Assembly (NCBI GenBank): GCA_963765495.1
Contig: CAVXWP010000016.1
Coordinates: 64,001 to 128,000, forward strand
Direction: 5' to 3'
DNA from: Blastocatellia bacterium
GTDB lineage: Bacteria > Acidobacteriota > Blastocatellia > UBA7656
DNA length: 64,000 nt
Under the pieces are notes generated by a model that made no database searches, had not been told where the DNA came from, and saw only the letters and a list, made by a program, of their open reading frames with translations. This document shows, in pieces, positions 1 to 64,000 of this stretch. The translations under genes and the position numbers were made by a program. The stretch's first letter is position 1; each line of letters opens with the position of its first letter.

Positions 1-418
1 GGTCTTTGCCGGATACGCGCACGAAATCCCCGTTTATCGCGGCCTGCACTTTCAATTTCTGGTCCTTGATGTACTTCACTATCTCTCGGGCCTTCTCGAT
101 AGGAATCCCCTGCTGAAGAGTCACGGTCTGGCGCACCGAATCTTTCGCGGCGGGCTCGATCTTGCCGTAAGAGAGCGCCTTCAGGGAAACGTTCCTGCGA
201 ATGAGTTTCTGTTGCAACACGTCGTTGAGCGATTTAAGGGTGAATTCGCTTGCGGTCGCGAGCACCATCTTATGTTCCTTCTCGTCGAGTTGAATGTCGG
301 AGTTTGTGCCCTTGAAATCGAATCTTTGTTTAATCTCTTTGAGCGCCTGATTGACCGCGTTTTTCACCTCGGCCATGTCTACCTTGGAAACTATATCGAA
401 TGTGTTTTGCTGTGCCAT
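1..418 (-). CDS. yajQ: YajQ family cyclic-di-GMP/nucleotide-binding protein (3' end runs off the window)
   Basis: Manual translation from ATG at 418 (RBS GGAGG): MAQQNTFDIVSKVDMAEVKNAVNQALKEIKQRFDFKG...QGIPIEKAREIVK...KVQAAINGDFVRVSGKD, which has the YajQ motifs FDIVS, RFDFKG and VRVSGK. Not in the ORF track. Confidence 0.93.
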   Translation of the reverse strand, partial: MAQQNTFDIVSKVDMAEVKNAVNQALKEIKQRFDFKGTNSDIQLDEKEHKMVLATASEFTLKSLNDVLQQKLIRRNVSLKALSYGKIEPAAKDSVRQTVTLQQGIPIEKAREIVKYIKDQKLKVQAAINGDFVRVSGKD

Positions 419-487
419 GATCTGGCCTCCCCCTCGAACTTTAAAGAACTGGTATAACGAAAGCCCGCCGAGATAGCAAGTGCATCG

Positions 488-595
488 GATGCGGTCTCTG
501 ATCCGTGATCCGTGATTTATGAGGTAAGCACTTTCCTGTTAACAGCCATCTACCCGACAGTCACGCATCACGCATCACGCATCAGAGACCGTATC
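488..595. repeat. Intergenic inverted heptamer-array hairpin (GTGATGC/GCATCAC family)
   Basis: gatgcggtctctgat-ccgtgatccgtga ... tcacgcatcacgcatcacgc-atcagagaccgtatc; lies just after the stop of the 601..3798 gene. Confidence 0.85.
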
Positions 596-600
596 GCTTA

Positions 601-3600
601 TCACTTATCGCCTTCGGCCTTTTCCTTCACGATGACGGCCGGGATGTTGTGATCCTCTACCAGTTTGTTGAATGCCGGAAGATCGGTGCGCTTGATCTGA
701 TCCAGCTTTTGCAGTTGAACATTGATCTGGCCTACCAGATCTTCATATACCGCAAAGGATTGATCCGTAGGTGCCGCGTCGGCGCTCGCAACGACTGACG
801 CGAGCGCGGCCAGTTTGTTGTTGAGCTTTATAGGATAATTCAACGGGTCCTGACTGCTGCGGTTCTTTGTCTGGTAAAGTTCTTCTTCGATGGCTTTCAT
901 CTTTTCATTTAGAGCTTTCCCCGCCTCGACAACCGGCTTTTTATCGGGCTCATCTTTGATCCGTTTGGTGATGTCGTCAATCTGGCTGCGCGTGTCGCGT
1001 ATCTGAAGTATCGCGTTGTGCGCCTCGGTCAGCTTGTCGCGTATCTTGATCAACAGATCGAACTGTTTAGCAAAATCTGCCGGAGTCGTCTCGATGCGCG
1101 GGTCTTTCTTTATCTCGAATCCTTGCGTAAGCGTCTTCCCGTCAGCCGTGAGCCGGACCTGATAACTGCCGGGCACGGCTACGGGGCCTCTGGTCTGCCC
1201 TCCCCATAAAATCATCCCCGGAAATCGTGTGGCATCCGCGTATCGCATGTCCCACACAAAGCGATTCAATCCCGCTTCCGCCGGAGCCGATTGTCTGCGA
1301 CCGCCGCGCGGGCCTTCGTCACCTGATGAAGCGCTTGATTCCGCTTCTTCGGGTTTGCCCGTAAACTTCTTGATCGATTTGCCCGCAGAATCAAGCACCT
1401 CAAGCGTTATCTCGCCTGCCGGTTTGTTTTTCAAATAATAGTAGATCACAGCGCCCGACGGCGGATTTTGACCCAGAGCCGCATCGGGCGGAAGGTTTCC
1501 GCCAAACCCCGGCGTGCGATAAGCATCTTCGGGTTTGAACAGATACACGTCTGCGCGGGCCGCGTCTGCCATCTGGTGCAGCACGGTCAAATCGTCCAGC
1601 ACCCAGAAACTGCGGCCCTGAGTCGCGGCCACCAGATCACGCTCGCGCTTGTGAACGGCAAGGTCTGTTATAGGCACTATCGGCAGGTTGAGCTGAAGCG
1701 ATTGCCAGTCTTCTCCATCATCAAAGGAAACATATAAACCGGTCTCCGTGCCCGCGTAAAGCAAGCCCTTGCGGTTCGGGTCTTCGCGTATCACGCGGGT
1801 GAATGCGTTGTCGGGAATGCCTTTGACGATCTTTTTCCACGTCTTCCCGTAGTCGCTCGTCTTGTAAAGGTAGGGCCGGAGGTCATCGGATTTATACATC
1901 GTCGCCGCGACATAGGCAGTTCCGGCCTCAAACGGGGACGCCTCAATCGAGTTGATCTGTATCCACTCAGGCAGGTTTTTCGGAGTGACATTATCCCATT
2001 TCTTACCGCCGTCTCGTGTGACATAGACAAGCCCGTCATCAGACCCCGTCCAGATGAGCCCCTGCTCGACGGGAGACTCGATCACGGTGAAGATCGTGCC
2101 GTAATACTCGATGCTCGTGTTGTCTTTTGTGATCGGCCCGCCCGATGACCCCAGCCTTGACTTATCATTGCGCGTAAGGTCGGGGCTGATCGCTTCCCAG
2201 CTTTGCCCTTCGTTTGTGGTCTTGAACAGGATGTTGCCGCCCGTGTAAAGCGTGTTTGGGTCGTGCGGCGAAAAGACTATGGGGAAGTTCCATTGAAAAC
2301 GGTATTTCAAGTCGGCTGCGGCCTCGCCCATAGGGTTGTCCGGCCAGACAGAGACCGTACGCTGCTGGCCCGTTCGATGATCGTAGCGGGAAATGTACCC
2401 GCCGTAACAACCCGCATAGACTATCTGAGAATCTTTCGGGTTCGGCGCGATCCAGCCCGATTCGCACCCGCCTACGTCGTACCAGTGCGTACGGTCTATG
2501 CCGAAATCACCTGTCCGGCTCGGAATCCGCACGGTCGAATTATCCTGTTGCGCGCCATAGATGTTGTACGGGAAATCATTGTCGAGCGCGACGCGATAAA
2601 ACTGAGCCGTAGGCTGATCCTGCTCGGTCCACGACTTGCCGCCGTTTACCGACACAGCCGCGCCTCCATCATCGCTCATAATCATGCGCTGGGGGTCGGC
2701 GGGCGAAATCCACAAATCGTGGCAGTCGCCGTGCTGTACGTCTATCGAAGTGTATGTGTGGCCCCCGTCGTTTGACCTGTACATCCCTGTGTTCAGAACA
2801 TAGACGCTGTCAGCGTTTTGCGGATCGGCATAGATGCGCGTGTAATACCACGCGCGCTGTCTGAGGTTTCGATCTTCGTTTACCTTCTCCCATTCTTTCC
2901 CGCCGTTGTCGGAGCGGAAAACGCCTCCATCCTCGGCTTCGATGATCGCCCAGACGCGCTCGGGTTTTACGGGCGAAACCGTGATGCCGCTGATGCCTGT
3001 GATCCCCTTTGGCAATCCCTTGTTGTGAGTGAACTCGTTCCAGGTATCGCCCCCGTCCGTCGATTTGTAGAGGCTGCTGTCGGGGCCGCCGCTCTCTAAA
3101 CTGTAGGGCGTGCGGAAGACCTGCCAGATGCCCGCGTAGATAATATTTGGATTCGTCGGGTCGAGTATCAGGTCGCAGGCTCCTGCCTTCGGGCTCTTAT
3201 AAAGAACCTTCTTCCACGTCTTGCCGCCGTCGGTGGAGCGAAAAACGCCCCGCTCTTCATTGGGGCCGAACACGTGTCCCTGCGCCGCGACATAGACTAT
3301 ATCGGGATTGCGCGGATTGACGCGCACGCGGCTGATCTGGCGCGTCTCCTCAAGCCCCATGTGCTTCCAGGACTTGCCCGCGTCGGTTGATTTGTATACG
3401 CCGTCGCCGTGCGACACATTGCCGCGTATGGGCGATTCGCCCATGCCGACGTAGACGACATTCGGGTCGGATTCACAAATGCCTATCGCGCCGACCGATC
3501 CCGTTTTGAAATATTCATCCGATATTGGAAGCCAGTTCGTGCCGCCGTCCGTAGTCTTCCACACACTGCCGCCTGTCGCGCCAAAGTAATAGACAAACGG

Positions 3601-3798
3601 CTGGCTGGTGACGCCTGCGACCGCCGTCGAACGACCGCCCCGAAAGGGGCCTATCTGACGCCACTTCAGGTTCTTCATTACGGTTGAATAATCGCTGCTC
3701 TGCTGCGCGTGAGTCGCCGTTTGCAGAAGACAGACAAGCAAACCAATCACTATAAGCCACGTGAGGCTGTGGCAACGCCAAAGTCTGTTTGATTTCAT
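601..3798 (-). CDS. Secreted BNR/Asp-box (VPS10/sortilin-like) beta-propeller glycosyl hydrolase-like protein
   Basis: Signal peptide; [12 protein letters not shown] start; many S/T-x-D-G-G-x-T/S-W Asp-box repeats; C-terminal helical region. Confidence 0.88.
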
Positions 3799-3953
3799 GA
3801 GTGCTCCTTAGCGATTGCGCCCCGGCAGAGTCCGGCGCGCTTCATAACAGGAATAATTTCATTGAATCCGACTTGTGCCGAAGGGGTATATTACACGCAG
3901 GAAGGCTTGCTGTCGAAGAGACGAGACTCGTCGCCGGGTAAATCCGAGATGAG

Positions 3954-3985
3954 AAAAAGGGGCTGCGGCTATAGCCGCAACCCCC
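3954..3985 (-). terminator. Intrinsic terminator downstream of the TonB-dependent receptor
   Basis: Minus strand GGGGTTGCGGCTA-TAGCCGCAGCCCC followed by TTTTT. Confidence 0.75.
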
Positions 3986-4137
3986 GTTAATCGCTGTCGA
4001 ACGGTGATCAATTTCGGCAAGGCCGAAACCCCTGATTCACACAGGGTCAATTGATTTTCGGGAAACTCTCTGCGTACTTCGCGGCTTTGCGAAAACGCGG
4101 TTCTTACCACCGGCAAAAACATTTAGCCTTTCGCCTG

Positions 4138-6666
4138 CTACTTGAAATTTATGCTTAGCTTCCCGCTGTAGGTGCGCGGGCGTCCGATGGTCGTTCCTGA
4201 AAACACGCTCTCGAATGTGATCAGGTGAAACTTGTCGGTGAAGTTCTGAACATTGAACTGAGCCGATAGCCCGACGTGCTCGCTCACGGGCAGGTCAGTG
4301 CCTACGGAAAAATCGAGCACCGTGTGCGGAAGTATAAAGCCGCGTTCCAGATTCACCTGTTCCAGAACCTCTTCGGGGAACTCCTCTTCAAAGTCGCCCT
4401 CTGCCATATCGGGCTCAAGCTCTACGGAAAAACCGCTGTCGTGACGCCCGCCAAAGGCCACCCAGAAATGTCCCGGCAGCCGGTCGTAAAGCGCCTGAAA
4501 AACCACGGTGTTGCGCTGGTCTTCTTCGATATTGACACGTTGACCGCTGCGCTCGCGAAGGTCTATGGCTTCGCCTAAGAAGAGCCCCCCGGTTATCGGC
4601 GCAAAGCCGTATATGTGCAGGTTCGTGTAGCTGACAAAACCCGAGAACCCGTGCACGCGCGCAAGATCGAGCCTCGTCTCCACACCCTTTGATCGGCTGC
4701 GGCTGAGATTTGCCGGAAAGATGATACCGGTCTCGAGAAAGTTTGTTATCTCGGGCGGGTTCTTCAAACGGCGGTAAAAGAAATCGGCGTCGAATCTCAT
4801 ATAGCGCGAAATCTTCTGTTGAAACCCGAGATCAACCTGCCACTCGCGGCTGGGCCGCACGGGCTCGCCTCGCTCGTCGCCCATGTCTTCTTCGTCGCCT
4901 TCGTCCTCGTTTGCGCGCACGCGGCTGTTGAGCCTGAAGCTGTTGAGTCTGAAGCTGTTGAGTCTGAAGCTGTTGAGTCTGAAGCTGTTGAGTCTGAGGC
5001 TGTCTGCGCCTTCTTCTTCGTCGCCGGGGCTGAATATGCGGGCATCTTCCGAAGAGGAGAGCAGAAGGTTTTCAAGCGCCGGGGTCTCAAGAAAGCGGTT
5101 GTAGGAAGCGCGCAAGACCGTTCCGGTATTTTCGATGTAGTAGGCAACCCCGAGGCGCGGGCTCAGATAATTCTTCTCGACCAGAAAATGATAGCTGTCA
5201 AACCTGACGCCCAGATCGAACGTCAGATGGCGCGTAGCCTTTATGTGATCCTGTACATAGGCCGAGCCTTCCCACCCTGTATGGTGATCGTTGAAAAAGA
5301 ACGGGTTGCCAAGCGAAAAATCCTGAACGTCTTCGGGCAGGTCAGGCTCTTTTTCTACGAGTTCTTCCAGATCGGTTATCGCAAAGGTGAAAGATTCCGT
5401 CACGGGAAAACGCGTGTATTGCCCGCCCGTCTTGATCGTATGAGCGCCCGCTTGATAGGTGAGCGAGCCAAGCACGCCGTAATTCGAATGATGCCGCGAC
5501 TGTTCCGCAAAGACCGGACCCGCTTCCAGATTGCTGCGAAGCTTGGCCGCATTGTATCGCTGAAAAGCTGCTATGTCGCCCACGAGATTATCGGAAAAGA
5601 TATGCTGCCACGAAAGCGCCTGCATATGATCATAGGTGCGGCGGCGCTGGTCCTGGCCTTCTTCTTCTTGATCCTCAAAATTCGGCACGTCGAAACGCTG
5701 CCTGTCGAAAAACAGATTGAGGCGAATGAGGTCGTTCGGATTTGGCGCGTAATCGAGTTTGGCGAATGTCTTTACGGCCGTTCCGTGATTATGAAAGTTT
5801 TCAGGCTCGGGCGGGTCGAGGAATCGGTCCGTAGTCGAACCCGCACCGCTCAGGAAATATCCGAACTTGTGCGTGTGGCCTCCGACATCGAAAGAGGTTT
5901 CAAAGCTGTCGAAACTCCCGCCCGAAACCGTCACGCTGCCCTGAGTCGGGGTCTCAAGCCCGCTTCGCGTGGTGACGGCAATCACACCGGCCAGTTTGTC
6001 GCCGTATTCGGCCGGGATGTCTGCTGTGGTCACTTCCACCGAACGAAAATTGCGCGGGTCGGGCGAGCTTGCAAACGTAGACGCGATTGTGTCGGTCACC
6101 GGAATGCCGTCTATAGAATACTGCACCTGATATTCGATGCCGCGCGCGTGCAATCGTCCGTTTGCGTCGAGCGTCCATCCCGGAGCCGTAGAGATTAGCT
6201 CTTCCGTGCTGCGGCTTGGTTGAGCGGTTGGGAAATGAAGTACCTGATTGCGATCTATGACCACGCTTGGCGCGGTCTTTTCCGGCTCCACAAGCTCACG
6301 GTCTGCGGCAATATCGACCTCCTGCCGAACCGGCGCAACTCCAAGCTTAATGTTGATCTGTTGTACGAGGTTCGATCTTACGCTCACTTCCTCGTCCGCA
6401 GGCTCAAAACCCGAGCCCTCAACCCTGAGCGTATAGCGATTGAAGGGAACATCTACAAGTTGATAACTACCCTGACCATCGGTCACAGCCTGTTGAAGGT
6501 AACCTGTGATCGAGTTTGTCAAATTTACTTTTGCGCCTGCCACTACAGCGCCGGTCTGATCCGTGACCACACCTCGAATGATGCCTACGTTGGATTGAGC
6601 CAGACCCGTGACGGTCAAAGCGAGCAAAATCAAGATGAGCGAGCAAAATCCACTGGTATTTTTCAT
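4138..6666 (-). CDS. TonB-dependent outer-membrane receptor with N-terminal carboxypeptidase-regulatory-like domain
   Basis: Signal peptide, GVVTDQTGAVVAGA N-domain, plug region (PG...RG...IDGIP...PAEYG), beta-barrel motifs (LGVRFD, SPRLG), C-terminal PRTYSGKLSINFK. Confidence 0.9.
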   Translation of the reverse strand: MKNTSGFCSLILILLALTVTGLAQSNVGIIRGVVTDQTGAVVAGAKVNLTNSITGYLQQAVTDGQGSYQLVDVPFNRYTLRVEGSGFEPADEEVSVRSNLVQQINIKLGVAPVRQEVDIAADRELVEPEKTAPSVVIDRNQVLHFPTAQPSRSTEELISTAPGWTLDANGRLHARGIEYQVQYSIDGIPVTDTIASTFASSPDPRNFRSVEVTTADIPAEYGDKLAGVIAVTTRSGLETPTQGSVTVSGGSFDSFETSFDVGGHTHKFGYFLSGAGSTTDRFLDPPEPENFHNHGTAVKTFAKLDYAPNPNDLIRLNLFFDRQRFDVPNFEDQEEEGQDQRRRTYDHMQALSWQHIFSDNLVGDIAAFQRYNAAKLRSNLEAGPVFAEQSRHHSNYGVLGSLTYQAGAHTIKTGGQYTRFPVTESFTFAITDLEELVEKEPDLPEDVQDFSLGNPFFFNDHHTGWEGSAYVQDHIKATRHLTFDLGVRFDSYHFLVEKNYLSPRLGVAYYIENTGTVLRASYNRFLETPALENLLLSSSEDARIFSPGDEEEGADSLRLNSFRLNSFRLNSFRLNSFRLNSRVRANEDEGDEEDMGDERGEPVRPSREWQVDLGFQQKISRYMRFDADFFYRRLKNPPEITNFLETGIIFPANLSRSRSKGVETRLDLARVHGFSGFVSYTNLHIYGFAPITGGLFLGEAIDLRERSGQRVNIEEDQRNTVVFQALYDRLPGHFWVAFGGRHDSGFSVELEPDMAEGDFEEEFPEEVLEQVNLERGFILPHTVLDFSVGTDLPVSEHVGLSAQFNVQNFTDKFHLITFESVFSGTTIGRPRTYSGKLSINFK
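4924..5003. repeat. In-frame 15-bp tandem repeat (~5.3 copies) encoding LNSFR repeats in the TonB receptor
   Basis: gctgttgagtctgaa repeated nearly perfectly. Confidence 0.95.
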
Positions 6667-7195
6667 ATGATCCTCCTTTGTTTTTATGCCTTATACCCGC
6701 TCAGGTATTATCGCGGGGCGGGATCACCCGTGCGGTCCCGCCCCGGCTTATCATCGCTTTCACTCTCAACGGCAAAGGCCGTCGAAGGTAAAGGCACTAA
6801 AAGGAGCATGCCAATGAAATGGCAATATATGCTCCTCCTCACCTTCTTATAAATGTGATGTCTCAATATATCGCTCTATCCTCCTGTTGAATGATGATCC
6901 GTCATAGCAAACGGAAGGGTTAGAGTTGATCGATTCCCCGGGGCCGGGATCAAAGCAGGTGAAGTGGATTGTTTATGTGCCGCATTGAAACCCGGTCGGC
7001 TATATTGTAAAGTTCCATGCCAATGACGCTTTATAAAAATACTGTCCGGGCGATCTTATGAGCATTCCTGATTGAATCAGGAGGATCAATCCGTGCATTA
7101 AAATGCACAACAATCAGGACGGCCTTAGCCAGTCACCCGGACAGTTCACCCGGTTCCCCAACCGGATGTTAAAAAAACTCTTAATAGACTTTCGC

Positions 7196-8104
7196 TCAAC
7201 GGTCTATCGCTCCTCTGAGAGCTTCTCTCTCACTGGTTTCGTAAACGGGTTTGGCATCTGAGAGACACTCCGCCCGGCGACCCGTGCCGTGATAAACCAC
7301 AAGCGGGCATTTGAGGTATGGATGACTCGTGACGGCGACCTCAATAGAAAAAGTTTCGTATATAGCCCCGCTCGTGAGCACACAGGCGGGCGGGCCGGAA
7401 TAAGTGATCGCGCCGTCTTTCATCATCACGATCCTGTCGGCGTATTGCGCCGCGAGATTCAAATCATGAAGTATGACCATCACACCTACGCCCTCGCCTG
7501 CCAGCCGTCGCGCGATTTCAAGCGAGCCGTGCTGATGCGCTAAATCGAGGCTCGATGTAGGCTCGTCCATCAGCAGATAGCGCGCCTTAATTTCGGCCTT
7601 ACCGGCGACCTCATTTGCGGGCGATTCCCATATCTGCGCAAGCACGCGAGCGAGTTGCACGCGCTGTCGCTCGCCGCCCGAAAGAGTCGGATAGAGCCTT
7701 TGTTCGAGGTGTCGGGCCTCCACGAGTTCGAGCGCCTCGCGCGCTATCTCGTAATCGCGTTCGCTCTCCGTGCCTTTGACATGCGGCGTGCGACCCATCA
7801 GCACCACTTCAAAGACCGTAAACGGGAAGCTCAGAGTCGAATCCTGCGGCAGCACCGCTCTCACCCGAGCGCGTTCGATGACGGGCCAGTCTTCGATAGG
7901 CCGCCCGCTCATGAAGACTTCTCCGCGCGCGGGTTTCAAATCGCCCGACAGCGCACGCCGCAGCGTGGATTTGCCCGCTCCGTTCGGCCCGACGATTGCG
8001 ACGACTTCGCCCACGTTGAGCTTTACCGACACGCCTTCGAGCAGCGATTTTGCGCCGACAGTAACCTGAAGATTGCGAGCTTCGATCAATGTATGACCCT
8101 CCAC
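7196..8104 (-). CDS. hmuV: Heme/iron ABC transporter ATP-binding protein HmuV
   Basis: Walker A GPNGAGKST, LSGGERQRVQLARVLAQIW (HmuV-typical), DEPTSSLDLAHQ, LHDLNLAAQYADR. The start may be TTG at 8089. Confidence 0.9.
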   Translation of the reverse strand: MEGHTLIEARNLQVTVGAKSLLEGVSVKLNVGEVVAIVGPNGAGKSTLRRALSGDLKPARGEVFMSGRPIEDWPVIERARVRAVLPQDSTLSFPFTVFEVVLMGRTPHVKGTESERDYEIAREALELVEARHLEQRLYPTLSGGERQRVQLARVLAQIWESPANEVAGKAEIKARYLLMDEPTSSLDLAHQHGSLEIARRLAGEGVGVMVILHDLNLAAQYADRIVMMKDGAITYSGPPACVLTSGAIYETFSIEVAVTSHPYLKCPLVVYHGTGRRAECLSDAKPVYETSEREALRGAIDR

Positions 8105-9183
8105 TTGCGGTCGCGCAGCAGAAGCCAGAGGAAAAAGGGCGCGCCGGTCAGGGCGGTCAAAACGCCTATCGGCAACTCGGCAGGGGCAACCACGGTGCGG
8201 GCGATCAGATCGGCCGCAAGCAGCAGGCTTGCCCCCAGCAAAGCCGCGCCCGGAAGTAATCTTCTGTGATCAGGCCCCATCATCAATCTGAGCAGGTGCG
8301 GCACAACGAGACCTACAAAGGCGATTATTCCTGTAAAAGCGACCGACGCCCCGACAGCCATCGCAACAAGAATCACGGTCAGCCGCTTTACGTTTTCGAT
8401 GCTGATGCCGAGATGCAAGGCTTCGGCCTCGCCAAGCAGCAGCGCGTTCAACCCGCGAGCGAGTCGGGGGAAGATCACAAGCGGCGCAAAGATAAAAGGC
8501 GCGGCCACGCCTACCGACAGCCACGTTGCGCCGCCAAGGCTGCCTAGTTTCCAGAAGGTTATGCTGCGAATCTGTGTATCGGTGGCGAAAAAAGTGAGCA
8601 GCCCCGAAAACGCCTGCCCCAGCGCGTTTATCGCTATCCCGGCAAGCAGCAGCGTAGCAACTACGGTCTGTCCCGCGATGGTCGCCAGGCGATAAATTAT
8701 CATCGTGGTCACCAACCCTCCGACGAATGCGCCGATGGGCAACACAAAAAGACCGACCATAAGCGGCAGACTGAGCGACACTGCGTCTCCGACTATGATC
8801 ACCAGGGTTGCGGCAAGCGCCGCGCCGCTTGATATTCCTATCAGGCTAGGGTCGGCCAGGGGGTTGCGAAACAGTCCCTGCATGGCCGCGCCCGACATTC
8901 CAAGCGCCGCCCCCACAAGTCCTCCAAGCAACACGCGCGGCAATCTGATGGCCACAAGCGTAGCTTCCTGCTGCTCGGTGAAACCCCATGGCAAATCTAG
9001 CCCGATTCTATGGCTGATTATCGAAAGAGACTGAGCAAGCGATATTTCCACCGCGCCTTTGTCGATTGACAGAAATACGATAAAGACCAGCAACATCGTG
9101 AGGCCGACAATCGCATAGCTTCCACGCTGATTGTTGCGCCTCGCAATCAGACCCGGAAATATCCGCGCGATGGTGGACATCAC
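8086..9183 (-). CDS. hmuU: Heme/iron ABC transporter permease (FecCD/HmuU)
   Basis: IRLPRV, QGLFRNPLADP, GEAEALHLG, FVGLVVPH, ELPIG motifs. Confidence 0.9.
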   Translation of the reverse strand: MMSTIARIFPGLIARRNNQRGSYAIVGLTMLLVFIVFLSIDKGAVEISLAQSLSIISHRIGLDLPWGFTEQQEATLVAIRLPRVLLGGLVGAALGMSGAAMQGLFRNPLADPSLIGISSGAALAATLVIIVGDAVSLSLPLMVGLFVLPIGAFVGGLVTTMIIYRLATIAGQTVVATLLLAGIAINALGQAFSGLLTFFATDTQIRSITFWKLGSLGGATWLSVGVAAPFIFAPLVIFPRLARGLNALLLGEAEALHLGISIENVKRLTVILVAMAVGASVAFTGIIAFVGLVVPHLLRLMMGPDHRRLLPGAALLGASLLLAADLIARTVVAPAELPIGVLTALTGAPFFLWLLLRDRKWRVIH

Positions 9184-10175
9184 TTCTTTCCCCCATCGGC
9201 AGCCTGAGACTTGTTGCCGTTTTCGTTTGCCGTAGCGGTCTTGACCTCCGGGGCTTGAGCGTGGAGCTTTCCGGTCAGGTCCAGCACAGCCCGTCCCACA
9301 CCCGGCCCGAAGCCTTGAAAATACATGTCGCTCACCGGGACGATGCGGCGATTCTTACCGGCAGGCGTAAGCGCGACCCCCGGGAATTTCAATACGCCTT
9401 CAACGCCGCCGCTTCTTTCAAAGCTGCGCTCGGTCATCAAGAGGATGTCGGGTTGAGCCGCTACCACCGCTTCATCGGTCATCTGACGGAAGCCCTGAAA
9501 TTCGGTGATGGGATTGACGCCGCCCGCAAGCCGGATCATCTCGTCAATAGTCGTGCCCTTCCCCGACATGGTTGCGCTTGGCGCATTCGGCCCGCGACCG
9601 GCAAAGACCACTTTTGGTTTCATCTGAACGTTTGCAAGCATTCGCGCGACCTCTTGCATGTCGCGGTCAATCGCCCCGGTCAACTCTTCGCCACGCGGTT
9701 CGAGGTTGAGCGCCTTCGCGATAGTGCGAATCTTTTGCTTTACCGCGTCAACCGAATAATTGGCCGTGATCGCAAGCACCGTGACGCCCGAGGATTTCAG
9801 TTGATCGATGACCGGAGCCGGACCGGCGTCATCGGTCATAACAAGCAGGGTAGGGTTGAGCGACAAAATGCCTTCTGCCGAAAGCGTATTCCTCGGCCCC
9901 ACTTTTGGCAGTTGCCGCGCTTCGGTTATGTATTCGCTGCTCGAATTGTCTACGCCGACGACTTTGTCGCCCACGCCCAGAGCATAAATCGTCTCGGTTA
10001 CGGCGGTGCCAACAGAGACTATCCGAGAGCTATCGTTGATGGTGATCGTGTTGCCCGCAGCATCGGTAACGCTTGCCTTTGCCGTTTCGCCCGAAGAGGA
10101 TTTTTGACAGGCGGAAAACCACAACGCGCAGGTCGCGATGATCAGAAGCGCAAATAAAGAATAGATTTTAGTCAT
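9180..10175 (-). CDS. hmuT: Heme ABC transporter substrate-binding lipoprotein (HmuT-like)
   Basis: Lipobox FSAC; RIVSVGTAVTETIYALG, VGVDNSS, LSAEGILSLNP. Start moved to ATG 10175 because the ORF-track extension runs through a palindromic repeat. Confidence 0.82.
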   Translation of the reverse strand: MTKIYSLFALLIIATCALWFSACQKSSSGETAKASVTDAAGNTITINDSSRIVSVGTAVTETIYALGVGDKVVGVDNSSSEYITEARQLPKVGPRNTLSAEGILSLNPTLLVMTDDAGPAPVIDQLKSSGVTVLAITANYSVDAVKQKIRTIAKALNLEPRGEELTGAIDRDMQEVARMLANVQMKPKVVFAGRGPNAPSATMSGKGTTIDEMIRLAGGVNPITEFQGFRQMTDEAVVAAQPDILLMTERSFERSGGVEGVLKFPGVALTPAGKNRRIVPVSDMYFQGFGPGVGRAVLDLTGKLHAQAPEVKTATANENGNKSQAADGGKK

Positions 10176-10219
10176 ATGCCTGTTAGGCGGTACAAATGAA
10201 ATCGAATGAAGAGCACATA

Positions 10220-10325
10220 GAAATAGACCACGGATCCCAGGGATCAGGCGGATAAACACGGATTTGACCATATTTGATCCGATCCGCGAATATCGGCTTG
10301 ATCCGCGTCATCCGTGGCCTATTTC
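10220..10325. mobile_element. 106-bp palindromic MITE/REP-like element, copy 1
   Basis: Ends GAAATAGACCACGGAT...ATCCGTGGCCTATTTC with internal CGGAT/ATCCG repeats; same length and ends as 50901..51006. Confidence 0.8.
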
Positions 10326-10381
10326 TTATCACCCTATTTTGGAATTGCCTGTAGATTCATCTGTGCCAAACACAATACGGA

Positions 10382-11110
10382 TCAATGATGGACCTGCTCG
10401 ATTCCGAGAACCGGATGGACCTCGTACCACTGATGGTTTTCCTGACCGTCGTAGCGGCTCACGCCGTAAACTCTCACGCGAGAGCCGACGGCAGGCGGCT
10501 CAATGCGAATCGGGCTTATGATCTCGCAAACGACGAAAGGGCCTGTCTCTTCCAGGTTTTCGACCAGCTTGAATGTAAGATCGCCGTCATCGCGGTCGAA
10601 TCTGACTTCGCTGACATAACCTTCGGCGACCACGTGAGGTTGAGTGTTGCGCTCCATATCGGCGATGTTGACGGCGTGGAACTCGTCCAGATCAACTATG
10701 CCTGTAACATTTACCGCTTCCGTCCTCTCGCCCTCGAGAATATGGCGGCTCGTTACGAAAAGCGCCCCCAAAAGCAGAAGCACCATCACAAGCAAACCGG
10801 CCACGAATTCGGGTTTGACAAACAATCCGCGCCAGCGAACACGCGCAGGCTCAACCGGGGCGGAGCCGCCAACAACGTGCGACGGGCCTGTTTCTATAGC
10901 GGCCTCGATTGCATCCCAGGGATCGCGCTCAAGCTCGATGCGCGGCATCCCTCGCGCAAAGCGATGCCCATCACGCAGTCGCGCAAGTCGGCTGCGGCAC
11001 CACTGGCAATCGAGCAGATGTGCCTCCATGCGATTGATGGTGCCGGGATCAACCTCATGATCCAGATAACGTGAGAAATTGCGTTGTATATCAACACGCC
11101 AGCATCTCAT
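10382..11110 (-). CDS. Zinc-binding (zf-HC2) membrane anti-sigma factor with C-terminal OB-fold-like domain
   Basis: MRC...YLDHE...HLLDCQWC (HxxxCxxC), one TM helix, C-domain with DGDLTF...RVRVYG...WYEVHPV; RBS AAGGAG before ATG 11110; follows an ECF sigma gene. Confidence 0.82.
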   Translation of the reverse strand: MRCWRVDIQRNFSRYLDHEVDPGTINRMEAHLLDCQWCRSRLARLRDGHRFARGMPRIELERDPWDAIEAAIETGPSHVVGGSAPVEPARVRWRGLFVKPEFVAGLLVMVLLLLGALFVTSRHILEGERTEAVNVTGIVDLDEFHAVNIADMERNTQPHVVAEGYVSEVRFDRDDGDLTFKLVENLEETGPFVVCEIISPIRIEPPAVGSRVRVYGVSRYDGQENHQWYEVHPVLGIEQVHH

Positions 11111-11132
11111 CGGTGCTACTCCTTCGCGCGCT

Positions 11133-11714
11133 TCACAATATGCGTTTGAGAGGCCGAAGCCGCGCTTCCAGTCTGGCAAGCGCTCGATTCAACCTCGAAG
11201 CCACTGTGCCCGGCGCGCAATCTAAGACAGTGGCTATTTCCTCGTAAGAGAGTTCCTCTAAATACTTGAGCGCGACAACAGCGCGCATCTTTGGCGGCAA
11301 CTCCATAATGGCCTGCCGCACGATTTCCTGACGCTGATTGAGCGCGTGGCGTTCGTCTGGTCTGAGCGCCTCATCGAATTCATCGCCGCTTCCTAAAATC
11401 GCCTCAAGCGGCACATATTGACCGCCTCGCCGCCGCTTCTGGTCCAGGCATTCGTTGAGCGTGATGCGATATATCCACGTCGCAAGACTCGATTCGAATC
11501 GAAAACCCGGAAGCGCCCGATATACCTTTATGAAGATCACCTGTATCACATCTTCGGCAGCAAGCTGATCGCCAAGCGAGTAAAACACCAGATTATAGAC
11601 CCGATCCCGGAAGCGCTCGTACAGCCCCTTAAACGCAGCGCGATCCCCCCCCTGCGCCCGCAGCACAAGCTCTCGCTCTGTAGGATTTGAAGTCGTTTCT
11701 TTGGAATCTGGCAT
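11133..11714 (-). CDS. ECF RNA polymerase sigma-70 factor
   Basis: GDRAAF..LYERF, AEDVIQ, SSLATWIYRI (region 2); LSYEEIA...GTVASRLNRA (region 4). Start ATG 11714; the upstream extension is repeat-derived. Confidence 0.92.
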   Translation of the reverse strand: MPDSKETTSNPTERELVLRAQGGDRAAFKGLYERFRDRVYNLVFYSLGDQLAAEDVIQVIFIKVYRALPGFRFESSLATWIYRITLNECLDQKRRRGGQYVPLEAILGSGDEFDEALRPDERHALNQRQEIVRQAIMELPPKMRAVVALKYLEELSYEEIATVLDCAPGTVASRLNRALARLEARLRPLKRIL

Positions 11715-11787
11715 TTTAATCAAGATATACGCTTCATTATATATTAGACGCATGCTGAAAAGTTTTCTTCCAAAAGAAGGGGAGAAA

Positions 11788-11938
11788 AGTAGGCAGTAGG
11801 CAGTAAGCAGTAGGCAGTAGGCAGTTGATACTGAACCGACGACTACTGCTAAAGAGAGCACGGGGTGTGCATATGAATAGATGGTACCCAACTCCGTTAC
11901 TGCCTACTGCTACTGCCTACTGCTTACTGCTTACTGCC
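11788..11938. mobile_element. ~150-bp element: inverted GCAGTAG/CTACTGC heptamer arms around a conserved ~70-bp core, copy 1
   Basis: (aggcagt/aagcagt)n - core - (actgcct/actgctt)n; the core is the reverse complement of 35607..35678. Confidence 0.85.
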
Positions 11939-14101
11939 CAGGTGTCTGTCAAAGAAATCCGTCGCCGCGCGGTAGGCTTCAACCCAGGTTTGATGGCGCA
12001 GGAAATCGTGGATTTCGTCGGGAAAGATCAATTGTTCGAATTCGACATCGCGTTTGCGAAGCTCTCTTATAAGGTCCACAGTCTGAGAGAACGCAACATT
12101 GCGATCATCGTCTCCGTGGATGAACAGCACAGGCGATTTCCATCTCTCTGCTGCGGAAATCGGGGAAGAATCGCGTGCCAGTTTTATTAGCTCTCTCGTA
12201 GCCCACGGGGCGCGGCTTACGCGAGCCGACCAGTCGTGGACACCGTGTATGTCTACTCCTGCCGCGAAAAGATCGGAATCTCTCGCAAGCCCCATAGCGG
12301 TCAAAAACCCTCCATAAGAGCCGCCCCATAAACCTATCCGCGCAGCGTCAATATCACTGCGGTTGCGCAGGTACTTACCCGCCGCCACTACATCCTGATA
12401 CTCGGAGGCCCCGCGCGGGCCGCGATGTTTTGCTTCGCGAAACCTGCGGCCGTAGCCTATGCCGCAACGGTAATTGACCGACAGCACCATATAACCCCGG
12501 CTCGCCAGATATTGATTCAGCGCGTAGGCGTTGTGGTAGTAAAACAGATAATGCCAGCCAAGCAACATCTGGCGCTGCGGGCCTCCGTGCATAAAAACTA
12601 TCGCGGGCAATTTGCCCGATGCGCCTCCGGGTTTGAACAACTGGCCGTGAACCTCTACCCCATCAGCCGCTTTGAATATCACCTGCTCAGGCTCTACAAG
12701 CTGGCTCGAAGGAAACCCGACCCCTTTAGCCTGTACCGCTTTAGCCTCTACCGCAAGCGGTCTCATATTCGATCCGTCAATTGATGCTATGAAGGGCTGT
12801 AGAGGGTCACGGGCCGTCGAGCGCAGGAAAGCCATCTGTCTGCCGCCGTCTATAAGAACGGGATACATCTCTATGCCGTTGCCGCGCGTGAGGGCTTCGG
12901 GCGATGTGCCGGTCAGGCTGATGCGCCAGAGGTGGCGGCGGTCTATGTCTCGGGCGTTGGCGCTGACGATCAGGAAAGAGCGGTCAGGAGACCACGCGAC
13001 GTTTTCAACTTCGTAATCGCCCGGCGTGAGAGAGATCGCTTCGCCGCCTTCGGCAGAAATGGAATACAGATGCGCCCACCCGTCGCTTTCCGAGCCGAAT
13101 ACGAGCCGATCATTTGACGCCCATTCGAGGACGTTGCGATCAAACACGCCCGAATAAGAATCTGTCTCTTCGCTGCCGGATCTCCATATCTCTTTTTCGC
13201 TCCCGCTACGCGCGTCTACGACCCGGATGGACCACGGTCGCAGCCGTTCCGCGTCTGCGGTGATCGTTTCATCTACGTTGAACAACTTGATGAAGGCAAT
13301 TCGCTTCCCGTCGGGAGACCATCGCGGTTCTATGTCCCGGTCCACACTCGGCCGAAGAAATTTGAGCCGGGAATATTGAGGTTCATAGACGGCGATAAAG
13401 CTGTGATCCCCGCGCACGGAGACGAATGCAAGACTGCTTTTGTCGGGTGACCATACGGGTGATTCGACCTGTCCGCGAATCTCAAACATTTTCTTTGCGC
13501 GGCCTCCGAGCAGGGGCGTTTCCCAGAGGTGGCCTTCACGGCTAAAGATGACACGGTCGCTTGAAGGCGAAAACATCGGGGCCAGCCCTTCGCCTATCTT
13601 GACGGGGCGGGCAGTCCTCGTGCTGACCGCCCAGACTTCCTGTCTCTGACCAAGCGGGTCGCTCGTGGGATTGGGGTATTCTCCGTCGCCGTTTGGCTCA
13701 CCGCCCCGCACGTAAGCTATCCAGTTCCCGTCGGGCGAAAATACGGGCGCGGTGATCTCCTGCCCGTCGTCTTTGTTGTAGCGGGTCAGTTGCCGCCCCC
13801 TGAACCCGGGGGCTTCGGCTATCCAGATGTTGCGACGGCCTTCCGCATAAATTATCCACGCGATCTTATCACCTCGCGGCGAAGCGATAAGATCGGTTGG
13901 GAAAGAGGCGCTCATAACCTGCTCAAGCGTGAAATCATTTGCGCGGGTATCTGCGCGAGTATTTGCACGAGTATTTGCACGAGTATTTGCACGAGTATTT
14001 GCACGAGTATTTGCACGAGTATTTGCGCTCGTGTAAAAAGGCGCTATCAGAAGAAGTGATAAGCAAAGGAGGGCAGAGATAAAGGGGCGATACATGGTCA
14101 T
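11924..14101 (-). CDS. Secreted S9 family (prolyl oligopeptidase/DPP-IV-like) peptidase with PD40 propeller
   Basis: Signal peptide after ATG 14101 (RBS AGGAG), WSPDG repeats, HGGP, GWGGSYGG-type nucleophile (GLWGGSYGG), HGDDDRNV, EIHDF. Confidence 0.93.
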   Translation of the reverse strand: MTMYRPFISALLCLSLLLIAPFYTSANTRANTRANTRANTRANTRANTRADTRANDFTLEQVMSASFPTDLIASPRGDKIAWIIYAEGRRNIWIAEAPGFRGRQLTRYNKDDGQEITAPVFSPDGNWIAYVRGGEPNGDGEYPNPTSDPLGQRQEVWAVSTRTARPVKIGEGLAPMFSPSSDRVIFSREGHLWETPLLGGRAKKMFEIRGQVESPVWSPDKSSLAFVSVRGDHSFIAVYEPQYSRLKFLRPSVDRDIEPRWSPDGKRIAFIKLFNVDETITADAERLRPWSIRVVDARSGSEKEIWRSGSEETDSYSGVFDRNVLEWASNDRLVFGSESDGWAHLYSISAEGGEAISLTPGDYEVENVAWSPDRSFLIVSANARDIDRRHLWRISLTGTSPEALTRGNGIEMYPVLIDGGRQMAFLRSTARDPLQPFIASIDGSNMRPLAVEAKAVQAKGVGFPSSQLVEPEQVIFKAADGVEVHGQLFKPGGASGKLPAIVFMHGGPQRQMLLGWHYLFYYHNAYALNQYLASRGYMVLSVNYRCGIGYGRRFREAKHRGPRGASEYQDVVAAGKYLRNRSDIDAARIGLWGGSYGGFLTAMGLARDSDLFAAGVDIHGVHDWSARVSRAPWATRELIKLARDSSPISAAERWKSPVLFIHGDDDRNVAFSQTVDLIRELRKRDVEFEQLIFPDEIHDFLRHQTWVEAYRAATDFFDRHLGSKQ
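13936..14026. repeat. In-frame 12-bp tandem repeat (~6 copies plus degenerate ones) encoding (ANTR)n after the signal peptide
   Basis: cgagtatttgca repeated. Confidence 0.95.
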
Positions 14102-14142
14102 GATTTCTCCTGATCGAGATGAGGATATTGTCTGGCCCGGGA

Positions 14143-15300
14143 CTAGCTCTGGGTCGAGAATTTCTTGAGCAATCCGCGCGCGATCACCAGACGTTGAAGC
14201 TCGTTTGTGCCGCCGCCGATGATAAGCAAAGGCGCGTCGCGGTAGTATCTTTCTACGGGAAAGTCTTTTGCGTAACCGTTGCCGCCCAGTATTCGCATCG
14301 CTTCGAGCGAACACTGCTGAGCCGTTTCCGTGGCAAAGAGTTTCGCCATACCGGCTTCGATGTCGCAACGCTCGCCCCTGTCTTTCTTTTCCGCCGCCGA
14401 ATAGATCAGCAACCGCGAGGCTTCTATGCTTGTAGCCATGTCAGCCAGTTTTAATTGAATCGCCTGATGCTCACAGATGGGTTTGCCAAAGGTTTTGCGC
14501 TGCTGTGAATATTTGATTGCTTCTTCGAATGCCGCCCGCGCCACTCCAAGCCCTCGCGCCGCCACGTTTATGCGCTCGGATTCAAGCCCGGTCATCACCT
14601 GCTTGAACCCTTCACCGCTGCGTCCGCCCAAAAGATTTTCCGCAGGCACACGGAAGTCTTCAAACAATAGCTCGCATGTTTCGACGCTCTTGTACCCGAG
14701 CTTATCAATATCGCGGCTTACAATAAGCCCCGGCTCCCCCTTTTCGATGATGAACGCGCTCATCCCCCGGTGCGCGGGCTGCGCGTCTTTATCGGTCTTT
14801 GCAAGCAGAAGAAAGGTATCCGCGTAGCGACCGTTTGTGACCCACATCTTCGAGCCGTTTATACGGTAGTGATCGCCGTCTCTTGCGGCTGTGGTTCGAA
14901 TCGCCTGGAGGTCTGTGCCCGCGTCAGGCTCAGACAAACAGATGCCGCCTCGCCTCGCGCCGCGCGCCAGATCAGGCAGGAATCTTTGCTTCTGCTCTTC
15001 GGTTCCAAATCTTACGATCACATCGCACAGAACCGAATGCGTGCCTACGACACCGGCGAGCCCCATCCACACTCGCGCGATCTCTTCAAAGACCATCGCA
15101 TAGATCGTATAGCTCAGATCCTGTCCGCCGTAGAGTTCGGGCACGTTTGCGCCAAACAGTCCGATCTCTTTCATCCTTTCGACGAGCGCGGTTGGATACC
15201 GATTTTTATGCTCTAATTCCGATGCGACGGGGGCGACTTCTCTTTCGAGAAACTGCCTGACGGTTTGAAGGATGAGTTGCTCTTCTTCGCTAAGTTTCAT
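14143..15300 (-). CDS. Acyl-CoA dehydrogenase
   Basis: LSEPDAGTD, NGSKMWVTNG, RKTFGKPI, GGNGY..FPVERYYRDA, GGTNELQR. Confidence 0.95.
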   Translation of the reverse strand: MKLSEEEQLILQTVRQFLEREVAPVASELEHKNRYPTALVERMKEIGLFGANVPELYGGQDLSYTIYAMVFEEIARVWMGLAGVVGTHSVLCDVIVRFGTEEQKQRFLPDLARGARRGGICLSEPDAGTDLQAIRTTAARDGDHYRINGSKMWVTNGRYADTFLLLAKTDKDAQPAHRGMSAFIIEKGEPGLIVSRDIDKLGYKSVETCELLFEDFRVPAENLLGGRSGEGFKQVMTGLESERINVAARGLGVARAAFEEAIKYSQQRKTFGKPICEHQAIQLKLADMATSIEASRLLIYSAAEKKDRGERCDIEAGMAKLFATETAQQCSLEAMRILGGNGYAKDFPVERYYRDAPLLIIGGGTNELQRLVIARGLLKKFSTQS

Positions 15301-15321
15301 ACGAATCTCAGATTTGAGATT

Positions 15322-16476
15322 TTAGCCGTGGCCCAGTGCTATGATCGAGCAGGTAAAGGATCCGGGGTTGCCGCCCAGATTGTGCGCAAGCCCCAGGCTC
15401 ATATCTTTTATCTGCCGCTCGCCTGCCCGGTCGAGCAACTGGTTATAAATTTCGTAAAGCATGCGAAGCCCGCTTGCCCCGATAGGGTGGCCAAATGATT
15501 TCAAGCCTCCGTCGGTGTTGACCGGCAAATCGCCCCCGAGGGTAAACGCGCCCGAATCGATATCTGCTTTCGCTTTGCCCGGCTCACAAAAGCCAAGGTC
15601 TTCATAGATGATGAGTTCGGTTATCGAGAAGCAATCGTGGACTTCGGCCATGCTGATTTCGCGGCGCGGGTCACGGATGCCGAGTTGATCATAGACCTGA
15701 CGGGCCGCCGCTTTTGTTTCGGGAAAGCTCGTGAAATCGAAGTCCGGGTCCATGCGCCCGGTTCCCGGACCCACCGCTAACCCCATCGCCTTGATCGTGA
15801 CATAATCTTTATTGAATCGAGGAGCAAGCTCGGTTCGAGTGATGATGGCCGCCGCTGCCCCGTCCGTGGTCGGACAGCAATCAAGCAAACCGAGCGGCGA
15901 GGCTATCATCGGAGCCTTTATCGCCTGCTCAAGTGAAATCTCCTTTTGAAAGTGGGCCTTCCGGTTTCGCGCGCCGTTGTAGTGGTTCTTCACCGATATT
16001 TTCGCAAGCTCTTCTTTACCTATGCCGTATCTGTGAAAATAGCGATTGGCGGCGAGCGCGAAGGCTCCGGGCGCGGTGTTGCCCGCGCCGATTACGGTCG
16101 AAGCAGCGCCGGGCAATCCCGAATACCCCGTGTCTTTGAGCTTTTCAAACCCCGCGACAAGCACCACGTCATAAGCGCCCGAAGCCACGGCAAAAGCGGC
16201 GTTTCGCAAAGCGTCCTGACCCGTGGCGCACATATTTTCCACGCGGGTCACGGGGATATATTGAAGCTTTAGCGGACGCGAGAGCGCCTGCCCGCTCATC
16301 CCCGATGTCAGAGTCCCTACCCACGCGGCTTCTATCTGAGCAGGCTCTACACCTGCATCCTCAAAGGCTTCAAAGCAGGCTTCGACTATCAGGTCTTCGG
16401 CGCTTTTGGTCCAGTGCTCGCCAAATTTCGTGCAGCCCATGCCGATGATCGCCACCCGGTCGCTGAGATTCTTCAT
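15322..16476 (-). CDS. SCP2-type/archaeal-type thiolase (acetyl-CoA acyltransferase family)
   Basis: VENMCATG catalytic Cys, EVHDCF, GHPIGASG, HNLGG motifs. Confidence 0.9.
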   Translation of the reverse strand: MKNLSDRVAIIGMGCTKFGEHWTKSAEDLIVEACFEAFEDAGVEPAQIEAAWVGTLTSGMSGQALSRPLKLQYIPVTRVENMCATGQDALRNAAFAVASGAYDVVLVAGFEKLKDTGYSGLPGAASTVIGAGNTAPGAFALAANRYFHRYGIGKEELAKISVKNHYNGARNRKAHFQKEISLEQAIKAPMIASPLGLLDCCPTTDGAAAAIITRTELAPRFNKDYVTIKAMGLAVGPGTGRMDPDFDFTSFPETKAAARQVYDQLGIRDPRREISMAEVHDCFSITELIIYEDLGFCEPGKAKADIDSGAFTLGGDLPVNTDGGLKSFGHPIGASGLRMLYEIYNQLLDRAGERQIKDMSLGLAHNLGGNPGSFTCSIIALGHG

Positions 16477-16517
16477 AATGAGTTCTCCTGTAATATTTCA
16501 ATGGTGAGGCGGGCGAG

Positions 16518-16694
16518 CTAACTGTTCGCGCCGAGCTTTTGCATAAGGCTTTCAATCAATTCTTCATCGTGTTTGAGCTTTTTCTTCATCTCGTGGCCTT
16601 CCGTCTTGTATATCTCTTCCCTCAGTGTGAAGTAATACTCTTCGACTATCTGCACAAGAAGTTCTCGCTCTTCATCCGTGACATTGATTTCCAT
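16518..16694 (-). CDS. Small 58-aa hypothetical protein (missed by the ORF track)
   Basis: RBS AAGGAG; MEINVTDEERELLVQIVEEYYFTLREEIYKTEGHEMKKKLKHDEELIESLMQKLGANS*; amphipathic helical pattern. Confidence 0.75.
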   Translation of the reverse strand: MEINVTDEERELLVQIVEEYYFTLREEIYKTEGHEMKKKLKHDEELIESLMQKLGANS

Positions 16695-16808
16695 CAATCA
16701 ATCTCCTTGCATTAAGCGCAATTATTGCTTTATGAAAATAGACCCATAGTTCCTGTCGCCCTCCCGGGCCGGACAATCCGGCGCGCAAAGGCGACCCCTT
16801 GAGGAGGC

Positions 16809-17396
16809 TTATCGGCTGGCAACAAGGTTTGAATAGACTACCCACTTGCCGTCAACGAAGCCGCCCACAAGCGTGTAAGTATCTACGCCTGAATCGGTCT
16901 TCACCCGCCAGTTGCGAAAGAGCTTGTCGGGAGGTTTGCTGTCGAGTTCCAGCTTGCTTTCGGGCAGACCGTAAACCATCTTCGCAAAGTTTGCGGCATC
17001 GGTTCCGCTGACCTCGCTTCGCAAAACGCTCGGCAGCAGCGTACTCAGTCTCGACTGAGCTTCGGTGCGGGCCGCGGCCTGTTTCTGTTCCTGAGCGGTT
17101 TTGGCGGCCAGTTGTTGCCTGCATTGATCGAGGTCCGACTTGAGAGAGCCGTTTTCTTCGGCCAGTTGTTTCTTGTCGGTCTCGCTTGAGGCATACAACG
17201 CGTAGCTGGTTGACAGCAAAATGATGGCTCCGGCCATAGCCGCGCCGGTCACCATGAGCAGAAGCACCAGAAACCGCCGCTTTGCAGCCTGGTCCTGCAT
17301 GATCTGCTCTCTGATCATATCTACATCGCCCTGCGTGTAGCTGACGCTCCATCCGCCGGCGCTGTGTGAGGATTTGTCCGTCGGTGCCATAGTCAT
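16809..17396 (-). CDS. Hypothetical single-TM coiled-coil protein
   Basis: TM segment FLVLLLMVTGAAMAGAIILL, coiled coil, RBS GAGGA. Confidence 0.75.
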   Translation of the reverse strand: MTMAPTDKSSHSAGGWSVSYTQGDVDMIREQIMQDQAAKRRFLVLLLMVTGAAMAGAIILLSTSYALYASSETDKKQLAEENGSLKSDLDQCRQQLAAKTAQEQKQAAARTEAQSRLSTLLPSVLRSEVSGTDAANFAKMVYGLPESKLELDSKPPDKLFRNWRVKTDSGVDTYTLVGGFVDGKWVVYSNLVASR

Positions 17397-17523
17397 TCCT
17401 CTGTAAGGTTGACGTTGACCTGATTCTTATGGTGCAAAGATACGCCCGCGCCTTCATATTACACCAATGACGGGGCTGTTGTGTAAAGGCGACGGAGGTG
17501 TTTCCAGGAACCGGAAGATGGCT

Positions 17524-17757
17524 TCACTTAAACTGGCCGAATCGCTTGAGGAGCTGGTATACATCGAGCGCGGTCCCGAAGAGACCGACAAACAGTCCTA
17601 CGAGAAACCACACGGGCCACGTGCCATAGTTTTTATCAATGTAGTAGCCGATGACCGCAGGGACCCCGATCATCCACGGAATCGCCAGCGCAAGACCAAT
17701 ACTGCTTACGGCCTGCCGCCAGCTTATCCCGTCGCCGTTGTCATCATCCGACGCCAT
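17524..17757 (-). CDS. AtpZ/AtpI family small membrane protein
   Basis: Two TMs with IGYYID...TWPVWFLVGLFVG pattern; 3 nt after the nuoN stop. Confidence 0.8.
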   Translation of the reverse strand: MASDDDNGDGISWRQAVSSIGLALAIPWMIGVPAVIGYYIDKNYGTWPVWFLVGLFVGLFGTALDVYQLLKRFGQFK

Positions 17758-17760
17758 AGC

Positions 17761-19452
17761 TCATCGTCCCCGAGGCGGCGGTGCAGGACCCATGCCCGGG
17801 CTCGGCCCCACAGGCGCTACAGGAGGTTGTGCCTCGGGCTGATTATAGGTGTAAGTCTTCAACCCTTGAGAGGTCGCAGCCTTCTGGGTCAACGCGATGA
17901 GCGGCTGCGGATATATGCCTATCAGCATGACGAGCAGCACGACCACGGCGAGCGCCGTCTGTAGAGACGGCGAAACCCTTACGGGCTGCGGTTCGCTCTC
18001 GGCCTCTATGTACATCGCTTTGATAAAGCGAATGTAATAATAGAGCGACACGGCGCTCATAAGCACGGCAAGCACGGCAAGCCTCGCAAGCCAGGGATTG
18101 CCCGTCTCGATCAATCCCATAAAGAGCCACAACTTGCCTATGAATCCGGCCGTCGGCGGTATGCCGCCAAGCGACAACAAAAAGATAGTCATCATCACCG
18201 TGAGCCACGGCGCTTTTCGCATCAACCCGTTGAAGTCTTCCAGCCGGTCGCCCGCTATTCCTCGCCTTCTGAGCGCGATTATGCAGCCGAACACGCCCAG
18301 GTTCATTATCGTGTAAATGAACAGGTAGATCACAAACCCGGTGTATCCCGTCTGGTTGCCCGCTACGAGTCCGAGCAACGTGTATCCGGCGTGCGAGATA
18401 GACGAGTAAGCCAGCAATCGCTTTGTGTTGGTTTGAGTGAGCGCGCCCAGATTTCCCCACACCATCGTGATCGCGGCGATAACTCCGAACAACACGGCCC
18501 AGCCCGGCAACCCCGGTATGTTGTTTGTAGGATCGCCCGCAATCGTGCCGCGCAAATCCGGCAGGCCGACAAGAAACATGCGCCCGAACATGGCAAAACT
18601 CGCGGCTTTGACCCCCACTGACATGAAGGCGGTTACCGGTGTGGGCGCTCCTTCATAGGCGTCGGGTGCCCACATATGAAAAGGCACGGCCGCGACTTTG
18701 AAAAACATACCCGTCGCCATCAGGATCATTGACATCAGCAGCATGTAGCGCATGTCAACTATCGTCTGAGTGTTTGAGCCGGAGTTCTGAATGACATCCA
18801 CCTTCGCAATAAGCGGGAGCGAGGCGGCGATCTGTTGCAGATTCGTGCTCCCCGTCAGCCCGTAAATAAGCGAGATGCCGTAAAGCAGCACGCCCGATGA
18901 AAAGGCTCCCAGCAGAAAGTATTTCATCGAGGCTTCGTTTGATCTTTGATCGCGCTTCAAATAACCGACCAGGATATAAACCGATATGGCCATCAATTCG
19001 AGCGAGATAAAGAGCGTCAGCAAATCTATCCCGGAAGCCATAAACATCATGCCGATTACGGAAAACAGAATCAGCGCGTAGTATTCGCCTCGCTGCTCGC
19101 CTTCTACGTCGAGATACTTTATCGACAGCAGTATCGAAAGCGCCGCCCCGATCAGAAAAATCAGCTTGAAGACAACCGCATAGTTGTCGAGGATTATCAT
19201 TTCAAAGAAGCCCGTCTGCGCGCCCTCCGTGCTTACGGTCCTGAAGTAGAGAAAGCCAAGCGAAAGGAGCGAGAATCCCACCCCGGCAAGGCTCGCCCAG
19301 GCCACGAAACGCTTTCGGTCTCGCGGAAGTAAAACGTCGAGCACGAGCGCCGCGCAGGCAAAAACAGTCAGAATGACTTCCGGCATTATCAGCGCGGATG
19401 CCTGATGGGCGATCTCTTTGAAATCAACTGCTGCTTGAAGTAGTGCTAGCAT
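17761..19452 (-). CDS. nuoN: NADH-quinone oxidoreductase subunit N
   Basis: GEYY, EASMKYFLLG, FKVAAVPFHMWAPDAYEGAPTP, KRLLAYSSISHAGY, GIPPTAGF. Start moved to 19452. Confidence 0.95.
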   Translation of the reverse strand: MLALLQAAVDFKEIAHQASALIMPEVILTVFACAALVLDVLLPRDRKRFVAWASLAGVGFSLLSLGFLYFRTVSTEGAQTGFFEMIILDNYAVVFKLIFLIGAALSILLSIKYLDVEGEQRGEYYALILFSVIGMMFMASGIDLLTLFISLELMAISVYILVGYLKRDQRSNEASMKYFLLGAFSSGVLLYGISLIYGLTGSTNLQQIAASLPLIAKVDVIQNSGSNTQTIVDMRYMLLMSMILMATGMFFKVAAVPFHMWAPDAYEGAPTPVTAFMSVGVKAASFAMFGRMFLVGLPDLRGTIAGDPTNNIPGLPGWAVLFGVIAAITMVWGNLGALTQTNTKRLLAYSSISHAGYTLLGLVAGNQTGYTGFVIYLFIYTIMNLGVFGCIIALRRRGIAGDRLEDFNGLMRKAPWLTVMMTIFLLSLGGIPPTAGFIGKLWLFMGLIETGNPWLARLAVLAVLMSAVSLYYYIRFIKAMYIEAESEPQPVRVSPSLQTALAVVVLLVMLIGIYPQPLIALTQKAATSQGLKTYTYNQPEAQPPVAPVGPSPGMGPAPPPRGR

Positions 19453-19466
19453 ATCTAATCTCTTTA

Positions 19467-19546
19467 AGTTTTGAGGCGTGAATTTTGAGTTTTGAATTTT
19501 CGCCTGCTGATCCCAACTCAAAACTCAAAACTTAAAACTCAAAACT
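19467..19546. repeat. Inverted TTTTGAG/CTCAAAA heptamer arrays (nuoM-nuoN spacer)
   Basis: agttttgag...ttttgagttttgaa / aactcaaaactcaaaacttaaaactcaaaact. Confidence 0.9.
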
Positions 19547-19549
19547 ATC

Positions 19550-21373
19550 TCATCTGGTCTGGTCAGTCTGCTCGACGGATGGAGCGGGCTCGGATGTGCC
19601 CGGTTCCGTTTTGGTTTCAGCAAGCCTTGGTCTCTGGGCGGTCGGGGCGGTCTTAAAATAATCCGGCTGGACGAGCGCCACCACAGCTTCGGTCTGCGGG
19701 TTTATGTAAGAGAGCAAGGGCTTTGGATAAACGCCTATCCAGAAGATCAAAAGGATAAGCGGCGCAAACTGCCAGGCCTCGCGAGTATTCAAATCAGGCA
19801 ACGTCTGGTTAGCCGGATTCGTCACCTCTCCAAAGAAGACCCGCTGATAAAGCCATAGCATATAGGCCGCGCCCAGTATGATCCCGATGGTTCCAAGCGC
19901 GCCCCAAAGCGGGCGGGCTTCGAATGCGCCCCTGAGCGTCAGGAATTCGCCTATGAAATTATTCATCAACGGCAACCCGAGCGACGACAGTGTCACTATC
20001 AAAAATATGGTCGAAAATGTCGGCATCACATGAGCCAGCCCGCCGAACTGGGCTATCTCGTAAGTGTGCCGCCGCTCGTAAAGAATCCCCGCGAGCATAA
20101 AGAGCGCGCCCGTCGAGATGCCGTGATTGATCATCTGCATAACCGCGCCGTTGATCCCGTTCGGGTTGAGCGCGAAGAGTCCGAGCATGACAAATCCGAG
20201 GTGCGAGACCGATGAGTATGCGATCAGCTTCTTGACATCCTTTTGCGCCATCGCCACAAGCGCCCCATAGATGATGCCTATGATGGCGAGCGCGATCATT
20301 ACGCCTCGCACTCGCGGGTCGTTTGCGGCATCGGGAAACATCGGCAGCGAAAATCGCACAAACCCGTATGTGCCCATCTTCAGCAGTACGCCTGCCAGTA
20401 TGACCGACCCGGCAGTCGGCGCGTCATAGTGCGCATCCGGCAGCCACGTGTGGAACGGAAACATCGGAACCTTTATCGCAAACGAAAGCGAAAAACCTGC
20501 AAAAAGCCATATCACGAGACCAAGCCCAAATACCGATTTGATATGCGGCCCCATTGCCGTCAGCGCCACGATATTGAACGAACTGCGAACATACCCGGAA
20601 GGGAGCGGCGTCTTACCGTCGGCCCGATTCATAGCGTCTTCAGCCAGAGCGAGCATTTTACTGTTTACCTGCCCGACTCGCTCGGGGTCGGTCAGGCTGC
20701 TCGAAGCGTACTGCCGTGCGGTCGCTTCGACTTCGACCCGTTTGGTTTGAACTATTTCGGGGAAGATAAAGTAGAGCTTCAAAACGGCAAGCAACATGAC
20801 GACCGATCCTACAAGGGTATAGAGGAAGAACTTGATTGCCGAATAGAGCCGGTTCTTGCCGCCCCATATGCCTATCAGAAAATACATTGGGACGAGCATC
20901 ACTTCCCAGAAGACGAAGAATAAAAACAGATCGGCGGCTACGAACGCGCCTATCATGCCGCTTTGAAGCAGCAGCAGCATGATGTAGTACTCTTTTTCAC
21001 GCCCCTTCTCTCGAATATAAGACCACGAGCAGATGACGGCCAGCACTCCGAGCAGCGTCGTCAGAATCACAAGCACGAGCGAGAGACCGTCTACGCCAAG
21101 TTGATAACGCGCGCCGATGAGCGGTATCCATTCGTGATCCTCTATGAATTGCAGACCGCCGAGCGCCCGGTCGTAACCGTGATTGTTCCCACCCAGCCCC
21201 GTAAGCAGCGGCACCGAAATCAAAAAACATAAGACGATCCAGAGATTTGCGAACCATCGGATTCGGTCATTTCTCACGCTGTTGAAAAACAGCAGGATGA
21301 TCGCTCCAACAGCAGGCAACCACGTCACCCACGAGAGGATGCCTATCTTGAAAAACTCTATCTCACCAGGCAT
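19550..21373 (-). CDS. nuoM: NADH-quinone oxidoreductase subunit M (with loop insertion)
   Basis: GVDGLS, FWEVMLVPMY, IKVPMFPFHTWLPDAH, LLKMGTYG, AYSSVSHLG. Confidence 0.95.
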   Translation of the reverse strand: MPGEIEFFKIGILSWVTWLPAVGAIILLFFNSVRNDRIRWFANLWIVLCFLISVPLLTGLGGNNHGYDRALGGLQFIEDHEWIPLIGARYQLGVDGLSLVLVILTTLLGVLAVICSWSYIREKGREKEYYIMLLLLQSGMIGAFVAADLFLFFVFWEVMLVPMYFLIGIWGGKNRLYSAIKFFLYTLVGSVVMLLAVLKLYFIFPEIVQTKRVEVEATARQYASSSLTDPERVGQVNSKMLALAEDAMNRADGKTPLPSGYVRSSFNIVALTAMGPHIKSVFGLGLVIWLFAGFSLSFAIKVPMFPFHTWLPDAHYDAPTAGSVILAGVLLKMGTYGFVRFSLPMFPDAANDPRVRGVMIALAIIGIIYGALVAMAQKDVKKLIAYSSVSHLGFVMLGLFALNPNGINGAVMQMINHGISTGALFMLAGILYERRHTYEIAQFGGLAHVMPTFSTIFLIVTLSSLGLPLMNNFIGEFLTLRGAFEARPLWGALGTIGIILGAAYMLWLYQRVFFGEVTNPANQTLPDLNTREAWQFAPLILLIFWIGVYPKPLLSYINPQTEAVVALVQPDYFKTAPTAQRPRLAETKTEPGTSEPAPSVEQTDQTR

Positions 21374-21387
21374 AGCAGAGTGCTCCT

Positions 21388-21426
21388 ATCTGAAATCTCA
21401 GATTCGAGATTTGGAAGTTGAAATCT
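21388..21426. repeat. Degenerate AAATCTC/GAGATTT heptamer array (nuoL-nuoM spacer)
   Basis: atctgaaatctcagattcgagatttggaagttgaaatct. Confidence 0.65.
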
Positions 21427-23824
21427 AATTACCGCCGAAACCTTTTATCGTAAACTGCACAGACGAAAAGACGTAGAACAGAAGAATGATGAACAGCCCG
21501 AAGGCAAACAGCAGCGCGTAATTTTGCCAGAACCCCGTCTGAAGCGAGCGCAGGATGAACGAACCTGCCTTCGTTATCCATCCCGTAGCATTTACCGCGC
21601 CATCAATGATCCACTTATCAAAGAATCCGCTCACGCGCGCCCAGAATTTCGTCAGCCAGCCCGAGCCGTTTACCCCACCGTCAACCACCTTTGCGTCAAC
21701 CTGCCACAGCGCGTTGTTTACGGCCTTGCCCGCCTCAACGCCTTTAACATCAAGCAGATAATCCCAGTACCATTTGTTAAAGCTCAAACGGTAGAGCGGG
21801 CGCAAGCGCGCAGCCCAGGCGTCGGGCAACTCCGGGCGTTTGACATAAAAGAGCCGGCCAAGATAAATGCCTCCCGCAGCGATGGCAAGCGATAGCACAA
21901 TCAGCACGTACTCCATCGGATCAACGGGCTCGTGCGCGCCTTCGTTGTGCGCGACGCTCGTCTCTTGAGGAGGAGCCGCCACACCGTGCAGCACTTCGGC
22001 GGCAGCCGCGCGCTCCGCTCCTTCGTGAACATTCACTATCACGGGATCGAGCCAGCGCTCGAACAGATTGATATTGGCCTTGCCGCCCGTGAAGGCGTGC
22101 GATATTCCTATCAGACCTCCTACCACGGAAAAGACCGCAAGCACTATGAGCGGCACGGTCATGCTCGAAGGCGATTCGCGCGGCTCGAAATGAGCGTGCG
22201 AGATGCCGTGAGCATCGAGGCTGTCTGTAGCGTCGTGCGCGCCTACGTGCTCTCCCGGCTCGTGATGAGGCCGATCACCCGCAGAGACGCGCAAGGCATC
22301 GTGCGGGGCCTCGCCCTTGTCGTGCGCCGAGGCGTGAGCCTCGTCGGCTTCGCCCCCGGCGTGGATCTTGCGAAAACGCTCTTCGCCCCAGAAGGTCATC
22401 GCTATGAGCCGCGTCATGTAAAACGCCGTGAGCCCGGCGGTGATAAAACCAACCAGCCACAGGATTTTCCCGCCGCCGAAGACACTCGTCGAAAAGGTCT
22501 TCCACAAAATCTCGTCCTTGGACCAGAAGCCCGCAAACGGGATGATGCCGCAGATCGCAAGCCAGCCCGCGAGCATGGTCTTGTAGGTCGTAGGCATATA
22601 CTTTGCCAGTCCACCCATTCGCGGCATCTCCTGTTCGTGGTGCATGCCGTGAATGACCGAGCCTGAACCAAGAAACAGCAGCGCCTTAAAGAAAGCGTGT
22701 GTGAGGACGTGAAAGATCGCGGCTACAAACGCGCCCACGCCCGCGCCCAGAAACATGTAGCCGAGTTGCGAGACGGTCGAGTAGGCCAGCACCTTCTTGA
22801 TGTCGGTCTGCGTGATTCCTATGGTTGCGGCGATGAAAGCGGTCAGGCATCCGATGAGCGCGACTATCATCATCATCGTCACCGACCGTTGAAAGATGAA
22901 ATTGGTTCGCGTCACCATAAACACGCCCGCCGTGACCATCGTTGCCGCGTGTATCAGCGCGGAAACCGGGGTGGGTCCGGCCATCGCGTCCGGCAGCCAG
23001 ATGTATAGCGGTATCTGCGCGCTCTTGCCCGTAGCGCCTATAAAAAGCCCGAGCGCCAGCCACGACATCAACCCGAACTGCCACAGGTTTTCGACTCCGT
23101 AGGCGGAAGAAGCCCGGGCAACCTCAGAAAACTGCAATGTGCCGAAGGTGGCGAATACGCCCATAATCGCCAGCGCGAAACCGAAATCGCCGATGCGGTT
23201 GACGATAAAAGCCTTCTTCGAAGCGTCTCCGGCCTCCCGCCGGTCGAAGTAATATCCGATCAGCAAATAAGAGCACAGACCAACGCCCTCCCACCCTATA
23301 AACATGATAAGGAAATTCGACCCCATCACGAGCAGCAACATCATGAACATGAAAAGGTTCAGGTAAGAGAAGAAGCGGTAATAGCCCTTGTCGCCGTGCA
23401 TGTAGCCCGTAGCGAATACGTGTATCCAGAAGCCGACAAACGTGACGATAAACATCATCACAAGCGAAAGCTGGTCTATCTGATAGCTCCACTCGATGTT
23501 GAAACTGGCAAGCGTGCCCGCGTGCTCGCCCTGAGTTTCATGCGCCAGCCCGCCCGGAAGCCACGTAAACGAATGAGGGAATCCTGCGTGCTCGCCCGTC
23601 GCCGGGTCGGTGCTTGTGACATAGGGCTTGTCTTCGTGCGCGGGCGCATAATCTGTGGCGTACTGGTAAAACGCTCCCAGCGTGAGCAGCATCGAGAGCA
23701 GTATCACGCCGCAGGCGATAATTGACACAGCGCGCTCGCTGAGCTTCAGCTTGCGTCCGAGCAGAAAGTTGATCAGAAAACCGAGGAGCGGAAAGATTGG
23801 GATGAGCCAGACGAGTTTTAACAT
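21425..23824 (-). CDS. nuoL: NADH-quinone oxidoreductase subunit L
   Basis: GWEGVGLCSYLLIG, NRIGD, GKSAQIPL..WLPDAMAGPTPVSALIHAATMVTAG, HAFFKALLFL. Confidence 0.96.
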   Translation of the reverse strand: MLKLVWLIPIFPLLGFLINFLLGRKLKLSERAVSIIACGVILLSMLLTLGAFYQYATDYAPAHEDKPYVTSTDPATGEHAGFPHSFTWLPGGLAHETQGEHAGTLASFNIEWSYQIDQLSLVMMFIVTFVGFWIHVFATGYMHGDKGYYRFFSYLNLFMFMMLLLVMGSNFLIMFIGWEGVGLCSYLLIGYYFDRREAGDASKKAFIVNRIGDFGFALAIMGVFATFGTLQFSEVARASSAYGVENLWQFGLMSWLALGLFIGATGKSAQIPLYIWLPDAMAGPTPVSALIHAATMVTAGVFMVTRTNFIFQRSVTMMMIVALIGCLTAFIAATIGITQTDIKKVLAYSTVSQLGYMFLGAGVGAFVAAIFHVLTHAFFKALLFLGSGSVIHGMHHEQEMPRMGGLAKYMPTTYKTMLAGWLAICGIIPFAGFWSKDEILWKTFSTSVFGGGKILWLVGFITAGLTAFYMTRLIAMTFWGEERFRKIHAGGEADEAHASAHDKGEAPHDALRVSAGDRPHHEPGEHVGAHDATDSLDAHGISHAHFEPRESPSSMTVPLIVLAVFSVVGGLIGISHAFTGGKANINLFERWLDPVIVNVHEGAERAAAAEVLHGVAAPPQETSVAHNEGAHEPVDPMEYVLIVLSLAIAAGGIYLGRLFYVKRPELPDAWAARLRPLYRLSFNKWYWDYLLDVKGVEAGKAVNNALWQVDAKVVDGGVNGSGWLTKFWARVSGFFDKWIIDGAVNATGWITKAGSFILRSLQTGFWQNYALLFAFGLFIILLFYVFSSVQFTIKGFGGN

Positions 23825-23827
23825 AGT

Positions 23828-23908
23828 AGTTTTGAGTTTTGAGTTTTGAGTTTTGAATTCCGAGCAGAGTCTGTATAACTCAAAACTCAGAACTCAGAAC
23901 TCAAAACT
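23828..23908. repeat. Inverted TTTTGAG/CTCAAAA heptamer arrays (nuoK-nuoL spacer)
   Basis: (agttttg)x4 ... aactcaaaactcagaactcagaactcaaaact. Confidence 0.9.
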
Positions 23909-23914
23909 GCAAGA

Positions 23915-24343
23915 TTACCATTTAAGCAAATCAATTTCGTCAATCGCTACGGTTTCGCGGTTGCGGAACAGCGATATGACGATGCCCAATCCGACGGCGG
24001 CTTCGGCTGCCGCCACAACTATGATGAATATCGTAAAGACGGGGCCGGTCAGCGTATTCACAGCCAGTCCTTTGGTCGCCAGCGTCGTTTGATTTATCTG
24101 CAAATAGCGCGAAAACGCTATCAGATTCAGATTGACCGCGTTCAGTATCAACTCGATAGACATGAAGATGATTATGATATTGCGGCGCGACAATACGCCT
24201 GCCACTCCCACCACAAACAGCAGGAAACTGAGCATCAGGAAGTTGACAAGCGTAGGCTCGAATCTCTGAAGGATAGACGATCCCTGAGCCTGCATCAGGA
24301 GCGGGGCGGCATAGGCGAGCGTGCCTATGGCAAAACTGATCAC
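23915..24343 (-). CDS. nuoK: NADH-quinone oxidoreductase subunit K
   Basis: [31 protein letters not shown]; GTG start at 24343 after GGAGG. Confidence 0.92.
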
Positions 24344-24359
24344 AGCATCCCTCCATTCT

Positions 24360-24488
24360 GAGGGATGAGGGATGAGGGATGAGGGATGAAAAGGACTGTA
24401 GGGGAACACTCCGGTAAATGGTCAAACCAATTAATCGAATTTGCCCTTAAACTCTTTTTCATCCCTCATCCCTCATCCCTCATCCCTC
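24360..24488. repeat. Perfect 33-bp inverted arms (GAGGGAT)4GAAAA / TTTTC(ATCCCTC)4 (nuoJ-nuoK spacer)
   Basis: Read directly from the sequence. Confidence 0.93.
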
Positions 24489-24498
24489 CTGAAATCCC

Positions 24499-25086
24499 TT
24501 ATTCATAAAGCTTTTCCTGTTTGGTCCCGCGCGCAAGCAAAACCGCTCCCACTATTGCCACAAGCAACAGCAAAGAGGCGATCTCGAAGGGCAGCGCGGC
24601 CTGTTTGTAAAGCGATTCACCGACGTTTTGCGTGTCTTTCGATATCGTGCCCGCACCTGCTTCTGATCTCACGCCCGACTGATCTAAGCCCTGTCTCGCC
24701 TCGGCGGTGGTCGGACGAAAAGCAGGTTGCGCCGGATTCATCGCGAAGTAAAACGAGAAGGCGAGCAAAAAAGCTACTATTACGGCCCACCACATCTGCC
24801 CGGTGTAAAGACGCACGCGGGCCTCTTCTTCGGCGCGCGTCTGCACAAGCATGATGACGAACAGAAACAAGACCATTACGCCGCCGACATAGACAAGTAT
24901 CTGGACACCGGCTACGAATTCAGCGCGCAGCAGTATGAACAACAGCGCTACGTTGACCAGAGTAGCGATCAAAAAAAGCGCCGAGTGAACCGCGAGTCGC
25001 GCCGTCACCACAAAGACGCTCATTATCAGCGTCATAAAGGCCAGCACGTAAAAAAGCACCGCTTCCCAACCGTGTAATTGCATCAC
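24499..25086 (-). CDS. nuoJ: NADH-quinone oxidoreductase subunit J
   Basis: AEFVAGVQILVYVGGVMVLFLFVIML, PFEIASLLLLVAIVGA. Confidence 0.95.
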   Translation of the reverse strand: MMQLHGWEAVLFYVLAFMTLIMSVFVVTARLAVHSALFLIATLVNVALLFILLRAEFVAGVQILVYVGGVMVLFLFVIMLVQTRAEEEARVRLYTGQMWWAVIVAFLLAFSFYFAMNPAQPAFRPTTAEARQGLDQSGVRSEAGAGTISKDTQNVGESLYKQAALPFEIASLLLLVAIVGAVLLARGTKQEKLYE

Positions 25087-25093
25087 TTTCCTC

Positions 25094-25147
25094 GGGGGTC
25101 AGGGGCCAGTGGGAGCGCAAGAGCGTTGCATCCGGCCCCCGACCCCT
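25094..25147. repeat. Inverted GGGGGTC/GACCCCC-type short arms (nuoI-nuoJ spacer)
   Basis: gggggtcaggggcc ... ggcccccgacccc. Confidence 0.7.
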
Positions 25148-25151
25148 ATTC

Positions 25152-25697
25152 TCATTTTGTGTATCGGACGTAATTGATGCCTTTCTCAAGCATCTCTCTG
25201 TCCCACCGGAACCCTGATCTGTGATATACCGCCAACTCAAAACTCTGCGTCAACTCCAGGCAATCCGTCGGACACGCCTCCGAACATAAATTGCAAAACA
25301 TGCACCTCGACGTATCAAAGGTAAAAGTCGTCAGCACCTTCTTTTTGTTTACCTTCTCTTTGTCCCTAACCTCGCGACGGATAGAGCCTACCTCTATGCA
25401 GTCTACCGGGCAGGCCAGCGCGCACAGGTCGCAGGCTATGCAGAGCGTGCCGCCGGTTTCGGGGTCGAGGTTTAAGCGGGGAGCGCCGCGAAAGCGTTCA
25501 GAGACGCGGGCAGGTTCGAGCGGGTACTGCTCGGTATAGATGGCCTGATTTGGATTGCCGCCGTCGCGAGCTTCGTAGAGGGCGCGGGCGTTGTATTTGA
25601 AAGTGACCGCAAGTCCCTTGAACAGGTCCAGTAACAGAAGCCGACGGATTATCTCGCCAAGCGAGCGTTTCTTTACAGGAGTTGTCGCTAATGCCAT
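25152..25697 (-). CDS. nuoI: NADH-quinone oxidoreductase subunit I (2x[4Fe-4S])
   Basis: TEQYP, RFRG, CIACDLCALACP and CMFCNLCSEACP. Confidence 0.95.
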   Translation of the reverse strand: MALATTPVKKRSLGEIIRRLLLLDLFKGLAVTFKYNARALYEARDGGNPNQAIYTEQYPLEPARVSERFRGAPRLNLDPETGGTLCIACDLCALACPVDCIEVGSIRREVRDKEKVNKKKVLTTFTFDTSRCMFCNLCSEACPTDCLELTQSFELAVYHRSGFRWDREMLEKGINYVRYTK

Positions 25698-25772
25698 AAA
25701 TTCCCTATCGGAATCAGAAAACCCGAAGAACCGGTCGCCGATTTACCGGCTCCGCCCACAGGTCTCCTATCC

Positions 25773-27092
25773 CTATTCTGCCGCTTCGGCCATCTTGTCG
25801 AGCCGCTCGCGGCGCAGTCTTAGCTGAAGCTGGCGCTGCTCGTGCAGGTTGAAATCCCGCGACCGCCGATTGATCGTCACAAGCACTAACCAGATCAGCG
25901 GAATAGTTATAAGAAAGCCCGTTATGATGAAATACCAGATGCCCGCCCCCGTAGGCACGAGCCGCCCCTTCACATCTTTCATGAAGCCGAGCAACCCGCC
26001 GCTCGATTGCGGCAGCGCCAGCACATACAGGATGCCCGTGAGCACGATATTAGCGAGCCCCGCAGGTATCAGCCATTTCCATCCGATCTCCATCAACTGG
26101 TCATAGCGGTAGCGCGGCCACGTCCATCTGATCCACATATAAGCGTAGATCAAAGCCATGACCTTCGCCATGAAGACCGCCACGCTGACAAAGACAAACG
26201 CGGTTCGATTCTGAATCAGATTAAGACCGGGAAACGACCAGCCGCCTAAAAACAGCGTCACGGCGACTGCCGATGTCACTATCATCGCCGAATACTCGGC
26301 CATAAAAAATAACGCCCATCGGAAACCCGAATACTCCGTGTGATACCCGGCTACGAGTTCGGATTCAGCTTCGGGCAGATCGAAGGGAGCGCGGTTGGTT
26401 TCGCCCAGCGCGCTTATGACGTAAACCAGAAAGCCTACGGGCTGAAAGGCCACATACCACATGCCGTCCGCCTGTTGCGCTTCGACTATGCCCGACATCG
26501 AAAGCGTGCGCGCAAACATCAGAGCGCCGATTATCGAAAGACCCATGCCGACTTCGTAGCTCACCATCTGAGCCGATGACCTGAGCGCGCCAAGCAGCGA
26601 ATACTTCGAATTCGAAGACCATCCCGCAAGCACGAGCCCAAGGACGCTTACCGACGACACGGCCAGAATAAACAGCAACCCGATATTGACGTTTGCTATC
26701 GTAGCCCAGGACGCGCCCCACGGGATGACCGATAAAACGACAAGCGCCGCTACAACCGAGATTATAGGCGCGATCAAAAAGACCGCGCGGTCGGCCTTGA
26801 TCGGGACGATATCTTCCTTCAGCAGCAGCTTGAGCCCGTCGGCGGCCGGCTGGAGCAATCCCCATGGGCCTACGCGCATCGGACCGAGCCGCGCCTGCAT
26901 GAAGGCCGACACCTTGCGCTCGACATAAACCAGATAAGCCACAAGCGTCAGGATCACAAACAGCACTATGATTATCTGTATGAGCGGCCACACGACATAT
27001 TCTGCCCAGAAAACATTTGGCAGCCTTTCATTCGTGAGGCTTCTCACCCAGTCGGGAGCAAGCGCTAAAAACGTTGTTAGAATGCCTGGCAT
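25773..27092 (-). CDS. nuoH: NADH-quinone oxidoreductase subunit H (C-terminally extended)
   Basis: ERKVSAFMQARLGP, QPAADGLKLLLKE, ETNRAPFDLPEAESELVAGYHTEYSG, PRYRYDQLM. Confidence 0.96.
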   Translation of the reverse strand: MPGILTTFLALAPDWVRSLTNERLPNVFWAEYVVWPLIQIIIVLFVILTLVAYLVYVERKVSAFMQARLGPMRVGPWGLLQPAADGLKLLLKEDIVPIKADRAVFLIAPIISVVAALVVLSVIPWGASWATIANVNIGLLFILAVSSVSVLGLVLAGWSSNSKYSLLGALRSSAQMVSYEVGMGLSIIGALMFARTLSMSGIVEAQQADGMWYVAFQPVGFLVYVISALGETNRAPFDLPEAESELVAGYHTEYSGFRWALFFMAEYSAMIVTSAVAVTLFLGGWSFPGLNLIQNRTAFVFVSVAVFMAKVMALIYAYMWIRWTWPRYRYDQLMEIGWKWLIPAGLANIVLTGILYVLALPQSSGGLLGFMKDVKGRLVPTGAGIWYFIITGFLITIPLIWLVLVTINRRSRDFNLHEQRQLQLRLRRERLDKMAEAAE

Positions 27093-27100
27093 ATTTGACC

Positions 27101-27222
27101 TGATGCGTGATGCGTAATTCGTGATGCGTAATTCGTGACGCGTGATTCGTGATTTTCAGGCGATTGACTTTTTATCGCCCGAACCGTCTTTTGCACGGCT
27201 CACGCATCACGCGTCACGCATC
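27101..27222. repeat. Inverted TGATGCG/CGCATCA heptamer arrays (nuoD-nuoH spacer)
   Basis: tgatgcg tgatgcg taattcg tgatgcg taattcg tgacgcg tgattcg ... tcacgca tcacgcg tcacgca. Confidence 0.9.
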
Positions 27223-27227
27223 GTTAT

Positions 27228-28361
27228 TTACCTGTCAACTTCGCCCAGCACGATGTCTATCGTGCCGATGATGGCAACTACGTCGGCAACCAGATGGCCT
27301 ATCGCCATGCGCTTTAGAGATTGCAGATTTATGTATGACGGCGGGCGAATACGCATGCGATAAGGCTTGCCTGTGCCGTCGCTCACCAGATAGACGCCCA
27401 GTTCGCCCTTTGGCGCTTCTATAGGATAATAGACCTCGCCCACGGGCGGCTTTATCACCTTCGACACCTTGGCCATGACTGGGCCTTCCGGCAGCCCGTC
27501 AAGCGCCTGCTCGATAATCCTGACCGATTGCCGCATCTCTTCCATACGCACAAGGTAACGGTCATATGTATCGCCGTTTTCGCCTAGCGGTATATCGAAA
27601 TCGAACTCCGAATAAGCCGAATAAGGCTGCGCCTTGCGCACGTCGTAATTGACGCCCGAGCCGCGCAGAACGGGACCGGTCATGCTGAGGTTTATAGCCT
27701 CCTCGCCCGACAGCACCCCGATGCCTACGGTGCGGCTGAGCCAGATGCGATTCGTGTTGAGCAGGGTTTCGTATTCGTCTATGCGGCCCGGAAGTATCTT
27801 CAGGAAATCGCGCACCCTTGTCTCAAATTCAGGATAAGCATCCCACCAGAGGCCGCCTATGCGAAACGCGTGCGCCGTGAGCCGCGCCCCTATGAAGTCC
27901 TCGAATATCTTCAATATCTCTTCGCGCTCGCGGAAGCAGTAGAGCAAAACCGTCACCGCGCCTATGTCTATCGCGTGAGTGCCAAGCCATAGAAGGTGGG
28001 AAGCGATGCGCTGAAGCTCTGTGAGAATGACGCGCAGGTATTCGGCGCGGCGCGGCACTTCTACCTGCAAGAGTTTCTCCACGCCTCCAACATAACAGAG
28101 ATCACCCGACACGGCGGCTACATAATCAAGCCGGTCCCAGTAGGGCGTTATCATAGCGTATGTGTCGTGCTCGGCGATCTTTTCCACGCCCCTGTGCAGG
28201 TAGCCTATGTCGCAATCGAGGTCTGTGACCGTCTCGCCGTCAAGCTTCAGCAACACGCGCAGCACTCCGTGAGTGCTCGGGTGCTGCGGCCCCATGTTAA
28301 GCACCATCTCTTCGGTATCGAAGAGCGTTTCCTGATTTCTTACTGCATCTTGCTCTTGCAT
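27228..28361 (-). CDS. nuoD: NADH-quinone oxidoreductase subunit D
   Basis: [42 protein letters not shown]-terminus. Confidence 0.97.
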
Positions 28362-28369
28362 ATCTTTAT

Positions 28370-28424
28370 GGGGGTCGGGGGTCGGGGGCCAGGGGCCGGT
28401 TTTTTCGGCCTTGACTCCTACCCC
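28370..28424. repeat. Inverted GGGGGTC-type heptamer arms (nuoC-nuoD spacer)
   Basis: gggggtc gggggtc gggggcc aggggccgg ... cggccttgactcctacccc. Confidence 0.75.
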
Positions 28425-28437
28425 TGATTGTTAGCCC

Positions 28438-29559
28438 TTACCGTCTTTCAGCATACTTCACATCTATCAGGCTCGTGTCGTAATCGACCTCTCGATAGTC
28501 GAGATGTTTATCGGTCCATTCGTTGTCGCGATACTCTATCGGGTAATCTTTGCGAAGCGGATAACCGGGCCAGTCGGGCGGCATAAGTATACGGCGCAGG
28601 TCCGGGTGGCCTTCAAATCGTATGCCGAACATATCAAAGACCTCGCGTTCCATCCAGTCTGCGCCCGCCCAGATCGAAACGACGCTCGGAGCGGCCTCGC
28701 CTTCGGCGATAGCCGTCTTGACGCGCAGCCTCCGGTTTTTCGGCACGGAATAAAGGTTCACGACTATATCGAACTCCTGTCCGGCGCGCTCCGGCCAGTG
28801 AATCGCCGTCAAATCCGAACACATGTCAAAAAGCGATTCGCTGTCGTCGTGCAGGAAGCGGCAAAGTTCGAGGTAAGACGAGTTTTTGACAACCACGATC
28901 TGCTGAGAGTGAGTGGCCACGGTTTCGGTTATCGCGTCTTTGAACTTCTGCTTTAATCGGTCGATGAGCGGATCGTCTGTGATCTCTACGGTGACGACCG
29001 GCCCCTTTTTCGGCGGCGGCCTTGGCGGCGCGTGACCGGCTGCCCCGGCGGCTTTTGGAGGCGCGGGCCTCCCGGCAGCGGGCGCGCGTGGCGGCGGCGC
29101 GGGCTTTGCAGCAGCGGCCTCTTTTGGTGCTGCCTCTTTTGATGGAGCCTCTGCCGTTGGAGCCTCTTTTTGAGGAGTCTCTTTTTGAGGAGTCTCTTTT
29201 TGAGGAGTCTCGGGCTTGCCCTCTTCGGAAGCGCCTTCGATTGTGGGCGTAAGCGAAGGTTTTTCCACACCGGGCAACGCCTGTTCGACCTTGGCTTCGG
29301 TTCTGGGTTTCTCTCCGAGTGGGAGCGTGGGCTTGATCTTTGCCTCAAGCTCTTCGGCCGGGTGCTCGCTTCCGGCAATGGCAGGAAGCGGAAGAGTCTG
29401 TTCGGGAACTGGTGCGCCTACCTCTTCTTTGGCATCCTTGCCCGCCGCTTCGGGAGGTTTTGGCAGAGACGCCATCTCTCTCGTCTTTTCGGCTTGTTCC
29501 TCTTCGCGCCCTTTGTCACTCGGCTGATTTTCCGATGTATCCTTGGATTCGTCTGACAT
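28438..29559 (-). CDS. nuoC: NADH-quinone oxidoreductase subunit C with long low-complexity N-terminal extension
   Basis: C-terminal [35 protein letters not shown]; N-terminal ~190 aa rich in E/P/K/A. Confidence 0.92.
29166..29210. repeat. In-frame 15-bp perfect tandem repeat x3 encoding ETPQK
   Basis: ctttttgaggagtct x3. Confidence 0.9.
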
Positions 29560-29750
29560 TTTAATGTAACCCGAAACACGGCGCGCAGGCATCTAGCGTG
29601 CGCGCTGTAACTATTAGAGCTTCGTATGTGACTTCTCTAAGAAAAGATTTTGCTGCCAGCCGGAATGCTTTTAGCACAGGGGTCAAAGCGTTGTCAATCT
29701 GAGCGTTAGAAGGTGTGGCAAATCAATGCGAGTAAAGGCAATTACACGGC

Positions 29751-31070
29751 TCAGGCGCTTACAGGAATCTTGCTCGCCTCTTTGCCGCGTTTTTCGTCTA
29801 CGAACGCAAGCAAGATCATGCCCACGACAAAAAACGCGCCTATAGACAAAATAGCCGGGCGCTGGTTGCCGGTCAGGTTCGAAACGGTTCCGAATATGAT
29901 CGGGCCGAGGAAGGCCAGCGCCTTGCCCGCTATTCCCAGAAAACCGAAAAACTCGGCTGAGTTCTCTTTTGGCGTAAACAGCGCAAGCAGGCTGCGCGTG
30001 ACCGACTGGCACGAGCCTATGCCTAAACCGGCAAGCGCCGCCACAACATAAAAGCTTGTCTTTGAATAAGAGAAGTATGCCAGCACAACGGCGGCAATCC
30101 ATATTGTGAGCGAAATAAATATAGTCCGTTTCTGCCCTATGCGGTCGGCAATAAATCCGAACGAGAAAGCGCCCGCAGCCGCGACCACGTTCATGGCTAT
30201 AAACATAACGGTGATCTCGGTAGTCGTAAATCCTATGGTCTCGCTCGCATAAAGCGCGGCGAAATATATCACCGTCACGATGCCGTCATTGTATACAAGA
30301 AAAGCTATGAGGAGTTTAAAGAGTTCACTGTAGCGGCGAATATGACCAAATGTTTGCTTGATCTGGCGAAACCCTACGGTGAGGTAACTCTGGCCCGGCG
30401 GCAGCGTTTGAGCCACGCTGCGGTCGCGGAGAAATAAGAATGTCGGGATGACGGCTACGGAGTAATAGACGGCCACGACAACCGGGATAAGCCGGGCGAG
30501 CGATAGTTGTTCAGAGGTCGGATTTTCAACTATGTTTCCCACCAGAGGCAGACACAATGCTGTGGCTACAAGACCGCTCGCGTACCCCATGCCCCATTTC
30601 AAACCGGAGATTCGACCCGCGTTTGATTCATTCGAGATGCCCGGCAGAAAGCTGTCAATGAATACGCCGCCGCCTGCAAATCCTATGTTGGCGATTATGT
30701 AGAGCGCAAGCCCGAGCGCCACCATTCCCGGCCCTACGAAATAAAGGGTCGCCGTAAAAAAGACTATCGTCAGTGCGCAAAAGCCCAGAAACTTTTTGCG
30801 ACTGCCCGAGAAATCGGCTATCGCTCCGAGTATCGGCGCAAGCAACGCCACTACGACTTCCGAAACGGAGGCCGCAAGCCCCCAGAGGAAATCGGCGTTG
30901 AATCCCCAGGGTCGGGATTCCCCTACGACGATCTTGCTGAAGTAAGGCGCATAGAGCGCGGTTACGATGACGGTAGTAAAAGCCGAATCCGCCACGTCAT
31001 ACATGCACCATCCGAGGATTTCTTTTTTGGTGACGGGCGGTGCGCCGGCCAGTTCAGTGCTTGTTGCCAT
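29751..31070 (-). CDS. MFS transporter (UMF1/Atg22-like)
   Basis: GWCMYDVADSAF, APILGAIAD, YNDG, RSLLALFTP..SAEFFG; ~12 TMs. Confidence 0.88.
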   Translation of the reverse strand: MATSTELAGAPPVTKKEILGWCMYDVADSAFTTVIVTALYAPYFSKIVVGESRPWGFNADFLWGLAASVSEVVVALLAPILGAIADFSGSRKKFLGFCALTIVFFTATLYFVGPGMVALGLALYIIANIGFAGGGVFIDSFLPGISNESNAGRISGLKWGMGYASGLVATALCLPLVGNIVENPTSEQLSLARLIPVVVAVYYSVAVIPTFLFLRDRSVAQTLPPGQSYLTVGFRQIKQTFGHIRRYSELFKLLIAFLVYNDGIVTVIYFAALYASETIGFTTTEITVMFIAMNVVAAAGAFSFGFIADRIGQKRTIFISLTIWIAAVVLAYFSYSKTSFYVVAALAGLGIGSCQSVTRSLLALFTPKENSAEFFGFLGIAGKALAFLGPIIFGTVSNLTGNQRPAILSIGAFFVVGMILLAFVDEKRGKEASKIPVSA

Positions 31071-31158
31071 TCAGGAATCCGCGCTGCGATTATAGGAATT
31101 TAAACAAAAATCGGCCCTGCAATCCTGCTGGTTGCTGCTTACTGCTTACTGCCTGCCG

Positions 31159-31746
31159 CTACTTCGAGGGCGCGTAATAAGGGTTTTGACCCGACTGATG
31201 ATCGGTCGTATCGAGCACTTCGCGCACCTGCGGCACGTGCTCGCGGATCAACCGCTCGACTCCCATCTTCAGGGTGACATCGGCTGCGCCGCAGCCCTGA
31301 CATCCGCCGCCCATTCTTATGTAGACGTTGTCATCCTGCACGTCAAGCAACTCTACGAATCCGCCGTGAGACGCCACTCCGGGGTTGATCTGTTCATCTA
31401 GCACCTGCTGGACCCTCTGCCTTACCGCTTCTGAGGGCAGGCGGTCGCCTTCGGTAATTTCGGGCGGCGGGTTGAGGTGATAGCGAATCGCAGTTCCAAT
31501 ACGCTTCCCGATCTGTCGCCAGTCCTGACCGCCCTGCTGAGTGACCGACACCTGATTGTTGTCGACCTCTACTTTGGCGATGCCGGGAATCTTGAAAATC
31601 CTGTCGGCCAGATCGTTCTCTTTGGCATCATTCGGGTTGTCGAAAGCCGCCGAACCCTCATAGACGGGCCGGTCAACCGTAAAGTGGCAGACCTTTATGT
31701 CTTGCTGGTCTACGCTGGCTCTGATTTGAATATTGTCTGCGCTCAT
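31159..31746 (-). CDS. NfuA/NifU-family Fe-S cluster carrier (Nfu-N scaffold plus NifU-C)
   Basis: INPGVASHGGFVEL, GGGCQGCG, DTTDH..GQNPYY. Confidence 0.9.
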   Translation of the reverse strand: MSADNIQIRASVDQQDIKVCHFTVDRPVYEGSAAFDNPNDAKENDLADRIFKIPGIAKVEVDNNQVSVTQQGGQDWRQIGKRIGTAIRYHLNPPPEITEGDRLPSEAVRQRVQQVLDEQINPGVASHGGFVELLDVQDDNVYIRMGGGCQGCGAADVTLKMGVERLIREHVPQVREVLDTTDHQSGQNPYYAPSK

Positions 31747-31825
31747 TGTTGAAATCCTCCCTCGCTTATTCTACAGGGATGCAGGCGAAAGGCAAAAGCA
31801 AAAAGAGATTAGGTAAGAGTTCAGC

Positions 31826-31890
31826 ATTAGCCACGGAGGCACAGAGGCACAGAGAAAAGATTATAAAAACTCTGTGTCTCTGTGGCTAAT
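31826..31890. repeat. Inverted 8-mer (GCACAGAG) array hairpin
   Basis: attagccacggaggcacagaggcacagag ... ctctgtgtctctgtggctaat. Confidence 0.85.
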
Positions 31891-31936
31891 CTTCTCTCTT
31901 TCTGTACGGATTCGAGATTTGCACTTCAAGCCTCGA

Positions 31937-33394
31937 TCAAATCCCCGCTCTCTTTTCAAGGGGACCAAACTGGTCCCGCGTGGGCTCCGCTCAGCAGAAC
32001 CACGCTTCGGTAAGCCTTGGCGGGCGCAAGTTGAGCGGCACGGTAGGCTTCGGATGTCGAACAGGTTCCCCGCTCCCGCAAACCTCGTATGCAATCTCAC
32101 GCACTCGATAAAACGTATCCCGCGCGTCTTCACCCGTGCGCGCGGCCTGCTCGACCGTGCGCGCCACCTGCGCGTGCAACGCGTCCATGCGCGGGTCCGT
32201 GTGCGCCCACTCATAGGTAAAGGATTCCTGAACGAGCGGACCCAGCCACTTTTCGGCATCGGGCTGATTCAGAAGAAGAGAGCCGGGCGGGATAAGCAAT
32301 CGAATGCTGTACTGCACAGGGTCTATGTGATAGATCAACCCGCGCGCTTCCACGAAATCGAGCACCTCGATAAAATCGTCTATCGAAGTCCAGGGCGTGA
32401 ATGACACAAAGGAAGGTCTGAGAGCCACCCCGGCCTGTTCGAGAATATCGAAAGCCTCTTCGACCTCTGCCCGCGTGTGGCCCTTTTCAAGGCGTTTGAG
32501 CACCCTATCGCTCAACGATTCAACCGCCGAGACTACAAACAGACAGCCCGTCCGGGCAAAATCGGCTATCATCGAGCGGTGCTTGATTATGTGCTCGACC
32601 TTGGCCGTGAAATCATATGAAAGGGTGGGAAATTCGTCATGCATGGCCTGCGCGATGCGGAGCGAATGAGTGGGGCCGTTAAGAAAATCGGGATCGCCGA
32701 AGGTTATATGACGAGCGCCCGCCGAGACTAAATTTCGAATATCTTCGAGAACTACGGATTGCGGCACTACAAAAAAGCGGCCTTCGTAAACAGGCGGTAT
32801 CGGGCAGTGCGTGCACATGTGCAGACAGCCCCGGCTCGCCTCGGTGTATCCTACAAGCCGCTGCTCGTCTTCGCGTTCCAAACGGGCGTACCGCTCAAGC
32901 GGCGGCAACTTGCCTCTTCCGGGCACGGCAAAAGGCAGACGGGTAAGCACAGGAGAAGCCGCGTGAGTCTTTGTCCTTACTCCTTCGATACTGACAGGCC
33001 CAATAGCATCGAGCGATTTGATGAGAGCAACGAGCGCCTGTTCAAATTCGCCGCCGATTATGGAATCGGCTACGGTTTCGAGCAGGTAATCTGCGTTGAG
33101 CGATGCGTACATTCCGTAAAAGCAGATATGACACTCGGGATTTATGCGGCGAATCGCCTCGGCTACGCGCAGGCCCAGACGCAACGCCGTGTGCATAGGA
33201 ACCGATAGCCCCACAAACCGGGCGCGGCGCGCTTTCTCCTCGTCGAAGCCTTCGACCGATACATCCATCGCTTCGGCCTCGTAGCCCGCTCGTTCAATCA
33301 ACCCCATCGCCGTGGCGATCCCCGAGGGCTGATGTCCAAGCTCGTAGCAGGAGACAAGCAGTATCGGGGTAGATATGGTTTCTGATTCTGTCAT
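31937..33394 (-). CDS. CUAEP-tail B12-binding/radical SAM selenoprotein (in-frame TGA at 31991..31993 probably Sec)
   Basis: N-terminal cobalamin-binding-like domain (YELGHQP), SRGCLHMCTHC (CxxxCxxC); 3' end reads EAWFC-TGA-AEPTRDQFGPLEKRAGI*, with a hairpin after the TGA. Confidence 0.88.
31961..31977 (-). promoter_or_regulatory. Putative bacterial SECIS hairpin
   Basis: mRNA UGA-GCGGAGCCCACGC-GGGACCA-GUU-UGGUCCC: a perfect 7-bp stem with G in the apical loop, 20 nt downstream of the UGA. Confidence 0.72.
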
Positions 33395-33421
33395 AGTCAA
33401 TAATTATGGTAAGCCCCGCGT

Positions 33422-33451
33422 ATCTGAGATATCAAATCTCAAATCTCAGAT
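33422..33451. repeat. Short GAGATTT/AAATCTC heptamer hairpin
   Basis: atctgagat atcaaatctcaa atctcagat. Confidence 0.7.
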
Positions 33452-33475
33452 CACGGCGGATGAAAGAGATCAGCT

Positions 33476-34708
33476 TCACTCTATCACAAATTCTATCCTT
33501 CGGTGCGCCTCGCGCAGAGCGGCTTCTGCCCGGTCGGGTGTTTCGGCGCGAGCGAAGATGAAGCCCAGATAACTCGCGCCTTCGGGCGGAGGCAATAACT
33601 CTTGAGTGACGTGCGCGGTGATTATCACATCCTCGATCTCTTCGACGGCCCCGGCTTCATCGAGCCCTCGCACCTCTTTCAATATGCCGCGCCGGGGAAT
33701 CGGTATCATCATCACTCCCGCAGCGAGGTTTTCGCGTTCGACCCCGTCTACATCGCGACCGAGAGCGTGTCGAAGTATAAGGTCTTCGAGAGAGAGACTT
33801 GCGCCGAAGCGCAAGGTGCGGGCACAGAGGCCGCCGATTGCGCGAGCGGCTACCTCTATCACCCATGCGCCCATTTCGTTTACGCGGAGTTCGGCGTGCA
33901 CGGGGCCGCGCGTGAGCCCTAAAGCGTGCGCGGCCCGGGCTGTGGTGTCCGCTATCCGGTTTTGGACCGGCTCGGGCAATCGCGAAGGCGTGACATAGAT
34001 AGTCTCTTCAAAAAACGGCCCGTCGAGCGGGTCGGGCTTGTCGAATATCGTAAGCACTCGAAGCCTTCCGTCTGTAAGCAAGCCTTCAAGGGCTACCTCG
34101 CGACCGGGTATGAATTCTTCGGCGAGCACGTCTCGCGCCGCCTCCCGGCCACGTCTTTTAATATCGGGGCTTTCCAGTATCGCTTCCAGCCGCCTGACTG
34201 CCGCCGTGAATTCATCCACATTATCGGCTCGCATCACACCCCGGCTGGTTGAGAGAAAGACCGGCTTGACTACACACGGATAAGAGATGCACCGGGCAAT
34301 CTCTGCCGCATCGTCATCGAGCGTGAAGTGCCAGTAATGCGGAATCTGTACATTTGCGCGATTGAGACGCTGGCGCATAAGGAATTTGTTTTTTGCGGCC
34401 TGAACGGATTCGACCGAGTTGTGCGCCAGGTTGAGCGCGCGGGCTATGTGGGCGGCTACGACGGCCGTGTCTTCATCTACGGGTATGATCGCGTCAATCG
34501 GATACTCTTCATTGAATCGGGCGGCCTGCCGGGCCGCGTGTTCGGGATCGAGAAAATCGAGCGTGAGCAACTCCGAAGGATTCTTTGCGGCAAGCGTACT
34601 GGGCCTTTCAGATGCGGCGACAATATCTGTGCCCGCGCGAAGCGCTGCATCTATAAACGCCTTTGTGCGGTACGTCGTAGTGGGAAGCAGCAATAAGAGT
34701 CTCGGCAT
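33476..34708 (-). CDS. ATP-grasp domain protein (carboxylate-amine ligase-like)
   Basis: KNKFLMRQRL, YPCVVKP...SRGV, EEFIPGRE, HAELR, IEVAAR. Confidence 0.9.
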   Translation of the reverse strand: MPRLLLLLPTTTYRTKAFIDAALRAGTDIVAASERPSTLAAKNPSELLTLDFLDPEHAARQAARFNEEYPIDAIIPVDEDTAVVAAHIARALNLAHNSVESVQAAKNKFLMRQRLNRANVQIPHYWHFTLDDDAAEIARCISYPCVVKPVFLSTSRGVMRADNVDEFTAAVRRLEAILESPDIKRRGREAARDVLAEEFIPGREVALEGLLTDGRLRVLTIFDKPDPLDGPFFEETIYVTPSRLPEPVQNRIADTTARAAHALGLTRGPVHAELRVNEMGAWVIEVAARAIGGLCARTLRFGASLSLEDLILRHALGRDVDGVERENLAAGVMMIPIPRRGILKEVRGLDEAGAVEEIEDVIITAHVTQELLPPPEGASYLGFIFARAETPDRAEAALREAHRRIEFVIE

Positions 34709-34715
34709 TTTCTTA

Positions 34716-35561
34716 TCACCCGTTTGAAGAGCCCTCTTCCCTGTTGCGCAACGCGTTCAATTCGGCAATCCTCGTTTCGGCAAGCTTGCTCAAATACTTT
34801 TCCCACTCCATGCGATAAGGCCTGAGATGTTCGGCTATCGCCTGAGCCACGGCGAGGTTGCGGAACCATTTCTTATCGGCCGGGATTATGTGCCACGGAG
34901 CATAATCGGTTGTGCAGCGAGTAATCGCATCTTCGTAAGCACGCATGTAATCGACCCACATGCGGCGCTCTTCCCAATCGCTTGCCGATAGCTTCCACGC
35001 CTTTTCGGTCTCTTCCTCTCGCGCTTTCAGGCGTTTCTCCTGCTCGGCATAGCTGATGTGCAGATAGAATTTCAGAATGATCGTCCCGCTGTCTGAGAGC
35101 ATCTGCTCGAAGTGCTTTATGTGATCATAGCGCCGCTTCCATACAGCTTTCGGCACAAGGTTGCGCACGCGAACGATGATTACGTCTTCGTACTGCGAGC
35201 GATTGAAAATGGTCATCATTCCGCGCGCAGGCGTTACCTGGTGAATCCGCCACAGATAGTCGTGCGCAAGCTCATTTTCAGTCGGCTTCTTGAAAGCCTC
35301 CACCCGGCACCCCGTAGGATTGACATCCGACATCACGTGTTTGATAGTGCCGTCCTTGCCGCTCGTATCCATTCCCTGAAGAACGATGAGCAGCGAATTC
35401 TGCCCTGCGGCATAAAGCAATTCCTGAAGTTCGGCGATCTCCTGGCTGAGCCCGCCAAGCAGCCTCGCTCCTTCCTCCTTCGATAGCCCTCCGGTGAATG
35501 ACGTATCATAATCATCGAGTTTCACCTTTGTGCCCGGCTTGATTCTTGTCTTCAATTCCAT
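34716..35561 (-). CDS. ppk2: Polyphosphate kinase 2 family (probably class III)
   Basis: LQGMDTSGKDG, FKKPT..ELAHDYLWR, FNRSQYEDV, APWHIIPADKKW. Start ATG 35561 (RBS GGAG). Confidence 0.93.
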   Translation of the reverse strand: MELKTRIKPGTKVKLDDYDTSFTGGLSKEEGARLLGGLSQEIAELQELLYAAGQNSLLIVLQGMDTSGKDGTIKHVMSDVNPTGCRVEAFKKPTENELAHDYLWRIHQVTPARGMMTIFNRSQYEDVIIVRVRNLVPKAVWKRRYDHIKHFEQMLSDSGTIILKFYLHISYAEQEKRLKAREEETEKAWKLSASDWEERRMWVDYMRAYEDAITRCTTDYAPWHIIPADKKWFRNLAVAQAIAEHLRPYRMEWEKYLSKLAETRIAELNALRNREEGSSNG

Positions 35562-35572
35562 AGTTTTCTCCA

Positions 35573-37166
<1,594 letters not shown>

Positions 37167-37398
37167 TCTCTTTTTGAAGCGCCATTATTCTATAGACCGG
37201 CTCACGCTAAAAGCAACGCCAGCTTGAAATACGCGACACGATGAAGTAGTATGCCGCCGCTCCTTCTGTGAAGATAGGAAGAGGCTTGTCGGCCGGAGGG
37301 GATCAAAGACAGACAGGGCCAGACAGAAGTCAGACAGGGCGGTCACGCTTTCCATTCAATCTGTTAAACCTGTCTCATTTTACGAGGAGGAATATCTG

Positions 37399-38688
37399 AT
37401 GAGCACAACGCGCCGTTCTTTTACTGGCCATGATTTTTTGCTGCTGGTTATAGCCTTTTTTGGAATATTCGTTTACGGGCTCCTGACCGCGCTTCCGGGT
37501 TCGGTCCTGCCTACGCTTGAACGCCACAAGTTTCTGCCCGACGATGCCGTAGCCGGGACATTCCTCTTCATCAACGCAATCGGCGCGGTAGTGGCCTATA
37601 TGGTGAGCGGGCCTATTATTGACAGGGTCGGAAAGAAGTTTGCGCTCGCGGCAGGTTCGCTTCTGGTCATCGGGTCGATGGTTGGGTTTTGGGCGACCGT
37701 CGCAAATGTGGAACCCGCCGCCGCGCGCGTTTTGATCTTCGCCTGCTCGCTCGTTTTGGGACTGGGCGCAAATGCCATTGTGAGCGCGGGTCACGCGCTT
37801 GTGGCAGACGTTGCGGACGCGGGGCGGAATTCGGCGCTAAACCTGCTCGACGTATGCTTCGGGCTCGGGCTTATGACACTGCCTTTTATGATCTCTAAGT
37901 TGGATTGGAGCGAGCGACTGGGGATCGTTTTTCTCACGCTCGCCGTGGCGACGATAGTCCTGCTCGCGCTGATTTTGATGCCGAGTTTTCCCCAACCCAC
38001 GCATCCTGAGTCCTTCCCTCTAAACGAAGCCAAAGACCTTTTCAGCAGCCTCCCTTTCTGGTTGCTGGCAATTGCGCTTTTTATGTATGTGGGAACAGAG
38101 GTAGCTGTGGGCAAATGGGTAGTGACATTTATCCAGCGAGACGGGCGGCTGCTTGAGGGGTTTGGGGGCAACCAGACGAGCGCAGCCGATTTCGCGCTGC
38201 TGACGCTTTCGTTTTTTGGCTTTTCTTTAATCATCGGGCGATTGCTGTCGAGTTTCCTGCTCGGCGTGATAAAGATGAACAGCTACGTGCTGCTCACGCT
38301 CGGCTCGCTTGTCACAAGCGTAGGGCTTGCGATTGCTTTCACGGCTTCGAGCGCGGGCGCGGTCAGATGGGCGGTCTTTTTCTCAGGGATTGGGATGGGG
38401 CCGATCTTCCCGACATCGGTAGGGCTTGCATCGGTGATCGTGCCTAAAATCGCGGGCACCGCTATGAGTTGGGTGATGGGGATCGGATTTGCCGGATTGC
38501 TTGTTATCCCGCCCTCGGTCGGCTACATCTCAAGCGCCGTAGGCGGCGAAGCGGGCGACGTGCGAACGGGTTTACTTGCCGTGCTCGCGGCTTCGATAGT
38601 GATGCTACTGCTTCACATCACGCTCGCCCTGCGCCAGCGCCGTTACCCTGCTGCTGTCTCTGAAATGAAACCGGCACAGGCGGAATGA
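37399..38688 (+). CDS. MFS transporter (TsgA/FucP-like)
   Basis: [23 protein letters not shown]; ~12 TMs; RBS GAGGAGG. Confidence 0.88.
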
Positions 38689-38701
38689 GAAAGGAGCGCG
38701 T

Positions 38702-39727
38702 ATGCGTCTCGGATTAAATTTTGGCTACTGGAGTTCGGGTCCATCCGACAACGTAGCCGTGGCTCAGGAGGCCGAACGGCTGGGTTATCACTCGCTGTGG
38801 ACGGCTGAAGCCTACGGGTCGGACGCGGTAACTCCGCTCACGTGGCTTGCGGCGCGAACCGAGCGCATAAACGTAGGCACGGCGATAATGCAGATGCCTG
38901 CGCGGACTCCGGCAATGACCGCGATGACGGCGGCCACGCTCGATCTTTTGACCGGAGGCCGCTTCCTGCTCGGCATAGGAGCATCGGGCCCGCAGGTGGT
39001 CGAGGGCTGGCACGGCGTCGTCTACGGCAAGCCGCTTGCCCGCGCGCGCGAGTACGTCGAGATCATTAGAACGGTGCTGAAACGCGACCGCCCGCTCGAA
39101 CACCACGGCGAGTATTACGACATCCCCGTCGAAGGCGGGACGGGGCTTGGGAAACCGCTCAAGCTTATCGTTCATCCATTGCGCCCGAGCATTCCGATTT
39201 ATCTGGCAGCGATAGGGCCAAAGAACGTGGCGCTGGCGGCTGAAATCGCCGATGGCTGGCTGCCGGTCTTCTTCTCTCCTCACCGGATGAATATATTTCG
39301 TGAATCGCTCGAAGAGGGCTTCACCCGCGCGGGTGAAGAAAAAGACCGCGCCCGATTCGACATAGCGCCGACGGTCAGTATAGTTGTGGGCGATGACACC
39401 GATTCTTGCCGCGCCCAGATAAAGCCTCATCTTGCGCTTTACATTGGAGGGATGGGAGCGCGCGGTAAGAATTTCTATAACGACCTTGCGTGCCGTTACG
39501 GCTATGAAGAGGCGGCTGCAAAGATTCAAGAATTGTACCTTTCGGGAAAGAAAAACGAAGCCATCGCCGCCGTGCCCGATGAGCTTGTAGATGAAGTGGC
39601 GCTGTGCGGGCCGCGCGACCGCATTGCCGACAAGCTGGGCGCGTGGCGCGAAGCCGGGGTGACTACGATGATTTGCGCCGTAAACTCGCTTGAGGCCGTC
39701 CGCGTAATGGCCGAGCTCGCCAGTTAA
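38702..39727 (+). CDS. LLM-class F420-dependent oxidoreductase
   Basis: [51 protein letters not shown]. Confidence 0.9.
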
Positions 39728-39730
39728 AAA

Positions 39731-39818
39731 ATTTGAGATTTGAGATTTGAGACTTGAAATCTCATTCTCAAATCTCAATCCCATATCCCAATCTCAAATT
39801 TCAGATCTCAAATCTCAA
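39731..39818. repeat. Inverted TTGAGAT/ATCTCAA heptamer arrays
   Basis: atttgagatttgagatttgag ... atctcaaatttcagatctcaaatctcaaa, directly after the LLM stop. Confidence 0.9.
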
Positions 39819-39822
39819 ACAG

Positions 39823-39852
39823 TGTAACCTTTTGGCATGCTCAAACGTGTTA
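39823..39852 (+). promoter_or_regulatory. Putative ECF (ECF41-like) promoter
   Basis: TGTAACC-N16-CGTG upstream of the oxidoreductase-ECF41 operon. Confidence 0.55.
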
Positions 39853-39879
39853 TAGGTAGAATTCAGAATAAAGGAGCGT

Positions 39880-41205
39880 TTGAGCATGCAATCTTTTGAG
39901 CGGAAATCGGATGTGATCATAACAGGCGGAGGTGTGGCCGGGCTGACCGCTGCGGCTCTGCTGGCCCGACGGGGAAAGGATGTGCGGTTGATCGAGCAGT
40001 CGCACGCGGTCGGCGGGCGAGCGCGGACAAAACAGCAGAACGGATTTTATTTGAATCAGGGACCGCACGCGCTCTATCGCGCGGGGCGCGGGATCGAAAT
40101 CCTGAGAGAGCTTGGTATCGAGCCTCGCGGACGTGTCCCCGCGATTTCAGGCGCGTTCGCCGTCCGCGACGGCGTAAAACAGACGCTGCCGACCGGCTTT
40201 GTTTCCTTGCTAACCACCAACCTCTTAGGCCCCGGAGCAAAACTTGAAATGGGCCGATTGTTATCATCCATCGGCAAGCTTGACGGCGCGGAAGTGATGC
40301 GCGTGAGCCTCGCGGACTGGGTTGACGAGAATATTTCACATGAAGAGGTCAAAGGGTTGTTTTATGCGCTTTGCCGCGTTTCGACCTACACGAACGCGCC
40401 TGAAATCATGAGCGCGGGCGCGGCAATCGAGCAATTGAAACTGGCCTCCGACAAAAGCGTGCTCTATCTTGACGGCGGCTGGCAGACGATTGTTGACGGG
40501 CTAGGCGAGGCCGCGATAAACGCCGGGGTAAAGATAGAAACAGGTGTGAAGATCAAATCCATCGAGCGCGACCAGACGGGCGCTGTGCGAGCGGTCCGAA
40601 CCGATGACGGTCGTAATCTCGAAACAGACGCCGTGATAATGGCTTCAAGCCCAAAGGTGGCCGCTTCGCTCATCGAAGGCGGAAACGATACTTCGCTTGC
40701 AAAATGGGCCGCCGAGGCCGTGCCGGTAAAGGCGGCATGTCTCGACATCGCGCTCGACCGTTTGCCCGACCCGAAAGCGACCTTCGCGCTAGGCATAGAC
40801 CGACCGCATTATCTGTCGGTGCATTCGGCTACGGCGAGGCTTGCGCCCGAGGGCGGTGCGCTCATCCAGCTTGCGAAATACCTGCCGCCCGATGACCCCT
40901 CGCCCGAAAGCGCAGAGCGTGAGCTTGAAACTTTGATGGACCTCGTGCAATCGGGATGGCGAAAGGCTGTCGTCTATCGCCGATTCCTTCCAGATATGGT
41001 GGTGATGAACGCGATTGCTACGGCCGAGCAGGGAGGAACCGTGGGGCGACCCTCTGCGCAGGTCGAGGATGTGCCGGGTCTGTTTATAGCGGGCGACTGG
41101 GTAGGCAGTGAGGGACTTCTGGTCGATGCCTCGCTTGCGAGCGCAAAAGAGGCGGCCGAACTTATAGTCCGGCTTGAGCCCGCCAGGCTTCGAGCGGCGG
41201 TGTAG
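39880..41205 (+). CDS. FAD-dependent oxidoreductase (phytoene desaturase/amine oxidase-like)
   Basis: GGGVAGL, VGGRART, GPHALY, GGWQTIV, GLFIAGDWVG. Confidence 0.88.
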   Translation: MSMQSFERKSDVIITGGGVAGLTAAALLARRGKDVRLIEQSHAVGGRARTKQQNGFYLNQGPHALYRAGRGIEILRELGIEPRGRVPAISGAFAVRDGVKQTLPTGFVSLLTTNLLGPGAKLEMGRLLSSIGKLDGAEVMRVSLADWVDENISHEEVKGLFYALCRVSTYTNAPEIMSAGAAIEQLKLASDKSVLYLDGGWQTIVDGLGEAAINAGVKIETGVKIKSIERDQTGAVRAVRTDDGRNLETDAVIMASSPKVAASLIEGGNDTSLAKWAAEAVPVKAACLDIALDRLPDPKATFALGIDRPHYLSVHSATARLAPEGGALIQLAKYLPPDDPSPESAERELETLMDLVQSGWRKAVVYRRFLPDMVVMNAIATAEQGGTVGRPSAQVEDVPGLFIAGDWVGSEGLLVDASLASAKEAAELIVRLEPARLRAAV

Positions 41206-41214
41206 GTTAGGATT

Positions 41215-42144
41215 ATGGCAATTGCCGCTGAAACATTTGAAAGCAATCAGGGTCTGTTGTGGGGCTTGTGCTATCGCATGACGGGCAATGCGGCCGACGC
41301 GGACGATCTTGTGCAGGAGACTTTTATCAGGGCGCTCGAACGACCGCCCCGCCGGTTGGATGAGCCACTGCGCCCCTGGCTCGTTCGCGTCGCAATCAAT
41401 CTGAGTCGCGATCTTTTAAGGCGGCGACGGAGAAGACATTATAAAGGCGAATGGCTTCCGTCTCCCGTACCGACGGATGAACTTGAAAGCCCCGCTTCCT
41501 ACGAGCCGCCCGCGCCCGACAGCGACTCGCCCCTTTCGCGTTATGACATGCTCGAGAGCGTCTCGTTTGCTTTCCTTCTGGCGCTTGAGGCGCTCACGCC
41601 CACTCAAAGGGCCGTGCTTTTGCTGCGCGATGTCTTCGATTACTCTACGCTTGAAACAGCCGACGCGCTCGGTCTAGCGGAATCCAACGTCAAGGTAAAT
41701 CTGCATCGCGCTCGAAAAAAGATGCGAGATTACGATGATGATCGCCGGGTGCCCGGACGCGCGCAGGGCGAAGCCACCCGCCGCGCGCTCGAACAGTTTC
41801 TGACCTGTTTGAATTCCCGTGATGTCGAAGGGCTTGAGCGATTGCTCACCGAAGACGTTATCAGTATTAGCGACGGCGGTGGAGAAGTGGCGGCGGCGAT
41901 TGCGCCCATTCGCGGACGCGACAAGGTACTGAGACTGCTCGTAGGGCTGGCCGGGAAATATGGTTCTTCCCCAAAATATTCCTTCCGCACGCTCAACGGA
42001 TTTCCCGCGATAGTCTACGAGGTACCCGGGGCGCGGCCGGGCGTTGCGTCGCTTTTTACAATGGGATGCGAGGTTGACCCGGCGGGACGAATACGACGCT
42101 TGAATGTTGTGCTTGCGCCGACGAAACTTACCGCCCTCATTTGA
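41215..42144 (+). CDS. ECF41-type (SigJ-like) sigma factor with C-terminal SnoaL-like extension
   Basis: YRMTG..DADDLVQE, WLPSP linker, LEALTPTQRAVLLLRDVF, SDGGG. Confidence 0.88.
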   Translation: MAIAAETFESNQGLLWGLCYRMTGNAADADDLVQETFIRALERPPRRLDEPLRPWLVRVAINLSRDLLRRRRRRHYKGEWLPSPVPTDELESPASYEPPAPDSDSPLSRYDMLESVSFAFLLALEALTPTQRAVLLLRDVFDYSTLETADALGLAESNVKVNLHRARKKMRDYDDDRRVPGRAQGEATRRALEQFLTCLNSRDVEGLERLLTEDVISISDGGGEVAAAIAPIRGRDKVLRLLVGLAGKYGSSPKYSFRTLNGFPAIVYEVPGARPGVASLFTMGCEVDPAGRIRRLNVVLAPTKLTALI

Positions 42145-42222
42145 TGAAGAGATTTATTCTTCCCACAGGTTTTGACTTGCGCCACAGGATCGGTTACCAT
42201 CGCCAAAGAGTATTTATTGACT

Positions 42223-42906
42223 ATGACGGCACAGCACAACACACCAGCTTTGACCGGCGAACAGTTCATCAGCGAGCTTGTCGAAGAGAATCGCCTGGCG
42301 CTTGAAAGACTTGGTCAGATGAGCGCGGCGGGCGATGTTCCCGAATCTCTCACGATGGAACAACTGCTCCGCTTGGCGCTCAAAAACGAGCTTGAGGCGA
42401 CCGAGATCGCCGCTCTCTGGATAAGTACAACCGCCGAACTAGACGTAAAGCTCGCTTTCGCCCGCCAGGTCGGCGACGAGGCCCGGCACTATCGTTTGAT
42501 CTCGGACCGGCTCCGTCAACTGGGCGTTAACGCGCAGGAGATTGACCCGCTTGAGAGCGGCTATTCGCCGTTGTTTGAATATCTCAAACAGCTTCAAAGT
42601 ACGATTGCCCGCGTAGCCGCGGCCCAGTTCACCCGCGAAGGGATCGCCATAGTGCGAAACGAGCGATTCATCGAGTTTTGCCAGGCGGTCGGCGACCACG
42701 AGACCGCCGCGCTCTACCTGGAGCAAATTCAACCCGACGAGCAGCATCATCACGAGCTTGGGAAGAGACTGCTTACTCGCTATGCGCTGACGGCAGACGA
42801 GCAACAGATGGCGAGGCAGGCTGCGCGCCGCACGCTCGAGCTCGCCGAAGAGATACAGGAAATGGCGCGGCTCAAGAGCGGGATATGCCGCGCGCCCGGT
42901 TGCTGA
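42223..42906 (+). CDS. Ferritin-like (diiron carboxylate) domain protein
   Basis: NELEA, DEARH, REG, DEQHH di-metal ligand pattern; ends CRAPGC. Confidence 0.8.
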   Translation: MTAQHNTPALTGEQFISELVEENRLALERLGQMSAAGDVPESLTMEQLLRLALKNELEATEIAALWISTTAELDVKLAFARQVGDEARHYRLISDRLRQLGVNAQEIDPLESGYSPLFEYLKQLQSTIARVAAAQFTREGIAIVRNERFIEFCQAVGDHETAALYLEQIQPDEQHHHELGKRLLTRYALTADEQQMARQAARRTLELAEEIQEMARLKSGICRAPGC

Positions 42907-43127
42907 GGCGACCGAAACCCGCCTTTTTTCCGTATCGTCCTTTACACCGCCGAGATTTGTATTTACTCACCTGATGAGTCCGGCTAACATAGATCACAAG
43001 GCCGGTTATGACTATTTGCAGGTAACCCGGCTCTGGTGGGGATTGAGATTTAACTGGCGGTTGCTGCGCGCGGTGTATGAGTAGACTAGAGTTGGACTTG
43101 TCGGGAGAGCTTCGAAATACTGAATCA

Positions 43128-43162
43128 CGGCGGGCGGGTTGCCGCTCCGCCGAAGTTTTTTT
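43128..43162 (+). terminator. Terminator-like hairpin upstream of the pentapeptide-repeat gene
   Basis: CGGCGGGCGG-GTTG-CCGCTCCGCCG-AAG-TTTTTTT. Confidence 0.55.
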
Positions 43163-43266
43163 CTGAGCAAACCTTCTCAGCCTGTCGCGCAGATGTTTTT
43201 AGCCTCTGAGATTCAAACGCCTCCTGTTCTGCCCCTGCATGTAAGGACTGTCTCTCGAGACGCATA

Positions 43267-44634
43267 ATGTCGCAATTTTCCAGAGAAGAAATTCTTGCCT
43301 GCGCGGCTCGCGGCGAAAGCCTGCGCGGGATCAATCTTGTGCGCGGAGACATATCGGGGCTGCATCTGGTACAGGCTGATCTGGCCGAAGCCAACATGCG
43401 TATGGCCAATCTGTCGCGCGCCGATCTAAGAGAAGCGCGGCTGACGGGCAGCTTCTTAAGCGGTGCAATGCTTGAGGAGGTCAATCTGGTCGGCGCTAAT
43501 TTGATCGAGGCCAGTCTGATCGGGGTGAACATGTCGCGGGCCGATCTGAGCCGGGCCGATCTGAGCGGCGCGGACCTCACGGGCGCAACTCTCGAAGAGG
43601 CGCAATTGCTTGGCACCTACCTCGTAGGCACCTACATGAACGAAGCCGATCTGGGCGGGGCCAACCTGTCGGGCGCCTACATGAGGATGGCCCAGATGGC
43701 CGGCTGCAATCTGACAAACGCGGTGCTTGAAGGGACGGACCTTTCACAGTCTGATCTGTCCGGCGTTCGTCTGGACGGATGCTGTCTGGTCAGGGCCAAT
43801 CTGACTGACACAAATCTTTCGGGCAGCACGCTGACGGGTTGCGATTTGCGCGGGGCCGATCTGACGGGAGCCGACCTGACCGGCTGCGACCTGACCGGGG
43901 CCAAGTTGCGGGGAGTCAAATTTCCGAGAGCAAAACTTGATGACGCCTGGGCCGACTGGGTGAACATGAGCGCGGGCGGCAACGAAGAGCGCGCGGCGCT
44001 TGAAGATGTTTTCGGCTGCATTATGGGCAAGCCCCTGGCGCAGGTGCTCATCGAAGGCCACGTCAGCGACGAAGTCTGGGTCGTAATTCTGTCTCATCTG
44101 TGCCGCTTTCAAAACACGCACCCTTCGCAGGCGGATGTAAGACTCAAAGCCATCCATCAGGGAATGAATTCCTCGGCGCTTTATCTTGAAGCCAATGAAG
44201 AGAACAGCCTGGCAGCATATCTGGCCGAATTCGCAGACATTATAGGCAAGGGCTATCTGGAATTATTCGAAAAACTCGCGGCGGCGGTCGCCGACCAGCG
44301 CAGCCGCGATAACGGGTCAAAATCTCCTTCAGGAGGTTCCTACAACTCGGGCGGCCTCATCGCCTCCCCTTCTGCCGAGCGCGGAAACGGTTCGTCGCAT
44401 TCGGCTCAGACGGCCTCCGATGGCATCGAGATGTTGCAACGCACCGCTTTCTGGACCAGCGAAAAAGCCTTTCTGATACTGACCGGCAGCCGCCGCGTAT
44501 GGCTCGAAGCAGCATCAAGCGAAACGCTTACGATACGCCCGCCGCACGGCTCAAACCTGGCCGTAGACCTTATACACGGACGTTTCGTTACAGAAGAGAG
44601 CCGACGCCAGCCCTACGCCTCCGCGCAAGGATAG
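43267..44634 (+). CDS. Pentapeptide-repeat protein with unassigned C-terminal domain
   Basis: About 210 aa of A(D/N)L(S/T)x repeats followed by ~220 aa of non-repetitive sequence. Confidence 0.9.
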   Translation: MSQFSREEILACAARGESLRGINLVRGDISGLHLVQADLAEANMRMANLSRADLREARLTGSFLSGAMLEEVNLVGANLIEASLIGVNMSRADLSRADLSGADLTGATLEEAQLLGTYLVGTYMNEADLGGANLSGAYMRMAQMAGCNLTNAVLEGTDLSQSDLSGVRLDGCCLVRANLTDTNLSGSTLTGCDLRGADLTGADLTGCDLTGAKLRGVKFPRAKLDDAWADWVNMSAGGNEERAALEDVFGCIMGKPLAQVLIEGHVSDEVWVVILSHLCRFQNTHPSQADVRLKAIHQGMNSSALYLEANEENSLAAYLAEFADIIGKGYLELFEKLAAAVADQRSRDNGSKSPSGGSYNSGGLIASPSAERGNGSSHSAQTASDGIEMLQRTAFWTSEKAFLILTGSRRVWLEAASSETLTIRPPHGSNLAVDLIHGRFVTEESRRQPYASAQG

Positions 44635-44640
44635 CAACCC

Positions 44641-44682
44641 GATTGAGATTTGAAATTTGAGACCTGAGATTTCTGATCTCAG
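44641..44682. repeat. TTGAGAT-family heptamer array between convergent genes
   Basis: gattgagatttgaaatttgagacctgagatttctgatctcag. Confidence 0.7.
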
Positions 44683-44693
44683 AAAAGGCGGAT

Positions 44694-45563
44694 TTATTTC
44701 TTCAGCAGGCGAGCGAGCAGCTCAAGCGATTGTTTGTCTGTGCCTGCGCGTTCGGCAAGTATTAGGCTGCGCCTTGCAAGCAATTTATAGATTCCGAGCC
44801 AGTCCGAATCCACCGAGGCCACAGCCTTGAGGTTTCGCCTTACGGTTCCCGTGTCCCCCCTGCGGACGGGGCCGGTAAGAGCGCGTGCCGGGCCAACTGC
44901 GCGAAGGTTTGCAAGAGTGCCTTCGGCAAGCGGCAAGAGCACCCGCCGGGCTTCCTGCTCGCTCAGCCCGCAGCTACCGAGCATATCCTGGCTGACGCTA
45001 AAGAGCGAAACCATACCGCCCGACGCCAGAACCGCCGCCGCGTGATAGAGACTCTTCATCTCTGTAGCTATTTCAAAGGGACGCGCTCCCATCCTCCGCG
45101 CAAGTCTTCGGGCTGCCTTTACGGCCCGCGCCTCACCCTCTATGCAGAAATACGACCCGCGAATAAGTTGAAGCGCACGCGCAGGGTCCTGAAAAGATTG
45201 AAGCGGATGACACGACCCCCGGCTCATACAAAAGCGGGCAAGCGGGCGAAGCACATCGCTTGAGAGCGCGCCGCTTGTGTGCAGCACAACTGCCCGTCCA
45301 ATTGCGCGGGCAGAATCTTCGATCATCTCAACCGCCTCGTTAATACTGTCATCGGGCGTCGAGATTAGAATCAGGTCTGCCGCCGTCAGGTGCGAAAGTG
45401 ACGCCTGACGAGCACTTCCCGAGCCGATAAAGCGAACTGCCTTTCGCGCGCTTTTCACAGACCGGCAGACTATATCGCCTATATCGTAGCCGGATTCCTT
45501 AGCCAGTCGTCCGAGCGTTTGCCCTACGCGGCCTGCGCCTATGATCGAAATTCTCAATCGCAC
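44694..45563 (-). CDS. Rossmann-like/DUF2520 oxidoreductase
   Basis: IIGAGRVG, TPDD, HTSGA, HPLQSF, YHAAA, LTGPVRRGD. Confidence 0.9.
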   Translation of the reverse strand: MRLRISIIGAGRVGQTLGRLAKESGYDIGDIVCRSVKSARKAVRFIGSGSARQASLSHLTAADLILISTPDDSINEAVEMIEDSARAIGRAVVLHTSGALSSDVLRPLARFCMSRGSCHPLQSFQDPARALQLIRGSYFCIEGEARAVKAARRLARRMGARPFEIATEMKSLYHAAAVLASGGMVSLFSVSQDMLGSCGLSEQEARRVLLPLAEGTLANLRAVGPARALTGPVRRGDTGTVRRNLKAVASVDSDWLGIYKLLARRSLILAERAGTDKQSLELLARLLKK

Positions 45564-45802
45564 GACTCCTTCGCCGGGTTCTTTACGCGGCTCTCATACT
45601 AATCATTTGCTCTTTGCAGCGCAAATTAACGCATTATAATTTACTTCTAATCACCTTCTAATCTTCAGAGAGTATAATCTGATGGGATTGTAAACACTCT
45701 GGAGCACGGCTTTCCGTCCGGGAAGCGGCTATTGATTAACTTTAGAGCGACCCTAACCCGTGAGGGTGCTCGACACGTCTTATCAGATAGGAGTTCACCG
45801 AA

Positions 45803-46855
45803 ATGAGGAAAAGCTTATTCAAGCGCACAGCAATCTTTATGCTTGTGGTGATGCTCGGCGCGCCTGCGACGATGCTGGCACAAAATACTTCCGCGCCCAA
45901 AGGCAAGCTTGACGACGACGAGAACCCGGAAATGATCGGCAAGCGAAACATCAACAAACGCCAGATCAATTTCTACTCGCTCGAAAAAGAGGTCGCGCTC
46001 GGACGCAGGCTTGCAGCAGACGTTGATCGGCAGGCCAAGTTTATTGATGATCCGGTCATCACGGAATACGTCAATCGCGTAGGCCAGAACATCGTTCTCC
46101 ATTCGGATGCGAAAGTGCCTTTCACGATAAAGGTTCTCGACTCGGATGACGTGAACGCATTCGCTCTGCCCGGCGGCTTCTTCTATGTCAACAAAGGGCT
46201 CTTACTTGCGGCGGACAATGAAGCCGAGATCGCAGGCGTCATGGCTCACGAGATAGGCCACGTAGCTGCCCGCCACGGAGTAGAGCAGGCCTCGAAGGCG
46301 CAGATAGCAAACTTCGCAATGATACCTTTGATCTTCGCAACCGGAGGTCTGGGGGCGCTTGCCTATAACGGTGTTCAGATACTCGTGCCTCTCGCATTCC
46401 TCAAATTCACACGCGGCGCGGAATCGGAAGCCGACAGGCTCGGCGCACAGTATGCCTGGGCAGCCGGATATGATCCGCAAAGCCTTATCAGCTTCTTTGA
46501 GAAACTCGAAAAGAAAGACAAGGATAAGCCGGGGACATTATCGAAACTCTTCCGCACTCATCCGCCTACGCCTGAACGTATACAGGCCGTGCACGAGTTG
46601 ATCGCGAAATTCCCGGAGCGCGACGAATACACCATAAACACGTCGGAGTTTAATAAAGTCAAGGCGCGATTGCTGGCCATTACAAACTCGAAGGTGCTTG
46701 ACCCGGCAGCGCGCGATTCGGGACCGAAGCGGCCTACACTCAAGCGCCGCAAGGAAGGCGATGACCCGGATCAACCCGAAGAGAAACAGCCTGCGGAAAA
46801 GCCTACGCTCAAGCGACGCGACAGCGACGGCAAACCGCCCTCTCAACAAAATTAG
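45803..46855 (+). CDS. Secreted M48 family zinc metallopeptidase
   Basis: NAFALPGG, HEIGH, ESEAD, THP. Confidence 0.93.
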   Translation: MRKSLFKRTAIFMLVVMLGAPATMLAQNTSAPKGKLDDDENPEMIGKRNINKRQINFYSLEKEVALGRRLAADVDRQAKFIDDPVITEYVNRVGQNIVLHSDAKVPFTIKVLDSDDVNAFALPGGFFYVNKGLLLAADNEAEIAGVMAHEIGHVAARHGVEQASKAQIANFAMIPLIFATGGLGALAYNGVQILVPLAFLKFTRGAESEADRLGAQYAWAAGYDPQSLISFFEKLEKKDKDKPGTLSKLFRTHPPTPERIQAVHELIAKFPERDEYTINTSEFNKVKARLLAITNSKVLDPAARDSGPKRPTLKRRKEGDDPDQPEEKQPAEKPTLKRRDSDGKPPSQQN

Positions 46856-47001
46856 TTTTGAGTTTTAAGTTTTGAGTTTTGAGTAAAAGAGCCGGAGGCG
46901 GGAACCAACCATTCAAACCCGCCTCCGGTTTTCTGCGTCTGGCCGGTCTACTTCTGACTATCTGCTTGAAATTCAAAACTCAAAACTCAAAACTTAAAAC
47001 T
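46854..47001. repeat. Inverted TTTTGAG arrays enclosing a GC hairpin terminator between convergent genes
   Basis: agttttgagttttaagttttgagttttgag - gccggaggcggg/cccgcctccggt - aattcaaaactcaaaactcaaaacttaaaact; each arm overlaps a TAG stop. Confidence 0.9.
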
Positions 47002-47479
47002 ATGAAGCTATCTGCCTGATAGCTTCATAGAGGACGATGCCGACCGAGGTGGCGAGGTTGAGCGAGCGAATGCGCGAATTTGGCATAGGAATGGTCAACG
47101 CGCGTTCCCAGTTAGCCCGCAACAATTCTTCGGGCAGCCCGCGCGTCTCGCGCCCAAAGATCAGACAATCCCCGGGCTCGTACTCGAAATCGGTGTAAAC
47201 GCGTTCGGCTTTTGTCGTGAAATAGAGGAAGCGGCTTTGCGGAATCGCTTCATAGAGCGCCTCGATCTTCAGGTGATAATGAATCTCTATATCTTTCCAG
47301 TAATCGAGGCCCGCTCGCCTCAGCGCCTTATCATCGGTGCGAAATCCGAGTCTGCCTACAAGATGCAAAGGGGTGAAAGTGGCCCCACATAACCGCGCTA
47401 TGTTGCCCGTATTGGGCGGGATTTCAGGCTCGACCAGGGCGACGTGCAACCCGGCCCGGATGTAATCCGAATCCTTCAC
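47000..47479 (-). CDS. trmL: tRNA (cytidine/uridine-2'-O)-methyltransferase TrmL
   Basis: EPEIPPNTGNIARLC, RRAGLDYW, FGRETRGLP, RSLNLA. Likely GTG start at 47479. Confidence 0.95.
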   Translation of the reverse strand: MKDSDYIRAGLHVALVEPEIPPNTGNIARLCGATFTPLHLVGRLGFRTDDKALRRAGLDYWKDIEIHYHLKIEALYEAIPQSRFLYFTTKAERVYTDFEYEPGDCLIFGRETRGLPEELLRANWERALTIPMPNSRIRSLNLATSVGIVLYEAIRQIAS

Positions 47480-47480
47480 A

Positions 47481-47957
47481 TCAGGCTCTCTTTTTTGAAT
47501 CATCAGTAAATAATTGCTTGAGCGCCGCACGAAGAATCTTCTTGTGATCGAAGGCAAGTTTGGGCGGGCGCTCGGACGAGTGCCACGCTACTTCATCGGC
47601 ATCATCAGCCGCTTCGGCCTTCATATCGCGTCTGATCACGGAAGCAAACACGATGCTTACGGTGTGTCCGCGAGGGTCGCGCCCGGGGTCGCCGAAAGCG
47701 CCGATCTGTTTGAGGCGAATCCCTTTGAGCCCGGTCTCTTCCGTCAACTCGCGAGCGGCGGCATCCTCGAGCGATTCATCCTTATCTACGAACCCGCCCG
47801 GGAAAGCCCACATCCCCTTAAACGGCTCGCGCGCCCGCTTAATCAGCAGCACCTCTTTGCGCCCCTCCCTCTCGCGTAAAAGCACCATATCGACCGTTAC
47901 GGACGGGCGAGGATGATCATAGCAGTATTGCTTTTTATCTCTCTTTTTATCCGTCAT
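47481..47957 (-). CDS. NUDIX hydrolase (NrtR/ADP-ribose pyrophosphatase-like)
   Basis: Nudix box GGFVDKDESLEDAAARELTEETG, RDPRG, LAFDH. Confidence 0.92.
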   Translation of the reverse strand: MTDKKRDKKQYCYDHPRPSVTVDMVLLREREGRKEVLLIKRAREPFKGMWAFPGGFVDKDESLEDAAARELTEETGLKGIRLKQIGAFGDPGRDPRGHTVSIVFASVIRRDMKAEAADDADEVAWHSSERPPKLAFDHKKILRAALKQLFTDDSKKRA

Positions 47958-47958
47958 C

Positions 47959-48507
47959 TTATAGCCTGCTGGCTTCCAGTTCGCGCTCGAATGCCTTGTA
48001 ATCGCCCGCGCCGAATAAAACAAAGACAACTCGATTGAGACTCGACTGCGGGTGGGAATCGGCGTAACTTCTCGCGGCTCCCATCATAACCTGCGCGCAC
48101 TCATCTACGGGGAAGCCACCTACGCCTGTCGCAAGCGCGGGAAAAGCTATAGAGCCGCAGCCGAGTCTATCGGCAATCTTTAAGCTGTTTGTGGTGGCCA
48201 GGCGAATGATTTCTGCGCTCGACTGCGAGCCTTCGCGTTTCGGCACGTCGCGATCTTCATCGCGATAGCCCATAGCGGCGGCGTGAATGACGTAGCTGTT
48301 CGGCAGGTTGCCCGCGATTGTTTCGACGGCTTCGCCCAATCTTATGGGCCCTTTTGCGACCGCTTCGCGTTCAATCTCGGGCCCGCCACGCGCGCTGATT
48401 GCGCCTGCCACGCCCGAGCCGAGCCATAGCTCGGTGTTCGCAGCATTGACTATGGCGTCGATGTCGGGTTGATTGGTGATGTCGCCCTGTCGAATCTCGA
48501 TTTTCAT
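47959..48507 (-). CDS. Macro domain protein (ADP-ribose binding/O-acetyl-ADP-ribose deacetylase)
   Basis: GDIT, AIVNAAN, GSGVAGAI, VIHA, FPALATGVGG. Confidence 0.92.
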   Translation of the reverse strand: MKIEIRQGDITNQPDIDAIVNAANTELWLGSGVAGAISARGGPEIEREAVAKGPIRLGEAVETIAGNLPNSYVIHAAAMGYRDEDRDVPKREGSQSSAEIIRLATTNSLKIADRLGCGSIAFPALATGVGGFPVDECAQVMMGAARSYADSHPQSSLNRVVFVLFGAGDYKAFERELEASRL

Positions 48508-48676
48508 AAGCGATATTATAACCGAAATCGGGGCGGCGATTCTGGTTAATCTCTTCGGTCATTTTATTTCCCTTCTATCGGATTCAAATCGATGTTGCTG
48601 CCTATGCATGGGCGTACGGGCACACATTCTGCCCGTCACCTCTCCAATTAGCATAATGATCTGGCGGTGAATGGCG

Positions 48677-48745
48677 TCACCGTCCTGGAGCGCGCTGCTT
48701 GACTTCCTGGATCAGCCAGCCCGGGATCGAGGCCGGGGCCTGTCT
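48677..48745 (-). pseudogene. Remnant of a VOC/glyoxalase paralog C-terminus
   Basis: Minus strand encodes ...GPGLDP, then in another frame GWLIQEVKQRAPGR*, matching APGRDP...WLLQEIKERLPGR of the 49701..50378 protein with the middle deleted. Confidence 0.6.
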
Positions 48746-48820
48746 TTGCGGTCCGAAGATGATGATCGCTTCCAATTTGAGATTTATTGGTCTGCCTCAC
48801 TGAGTGTGATAGCTTTGCTC

Positions 48821-49417
48821 CTAATCCTGTTCGCTGAGAGTTTGGGCAAACGTTTTGCCGTACGGATAGAAGAGTTCCTTGCGGCCTTGCTCCCACGCCG
48901 CTTTGAGTTCCGGCGTTGTGATGTCCCAATCCGGGCGGCATTTTCTGATAACTGCGCGCAGGTCCTGGCGGAGTTCTTCCAGCGTGGGCCGCCCGAAGAA
49001 CCAGTAGCCGTTGTAGATCTTATAAATGACAAGGCCGGGCTCGAGGACAATCGTGTGGGGGATCATGGGATTGTGTACGGGATCAGTATATTCGGCGATG
49101 TCGAGATCTTTTTGGACGGTTCGCCCCGCGTCGGAGAGGAAAGGCCAGTGAGCACCAACGCCGCTGCGATATTCATTTGTCTCAGTGATGTTGTCGGTGC
49201 TAATCGTGACCAGTCGGCAATAGCCAACCTCAAGCTCACGATGGAGTTGAACAAGCCCTTCAGCCTGGCGGCGGTCCTTGGGGCAGAACCCCCCGCGTCC
49301 CAGGACGAGAATCATTGGATCCTGCCCTTGCAGTTCGGAGAGCTTCCGGCGTTTCGCGGTGTGGTCGGGAAGCTCGTAATCGGGGAATATGGCTCCTGAA
49401 ACAATGTCAGATCGCAT
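48821..49417 (-). CDS. Redoxin/AhpC-TSA (peroxiredoxin-like) domain protein
   Basis: FPDYELPD, RGGFCPKD, FLSDAGR; ATG 49417 after AAAGGTGG. Confidence 0.85.
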   Translation of the reverse strand: MRSDIVSGAIFPDYELPDHTAKRRKLSELQGQDPMILVLGRGGFCPKDRRQAEGLVQLHRELEVGYCRLVTISTDNITETNEYRSGVGAHWPFLSDAGRTVQKDLDIAEYTDPVHNPMIPHTIVLEPGLVIYKIYNGYWFFGRPTLEELRQDLRAVIRKCRPDWDITTPELKAAWEQGRKELFYPYGKTFAQTLSEQD

Positions 49418-49700
49418 ATGAAAACCACCTTTCTTGTTAACACTGACAACCCTCAACGTGAAGAACTGACAAAGCCTCGGACCAATGCGGCGATCTCATC
49501 TGCCGGCGTATCCTAAAAGTACTTCTTGCTACTGGAGCGACGACCGAGCATTGCTCGCCGCGCCGTTACTTCCCCTAGAAAATGATTTCCATCTCGACCG
49601 GGGCGTCGAGAAGAAGACTTGTGAGGGTAGAAGGCGGCGCGCGGCTCTACGTTGCGCGCCAGAGGTCCCGTACTCGGAGAGTGCGGCCATTCGAACGGCG

Positions 49701-50378
49701 TCATCGGGGAAGAACATGAAGGACCTCTCCCATGTAGCGGTCGGCGGCGGCGGCTGACTCCTCCGGACTGCCGCCGTTCTGACGCGCGCTCAGGTAGGGC
49801 GCGTACCAGTCCCACCAGTGATGCTCGGCGTGCGTCTTCTCGAAATGGCCGTGGCGCTCTTCTGTCTCGTGGAGGAGATCTGCAAGGGTTGCGACATCCG
49901 GGGCTTGTGCTTGCGTCAACTTCCACTCGCGACCGGGAAGCCGCTCCTTGATCTCTTGAAGCAGCCAATCGTTGCCATCGGGATCGCTGAACGAAGCATA
50001 CGAGGCGTAGGAACGGCCCTGGGGATCTCGACCCGGCGCGCGCGCCTCGGTGCCTGCGTAAAAGCCGCCGCCGAGGCCACCGCCGGCGTCGTGGAACACC
50101 TCGCTTACCTCGACGCCGTGCGAGAGGAGCTCACCGCGGACCGCGTCGATGTCGTACACCGCAAGGACCAGGCGGTCGATCGAGCCCGGCTGGGCGGAAG
50201 TGACTCCCTTGCCGAAGATGATCGACGCCTCCGAACCAGAAGGCGTGAACTGTATTATCCGGTAGTCCTCGTTGGCGGCATAGTCGATATCCAAGCGAAA
50301 TCCCAGTTTCTCGTAGAATGCTTTGGCGCGATCGACGTCGGAAACGGGTACGATTAAGACTTCTAGTTTCATGTCCAT
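49701..50378 (-). CDS. VOC/glyoxalase (bleomycin-resistance-like) protein
   Basis: VPVSDVDRAKAFY, FSDPDGNDWLLQE; RBS AAGGAG. Confidence 0.9.
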   Translation of the reverse strand: MDMKLEVLIVPVSDVDRAKAFYEKLGFRLDIDYAANEDYRIIQFTPSGSEASIIFGKGVTSAQPGSIDRLVLAVYDIDAVRGELLSHGVEVSEVFHDAGGGLGGGFYAGTEARAPGRDPQGRSYASYASFSDPDGNDWLLQEIKERLPGREWKLTQAQAPDVATLADLLHETEERHGHFEKTHAEHHWWDWYAPYLSARQNGGSPEESAAAADRYMGEVLHVLPR

Positions 50379-50824
50379 GATTGATGCTCCTTTTCTTTAT
50401 TCTCGGTCCTGAACTTCGATACTGGCTATACTAAAGAGCTGACGGCTGTGGCGTTACGCCGGCTTATTCCCTGCCCATGGTTGCCGCCTTTCGTTGGCCT
50501 TTCGACGCTCACACTATGCCGGAACGGAGCAAGAAATACATCACGAGATTGAGTGTTTTTATGCTACCACCTTTGACAGCCTGCGAGATACCACTATCGT
50601 AGTAGGAGAGAATGACACAACGCTGCCGCCGAGCCGCAACAGAGGTGAAGGTGCGGCACGACAGGCAAACGTGGCTCAAGGTGGCACGGGAGGGTTTTGC
50701 CAGGGGGCAGCACAAGTTTGCCTTTTGGGGTGAATCAAGTATATCAAAGCCAAAACTATCTAAAGCTTTCCGGCAAATTCTGAGGTAAAACGAGGGAAAC
50801 AGAACGCGAGCAGGGCCAAGAGTT

Positions 50825-51046
50825 CAGGGCCATTCAGTTCTTGAGTTGAGGGCAATAGGCGGAAAAAATATTAAAAGTTGAGTTGACGCAAAGGCGAGTT
50901 GAAATAGGCCGCGGATAACGCGGATCGAGCGGATCTACGCGGATTAGCTCATATATGTTCAGATCCGCGAAAATCCGTCGCATCCGCGTACGTCCCGGCC
51001 TATTTCCCTTATCCCTTTCTACATGTTGGAAAACTGAATGACCCTG
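50825..51046. mobile_element. 222-bp non-autonomous MITE with CAGGG termini (ISAs1-like) and 9-bp target-site duplication
   Basis: TIRs CAGGGCCATTCAGTT / AACTGAATGACCCTG (14/15); CCAAGAGTT at 50816..50824 and 51047..51055. Confidence 0.85.
50901..51006. mobile_element. 106-bp palindromic element, copy 2, nested in the MITE
   Basis: GAAATAGGCCGCGGAT...GGCCTATTTC. Confidence 0.8.
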
Positions 51047-51149
51047 CCAAGAGTTAACGAAAAATTAAAACGGAGGTAATACCCGTCTAATCTGTCTGAG
51101 TTATGATGATAATCGCAGGAAACCAGAGCAAGGGGAAGGGATTGGAGCG

Positions 51150-51383
51150 GTGTCAAAGATTTTGAAAAAGATTAAGGCAAGGCTTGAGCGAGAGGCCAGA
51201 GAACATGTCGAAAGTATCAGGCAAGCAGTTGGACAGTATAAGACGGCCGTTGAAGGTGACGGACCGAAGGATGCCTCGTTTCAGCAGGCTAACCAACAAG
51301 AGATCGAGCACGCCGTAGCCAATTTCCTGCGATTGCATAAGACGCTCAAACGGCTCCGCAAGAAAATGCGAGCCGACAAGTAA
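51150..51383 (+). CDS. Small hypothetical helical protein
   Basis: RBS GGAG before GTG; 77 aa; no recognised family. Confidence 0.6.
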   Translation: MSKILKKIKARLEREAREHVESIRQAVGQYKTAVEGDGPKDASFQQANQQEIEHAVANFLRLHKTLKRLRKKMRADK

Positions 51384-51421
51384 ACGACATAAGTTCTAAT
51401 ACCGATAGTGCGAGGTAAACG

Positions 51422-51826
51422 ATGCTTGATAAGAGGTTCACGATTGACGGGTGCGCGGCCGATCTGGAGATGGCTCGCAAGGCGCTCGATCACCTGACGC
51501 GAGATCAGAAAGCTGCCGACGAGCAGATTCATAAGGCAGCCGTTCACGCCAAGAAGATCGAAGTAAAACTAGCTTCCGCAAAGCTCGCTCAGGCCGAATA
51601 TTATCTCTCTTCTTTAATGGCGCGCATGGATTATCTGGAAGCGCGTTGCGCCCGCGAGGAGGGCGCGACAAGAGCCGAACAGGAGGAACTGGCCTGGGCG
51701 CATCAGGCACTCCCGATAAACAGCGCTACCGTCAGCAGACTCGCCGACGACCTGGCACAGCGCAAGAACGAACTGGCATCCCTGCTCAAACAGCAGCAAG
51801 TAATTTTGTATGCTCGCCATCTGTAA
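51422..51826 (+). CDS. Hypothetical coiled-coil protein
   Basis: RBS GAGGT; 134 aa helical. Confidence 0.65.
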   Translation: MLDKRFTIDGCAADLEMARKALDHLTRDQKAADEQIHKAAVHAKKIEVKLASAKLAQAEYYLSSLMARMDYLEARCAREEGATRAEQEELAWAHQALPINSATVSRLADDLAQRKNELASLLKQQQVILYARHL

Positions 51827-52290
51827 TCACGGTTGACACTCTACGGAAGATCATAACAACCCCCGGTTAAAACGTCTGCGCGACGTTTCTCGCCCGAAGC
51901 AAAATAGATACTTAATCAGAAGAATTACTCCGAGCTAAAATCTCTTCGGTTGGGTTAATGGGAGGATGGTGGAACAGGGAGGTGAGTGCTAAGGCCTGTT
52001 CCACCATTGGAGGTCACCGTGGTTGCGCGGTATTTCGTGTCTCCAGCTTGCCGCGCATCCGTTTATGAGGTACCACAACATCCTGGAAGTTGATTGCAAT
52101 ATAACCCGGGTAGATTAGATTTAGGTTACTCAAAGATTAAATTCTTATGAAAACTCTCGAGTGAAAACCCTCATGGCGCGTATCGAACAGCCCGCAATTA
52201 TGCAGGCCATAATTACACAGGTCACAATTATACGCGCTCGTCTGAGCCGGCGTAATTTGCGGCCTATTTCAAAGGATGAGCAATTGAGAA

Positions 52291-52503
52291 TTATGTGCTC
52301 GGCGAAGCTATGCTGTGCGTGGCTGTAGCGCCTGCCTGCCGCACAATCATATGAGCGTCCACGTAAAGAAGCTTTGTTTGAAGCGCTCCGATCTCTTCGG
52401 AGGTCAGTCCTCCGCTGTTTTTTATCTCTGCCACAACCTGCGCATATTCTTTAAGGGGCTGATTGAAATATGCATTCAACAGCTTATCGATCCTGCTGGC
52501 CAT
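52291..52503 (-). CDS. Small hypothetical protein
   Basis: RBS AGGAG before ATG; 70 aa. Confidence 0.6.
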   Translation of the reverse strand: MASRIDKLLNAYFNQPLKEYAQVVAEIKNSGGLTSEEIGALQTKLLYVDAHMIVRQAGATATHSIASPST

Positions 52504-52638
52504 TTTTATGCTCCTGCTGCAATTTTCACTTCTTTGGTTGCTGCTTTATCAGATCGGTAAGATAGCCGCGCCGCAACCGATTGTCAATGTCTCGGGCTAT
52601 CGCGCAAGGCTCAGGGATCGCCGATTGTTCCCTGCCGG

Positions 52639-52671
52639 AAAATAAAAGGAACGGCCCGCCTGGACCGTCCC
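52639..52671 (-). terminator. Intrinsic terminator after the ompA-like gene
   Basis: Minus strand GGGACGGTCC-AGGC-GGGCCGTTCC-TTTTATTTT. Confidence 0.75.
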
Positions 52672-52742
52672 TGTTCGGAGGCTATTATGTAAATGATCAA
52701 ACGGGGGAGTCTGGTTCTAGCCGCTCGATCATTTGAAGAGGG

Positions 52743-53462
52743 CTATTTGTTAGTGCTTGACGTAGTGCTGGCATTCGCACCGTCGGTTACGCTGCGGGTA
52801 AGGAGACGAATTTCGACGCGGCGATTCTGCGCGCGCCCTTCACGCGTGGTGTTTTCCGCCACGGGACGAACTTCACCGAATCCGAGAATATGCATTCGAT
52901 AGAGCGGTATATTATGCTGCTCGGCCAAATAACGGCGCACAGCATCGGCTCGCTTCTGCGTGAGTTGATCGTTGTAGGCCGCCGTGCCTACGGCATCGGC
53001 GAAGCCCTGGATTTCCAGTATATAGTTATTTCGGTCGGTTATTTGTGAAGCCAGTTGATCGAGCGATTCTTTTGCTTCAGGAGTGAGTTGAAAGCTATCA
53101 AACTTGAAATTCACGGTTGCCGTGTTTTGAAGCCCGTATTTATCGAGGTTGGTTCGCAGATCAGTGACCGATTCCTCCGTAGAGCTTACGCGGGTATTGG
53201 CCTGCTCGGCGCTCGATAGCGCGCTGTCAGCCTGTGACTGCACGCGATCAACTTTCCCTCGTACGTCGTTAACGCCTTCATTCAACTGTCCTATGTCCTG
53301 ACTGTTGCGGCGCGAAGTCTCTTCCAACTCCCCGGTGCGCTGTTCAAGAGGCGTAACTCGCTCGTTTATGCGATTGCGCGCGTACTTCTTTGTGGCGCAC
53401 GCCGTCGAACCCATTACTGCCAGCGCCATCAAAACCGAAACAACCATTATCCTGCTTTTCAT
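52743..53462 (-). CDS. OmpA-family lipoprotein with coiled-coil linker
   Basis: Lipobox STAC; VNFKFDS, GFAD, NDQLTQKRADAV, GFGE..P, NRRVE; ATG 53462 after GGAGG. Confidence 0.92.
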   Translation of the reverse strand: MKSRIMVVSVLMALAVMGSTACATKKYARNRINERVTPLEQRTGELEETSRRNSQDIGQLNEGVNDVRGKVDRVQSQADSALSSAEQANTRVSSTEESVTDLRTNLDKYGLQNTATVNFKFDSFQLTPEAKESLDQLASQITDRNNYILEIQGFADAVGTAAYNDQLTQKRADAVRRYLAEQHNIPLYRMHILGFGEVRPVAENTTREGRAQNRRVEIRLLTRSVTDGANASTTSSTNK

Positions 53463-53616
53463 ATCATTTCCTCCCACTTTCCATGATCGTAGAAAAGGCG
53501 ATGCGGTATTCATTTCCGCATCGCCCACGTGGTTACCGTCCTCACCACAGTAACCGTTTAAGAGAACGGAAAATGAAATAATCATCTACCCGTATCTCTG
53601 CCCCATCTGGTGTTAT

Positions 53617-53632
53617 TGCAAGAGCTATGCCG
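53617..53632 (-). promoter_or_regulatory. Putative sigma-54 (-24/-12) promoter of the ompA-like gene
   Basis: Minus strand CGGCATAGCTCTTGCA = GG-N10-GC with TTGCA. Confidence 0.6.
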
Positions 53633-53828
53633 CCGATCAAAGGAGGAGAAACCCTTAGAATTTGGCCAAAAATGAAGGGATTGTGGAAGGCAAGACGTTG
53701 CCGGAGTTCGCGCAAAGGTAAAGATTACCAGTTGGCTATGTAAGATTTTCCGGCAATTGCCCGTTGTCCGTTGTTCTTTGTTGAAAAATATTTACCCTGG
53801 ACCTGCGGTTTGCGCTCCATACAACGGA

Positions 53829-55190
53829 CTATGGACAATCTCGCCCTTTCAGCGTCACTTTTATACCGTTCTTTGGTCGCAGGGTGATCGAGGGGGACGG
53901 GATTACGGGATGATCCGGGGCGAGCGTAAAAGTGAATCTTTGAGCAATGGTCGCAAGAATCAAGACGGCTTCCATAATAGCGAAAGAGTTTCCTATGCAA
54001 AGGCGCGGACCGCCGCCGAACGGGCAATAGGCATAGCGGGGCAATCGCTTTTCAAACTCATCAGTCCATCGGTCGGGGTTGAATCTTTCCGGTTCCGTGT
54101 AGTAACGCGGGTCTCTGTGCAGTACCCATTGGATTATATAAAGCTGCGAGCCTGCGGGCACATGGTATCCGCCGATTTTGCAATCCTCCAGCGCCTCGCG
54201 TCCGATGCTCCAGGCCGGGGGATAGAGCCTCATTGATTCCTTGATTACGCGGTGAGCATAAGGCAACCGTGACAGATCCTGAACAGATGGAGCCCGCCCG
54301 CCAAGTGCCGCTTTCAATTCACTAACCAGTTTTGCTTCCGCTTCGGGATGGTTGGCCAGCAAGTAAAATGTCCACGAAAGGGCCAGCGCCGTCGTTTCGT
54401 GACCGGCCAGAAACAGCGTCATAGCCTCGTCCCGCAATTGTCTGTCGGTCATCCGGCTGCCGTCTTCGTCCTGAGCCTCTAAGAGCATCGAAAGCAAATC
54501 GCCTCCATCGCGCCCGCTGGCTCTGCGTTTGCGGATGATGTCATAGATGACTCGATCAAGATTACGGACCGCCGCGTCGAAGCGCCTTCTGCCGGGGGTC
54601 GGCAGATAATTGTCGAGCATTCGCGTGAGGCTCCCCTCAGTAGAGAAGCGATCCATAGCGACTTCCAGAGCAGCGGTCACTTCTTCGGATTCTCCCACCG
54701 GGTCTACGTCGAACAGAGTTCGAGTCACAATGTTCAAAGTCAGCCGCATCATCACGCGATGAATGTCGAGAGACTGGCCGGGCTGCCACTCTTCAAGCAT
54801 CTGCTCGGTATAGGCGACCATAACCTCGCCGTAAGAGTTTATGCGGTCTTTGTGGAAAGCGGGTTGAGCGAGCCTGCGCTGGCGGAGCCAGAAGTCGCCC
54901 TCGCTCGTCAATAATCCGTTGCCGAGCAGCCGCCCAAAGTTGTACATCCGCGCGCTCTTGTCCTTTATGAAATTGCGATTGTTTGTGACCAGCGCGTATT
55001 CGACATAATCCGGGTGATTGAGCAGATAGCCCCGGATGTTGGCGAAGCGGATGCGAACTATATCGCCGTACTCGCGCGCGCACATCTCAAGAAAAGAGAG
55101 AGGCGAGCGGCTGAGTTCCGGCAGGCTGCCGAGCAGGAAATTACCCTTTGGTCCGGGTGGTATCAATGCAGTTGTCATAACTTGTTTCAA
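53829..55190 (-). CDS. Cytochrome P450
   Basis: PPGP, AGHETT, ESMR (ExxR), PERF, FGGGPRLCIG heme motif; likely ATG at 55178. Confidence 0.96.
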   Translation of the reverse strand: MKQVMTTALIPPGPKGNFLLGSLPELSRSPLSFLEMCAREYGDIVRIRFANIRGYLLNHPDYVEYALVTNNRNFIKDKSARMYNFGRLLGNGLLTSEGDFWLRQRRLAQPAFHKDRINSYGEVMVAYTEQMLEEWQPGQSLDIHRVMMRLTLNIVTRTLFDVDPVGESEEVTAALEVAMDRFSTEGSLTRMLDNYLPTPGRRRFDAAVRNLDRVIYDIIRKRRASGRDGGDLLSMLLEAQDEDGSRMTDRQLRDEAMTLFLAGHETTALALSWTFYLLANHPEAEAKLVSELKAALGGRAPSVQDLSRLPYAHRVIKESMRLYPPAWSIGREALEDCKIGGYHVPAGSQLYIIQWVLHRDPRYYTEPERFNPDRWTDEFEKRLPRYAYCPFGGGPRLCIGNSFAIMEAVLILATIAQRFTFTLAPDHPVIPSPSITLRPKNGIKVTLKGRDCP

Positions 55191-55248
55191 ACCAGGGCCA
55201 ATCTTATAATGTTTTCACCCAGGTTTTCAAAGCATCAGAGGAGCAACC

Positions 55249-55599
55249 ATGAGCAGTGAAGACTTCACACAGAAACTACCCGACAGCGATCGCCTCGATC
55301 AGCTTATCACCCTGGCTCAAGGAATAGAGACTCTTGTTGGAGGAATAGACGTTCGCCTGACGAGCCTGGAAGAAAAAGTAGACGCGCGTTTGCACGACAC
55401 GCGCCCGATTTGGGAAAGCGTTCGCTCGGACATAGCCGAATTGCGCAAAGGACAGGAGCAGCTTCGCTCAGATATGGTGATTGGATTGCGAAAAGTCGAG
55501 CGAAAGATAGGCTTACTCAATGACGACTTTCTGCAAATGAAAACCGATCAGCGAATGCTTGAAGACAGGATAGAAAAACTGGAACCTCAGACCCCTTGA
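55249..55599 (+). CDS. Hypothetical coiled-coil protein
   Basis: RBS GAGGAG; heptad pattern, DTRPIWE motif. Confidence 0.8.
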   Translation: MSSEDFTQKLPDSDRLDQLITLAQGIETLVGGIDVRLTSLEEKVDARLHDTRPIWESVRSDIAELRKGQEQLRSDMVIGLRKVERKIGLLNDDFLQMKTDQRMLEDRIEKLEPQTP

Positions 55600-55724
55600 G
55601 ATGCTGCCCTGTTGTCGGCTTACAAATCTAACCGACATGAAGCCCGCCCGATAACTGAATAACACGTGAATAACTAGAAAATCTTTTTCGTCTGTCCGCG
55701 CATCGAGCGGGCTTCGACCTTACA

Positions 55725-56174
55725 TCAGCACTTGCGCCGTTCCCCGCGTTCGCCATGCTCTCCTCTGTGCCTGCGATGCCTGGCCCACTCTTCGACGCTC
55801 TCGCGTATGAATTCTCCGAGGTCTTCTATTTCGCACGCCGATTTGCGCCAGAACTCTTTGAAGGTTACAGGGTCGAAGGCCACGCCATAGGCTTTGCCCC
55901 ATCGCCCGAACTGCCCGACTTCGTCTTCGTAGTAAGCCGCCAGTTGACGACAGGCCATAGCAGCCACCGTAAGCGAGCTCTCCGCCGCGAGAGGGCTGAA
56001 TACACTGGTCAACTCCGAGTCAAGCTCTTTTAGCCGCGCAAGCACGCGATTGTACTGATCTACGCAGTAGGTGGCCGTATCCTGAGCGCCTCCGGTCCAT
56101 TCAGCCTGCAAGGCCATGCGCGAAGTGCGGCGCAATACATTGACAAGTTTTGCTATCTCTTTTTCTCTTTCCAT
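55725..56174 (-). CDS. Hypothetical soluble protein overlapping the ECF sigma 3' end
   Basis: RBS GAGGTG inside the sigma gene; 149 aa, no TM. Confidence 0.75.
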   Translation of the reverse strand: MEREKEIAKLVNVLRRTSRMALQAEWTGGAQDTATYCVDQYNRVLARLKELDSELTSVFSPLAAESSLTVAAMACRQLAAYYEDEVGQFGRWGKAYGVAFDPVTFKEFWRKSACEIEDLGEFIRESVEEWARHRRHRGEHGERGERRKC

Positions 56175-56743
56175 TTTTCACCTCGTTTCAATAATTCGAT
56201 CTGTTCGCGCATCAACTGTTTTCCTCGATGCACGCGCCATTTCACGGTCGAGAGCGGCACGCTCAGAAAAGCCGCTATCCGCTTGAGCGGCATCTCGTCT
56301 TGATAGCGAAGCCGCAACACCATCGCGTAATCGGCGGGAAGTCGTTCGAGAGCGAGATTCAGTTCTCCGTCATCGTCGCCTGCGCCCACAAGGGGCCGCG
56401 CAAGCGCCTGAACCTGTTCGAGCAACACCTCATCCAGTTCTACGCGCCCGGCCTCACGCGCCCGCTCGCGCTTGCTGAGGCGAAAGGCGCGATGACGGGT
56501 TATAGCCGAAAGCCAGGCGGCAAACTTTCCGGGCTCTTCAATCGAAGGCAGCGCTTTGAAGGCGAGCAGCAGCGCATCCTGAGCCACGTCTTCGGCATCC
56601 TCTCGACCGACTATGGCCTGAGCCGCGCGCACGACCGCTGCCCGGTACCGCGCGGCAAGCTCATCGAACGCGCCGAGATCGCCGAGTATAGCCGCGACCA
56701 CAAGCACCTCATCGGGCGGCTCTGCACTTGCCTTCGCCATCAA
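56153..56743 (-). CDS. ECF RNA polymerase sigma-70 factor
   Basis: GDLGAFDEL, AEDVAQDA, FAAWLSAI, IAAFLSVPLSTVKWRVHRG. Confidence 0.92.
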   Translation of the reverse strand: MMAKASAEPPDEVLVVAAILGDLGAFDELAARYRAAVVRAAQAIVGREDAEDVAQDALLLAFKALPSIEEPGKFAAWLSAITRHRAFRLSKRERAREAGRVELDEVLLEQVQALARPLVGAGDDDGELNLALERLPADYAMVLRLRYQDEMPLKRIAAFLSVPLSTVKWRVHRGKQLMREQIELLKRGEKWKEKKR

Positions 56744-56829
56744 TTGCTCCAGAGCCGTTGCTTCGGATCTTCAACGGCCTCCATGAATTATAGAGACATA
56801 CGGCGGGAAAAAGGTTAGCAAGCGGGAAA

Positions 56830-56891
56830 GAATTTGAGATTCGAGATCTGAAAACTCAAAACTCAAAATTCAAAACTCAAAACTCAGATTC
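56830..56891. repeat. Hybrid GAGATTT/CTCAAAA heptamer hairpin abutting the slt stop codon
   Basis: gaatttgagattcgagatctg aaaactc aaaactc aaaattc aaaactc aaaactc agattc. Confidence 0.85.
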
Positions 56892-59332
56892 TATCTGGGC
56901 TTGAGGTCTTTGGTATAAAGATGTTGATAAGCTCGATAATTATTCATCACCTTGCCGACATAATCTTTCGTTTCCGGGATGGCCACTTCGCCCAAAAGCA
57001 GGTCGTAATCATTCGACTTGGCGCGAAATATCCATCGCTCGACGTTCTGCTCGCCCGTGTTGTAAGAGGCCACCACGGCATAGGGATTATCTGGAAAGAG
57101 CTTGAAGAGTCCGGCGACATAGCGCACTGCGAGCCGGATTGCAATTTGCGGATCGTATACGTCATCAAGCTTGAAATTCTTTATTCCTTCTTCCCGGGCC
57201 ATCTGCTCCGCGGTCTCGGCTATGAATTGCAACAGCCCGCGAGCCGCCGCTCCGCTCTTGACCGCCGGATCAAAGCGGCTCTCCTGCCGCGCAAGCGCCA
57301 GTACCAGACGCGGATCAACTCCCGCCTGTGGCGCGTAGCGGTCAAAGGCATCCCGATATGGCGCGGGATACATCATCTCGGCCAGATCGCGCGGCACAAG
57401 CTCTATGCGATAATCCTGCGGGACGGAACTAAAAAACGGCTCGGCGAATCTGATCGCGTATTTCGATTGATCGCCGCGATTGCTGTAAACCGCGAGCGAA
57501 TAAGCCGTGTTGCTGCCTCCACCCGTGGTAGAGACGACCACATCGCTCAGGTCTTCATCGTTTGACTCAGCCGATTTGTCATCCGAAGCGCGACGGCCTC
57601 CGAACCCGCCCAGCCGCACTTCGGTCGCGCCCTCATCATACAATCCCAGAAAGATCAGTTCCGCCCCCAGCGCCTGATGAGAAGAGCCGGGTCTAAGAGT
57701 CTCGTCCGAATCGATCACATCGCGCGCTACGGGGATCAACCGGAACCGCGAGATAGAAGAGTATGCGGGAAGATGGCTGTAACTTGCTCTCAAAATCGAA
57801 AGCATCTCGCGTTGAACGCCCGTGTCCTCGTCGAGCCTGATCGCCTGTGTGGCCGCGTCTTTCGCCTCACTGTAGCGCCCTGCCTGAAGCGCCGCTCGCG
57901 CCTGATCGGCGTACCTGCGCGCCATTGGTTCGATCACGCGCCGCCCTTCGGGAGTGCGAGCCATCGCTTGAAGTCTGAGCGTTGCGCGGTAGCCGAAATA
58001 ATTATCTCGTCCGTCAGGGATAGCCATGTAAAGCCGCGCCGCTTCACCAAGCCGCCCCATCTGCTCTATTGCGAATACGCGCAGGAAAGCGGCCTCGCCG
58101 CGAATCGGCGCGCCGAAAAGCCTCGGGTAGACGCGGTCTACAGAAAGCCGGGTCAGCAGAGTGAGCGCCCGGTCGTAATTGCCCTGGACCATTTCGATCT
58201 TCGCTTCATTGTAGAGGCCGACCGTAGCCAGCGGTTTGCCCGCAAATCGCTGCTCGATTTGCCGCGACCACTGAATCGCCTCAGCCGGTTTGCCCGCGTA
58301 ACGGAAGCTGTCTACCGTATTGCGATACGCGGATTCTATCAAGTCGCTGTCGGGATATGCCGAGATAAAGTCAATATACCTCTGGGCGGCCTCTTCATAT
58401 CGCTGCGCCTTTTGAAGCGCCGTGGCAACCCAGTAATACCCCTGTTCGCCTTCGGTCTTCGTAGGAAACTCCGTGTGCGCCCGTTCAAACCATTTTATGG
58501 CTTCCTCTTGATTGTCTTCTCGATAGTATGTGAATCCCGTCTGATAGAGCGCTTCGGCGCGATTTGCGCTTTCGGGAAAGCGTTCGACTATGTTGAGAAG
58601 ATGCAAGCGCGCCTCTGGCCAGTGGCGATTGTGCAGATAGATTCTGGCTCGACGGAGCGATTCGAATTCGTCTGCCTTGACTCCCGCGTCAGTGTCGAGA
58701 CGGTCAAGCCCCGCAGCGGCTGAGAGCGCATAATCATCTCGCGAGCCCGCGACCAGCTGATTGAAAATCGTCTGCGCCGACGAGCGATCACCCGCCCTCG
58801 CATAAGCCTCGCCAAGCAGAGCCATCGCTCCGCGCCCGCCTCGCCCCCGCGTTGCGGGCCGAAGCAGCGCTATAGCCGCGCTGTACTGATTGCTCTCAAG
58901 CAGACTGTCAACCATTCGCTCGCGTGCGCGAGTAACGAGTGCGCTCGACGGATAGGAGGCAAGGAGTCGGTTTATATATTGTCGCTCAAGCGCCAGGTCT
59001 TGCGCGCTTCGGGCAATGACGGCCAGATGCCACAGGCAGTACTGAGCGAGCGCGGATTTGCGATTGAGGATGTCCAGATAAAGCGCCGCGGCTTCGGTTG
59101 TAGCGCCACGTCTCTCCTTCAAACGCGCCAGAAGATAATCATAGTTATTGCGCGTGAAGGCAGCCCTGTCGCTTGCGCGCAATGCGTTGACAAGGCTTTC
59201 GGCGCGGTCGAAATCGCGCGTCTCCATAGCGGCGCGTATCTCTTCGGCTCTGGTTTCAAGCCCCCCGGCGGCGGCCTGATTCGCAAAAATGGCTATAGAG
59301 AAAAAGAGCGCGGCAATAAATAATCGAAGCAT
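56891..59332 (-). CDS. Soluble lytic transglycosylase (Slt70-like) with TPR repeats
   Basis: Signal peptide, TPRs, RQESRF, ARGLLQF, ASYNTG, ETKDYV. Confidence 0.92.
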   Translation of the reverse strand: MLRLFIAALFFSIAIFANQAAAGGLETRAEEIRAAMETRDFDRAESLVNALRASDRAAFTRNNYDYLLARLKERRGATTEAAALYLDILNRKSALAQYCLWHLAVIARSAQDLALERQYINRLLASYPSSALVTRARERMVDSLLESNQYSAAIALLRPATRGRGGRGAMALLGEAYARAGDRSSAQTIFNQLVAGSRDDYALSAAAGLDRLDTDAGVKADEFESLRRARIYLHNRHWPEARLHLLNIVERFPESANRAEALYQTGFTYYREDNQEEAIKWFERAHTEFPTKTEGEQGYYWVATALQKAQRYEEAAQRYIDFISAYPDSDLIESAYRNTVDSFRYAGKPAEAIQWSRQIEQRFAGKPLATVGLYNEAKIEMVQGNYDRALTLLTRLSVDRVYPRLFGAPIRGEAAFLRVFAIEQMGRLGEAARLYMAIPDGRDNYFGYRATLRLQAMARTPEGRRVIEPMARRYADQARAALQAGRYSEAKDAATQAIRLDEDTGVQREMLSILRASYSHLPAYSSISRFRLIPVARDVIDSDETLRPGSSHQALGAELIFLGLYDEGATEVRLGGFGGRRASDDKSAESNDEDLSDVVVSTTGGGSNTAYSLAVYSNRGDQSKYAIRFAEPFFSSVPQDYRIELVPRDLAEMMYPAPYRDAFDRYAPQAGVDPRLVLALARQESRFDPAVKSGAAARGLLQFIAETAEQMAREEGIKNFKLDDVYDPQIAIRLAVRYVAGLFKLFPDNPYAVVASYNTGEQNVERWIFRAKSNDYDLLLGEVAIPETKDYVGKVMNNYRAYQHLYTKDLKPR

Positions 59333-59525
59333 TACAACCCCTTGATCGGATTTCCTGCTGAGTCAGTTATCGAAATTTGAGGGCGGCGAATCGGCAGGCA
59401 ACCAATCCAGCCCGGATAGTCTCAACCCGCCACATCAATTATCACACGGGACACTTGCATCGGCAAGAAAGGGAAATTGACGGACAAACGCAAAGTCTGA
59501 TTTTCCCTCGGGGCGACTATTGGGC

Positions 59526-59589
59526 AGAGGCGGATAAACGAAGAGCCACAGATGTTATTTCCACCGTGGCTCTTCGTTTATCCGCCTCT
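59526..59589. repeat. Perfect 24-bp inverted repeat with 16-nt loop
   Basis: agaggcggataaacgaagagccac / gtggctcttcgtttatccgcctct. Confidence 0.92.
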
Positions 59590-59618
59590 ATCAAGGCTGA
59601 GTTTGTCGGGAATCGGTT

Positions 59619-60869
59619 TCAGGGTTTGCGGCGACGCTTTGAGCCTTTTTCCGGCTCGACATTAGCCGCCTTCTTAAGCGCATCAAGCGACTCTTTCACA
59701 GTGGCCGCCCGGCTGTCGTTTGCAGGAGCTTTACTGGCGAAATCGCTAAGATAATTAGCTGCTTCCTGATAATTGGCTTCATTGCCTGTAGCAAAGAGAG
59801 TAAGGCCAAGACCATACAACGCATCAATATTGCCCGGGTCGGTGGCCAACACTTCTTTGTACGTTTTTATCGCATCATCCGAACGGTAGGCCGTGCGATA
59901 GAGATCCCCTTTGGCAACATTCCATTTCGCGCTGTTGGCCGTATCAAGAGCCCTGGCCTTGTCAATCGCCGTGACGGCTTGATCAACGGCATCCGTCTGC
60001 TGGTAGAATTCAACCAGAAGCTTGGCATTCTTCAGCCAGATGTTGTAGTAATTGATCAATTCGTTATTGAGATTCGGGCCGGGTTTTGGCGAAGACGAAG
60101 CGATACTGATCGCCTTGTTTATCTCTTCGATGGCCTTCTCGAAATGAGGCTTTGCTTCATCGCGCTTTCTTTGATTGAAAAGCGGAACGGCTAACTGATA
60201 ATGGGCCTCGGCGGCGTTGGCATGCGCTTTGTAAGCCAGTTCCGTGAATGCCGCGTGCTTGCCGGGGTCCACCGCCGATGCGGCCTCAAACTCGCTCACC
60301 GCGCCGGAATAGTCGTTTGTGTTCATCAATTCCAGACCGTGGTTATAGCGCGCCACTGCCTGATCGAAGGCGGCCTGCATCTCCTTGCTCTCTTTCGCCT
60401 TGGCCTCATATTCCTTTTGCGCGGCTTCGGCAGCCGCTTTGTTTTGCGGCGTGGCGGTTGAAGGTGCGCCCTGTCCTTCCTGAGAGAGGGTCTTTTGCAC
60501 CTCTTCGTAGGTTATCTTGGCTCCGTCGCCGGGGTTTCCGACAAGGTCTATGGCTCCCTGTGTTATCCTGGCGTCCGTGATAAAGGTCGGCTGCATACCG
60601 GGACCCGACGCGGTTACAATAAAGGTTCCCTGTACAGGCAATCCGAGACGCACGTAGTGGCCCGACTTGTCGGTTTTCATATCCCAATGGCCTTTGATGT
60701 CGGTACGATAAACATCAACCTGTGCGCCTGGAACCGGCGTCATCGTTCCATCCGCATTCTTTATCTTGACCGTTCCTTCGATTGTTCCGGTCTGCGCAAA
60801 TACCATTATGGATGAAGCAATCAAAATCGCGCTGAGACTGACGGCTCTCCTCAAAATCTTGCTTACCAT
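59619..60869 (-). CDS. Secreted carboxypeptidase-regulatory-like plus TPR domain protein
   Basis: Signal peptide, GTIEGTV..PVPGA..TDKSG, TPR helices; ATG 60869 after GGAGG. Confidence 0.85.
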   Translation of the reverse strand: MVSKILRRAVSLSAILIASSIMVFAQTGTIEGTVKIKNADGTMTPVPGAQVDVYRTDIKGHWDMKTDKSGHYVRLGLPVQGTFIVTASGPGMQPTFITDARITQGAIDLVGNPGDGAKITYEEVQKTLSQEGQGAPSTATPQNKAAAEAAQKEYEAKAKESKEMQAAFDQAVARYNHGLELMNTNDYSGAVSEFEAASAVDPGKHAAFTELAYKAHANAAEAHYQLAVPLFNQRKRDEAKPHFEKAIEEINKAISIASSSPKPGPNLNNELINYYNIWLKNAKLLVEFYQQTDAVDQAVTAIDKARALDTANSAKWNVAKGDLYRTAYRSDDAIKTYKEVLATDPGNIDALYGLGLTLFATGNEANYQEAANYLSDFASKAPANDSRAATVKESLDALKKAANVEPEKGSKRRRKP

Positions 60870-61178
60870 CACGATTCCTCCATTAAATCTACCGGGTAAT
60901 TTTTCTATCAGATGAAATCTCACGTGTTAGGATGCCTCACTTGCGGCATCAGTTGGCAGACAAATTATGAATCTGAATTTCTCTGCTTAAAACAGGCGAT
61001 AGCTCAAAATCTCAGTCTATACCAGAGGTTTTCGAGTGTCAACGTAGCAGTTTCTCTCGCGGCGGCATAGAAAAATCCCGGCCTCCGACCCTTCTTAAAT
61101 CCGGGCCGGACCGGGATTGATCTCTCTTTTTGAGCCCTCTAATCAGGCGACAACGCGCTCGATTTTTTGAGACGGGTA

Positions 61179-62132
61179 TCAGCCCTGCGGGTTATATTCC
61201 CAGTGCCAGGGTTCGTAGAAATAAGGCCGGAATCCAAAGCGAGCGGCATTCTTTACCAGCCAGCGATAGACCGGCGTTTGAACCTGAATCATTCGGTTGT
61301 CATCTTTGGTGCTTACGGGTTCGCCCCCGACATATATGTCAAGCGCGCGGCCCGTAAAATGCGGGCTGTTGACGGCCAGACCCGCGCGCCCGCTCGTGGG
61401 CGATTTCTTGCGAAGCTCGGCCTGATACTCGGGCGAACGATAGGCCGATATTATCTTGAGATACTTTTCGCCTTCGGCAAGATCGCCCGTTCCCGTCACT
61501 CGAAGCCCGAGCGATTTGTCGGATGCCGCTGCCGCTACCATGCGTTTGTACGCCATGTAGGTTTGGCGTTCTACCTTGCGAAGCTCCTCCGGGCGCGAGG
61601 CATCAAAACAATCTGAGATCGGGGCCGTGACAAGCTGGTCATCCGTGGGCAGCGTACGATTCTTTATCCGGCGCGATTGAAAATCCTTTATCATGCCAAA
61701 CCACGTGCCGTTATCCAGAATGCCGCTCGAAACGAGCCCGCTTCTCTTTTGCCATCGGGCGAGAGCTTCGGCAAAACTATTCTCCTCGGCCGTATCTTCG
61801 GCGTTGATCGTCGCCGAGATCAACGGCACATACAGTTCCCAGCCTAACTGCGATTTTCCGCCAAAGTCCCAGCGCATCTCCTTTCGAAGTCGGATATTTT
61901 CAAGCGCCGCCGAATTAAAAGCGGAGTTTGCCGAAACTTCGGGTTTAGAGCCTTCCGCGCGCGCGGGTCCGGCAGGCGAGGATAATCGGACCACGGATTT
62001 ATCTTGAACGGAAGAGGCCTTTACCGATTCGATCTTACCGGCTTGCCCGGCCTGAATCGCTTTGAGCCCGAACGCCATTAATACGGTTATAAATAAAACG
62101 ACTATTCCGATATTTGCCCTCTTGTTCGACAC
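61179..62132 (-). CDS. M15B/VanY-like D-Ala-D-Ala carboxypeptidase with peptidoglycan-binding-like segment
   Basis: SAYRS..YQ, SPHFTGRALD, EPWHW. Confidence 0.9.
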   Translation of the reverse strand: MSNKRANIGIVVLFITVLMAFGLKAIQAGQAGKIESVKASSVQDKSVVRLSSPAGPARAEGSKPEVSANSAFNSAALENIRLRKEMRWDFGGKSQLGWELYVPLISATINAEDTAEENSFAEALARWQKRSGLVSSGILDNGTWFGMIKDFQSRRIKNRTLPTDDQLVTAPISDCFDASRPEELRKVERQTYMAYKRMVAAAASDKSLGLRVTGTGDLAEGEKYLKIISAYRSPEYQAELRKKSPTSGRAGLAVNSPHFTGRALDIYVGGEPVSTKDDNRMIQVQTPVYRWLVKNAARFGFRPYFYEPWHWEYNPQG

Positions 62133-62443
62133 GTTTATTCTCCTATTTAATTTGAACTGAACAGCAGTAATTTTACTATATAACCGCCTTTTATCTCAAC
62201 AATTTGGCCCGCCCGCACCCGTATCACAATAAAAAGAAAACAATTGCGCCCTCAAGCTTTGGCCGATTGTCGGGCGAGTAAAAATGTCTCTGTAAAGAGA
62301 TCGAAAGCTTAACTTGTAGTGGCGAACCGCGTGCAGGCGATGGATAATATTACCCGAGTGTGCGAGGCGCGTTTTGTAAGATCGCGCCCGTCTGCGGTAT
62401 CTTTATGAGTTCGCGGGCAATCAATCAAATAATGAGGAAAGAT

Positions 62444-62890
62444 ATGAAAGAAATCGTTCGCTGTCTGATCATAATGTCATTCGCCGTTATCTTAGTAGCA
62501 ATGGCGGCCTGTTCGAAGCCGCCTGCCGAAGAGAACACAAACGTAAGCAATACCAATCAATCTACCGAAACGGGAAACAAACTGGCTCCCGGCACTATAC
62601 TGGCCGAAAGAGAGGAGCAAAAGGCAAAAAGGAACCCGAGCCAGCCCGGAAAAGGCACGATCAAAGTTGACTCGCAACCGGCGGGCGCTGCCGTTTTATT
62701 GATAGTGGATGAAGAAGGCGGAGCAGGCGACCCGCAGCCTCGCGGCGTGACTCCGACAGTCATCACAGACGTTGTGCCGGGCAAGTATGCCGTACATCTC
62801 GAGATGCCCGGATACAAGTTCTTTCAAAAAACCGTAGATGTGAAACCCGGTATAATTACCTCCGTCTATGGAAAGCTGAAGAAACAATGA
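62444..62890 (+). CDS. PEGA-domain lipoprotein
   Basis: Lipobox MAAC; VDSQPAGA, GVTP, PGKY..EMPGY. Confidence 0.85.
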   Translation: MKEIVRCLIIMSFAVILVAMAACSKPPAEENTNVSNTNQSTETGNKLAPGTILAEREEQKAKRNPSQPGKGTIKVDSQPAGAAVLLIVDEEGGAGDPQPRGVTPTVITDVVPGKYAVHLEMPGYKFFQKTVDVKPGIITSVYGKLKKQ

Positions 62891-62982
62891 CCCTCGATTT
62901 TGTGTATTTAGCTATTTCGTATATTTAGCCGGAAAGCATTTCATCTGACCGCACCGAGTATGGCCGAAAAGGAGTTTACAAA

Positions 62983-64000
62983 ATGAGCCGTATTAAATCT
63001 GTTATGGTTGCCGCCGCTGTGCTTTTGAGCCTCGCTACGCAAGCGAGTTCACAGGATAAACCTGACGCGTCCGAACTGCTCAAGCGGGTCAGTAAAACGT
63101 ATAAGAACCTCAAGAGCTATCACTTCGAACTGCTCTCCGTGACCGAGTCAACCATAACCGGCGAGCGGGTAAAGCAGACCTCGGAATCGGAGCAGCGAAT
63201 AGTATCGGCAGCCGCCCCTCACGACAGGTTAAGGATCGAGGTGAGCAACCCTTATCTCACGGTAACGGCGATCTCTGACGGCAAGATGGAGTGGATATAT
63301 TTACCCGGACTTAACCAGTACACGGTTGCGGCTACCGGAGAAAGCGATGTAGATGAAGGTGGATTAATCGCCTCGTTTACCTCTCAGGCGCTCAACCTGG
63401 TTTCCTCTTACGAGCATACATTTGAGCGATTGAAAGAGGCTGACATCAAACGTGAAGAGACAATCGAGGTCAACGGACAACAGATACCCTGTTATGTGGT
63501 CGAAGGCACATACAAAGACAAGTCCCCCTCGGTTGAGCCGCCAAGTGTGAGCTATTGGATAGACAAAACCAGAAACATCATTCTGCGCGAAATCGACGAG
63601 GTCAAGACCAAAACGCCTTACGGCAGCCTTATGCAGACAAAGACGACGACCAGGTTCACCGTGGCCAGCATAGATAAACCTGCGCCCGATGATCTGTTCG
63701 CCTTCTCTCCGCCTGCGAGCGCCGAAAAGGTCGCGGAGTTGAATCTGCCGGGAACAAATCGTCCGGCATCGAGAGCCTCTGAGATGGCTGGCAAACAGGC
63801 CGAAGATTTTACGCTTGAAGACCTCAAGGGTCAGCAAGTCAGCCTGAAGAGTTTGCGAGGCAAGGTGGTGTTGTTGAACTTCTGGGCAAGCTGGTGCGGC
63901 CCCTGCCGCGTTGAGATGCCCAACCTTGAAAAGCTACATCGCGAGTTCAAGGATAAAGACCTTGTTGTTTTAGGCATCAACACAGAAGAGGCTGAAAACG
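62983..64000 (+). CDS. Exported LolA-like/DUF2092-type domain fused to a TlpA/ResA thioredoxin domain (3' end runs off the window)
   Basis: Manual translation from ATG 62983 (RBS AAGGAG): signal peptide, ISDGKMEWIY, WIDK, then DFTLEDLKG..GKVVLLNFWASWCGPCRVEMP. Not in the ORF track. Confidence 0.85.
   Translation, partial: MSRIKSVMVAAAVLLSLATQASSQDKPDASELLKRVSKTYKNLKSYHFELLSVTESTITGERVKQTSESEQRIVSAAAPHDRLRIEVSNPYLTVTAISDGKMEWIYLPGLNQYTVAATGESDVDEGGLIASFTSQALNLVSSYEHTFERLKEADIKREETIEVNGQQIPCYVVEGTYKDKSPSVEPPSVSYWIDKTRNIILREIDEVKTKTPYGSLMQTKTTTRFTVASIDKPAPDDLFAFSPPASAEKVAELNLPGTNRPASRASEMAGKQAEDFTLEDLKGQQVSLKSLRGKVVLLNFWASWCGPCRVEMPNLEKLHREFKDKDLVVLGINTEEAEN

Follow-up and report, generated by a model that had tools for sequence, protein, structure and literature searches.

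A CUAEP-tail radical SAM gene from a Blastocatellia bacterium with a probable selenocysteine codon, a SECIS-type hairpin, and conserved ligase and Nfu neighbors

An open reading frame (ORF) for a radical SAM enzyme in a Blastocatellia bacterium ends at a TGA behind which the same frame continues, raising the question of whether this TGA is a stop or a selenocysteine (Sec) codon, and what an enzyme carrying the resulting tail might do. The window analyzed here is the whole 64,000-nt stretch at positions 64,001-128,000 of contig CAVXWP010000016.1 (assembly GCA_963765495.1), and its relevant features are collected in Table 1. On the minus strand, the ORF at 33400..31994 terminates with the residues LTEAWFC and is followed by TGA at 31993-31991, past which the frame is open (GCG GAG CCC ...) for 17 sense codons, AEPTRDQFGPLEKRAGI. 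The coordinates, the TGA, the 17-codon extension, and the hairpin behind it had been reported in a first-pass annotation of this DNA, and all of them hold. The start was placed at TTG 33400 in this work and at ATG 33394 in the public prediction. The position of the second stop is shared with the other eight Blastocatellia-type TGA genes, which end there in TGA, TAA, or TAG. The full-length protein would combine an N-terminal B12-binding-like domain with a radical SAM core containing C192-x3-C196-x2-C199 and the tail LTEAWF-C469-U470-AEP; its Pfam matches are PF04055 (48.6 bits) and PF02310 (36.9 bits). Among 37 aligned sequences, the three cluster cysteines C192, C196, and C199 are invariant, as are E465, W467, F468, C469, C470, A471, E472, and P473 of the tail. 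Ahead of PRLTEAWFCCAEP, about 20 positions of the consensus have no majority residue and form a poorly conserved linker.

Table 1. Positions of the radical SAM gene, its recoding elements, and its neighbors within the 64,000-nt window
Feature	Position	Strand	Remarks
CUAEP-tail radical SAM gene, probable selenoprotein, full length	31940..33400	-	487 codons from TTG 33400
In-frame UGA, very probably read as Sec (residue 470)	31991..31993	-	Cys/TGA alternation in homologs
Probable actual stop, TGA, 17 codons past the Sec codon	31937..31939	-	
SECIS-type hairpin, GGGACCA-GUU-UGGUCCC	31961..31977	-	within codons for R-D-Q-F-G-P
ATP-grasp enzyme, L-amino-acid-ligase type (ATP-grasp_4 + LAL_C2)	33476..34708	-	upstream, co-directional
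Nfu-type Fe-S cluster carrier (Nfu_N + NifU domains)	31159..31746	-	downstream, co-directional
Atg22-like MFS transporter, possible exporter	29751..31070	-	PF11700, 218 bits

The protein was compared with the NCBIfam model NF040546, named 'CUAEP/CCAEP-tail radical SAM (seleno)protein'. The read-through form scored 702.4 bits (cutoff 500) and the form ending at the TGA scored 680.4 bits, 22 bits lower. Residues 13-479 align with profile positions 1-467 of 468, and position 467 is reached solely when the TGA is read through, the extension contributing 10 profile positions. The score lies above the curated full-length cutoff, the C-[U/C]-A-E-P tail is present together with the CxxxCxxC core and the B12-binding-like domain, and the gene is, as judged by its sequence, an ordinary member of the family. 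The CUAEP/CCAEP-tail family named in the first-pass annotation exists as NF040546 and is called uncharacterized in a bioRxiv preprint (Haft 2022; 10.1101/2022.07.06.499078). The same annotation had spoken of a 'hidden' selenocysteine, which overstates the novelty, as NCBI already names the family a (seleno)protein; the family and its CU motif have already been curated and published, and both NF040546 and Haft 2022 already state Sec. Literature searches for 'CUAEP' or 'CCAEP' returned this preprint as the sole relevant paper, NF040546 goes unnamed in the main text of a selenoproteome review from 2026 (the family or its taxonomic spread may appear in the supplement), and a search for 'Chloracidobacterium' with 'selenocysteine' gave nothing relevant. 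At least 8000 database proteins match at E <= 1e-20 (all 8000 of the candidates scored). The family is thus a large one, and soil phyla carry it frequently. A sequence search for solved structures returned a single distant radical SAM match, 9ccb (E = 1e-5).

In the public protein collection, the protein from this window is present solely as a 467-aa form ending in WFC. Among the 120 closest database proteins, 107 end exactly at WFC, 12 continue with CAEP, and one with CSEP, which suggests that a Sec form is frequent within this clade. CU-motif selenoproteins are often cut at U in databases, according to the available text of 10.1101/2022.07.06.499078. By analogy with ArsL, discussed below, entries cut at the UGA would lose an essential part of the enzyme.

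The codon at the site was then read across related loci. All 80 loci have WFC-[Cys/TGA]-AEP, with the variable codon being TGC in 62, TGT in 8, and TGA in 10, so that the homologs do not end at WFC and instead have Cys (70 loci) or TGA (10 loci) followed by an invariant AEP. The TGA loci comprise eight from Acidobacteriota and two from Planctomycetota; Thermomicrobium roseum DSM 5159 is one source of a natural homolog with Cys. Over the 17 codons behind the TGA, the nine Blastocatellia-type sequences differ in 17 columns, 12 of which are third codon positions; on this sequence evidence, the frame beyond the UGA is under selection.

The hairpin has a perfect 7-bp stem that begins 13 nt after the UGA, and its loop therefore starts 20 nt after the UGA with G as the first base; a reading with six stem pairs and the loop AGUUU is also possible, and the loop start is accordingly given as 19-20 nt from the UGA. 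A model for bacterial SECIS elements, as cited in PMC13188914, calls for an upper stem of 4-16 bp, an apical loop of 3-9 nt with G in the first two loop positions, a distance of 16-37 nt from the UGA, and a minimum free energy of -7.5 kcal/mol or lower, and the present hairpin agrees with this model (stem of 6-7 bp, loop (A)GUU(U), 19-20 nt, -11.8 kcal/mol). The energy is that of the 21-nt hairpin piece (z = -3.3), equalled by 1 of 200 shuffled sequences, and the hairpin is thus more than chance; the 67-nt context gives a weak signal (z = -1.55), which 14 of 200 shuffled sequences equal. Hairpins were compared between 11 TGA genes and 70 Cys genes. Generic folding of the 48 nt after the codon gave a median z of -0.83 for the TGA genes and -0.03 for the Cys genes (Mann-Whitney p = 0.02), and any hairpin of at least 6 bp within the SECIS distance range was found in 18 of the 70 Cys genes. 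Generic folding energy is a weak discriminator and was therefore replaced by a register-fixed test for a 6-bp helix with a threshold of at least five of the six pairs. This helix was found in all 11 TGA genes, seven of which have six of six pairs, and in 2 of the 70 Cys genes. In the alignment of the 11 TGA sequences, 87% of cells are paired, as compared with 18-70% when the partner strand is slid, and the addition of six Cys neighbors to the alignment lowers the paired cells to 49%. Compensatory changes between Acidobacteriota and Planctomycetota occur at three stem pairs; all of them are confined to the two sequences from Planctomycetota and may therefore reflect one evolutionary event. An A.C mismatch interrupts the stem in four of the 11 TGA genes, and the one of these four that was folded (from locus L002) gave -6.4 kcal/mol for 21 nt, which misses the -7.5 kcal/mol of the published model. 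Rfam searches of the whole 64-kb window at gathering thresholds gave no matches, and at E <= 10 around the site they returned no SECIS family, with sub-threshold matches to miRNA precursors and one to an IRES. The miRNA-precursor matches fall on a palindrome at 31826-31890.

The SECIS-like geometry noted in the first-pass annotation thus belongs to a hairpin that is kept in register, covaries, and accompanies TGA and not Cys. Together with the Cys/TGA alternation and the invariant AEP, these comparisons support its reading of the gene as a selenoprotein, and we consider it very probable that the UGA at 31993-31991 specifies selenocysteine; the redox or metal-binding role that it gave to the tail is a possible one. 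Nearly as much confidence attaches to the best explanation taken whole, that of a Sec-decoded CUAEP/CCAEP-tail enzyme with a SECIS hairpin, for which ArsL-like chemistry is proposed.

The gene neighborhood was also examined. Neighbors were counted by tblastn on the fetched flanks, as clustering of ORFs is confounded by long antisense ORFs in high-GC genomes. A homolog of the ATP-grasp enzyme was found within the fetched flanks of 56 of the 80 loci and an Nfu homolog within those of 58, in arrangements that differ between phyla. Flanks of 3 kb or more on each side were available for 56 loci; of these, 43 had the ATP-grasp gene, 44 had nfu, 40 had both, and 9 had neither. Within all fetched flanks, neither gene was detected at 16 of the 80 loci, including both Planctomycetota Sec loci. 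The ATP-grasp and nfu genes are conserved partners of the radical SAM gene across phyla, and the three-gene module occurs widely in soil Acidobacteriota, Actinomycetota, Chloroflexota, and Nitrospirota. The MFS transporter is limited to 11 of the 80 loci, all within the Blastocatellia clade, with four homologs at 77-83% identity and seven at 31-34% on the other strand. The upstream genes for a PPK2 and a GT9-like protein were also considered as members of the system and were rejected, as none of the 80 loci has a counterpart of either. At one locus (L014), the radical SAM gene lies between sufA-like and nfu genes within a sufC-sufBD-sufS-sufU operon, and this Fe-S assembly context also fits a sulfur- or cluster-related role.

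We propose the following scheme, in which the actual insertion of Sec is inferred, as are the reaction, the acceptor atom, and the functions of the neighboring genes. The small SECIS hairpin within the coding sequence, 13 nt downstream of the UGA, would direct Sec insertion, giving a protein with the tail WF-Cys-Sec-Ala-Glu-Pro that ends 17 residues past Sec. The [4Fe-4S] cluster would cleave SAM and, as in ArsL, the 3-amino-3-carboxypropyl group of SAM would be transferred to a soft atom that the adjacent Cys and Sec (or Cys and Cys) of the tail hold as acceptor, to yield a methionine- or glutamate-like amino acid. The neighboring L-amino-acid ligase could use this amino acid to build a dipeptide; the Nfu protein could load or repair the Fe-S cluster, and in Blastocatellia the MFS pump could export the product. 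Without selenium, translation would halt at the UGA and leave a tail-less, presumably inactive enzyme.

This ArsL-like mechanism, with the Cys-Sec tail holding the acceptor atom, is put forward tentatively, as a possibility that falls short of even likelihood, by analogy with the ArsL-family proteins with an RCCLKC tail (NF040542), which function in arsinothricin biosynthesis. Similarity to ArsL is seen in 38% identity over 417 residues to an RCCLKC-tail protein of the ArsL family and in a score of 344.1 bits with the ArsL model; the alignment with ArsL ends at residue 419-420, ahead of the tail. In ArsL itself, the As(III) substrate is bound by the Cys-rich C-terminal tail, which is required for product formation and dispensable for SAM cleavage (10.1101/2024.02.01.577332; 10.64898/2026.04.29.721666). 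Points against the mechanism are that the score lies under the ArsL cutoff of 450, that the tail differs and lies further from the core, and the lack of arsenic genes: no ars genes were found among the ORFs of the 64-kb window, and around the family ArsN1, AhpD-like, and GTP-binding genes had no matches in 81 sources, with an ArsM-like methyltransferase near the family in 4 of the 81. More doubtful still is the specific suggestion that the module uses ArsL-type transfer of the 3-amino-3-carboxypropyl group to make an undescribed amino acid, with a soft atom other than arsenic (such as S, Se, Sb, or Te) bound by the tail as acceptor, and that the ligase then turns this amino acid into a dipeptide; we regard it as unlikely. 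If true, the module would represent a second, far more widespread branch of a noncanonical C-heteroatom bond-forming chemistry for which arsinothricin is so far the one known case, and selenium would tune or gate that chemistry in the Sec-bearing lineages. Two leads on the reaction are available, namely the conserved ATP-grasp and Nfu partners and the occurrence of an ATP-grasp gene beside ArsL-type genes in arsenic clusters as well.

Sec could also be inserted for a different use, with Cys-Sec acting as a redox-active selenenylsulfide arm that supplies or withdraws electrons or hydrogen in the active site, or resolves a covalent intermediate, and holds no substrate atom, much as the C-terminal GCUG of thioredoxin reductase forms a redox arm. 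The position of the vicinal C-U on a C-terminal extension behind a poorly conserved linker suits such an arm, as does the absence of metalloid genes nearby, and exchange of Sec and Cys is typical of redox sites according to the available text of PMC1794560. We nevertheless judge this reading rather unlikely, as the tail of the nearest characterized relative, ArsL, is described in the accessible text of its papers as a substrate-binding element and not as a redox relay, the available text of 10.1101/2022.07.06.499078 ties CU motifs to heavy-metal and organometallic chemistry, and the gene is adjoined by no conserved thioredoxin-like or reductase partner.

The suf operon context at L014, with the radical SAM gene between sufA-like and nfu, and the linkage to Nfu across phyla in varying arrangements would be accommodated if the Sec-containing tail instead took a cluster or persulfide from Nfu, the enzyme inserting sulfur (or selenium) and Nfu rebuilding a sacrificial cluster. 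Lipoyl synthase with NfuA is a system in which a sacrificial cluster is rebuilt in this way. Several observations make this quite unlikely here: only two vicinal thiol or selenol ligands are invariant in the tail, the equally conserved L-amino-acid ligase is left unexplained, delivery of a cluster is needed by any radical SAM enzyme, and the ArsL tail, in the available descriptions, binds no auxiliary cluster.

Gene callers annotate the TGA as a genuine stop, and the 467-aa database form follows from that annotation; the product would then be a tail-less protein of 469 residues, as a nonsense allele or a natural short form, and the hairpin would be incidental or an element of mRNA stability or termination. 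More genes of the window terminate in TGA than in any other stop codon (17 of 39), and TGA is therefore not reassigned; an open extension of at least 15 codons also lies behind 6 of the 16 other TGA-terminated genes, so that the open extension alone is not beyond chance. What makes a genuine stop very improbable is that the TGA recurs with the conserved 17-codon extension and its third-position variation in nine Blastocatellia-type genes and two from Planctomycetota, and that every Cys homolog keeps the tail with its invariant C-C/U-A-E-P. Moreover, the hairpin tracks TGA and not Cys, has no U-run, and is not called by a terminator scan, and loss of the ArsL tail abolishes product formation according to the available text of the ArsL papers.

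The genes selA, selB, selC (tRNA-Sec), and selD were sought within the 64-kb window without a match, and tRNA genes of any kind were absent from the window and from the 10 TGA loci. As indirect proof of Sec use, a second selenoprotein was sought by reading the ORFs of the window with TGA as U, and no convincing candidate was obtained; a ResA-like ORF at 62983-63999, itself a weak match to a WAxxUGC selenoprotein model, carries the Cys form, WCGPC. Without Sec machinery, the UGA might be read through by near-cognate decoding as Trp, Cys, or Arg, giving a full-length non-selenoprotein. This is compatible with the absence of the machinery from the window and with the selected frame beyond the UGA, but is scarcely credible, as the conserved hairpin, with its SECIS geometry and the G-U motif in its loop, would be left without a role, TGA is a normal stop for 16 other genes of the window, and NCBI curates the family as a selenoprotein.

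Returning to the probable Sec-decoded, CUAEP-tail enzyme, we compared it with known systems. There is no difference of substance from the members of NF040546, the nearest named entries being 67-70% identical and bearing the same NCBI name, one of them a Blastocatellia '(seleno)protein'; the database entry for the gene itself is the 467-aa form. Vicinal Cys-Sec is also shared by the CU-motif selenoproteins HgcA, the SAO-locus proteins, MerT-family members, and KCU-star, as given in the available text of Haft 2022, where the CU dipeptide is suggested to contact a heavy-metal atom (10.1101/2022.07.06.499078); their folds and pathways are unrelated to those of the radical SAM enzyme, and the dipeptide alone is shared. 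Among solved structures, the neighboring ATP-grasp enzyme is closest to the L-amino acid ligase BL00235 (PDB 3VOT; E = 8.7e-43 over residues 47-406), which produces Met-Gly and Met-Met. The likeness to BL00235 and BacD is that of the ligase with its LAL_C2 domain, not of the radical SAM enzyme, and gene order alone suggests that the ligase acts on the product of the latter. ArsL is the closest characterized relative and shares the two-domain architecture, and the term 'RCCLKC' occurs in the literature in ArsL papers only. The tail is WFCUAEP here rather than RCCLKC and lies about 50 residues further from the core, some CUAEP/CCAEP members use Sec, and Nfu is a partner, unlike in ArsL systems. 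ArsL-type genes likewise recur beside an ATP-grasp gene and a transporter: four of the five ArsL-type plasmid clusters examined encode an ATP-grasp protein, which is 26% identical to that of the window (E = 6e-23).

The protein obtained by reading the radical SAM gene through its first in-frame TGA matched the NCBIfam model for CUAEP/CCAEP-tail radical SAM (seleno)proteins (NF040546) with 702.4 bits (cutoff 500), residues 13-479 aligning with model positions 1-467 of 468. The same protein cut at the TGA scored 680.4 bits and its alignment stopped at position 457. The protein contains the Pfam domains Radical_SAM and B12-binding. A family with this tail had been named in the first-pass annotation; it exists as NF040546, and the accessible part of the Haft 2022 preprint (bioRxiv 10.1101/2022.07.06.499078) mentions it and its CU motif as uncharacterised. 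Our literature search for the tail motif found it named in no paper besides that preprint. The window gene belongs to a curated selenoprotein family, of which it is an unremarkable member, and the finding is therefore already known.

Homologs were collected by a scan with one genome per species, and the best 80 of 211 relatives were kept with their flanks; the set does not include the window's own genome. The nearest of these 80 are from Blastocatellia MAGs (64-69% identity). The first-pass annotation had anticipated Cys or Sec at the TGA followed by a conserved AEP, and all 80 of these best-matching loci encode WF-C-[Cys or TGA]-A-E-P, the codon after WFC being TGC in 62, TGT in 8, and TGA in 10. 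Invariant positions in a 37-sequence alignment are the three cluster cysteines, E465, W467, F468, C469, C/U470, A471, E472, and P473. Among the closest 120 proteins in a large protein collection, 107 end at WFC, 12 continue with CAEP, and one with CSEP, so the TGA form is the rule in the clade and gene callers truncate it; the window protein's own database entry has 467 residues and the C-terminus WFC.

Features of the window and loci with the TGA form
Feature	Coordinates or loci	Strand	Remarks
Radical SAM ORF	start TTG 33400 or ATG 33394	minus	last sense codons ...PRLTEAWFC
In-frame TGA	31993-31991	minus	after ...WFC
Second TGA	31939-31937	minus	same frame
Hairpin GGGACCA-GUU-UGGUCCC	31977-31961	minus	13 nt past first TGA
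ATP-grasp, L-amino-acid-ligase type	33476-34708		directly upstream of radical SAM gene
Nfu-type Fe-S carrier	31159-31746		directly downstream of radical SAM gene
Heptamer array pairs	11788-11825 / 11898-11938; 23828-23856 / 23877-23908; 24359-24389 / 24459-24488; 35572-35605 / 35679-35711; 46854-46884 / 46969-47001		
Further heptamer arrays	27101-27153; 39757-39819; 56851-56886		
TGA loci, Acidobacteriota	L001, L002, L004, L005, L007, L039, L067, L080		
TGA loci, Planctomycetota	L010, L012		

As first proposed, the frame continues past the first TGA for 17 sense codons (peptide AEPTRDQFGPLEKRAGI) to a second TGA, and the coordinates agree. An open extension alone means little; one of at least 15 codons also follows 6 of the 16 other TGA-terminated genes in the window. 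In nine Blastocatellia-type TGA genes, the 17 post-TGA codons contain 17 variable columns, 12 at the third position, 4 at the first, and 1 at the second, and the stop position is identical in all nine. Of 39 window genes, 17 terminate at TGA, 14 at TAG, and 8 at TAA, and the genetic code is therefore not reassigned. Comparative evidence indicates that the UGA very probably encodes selenocysteine. Genes for selA, selB, selD, and tRNA-Sec were not found within the 64-kb window, nor were tRNA genes in the 10 TGA loci; a 2006 survey (PMC1794560, in its available portion) records selenoproteins for some Acidobacteria and is not specific to the window's genome.

The predicted hairpin was found with the sequence and spacing originally described. 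Folding of the 21-nt segment alone gives -11.8 kcal/mol (z = -3.3; 1 of 200 shuffles as stable), and in a 67-nt context the hairpin's excess stability is modest (z = -1.55; 14 of 200 as good). Its stem of 6-7 bp, loop of 3-5 nt of N-G-U-N-N type, and distance of 19-20 nt from the UGA agree with every constraint in the accessible text of the bacterial SECIS model (PMC13188914, a 2026 review), which includes an MFE below -7.5 kcal/mol. Across the window and the 10 TGA loci, 87% of helix cells pair, which dropped to 18-70% when the 3' partner was slid by 1-3 columns and to 49% when six Cys-type neighbours were substituted for the TGA loci. Three helix pairs show double-sided changes (G-C to A-U, A-U to G-C, and C-G to U-A). 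None of 500 shuffles matched the observed pairing or covariation score, and 71 of 500 matched the count of double-change pairs. These changes are confined to the two Planctomycetota rows, in which the peptide is TEGQLDP in place of TRDQFGP, and therefore may represent one event. The clearest test was a comparison with the register fixed, which was possible because indels are absent: at least five of six core pairs form in all 11 TGA genes (six of six in 7) and in only 2 of 70 Cys genes (L022, 6/6; L026, 5/6). In Blastocatellia genes of the Cys type, the 5' arm survives (TRDQ), but FVTL replaces FGPL and the 3' arm of the hairpin is therefore lost; these genes fold at 0 and -2.9 kcal/mol. Against a SECIS element, the generic folding energy of the 48 nt after the codon distinguishes the two groups only weakly (median z -0.83 in TGA genes and -0.03 in Cys genes, p = 0.02), a hairpin of at least 6 bp lies at the allowed distance in 18 of 70 Cys genes, and an A.C mismatch interrupts the stem in 4 of 11 TGA genes, the one of these four that was folded reaching -6.4 kcal/mol as a 21-nt piece. 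A terminator scan of the hairpin gave no call, and a U-run is absent 3' of it.

In a tree of the pre-tail part of the protein (80 rows, quick method, SH-aLRT support; L062 omitted as a partial match), the window falls in a 12-row Blastocatellia clade of 9 Sec and 3 Cys forms (support 98), nearest to L001, L080, L002, and L039. The Sec/Cys label requires at least three changes on this tree, two of which are forced by well-supported branches. One TGC gene, from a Longimicrobiales MAG (L022:7389-7409), has a perfect 6-bp hairpin in register (-7.1 kcal/mol, z = -2.3), with the CAGUU loop that the TGA genes share; it is probably a SECIS fossil, the trace of a change from Sec to Cys. SECIS fossils as a kind are described in the available part of PMC1794560.

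Among the best 80 of 211 relatives, ligase homologs occur in 56 loci and Nfu homologs in 58. Flanks of 3 kb or more in both directions were available for 56 loci, of which 43 have the ligase, 44 Nfu, 40 both, and 9 neither. Neither gene appears in the retained flanks of 16 of the 80 loci, among them both Planctomycetota Sec loci. Nfu is co-directional and downstream in Acidobacteriota and Ignavibacteriota, divergent and upstream of the ligase in most Actinomycetota and Chloroflexota, and convergent and downstream in Microthrixaceae-type loci (Actinomycetota); because the arrangement varies by lineage, functional linkage is favoured over inherited synteny. In an Ignavibacteriales MAG (L014:1346-10339), the CCAEP radical SAM gene lies within a suf operon, in the order sufC, sufBD, sufS, NifU_N-type scaffold, A-type carrier, radical SAM, nfu, zinc-type alcohol dehydrogenase, and ATP-grasp ligase. 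An Atg22-like MFS transporter gene follows nfu in 11 of 80 loci, all Blastocatellia-type; the PPK2 and GT9-like genes upstream in the window are conserved in none of the 80. A Cys-form member with 53.6% identity to the window protein is encoded on the megaplasmid of Thermomicrobium roseum DSM 5159 (NC_011961.1; L081:6509-10855), flanked by a divergent PLP-dependent aminotransferase gene and a convergent MFS transporter gene, with no ATP-grasp or Nfu gene within 8 kb. This organism is cultured and offers convenient material for biochemical work.

A long imperfect palindrome of CACAGAG(G/A) units occupies 31826-31890, in the spacer that separates nfu from the radical SAM stop. Its 17-nt pattern has three matches, all in this spacer, versus none expected by chance; Rfam returned only sub-threshold miRNA-precursor matches, which signify a long hairpin, and a promoter-like site (TAGCCA-17-TATAAT) overlaps it. 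Many intergenic tandem heptamer arrays of 3-9 copies each were also observed, frequently paired in inverted orientation at a spacing of 50-110 nt, which we take to resemble cyanobacterial STRR heptamer repeats; the same TGATGCG repeats lie 3' of the radical SAM gene in two related loci (L005 and L008). At the window end, 62983-63999 (+) runs off the sequence and encodes a ResA/TlpA-like thiol-disulfide oxidoreductase with a LolA-like N-terminal part; it was rejected as a WAxxUGC selenoprotein, as the model match is weak and it carries WCGPC, the Cys form. In the ~2.3 kb at 50380-52740, no frame contains an ORF of at least 150 aa, whether or not TGA is read through; the small ORFs there reach at most 134 aa (51422-51826), and Rfam gave no match at gathering score. 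A NuoC-like ORF of 384 aa (28438-29592, minus strand) has its NuoC domain at residues ~200-355 only, and its N-terminal part overlaps 15-nt tandem repeats (29117-29211); either the true start may lie downstream of the annotated one, or the protein may have a repetitive extension.

The nearest characterised enzyme is ArsL, the radical SAM enzyme of arsinothricin biosynthesis; the window protein has 38% identity across 417 residues to an Alicyclobacillus RCCLKC-tail protein. The window enzyme is not an ArsL, because score, tail motif, and arsenic context all fail: the ArsL model (NF040542) was the runner-up among NCBIfam models, but its 344 bits fall short of the cutoff (450) and its alignment covers residues 13-419 only, and the ArsN1, AhpD-like, and GTP-binding genes of the Alicyclobacillus cluster were found in none of 81 sources, its ArsM-like gene in 4. 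The ATP-grasp of that cluster has counterparts in 50 of the 81 sources and shows 26% identity with the window ATP-grasp (E = 6e-23). An ATP-grasp gene is present in four of five ArsL-type plasmid clusters opened (Alicyclobacillus L082, Bacillus cereus L083, Priestia L084, and Pantoea L086) and absent from the canonical Pseudomonas amygdali arsQLM cluster (L085). On the three Bacillota plasmids it follows a small AhpD-like gene, and in the Alicyclobacillus and Pantoea clusters an MFS transporter gene and ArsM adjoin. This proximity suggests a peptide-linked product for some clusters of the arsinothricin type; neither of two ArsL papers searched for the term ATP-grasp (PMC8552651 and 10.64898/2026.04.29.721666) uses it in its main text.

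According to the available portions of two reports (10.1101/2024.02.01.577332 and 10.64898/2026.04.29.721666), ArsL splits SAM into methylthioadenosine and a 3-amino-3-carboxypropyl species and makes a C-As bond, As(III) is bound by its C-terminal CCxxC tail, and ArsL without the tail loses product formation and keeps SAM cleavage. From homology and gene order, we tentatively propose an ArsL-like enzyme whose Cys-Sec tail would hold the acceptor atom, whose product would pass to the L-amino-acid ligase, and which Nfu would service, a scheme that we regard as possible rather than probable. The closest solved relative of the window's ligase is BL00235 (3VOT; E = 8.7e-43), whose products include Met-Gly and Met-Met according to the accessible part of PMC6920838, and by analogy an ArsL-type product would be a methionine-like substrate. 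The main alternatives are that the tail is a redox-active selenenylsulfide arm or that it handles sulfur or an Fe-S cluster. The window enzyme bears its vicinal Cys-Sec/Cys pair, which is invariant, on an extension at the C-terminus, some 50 residues farther out than the ArsL tail.
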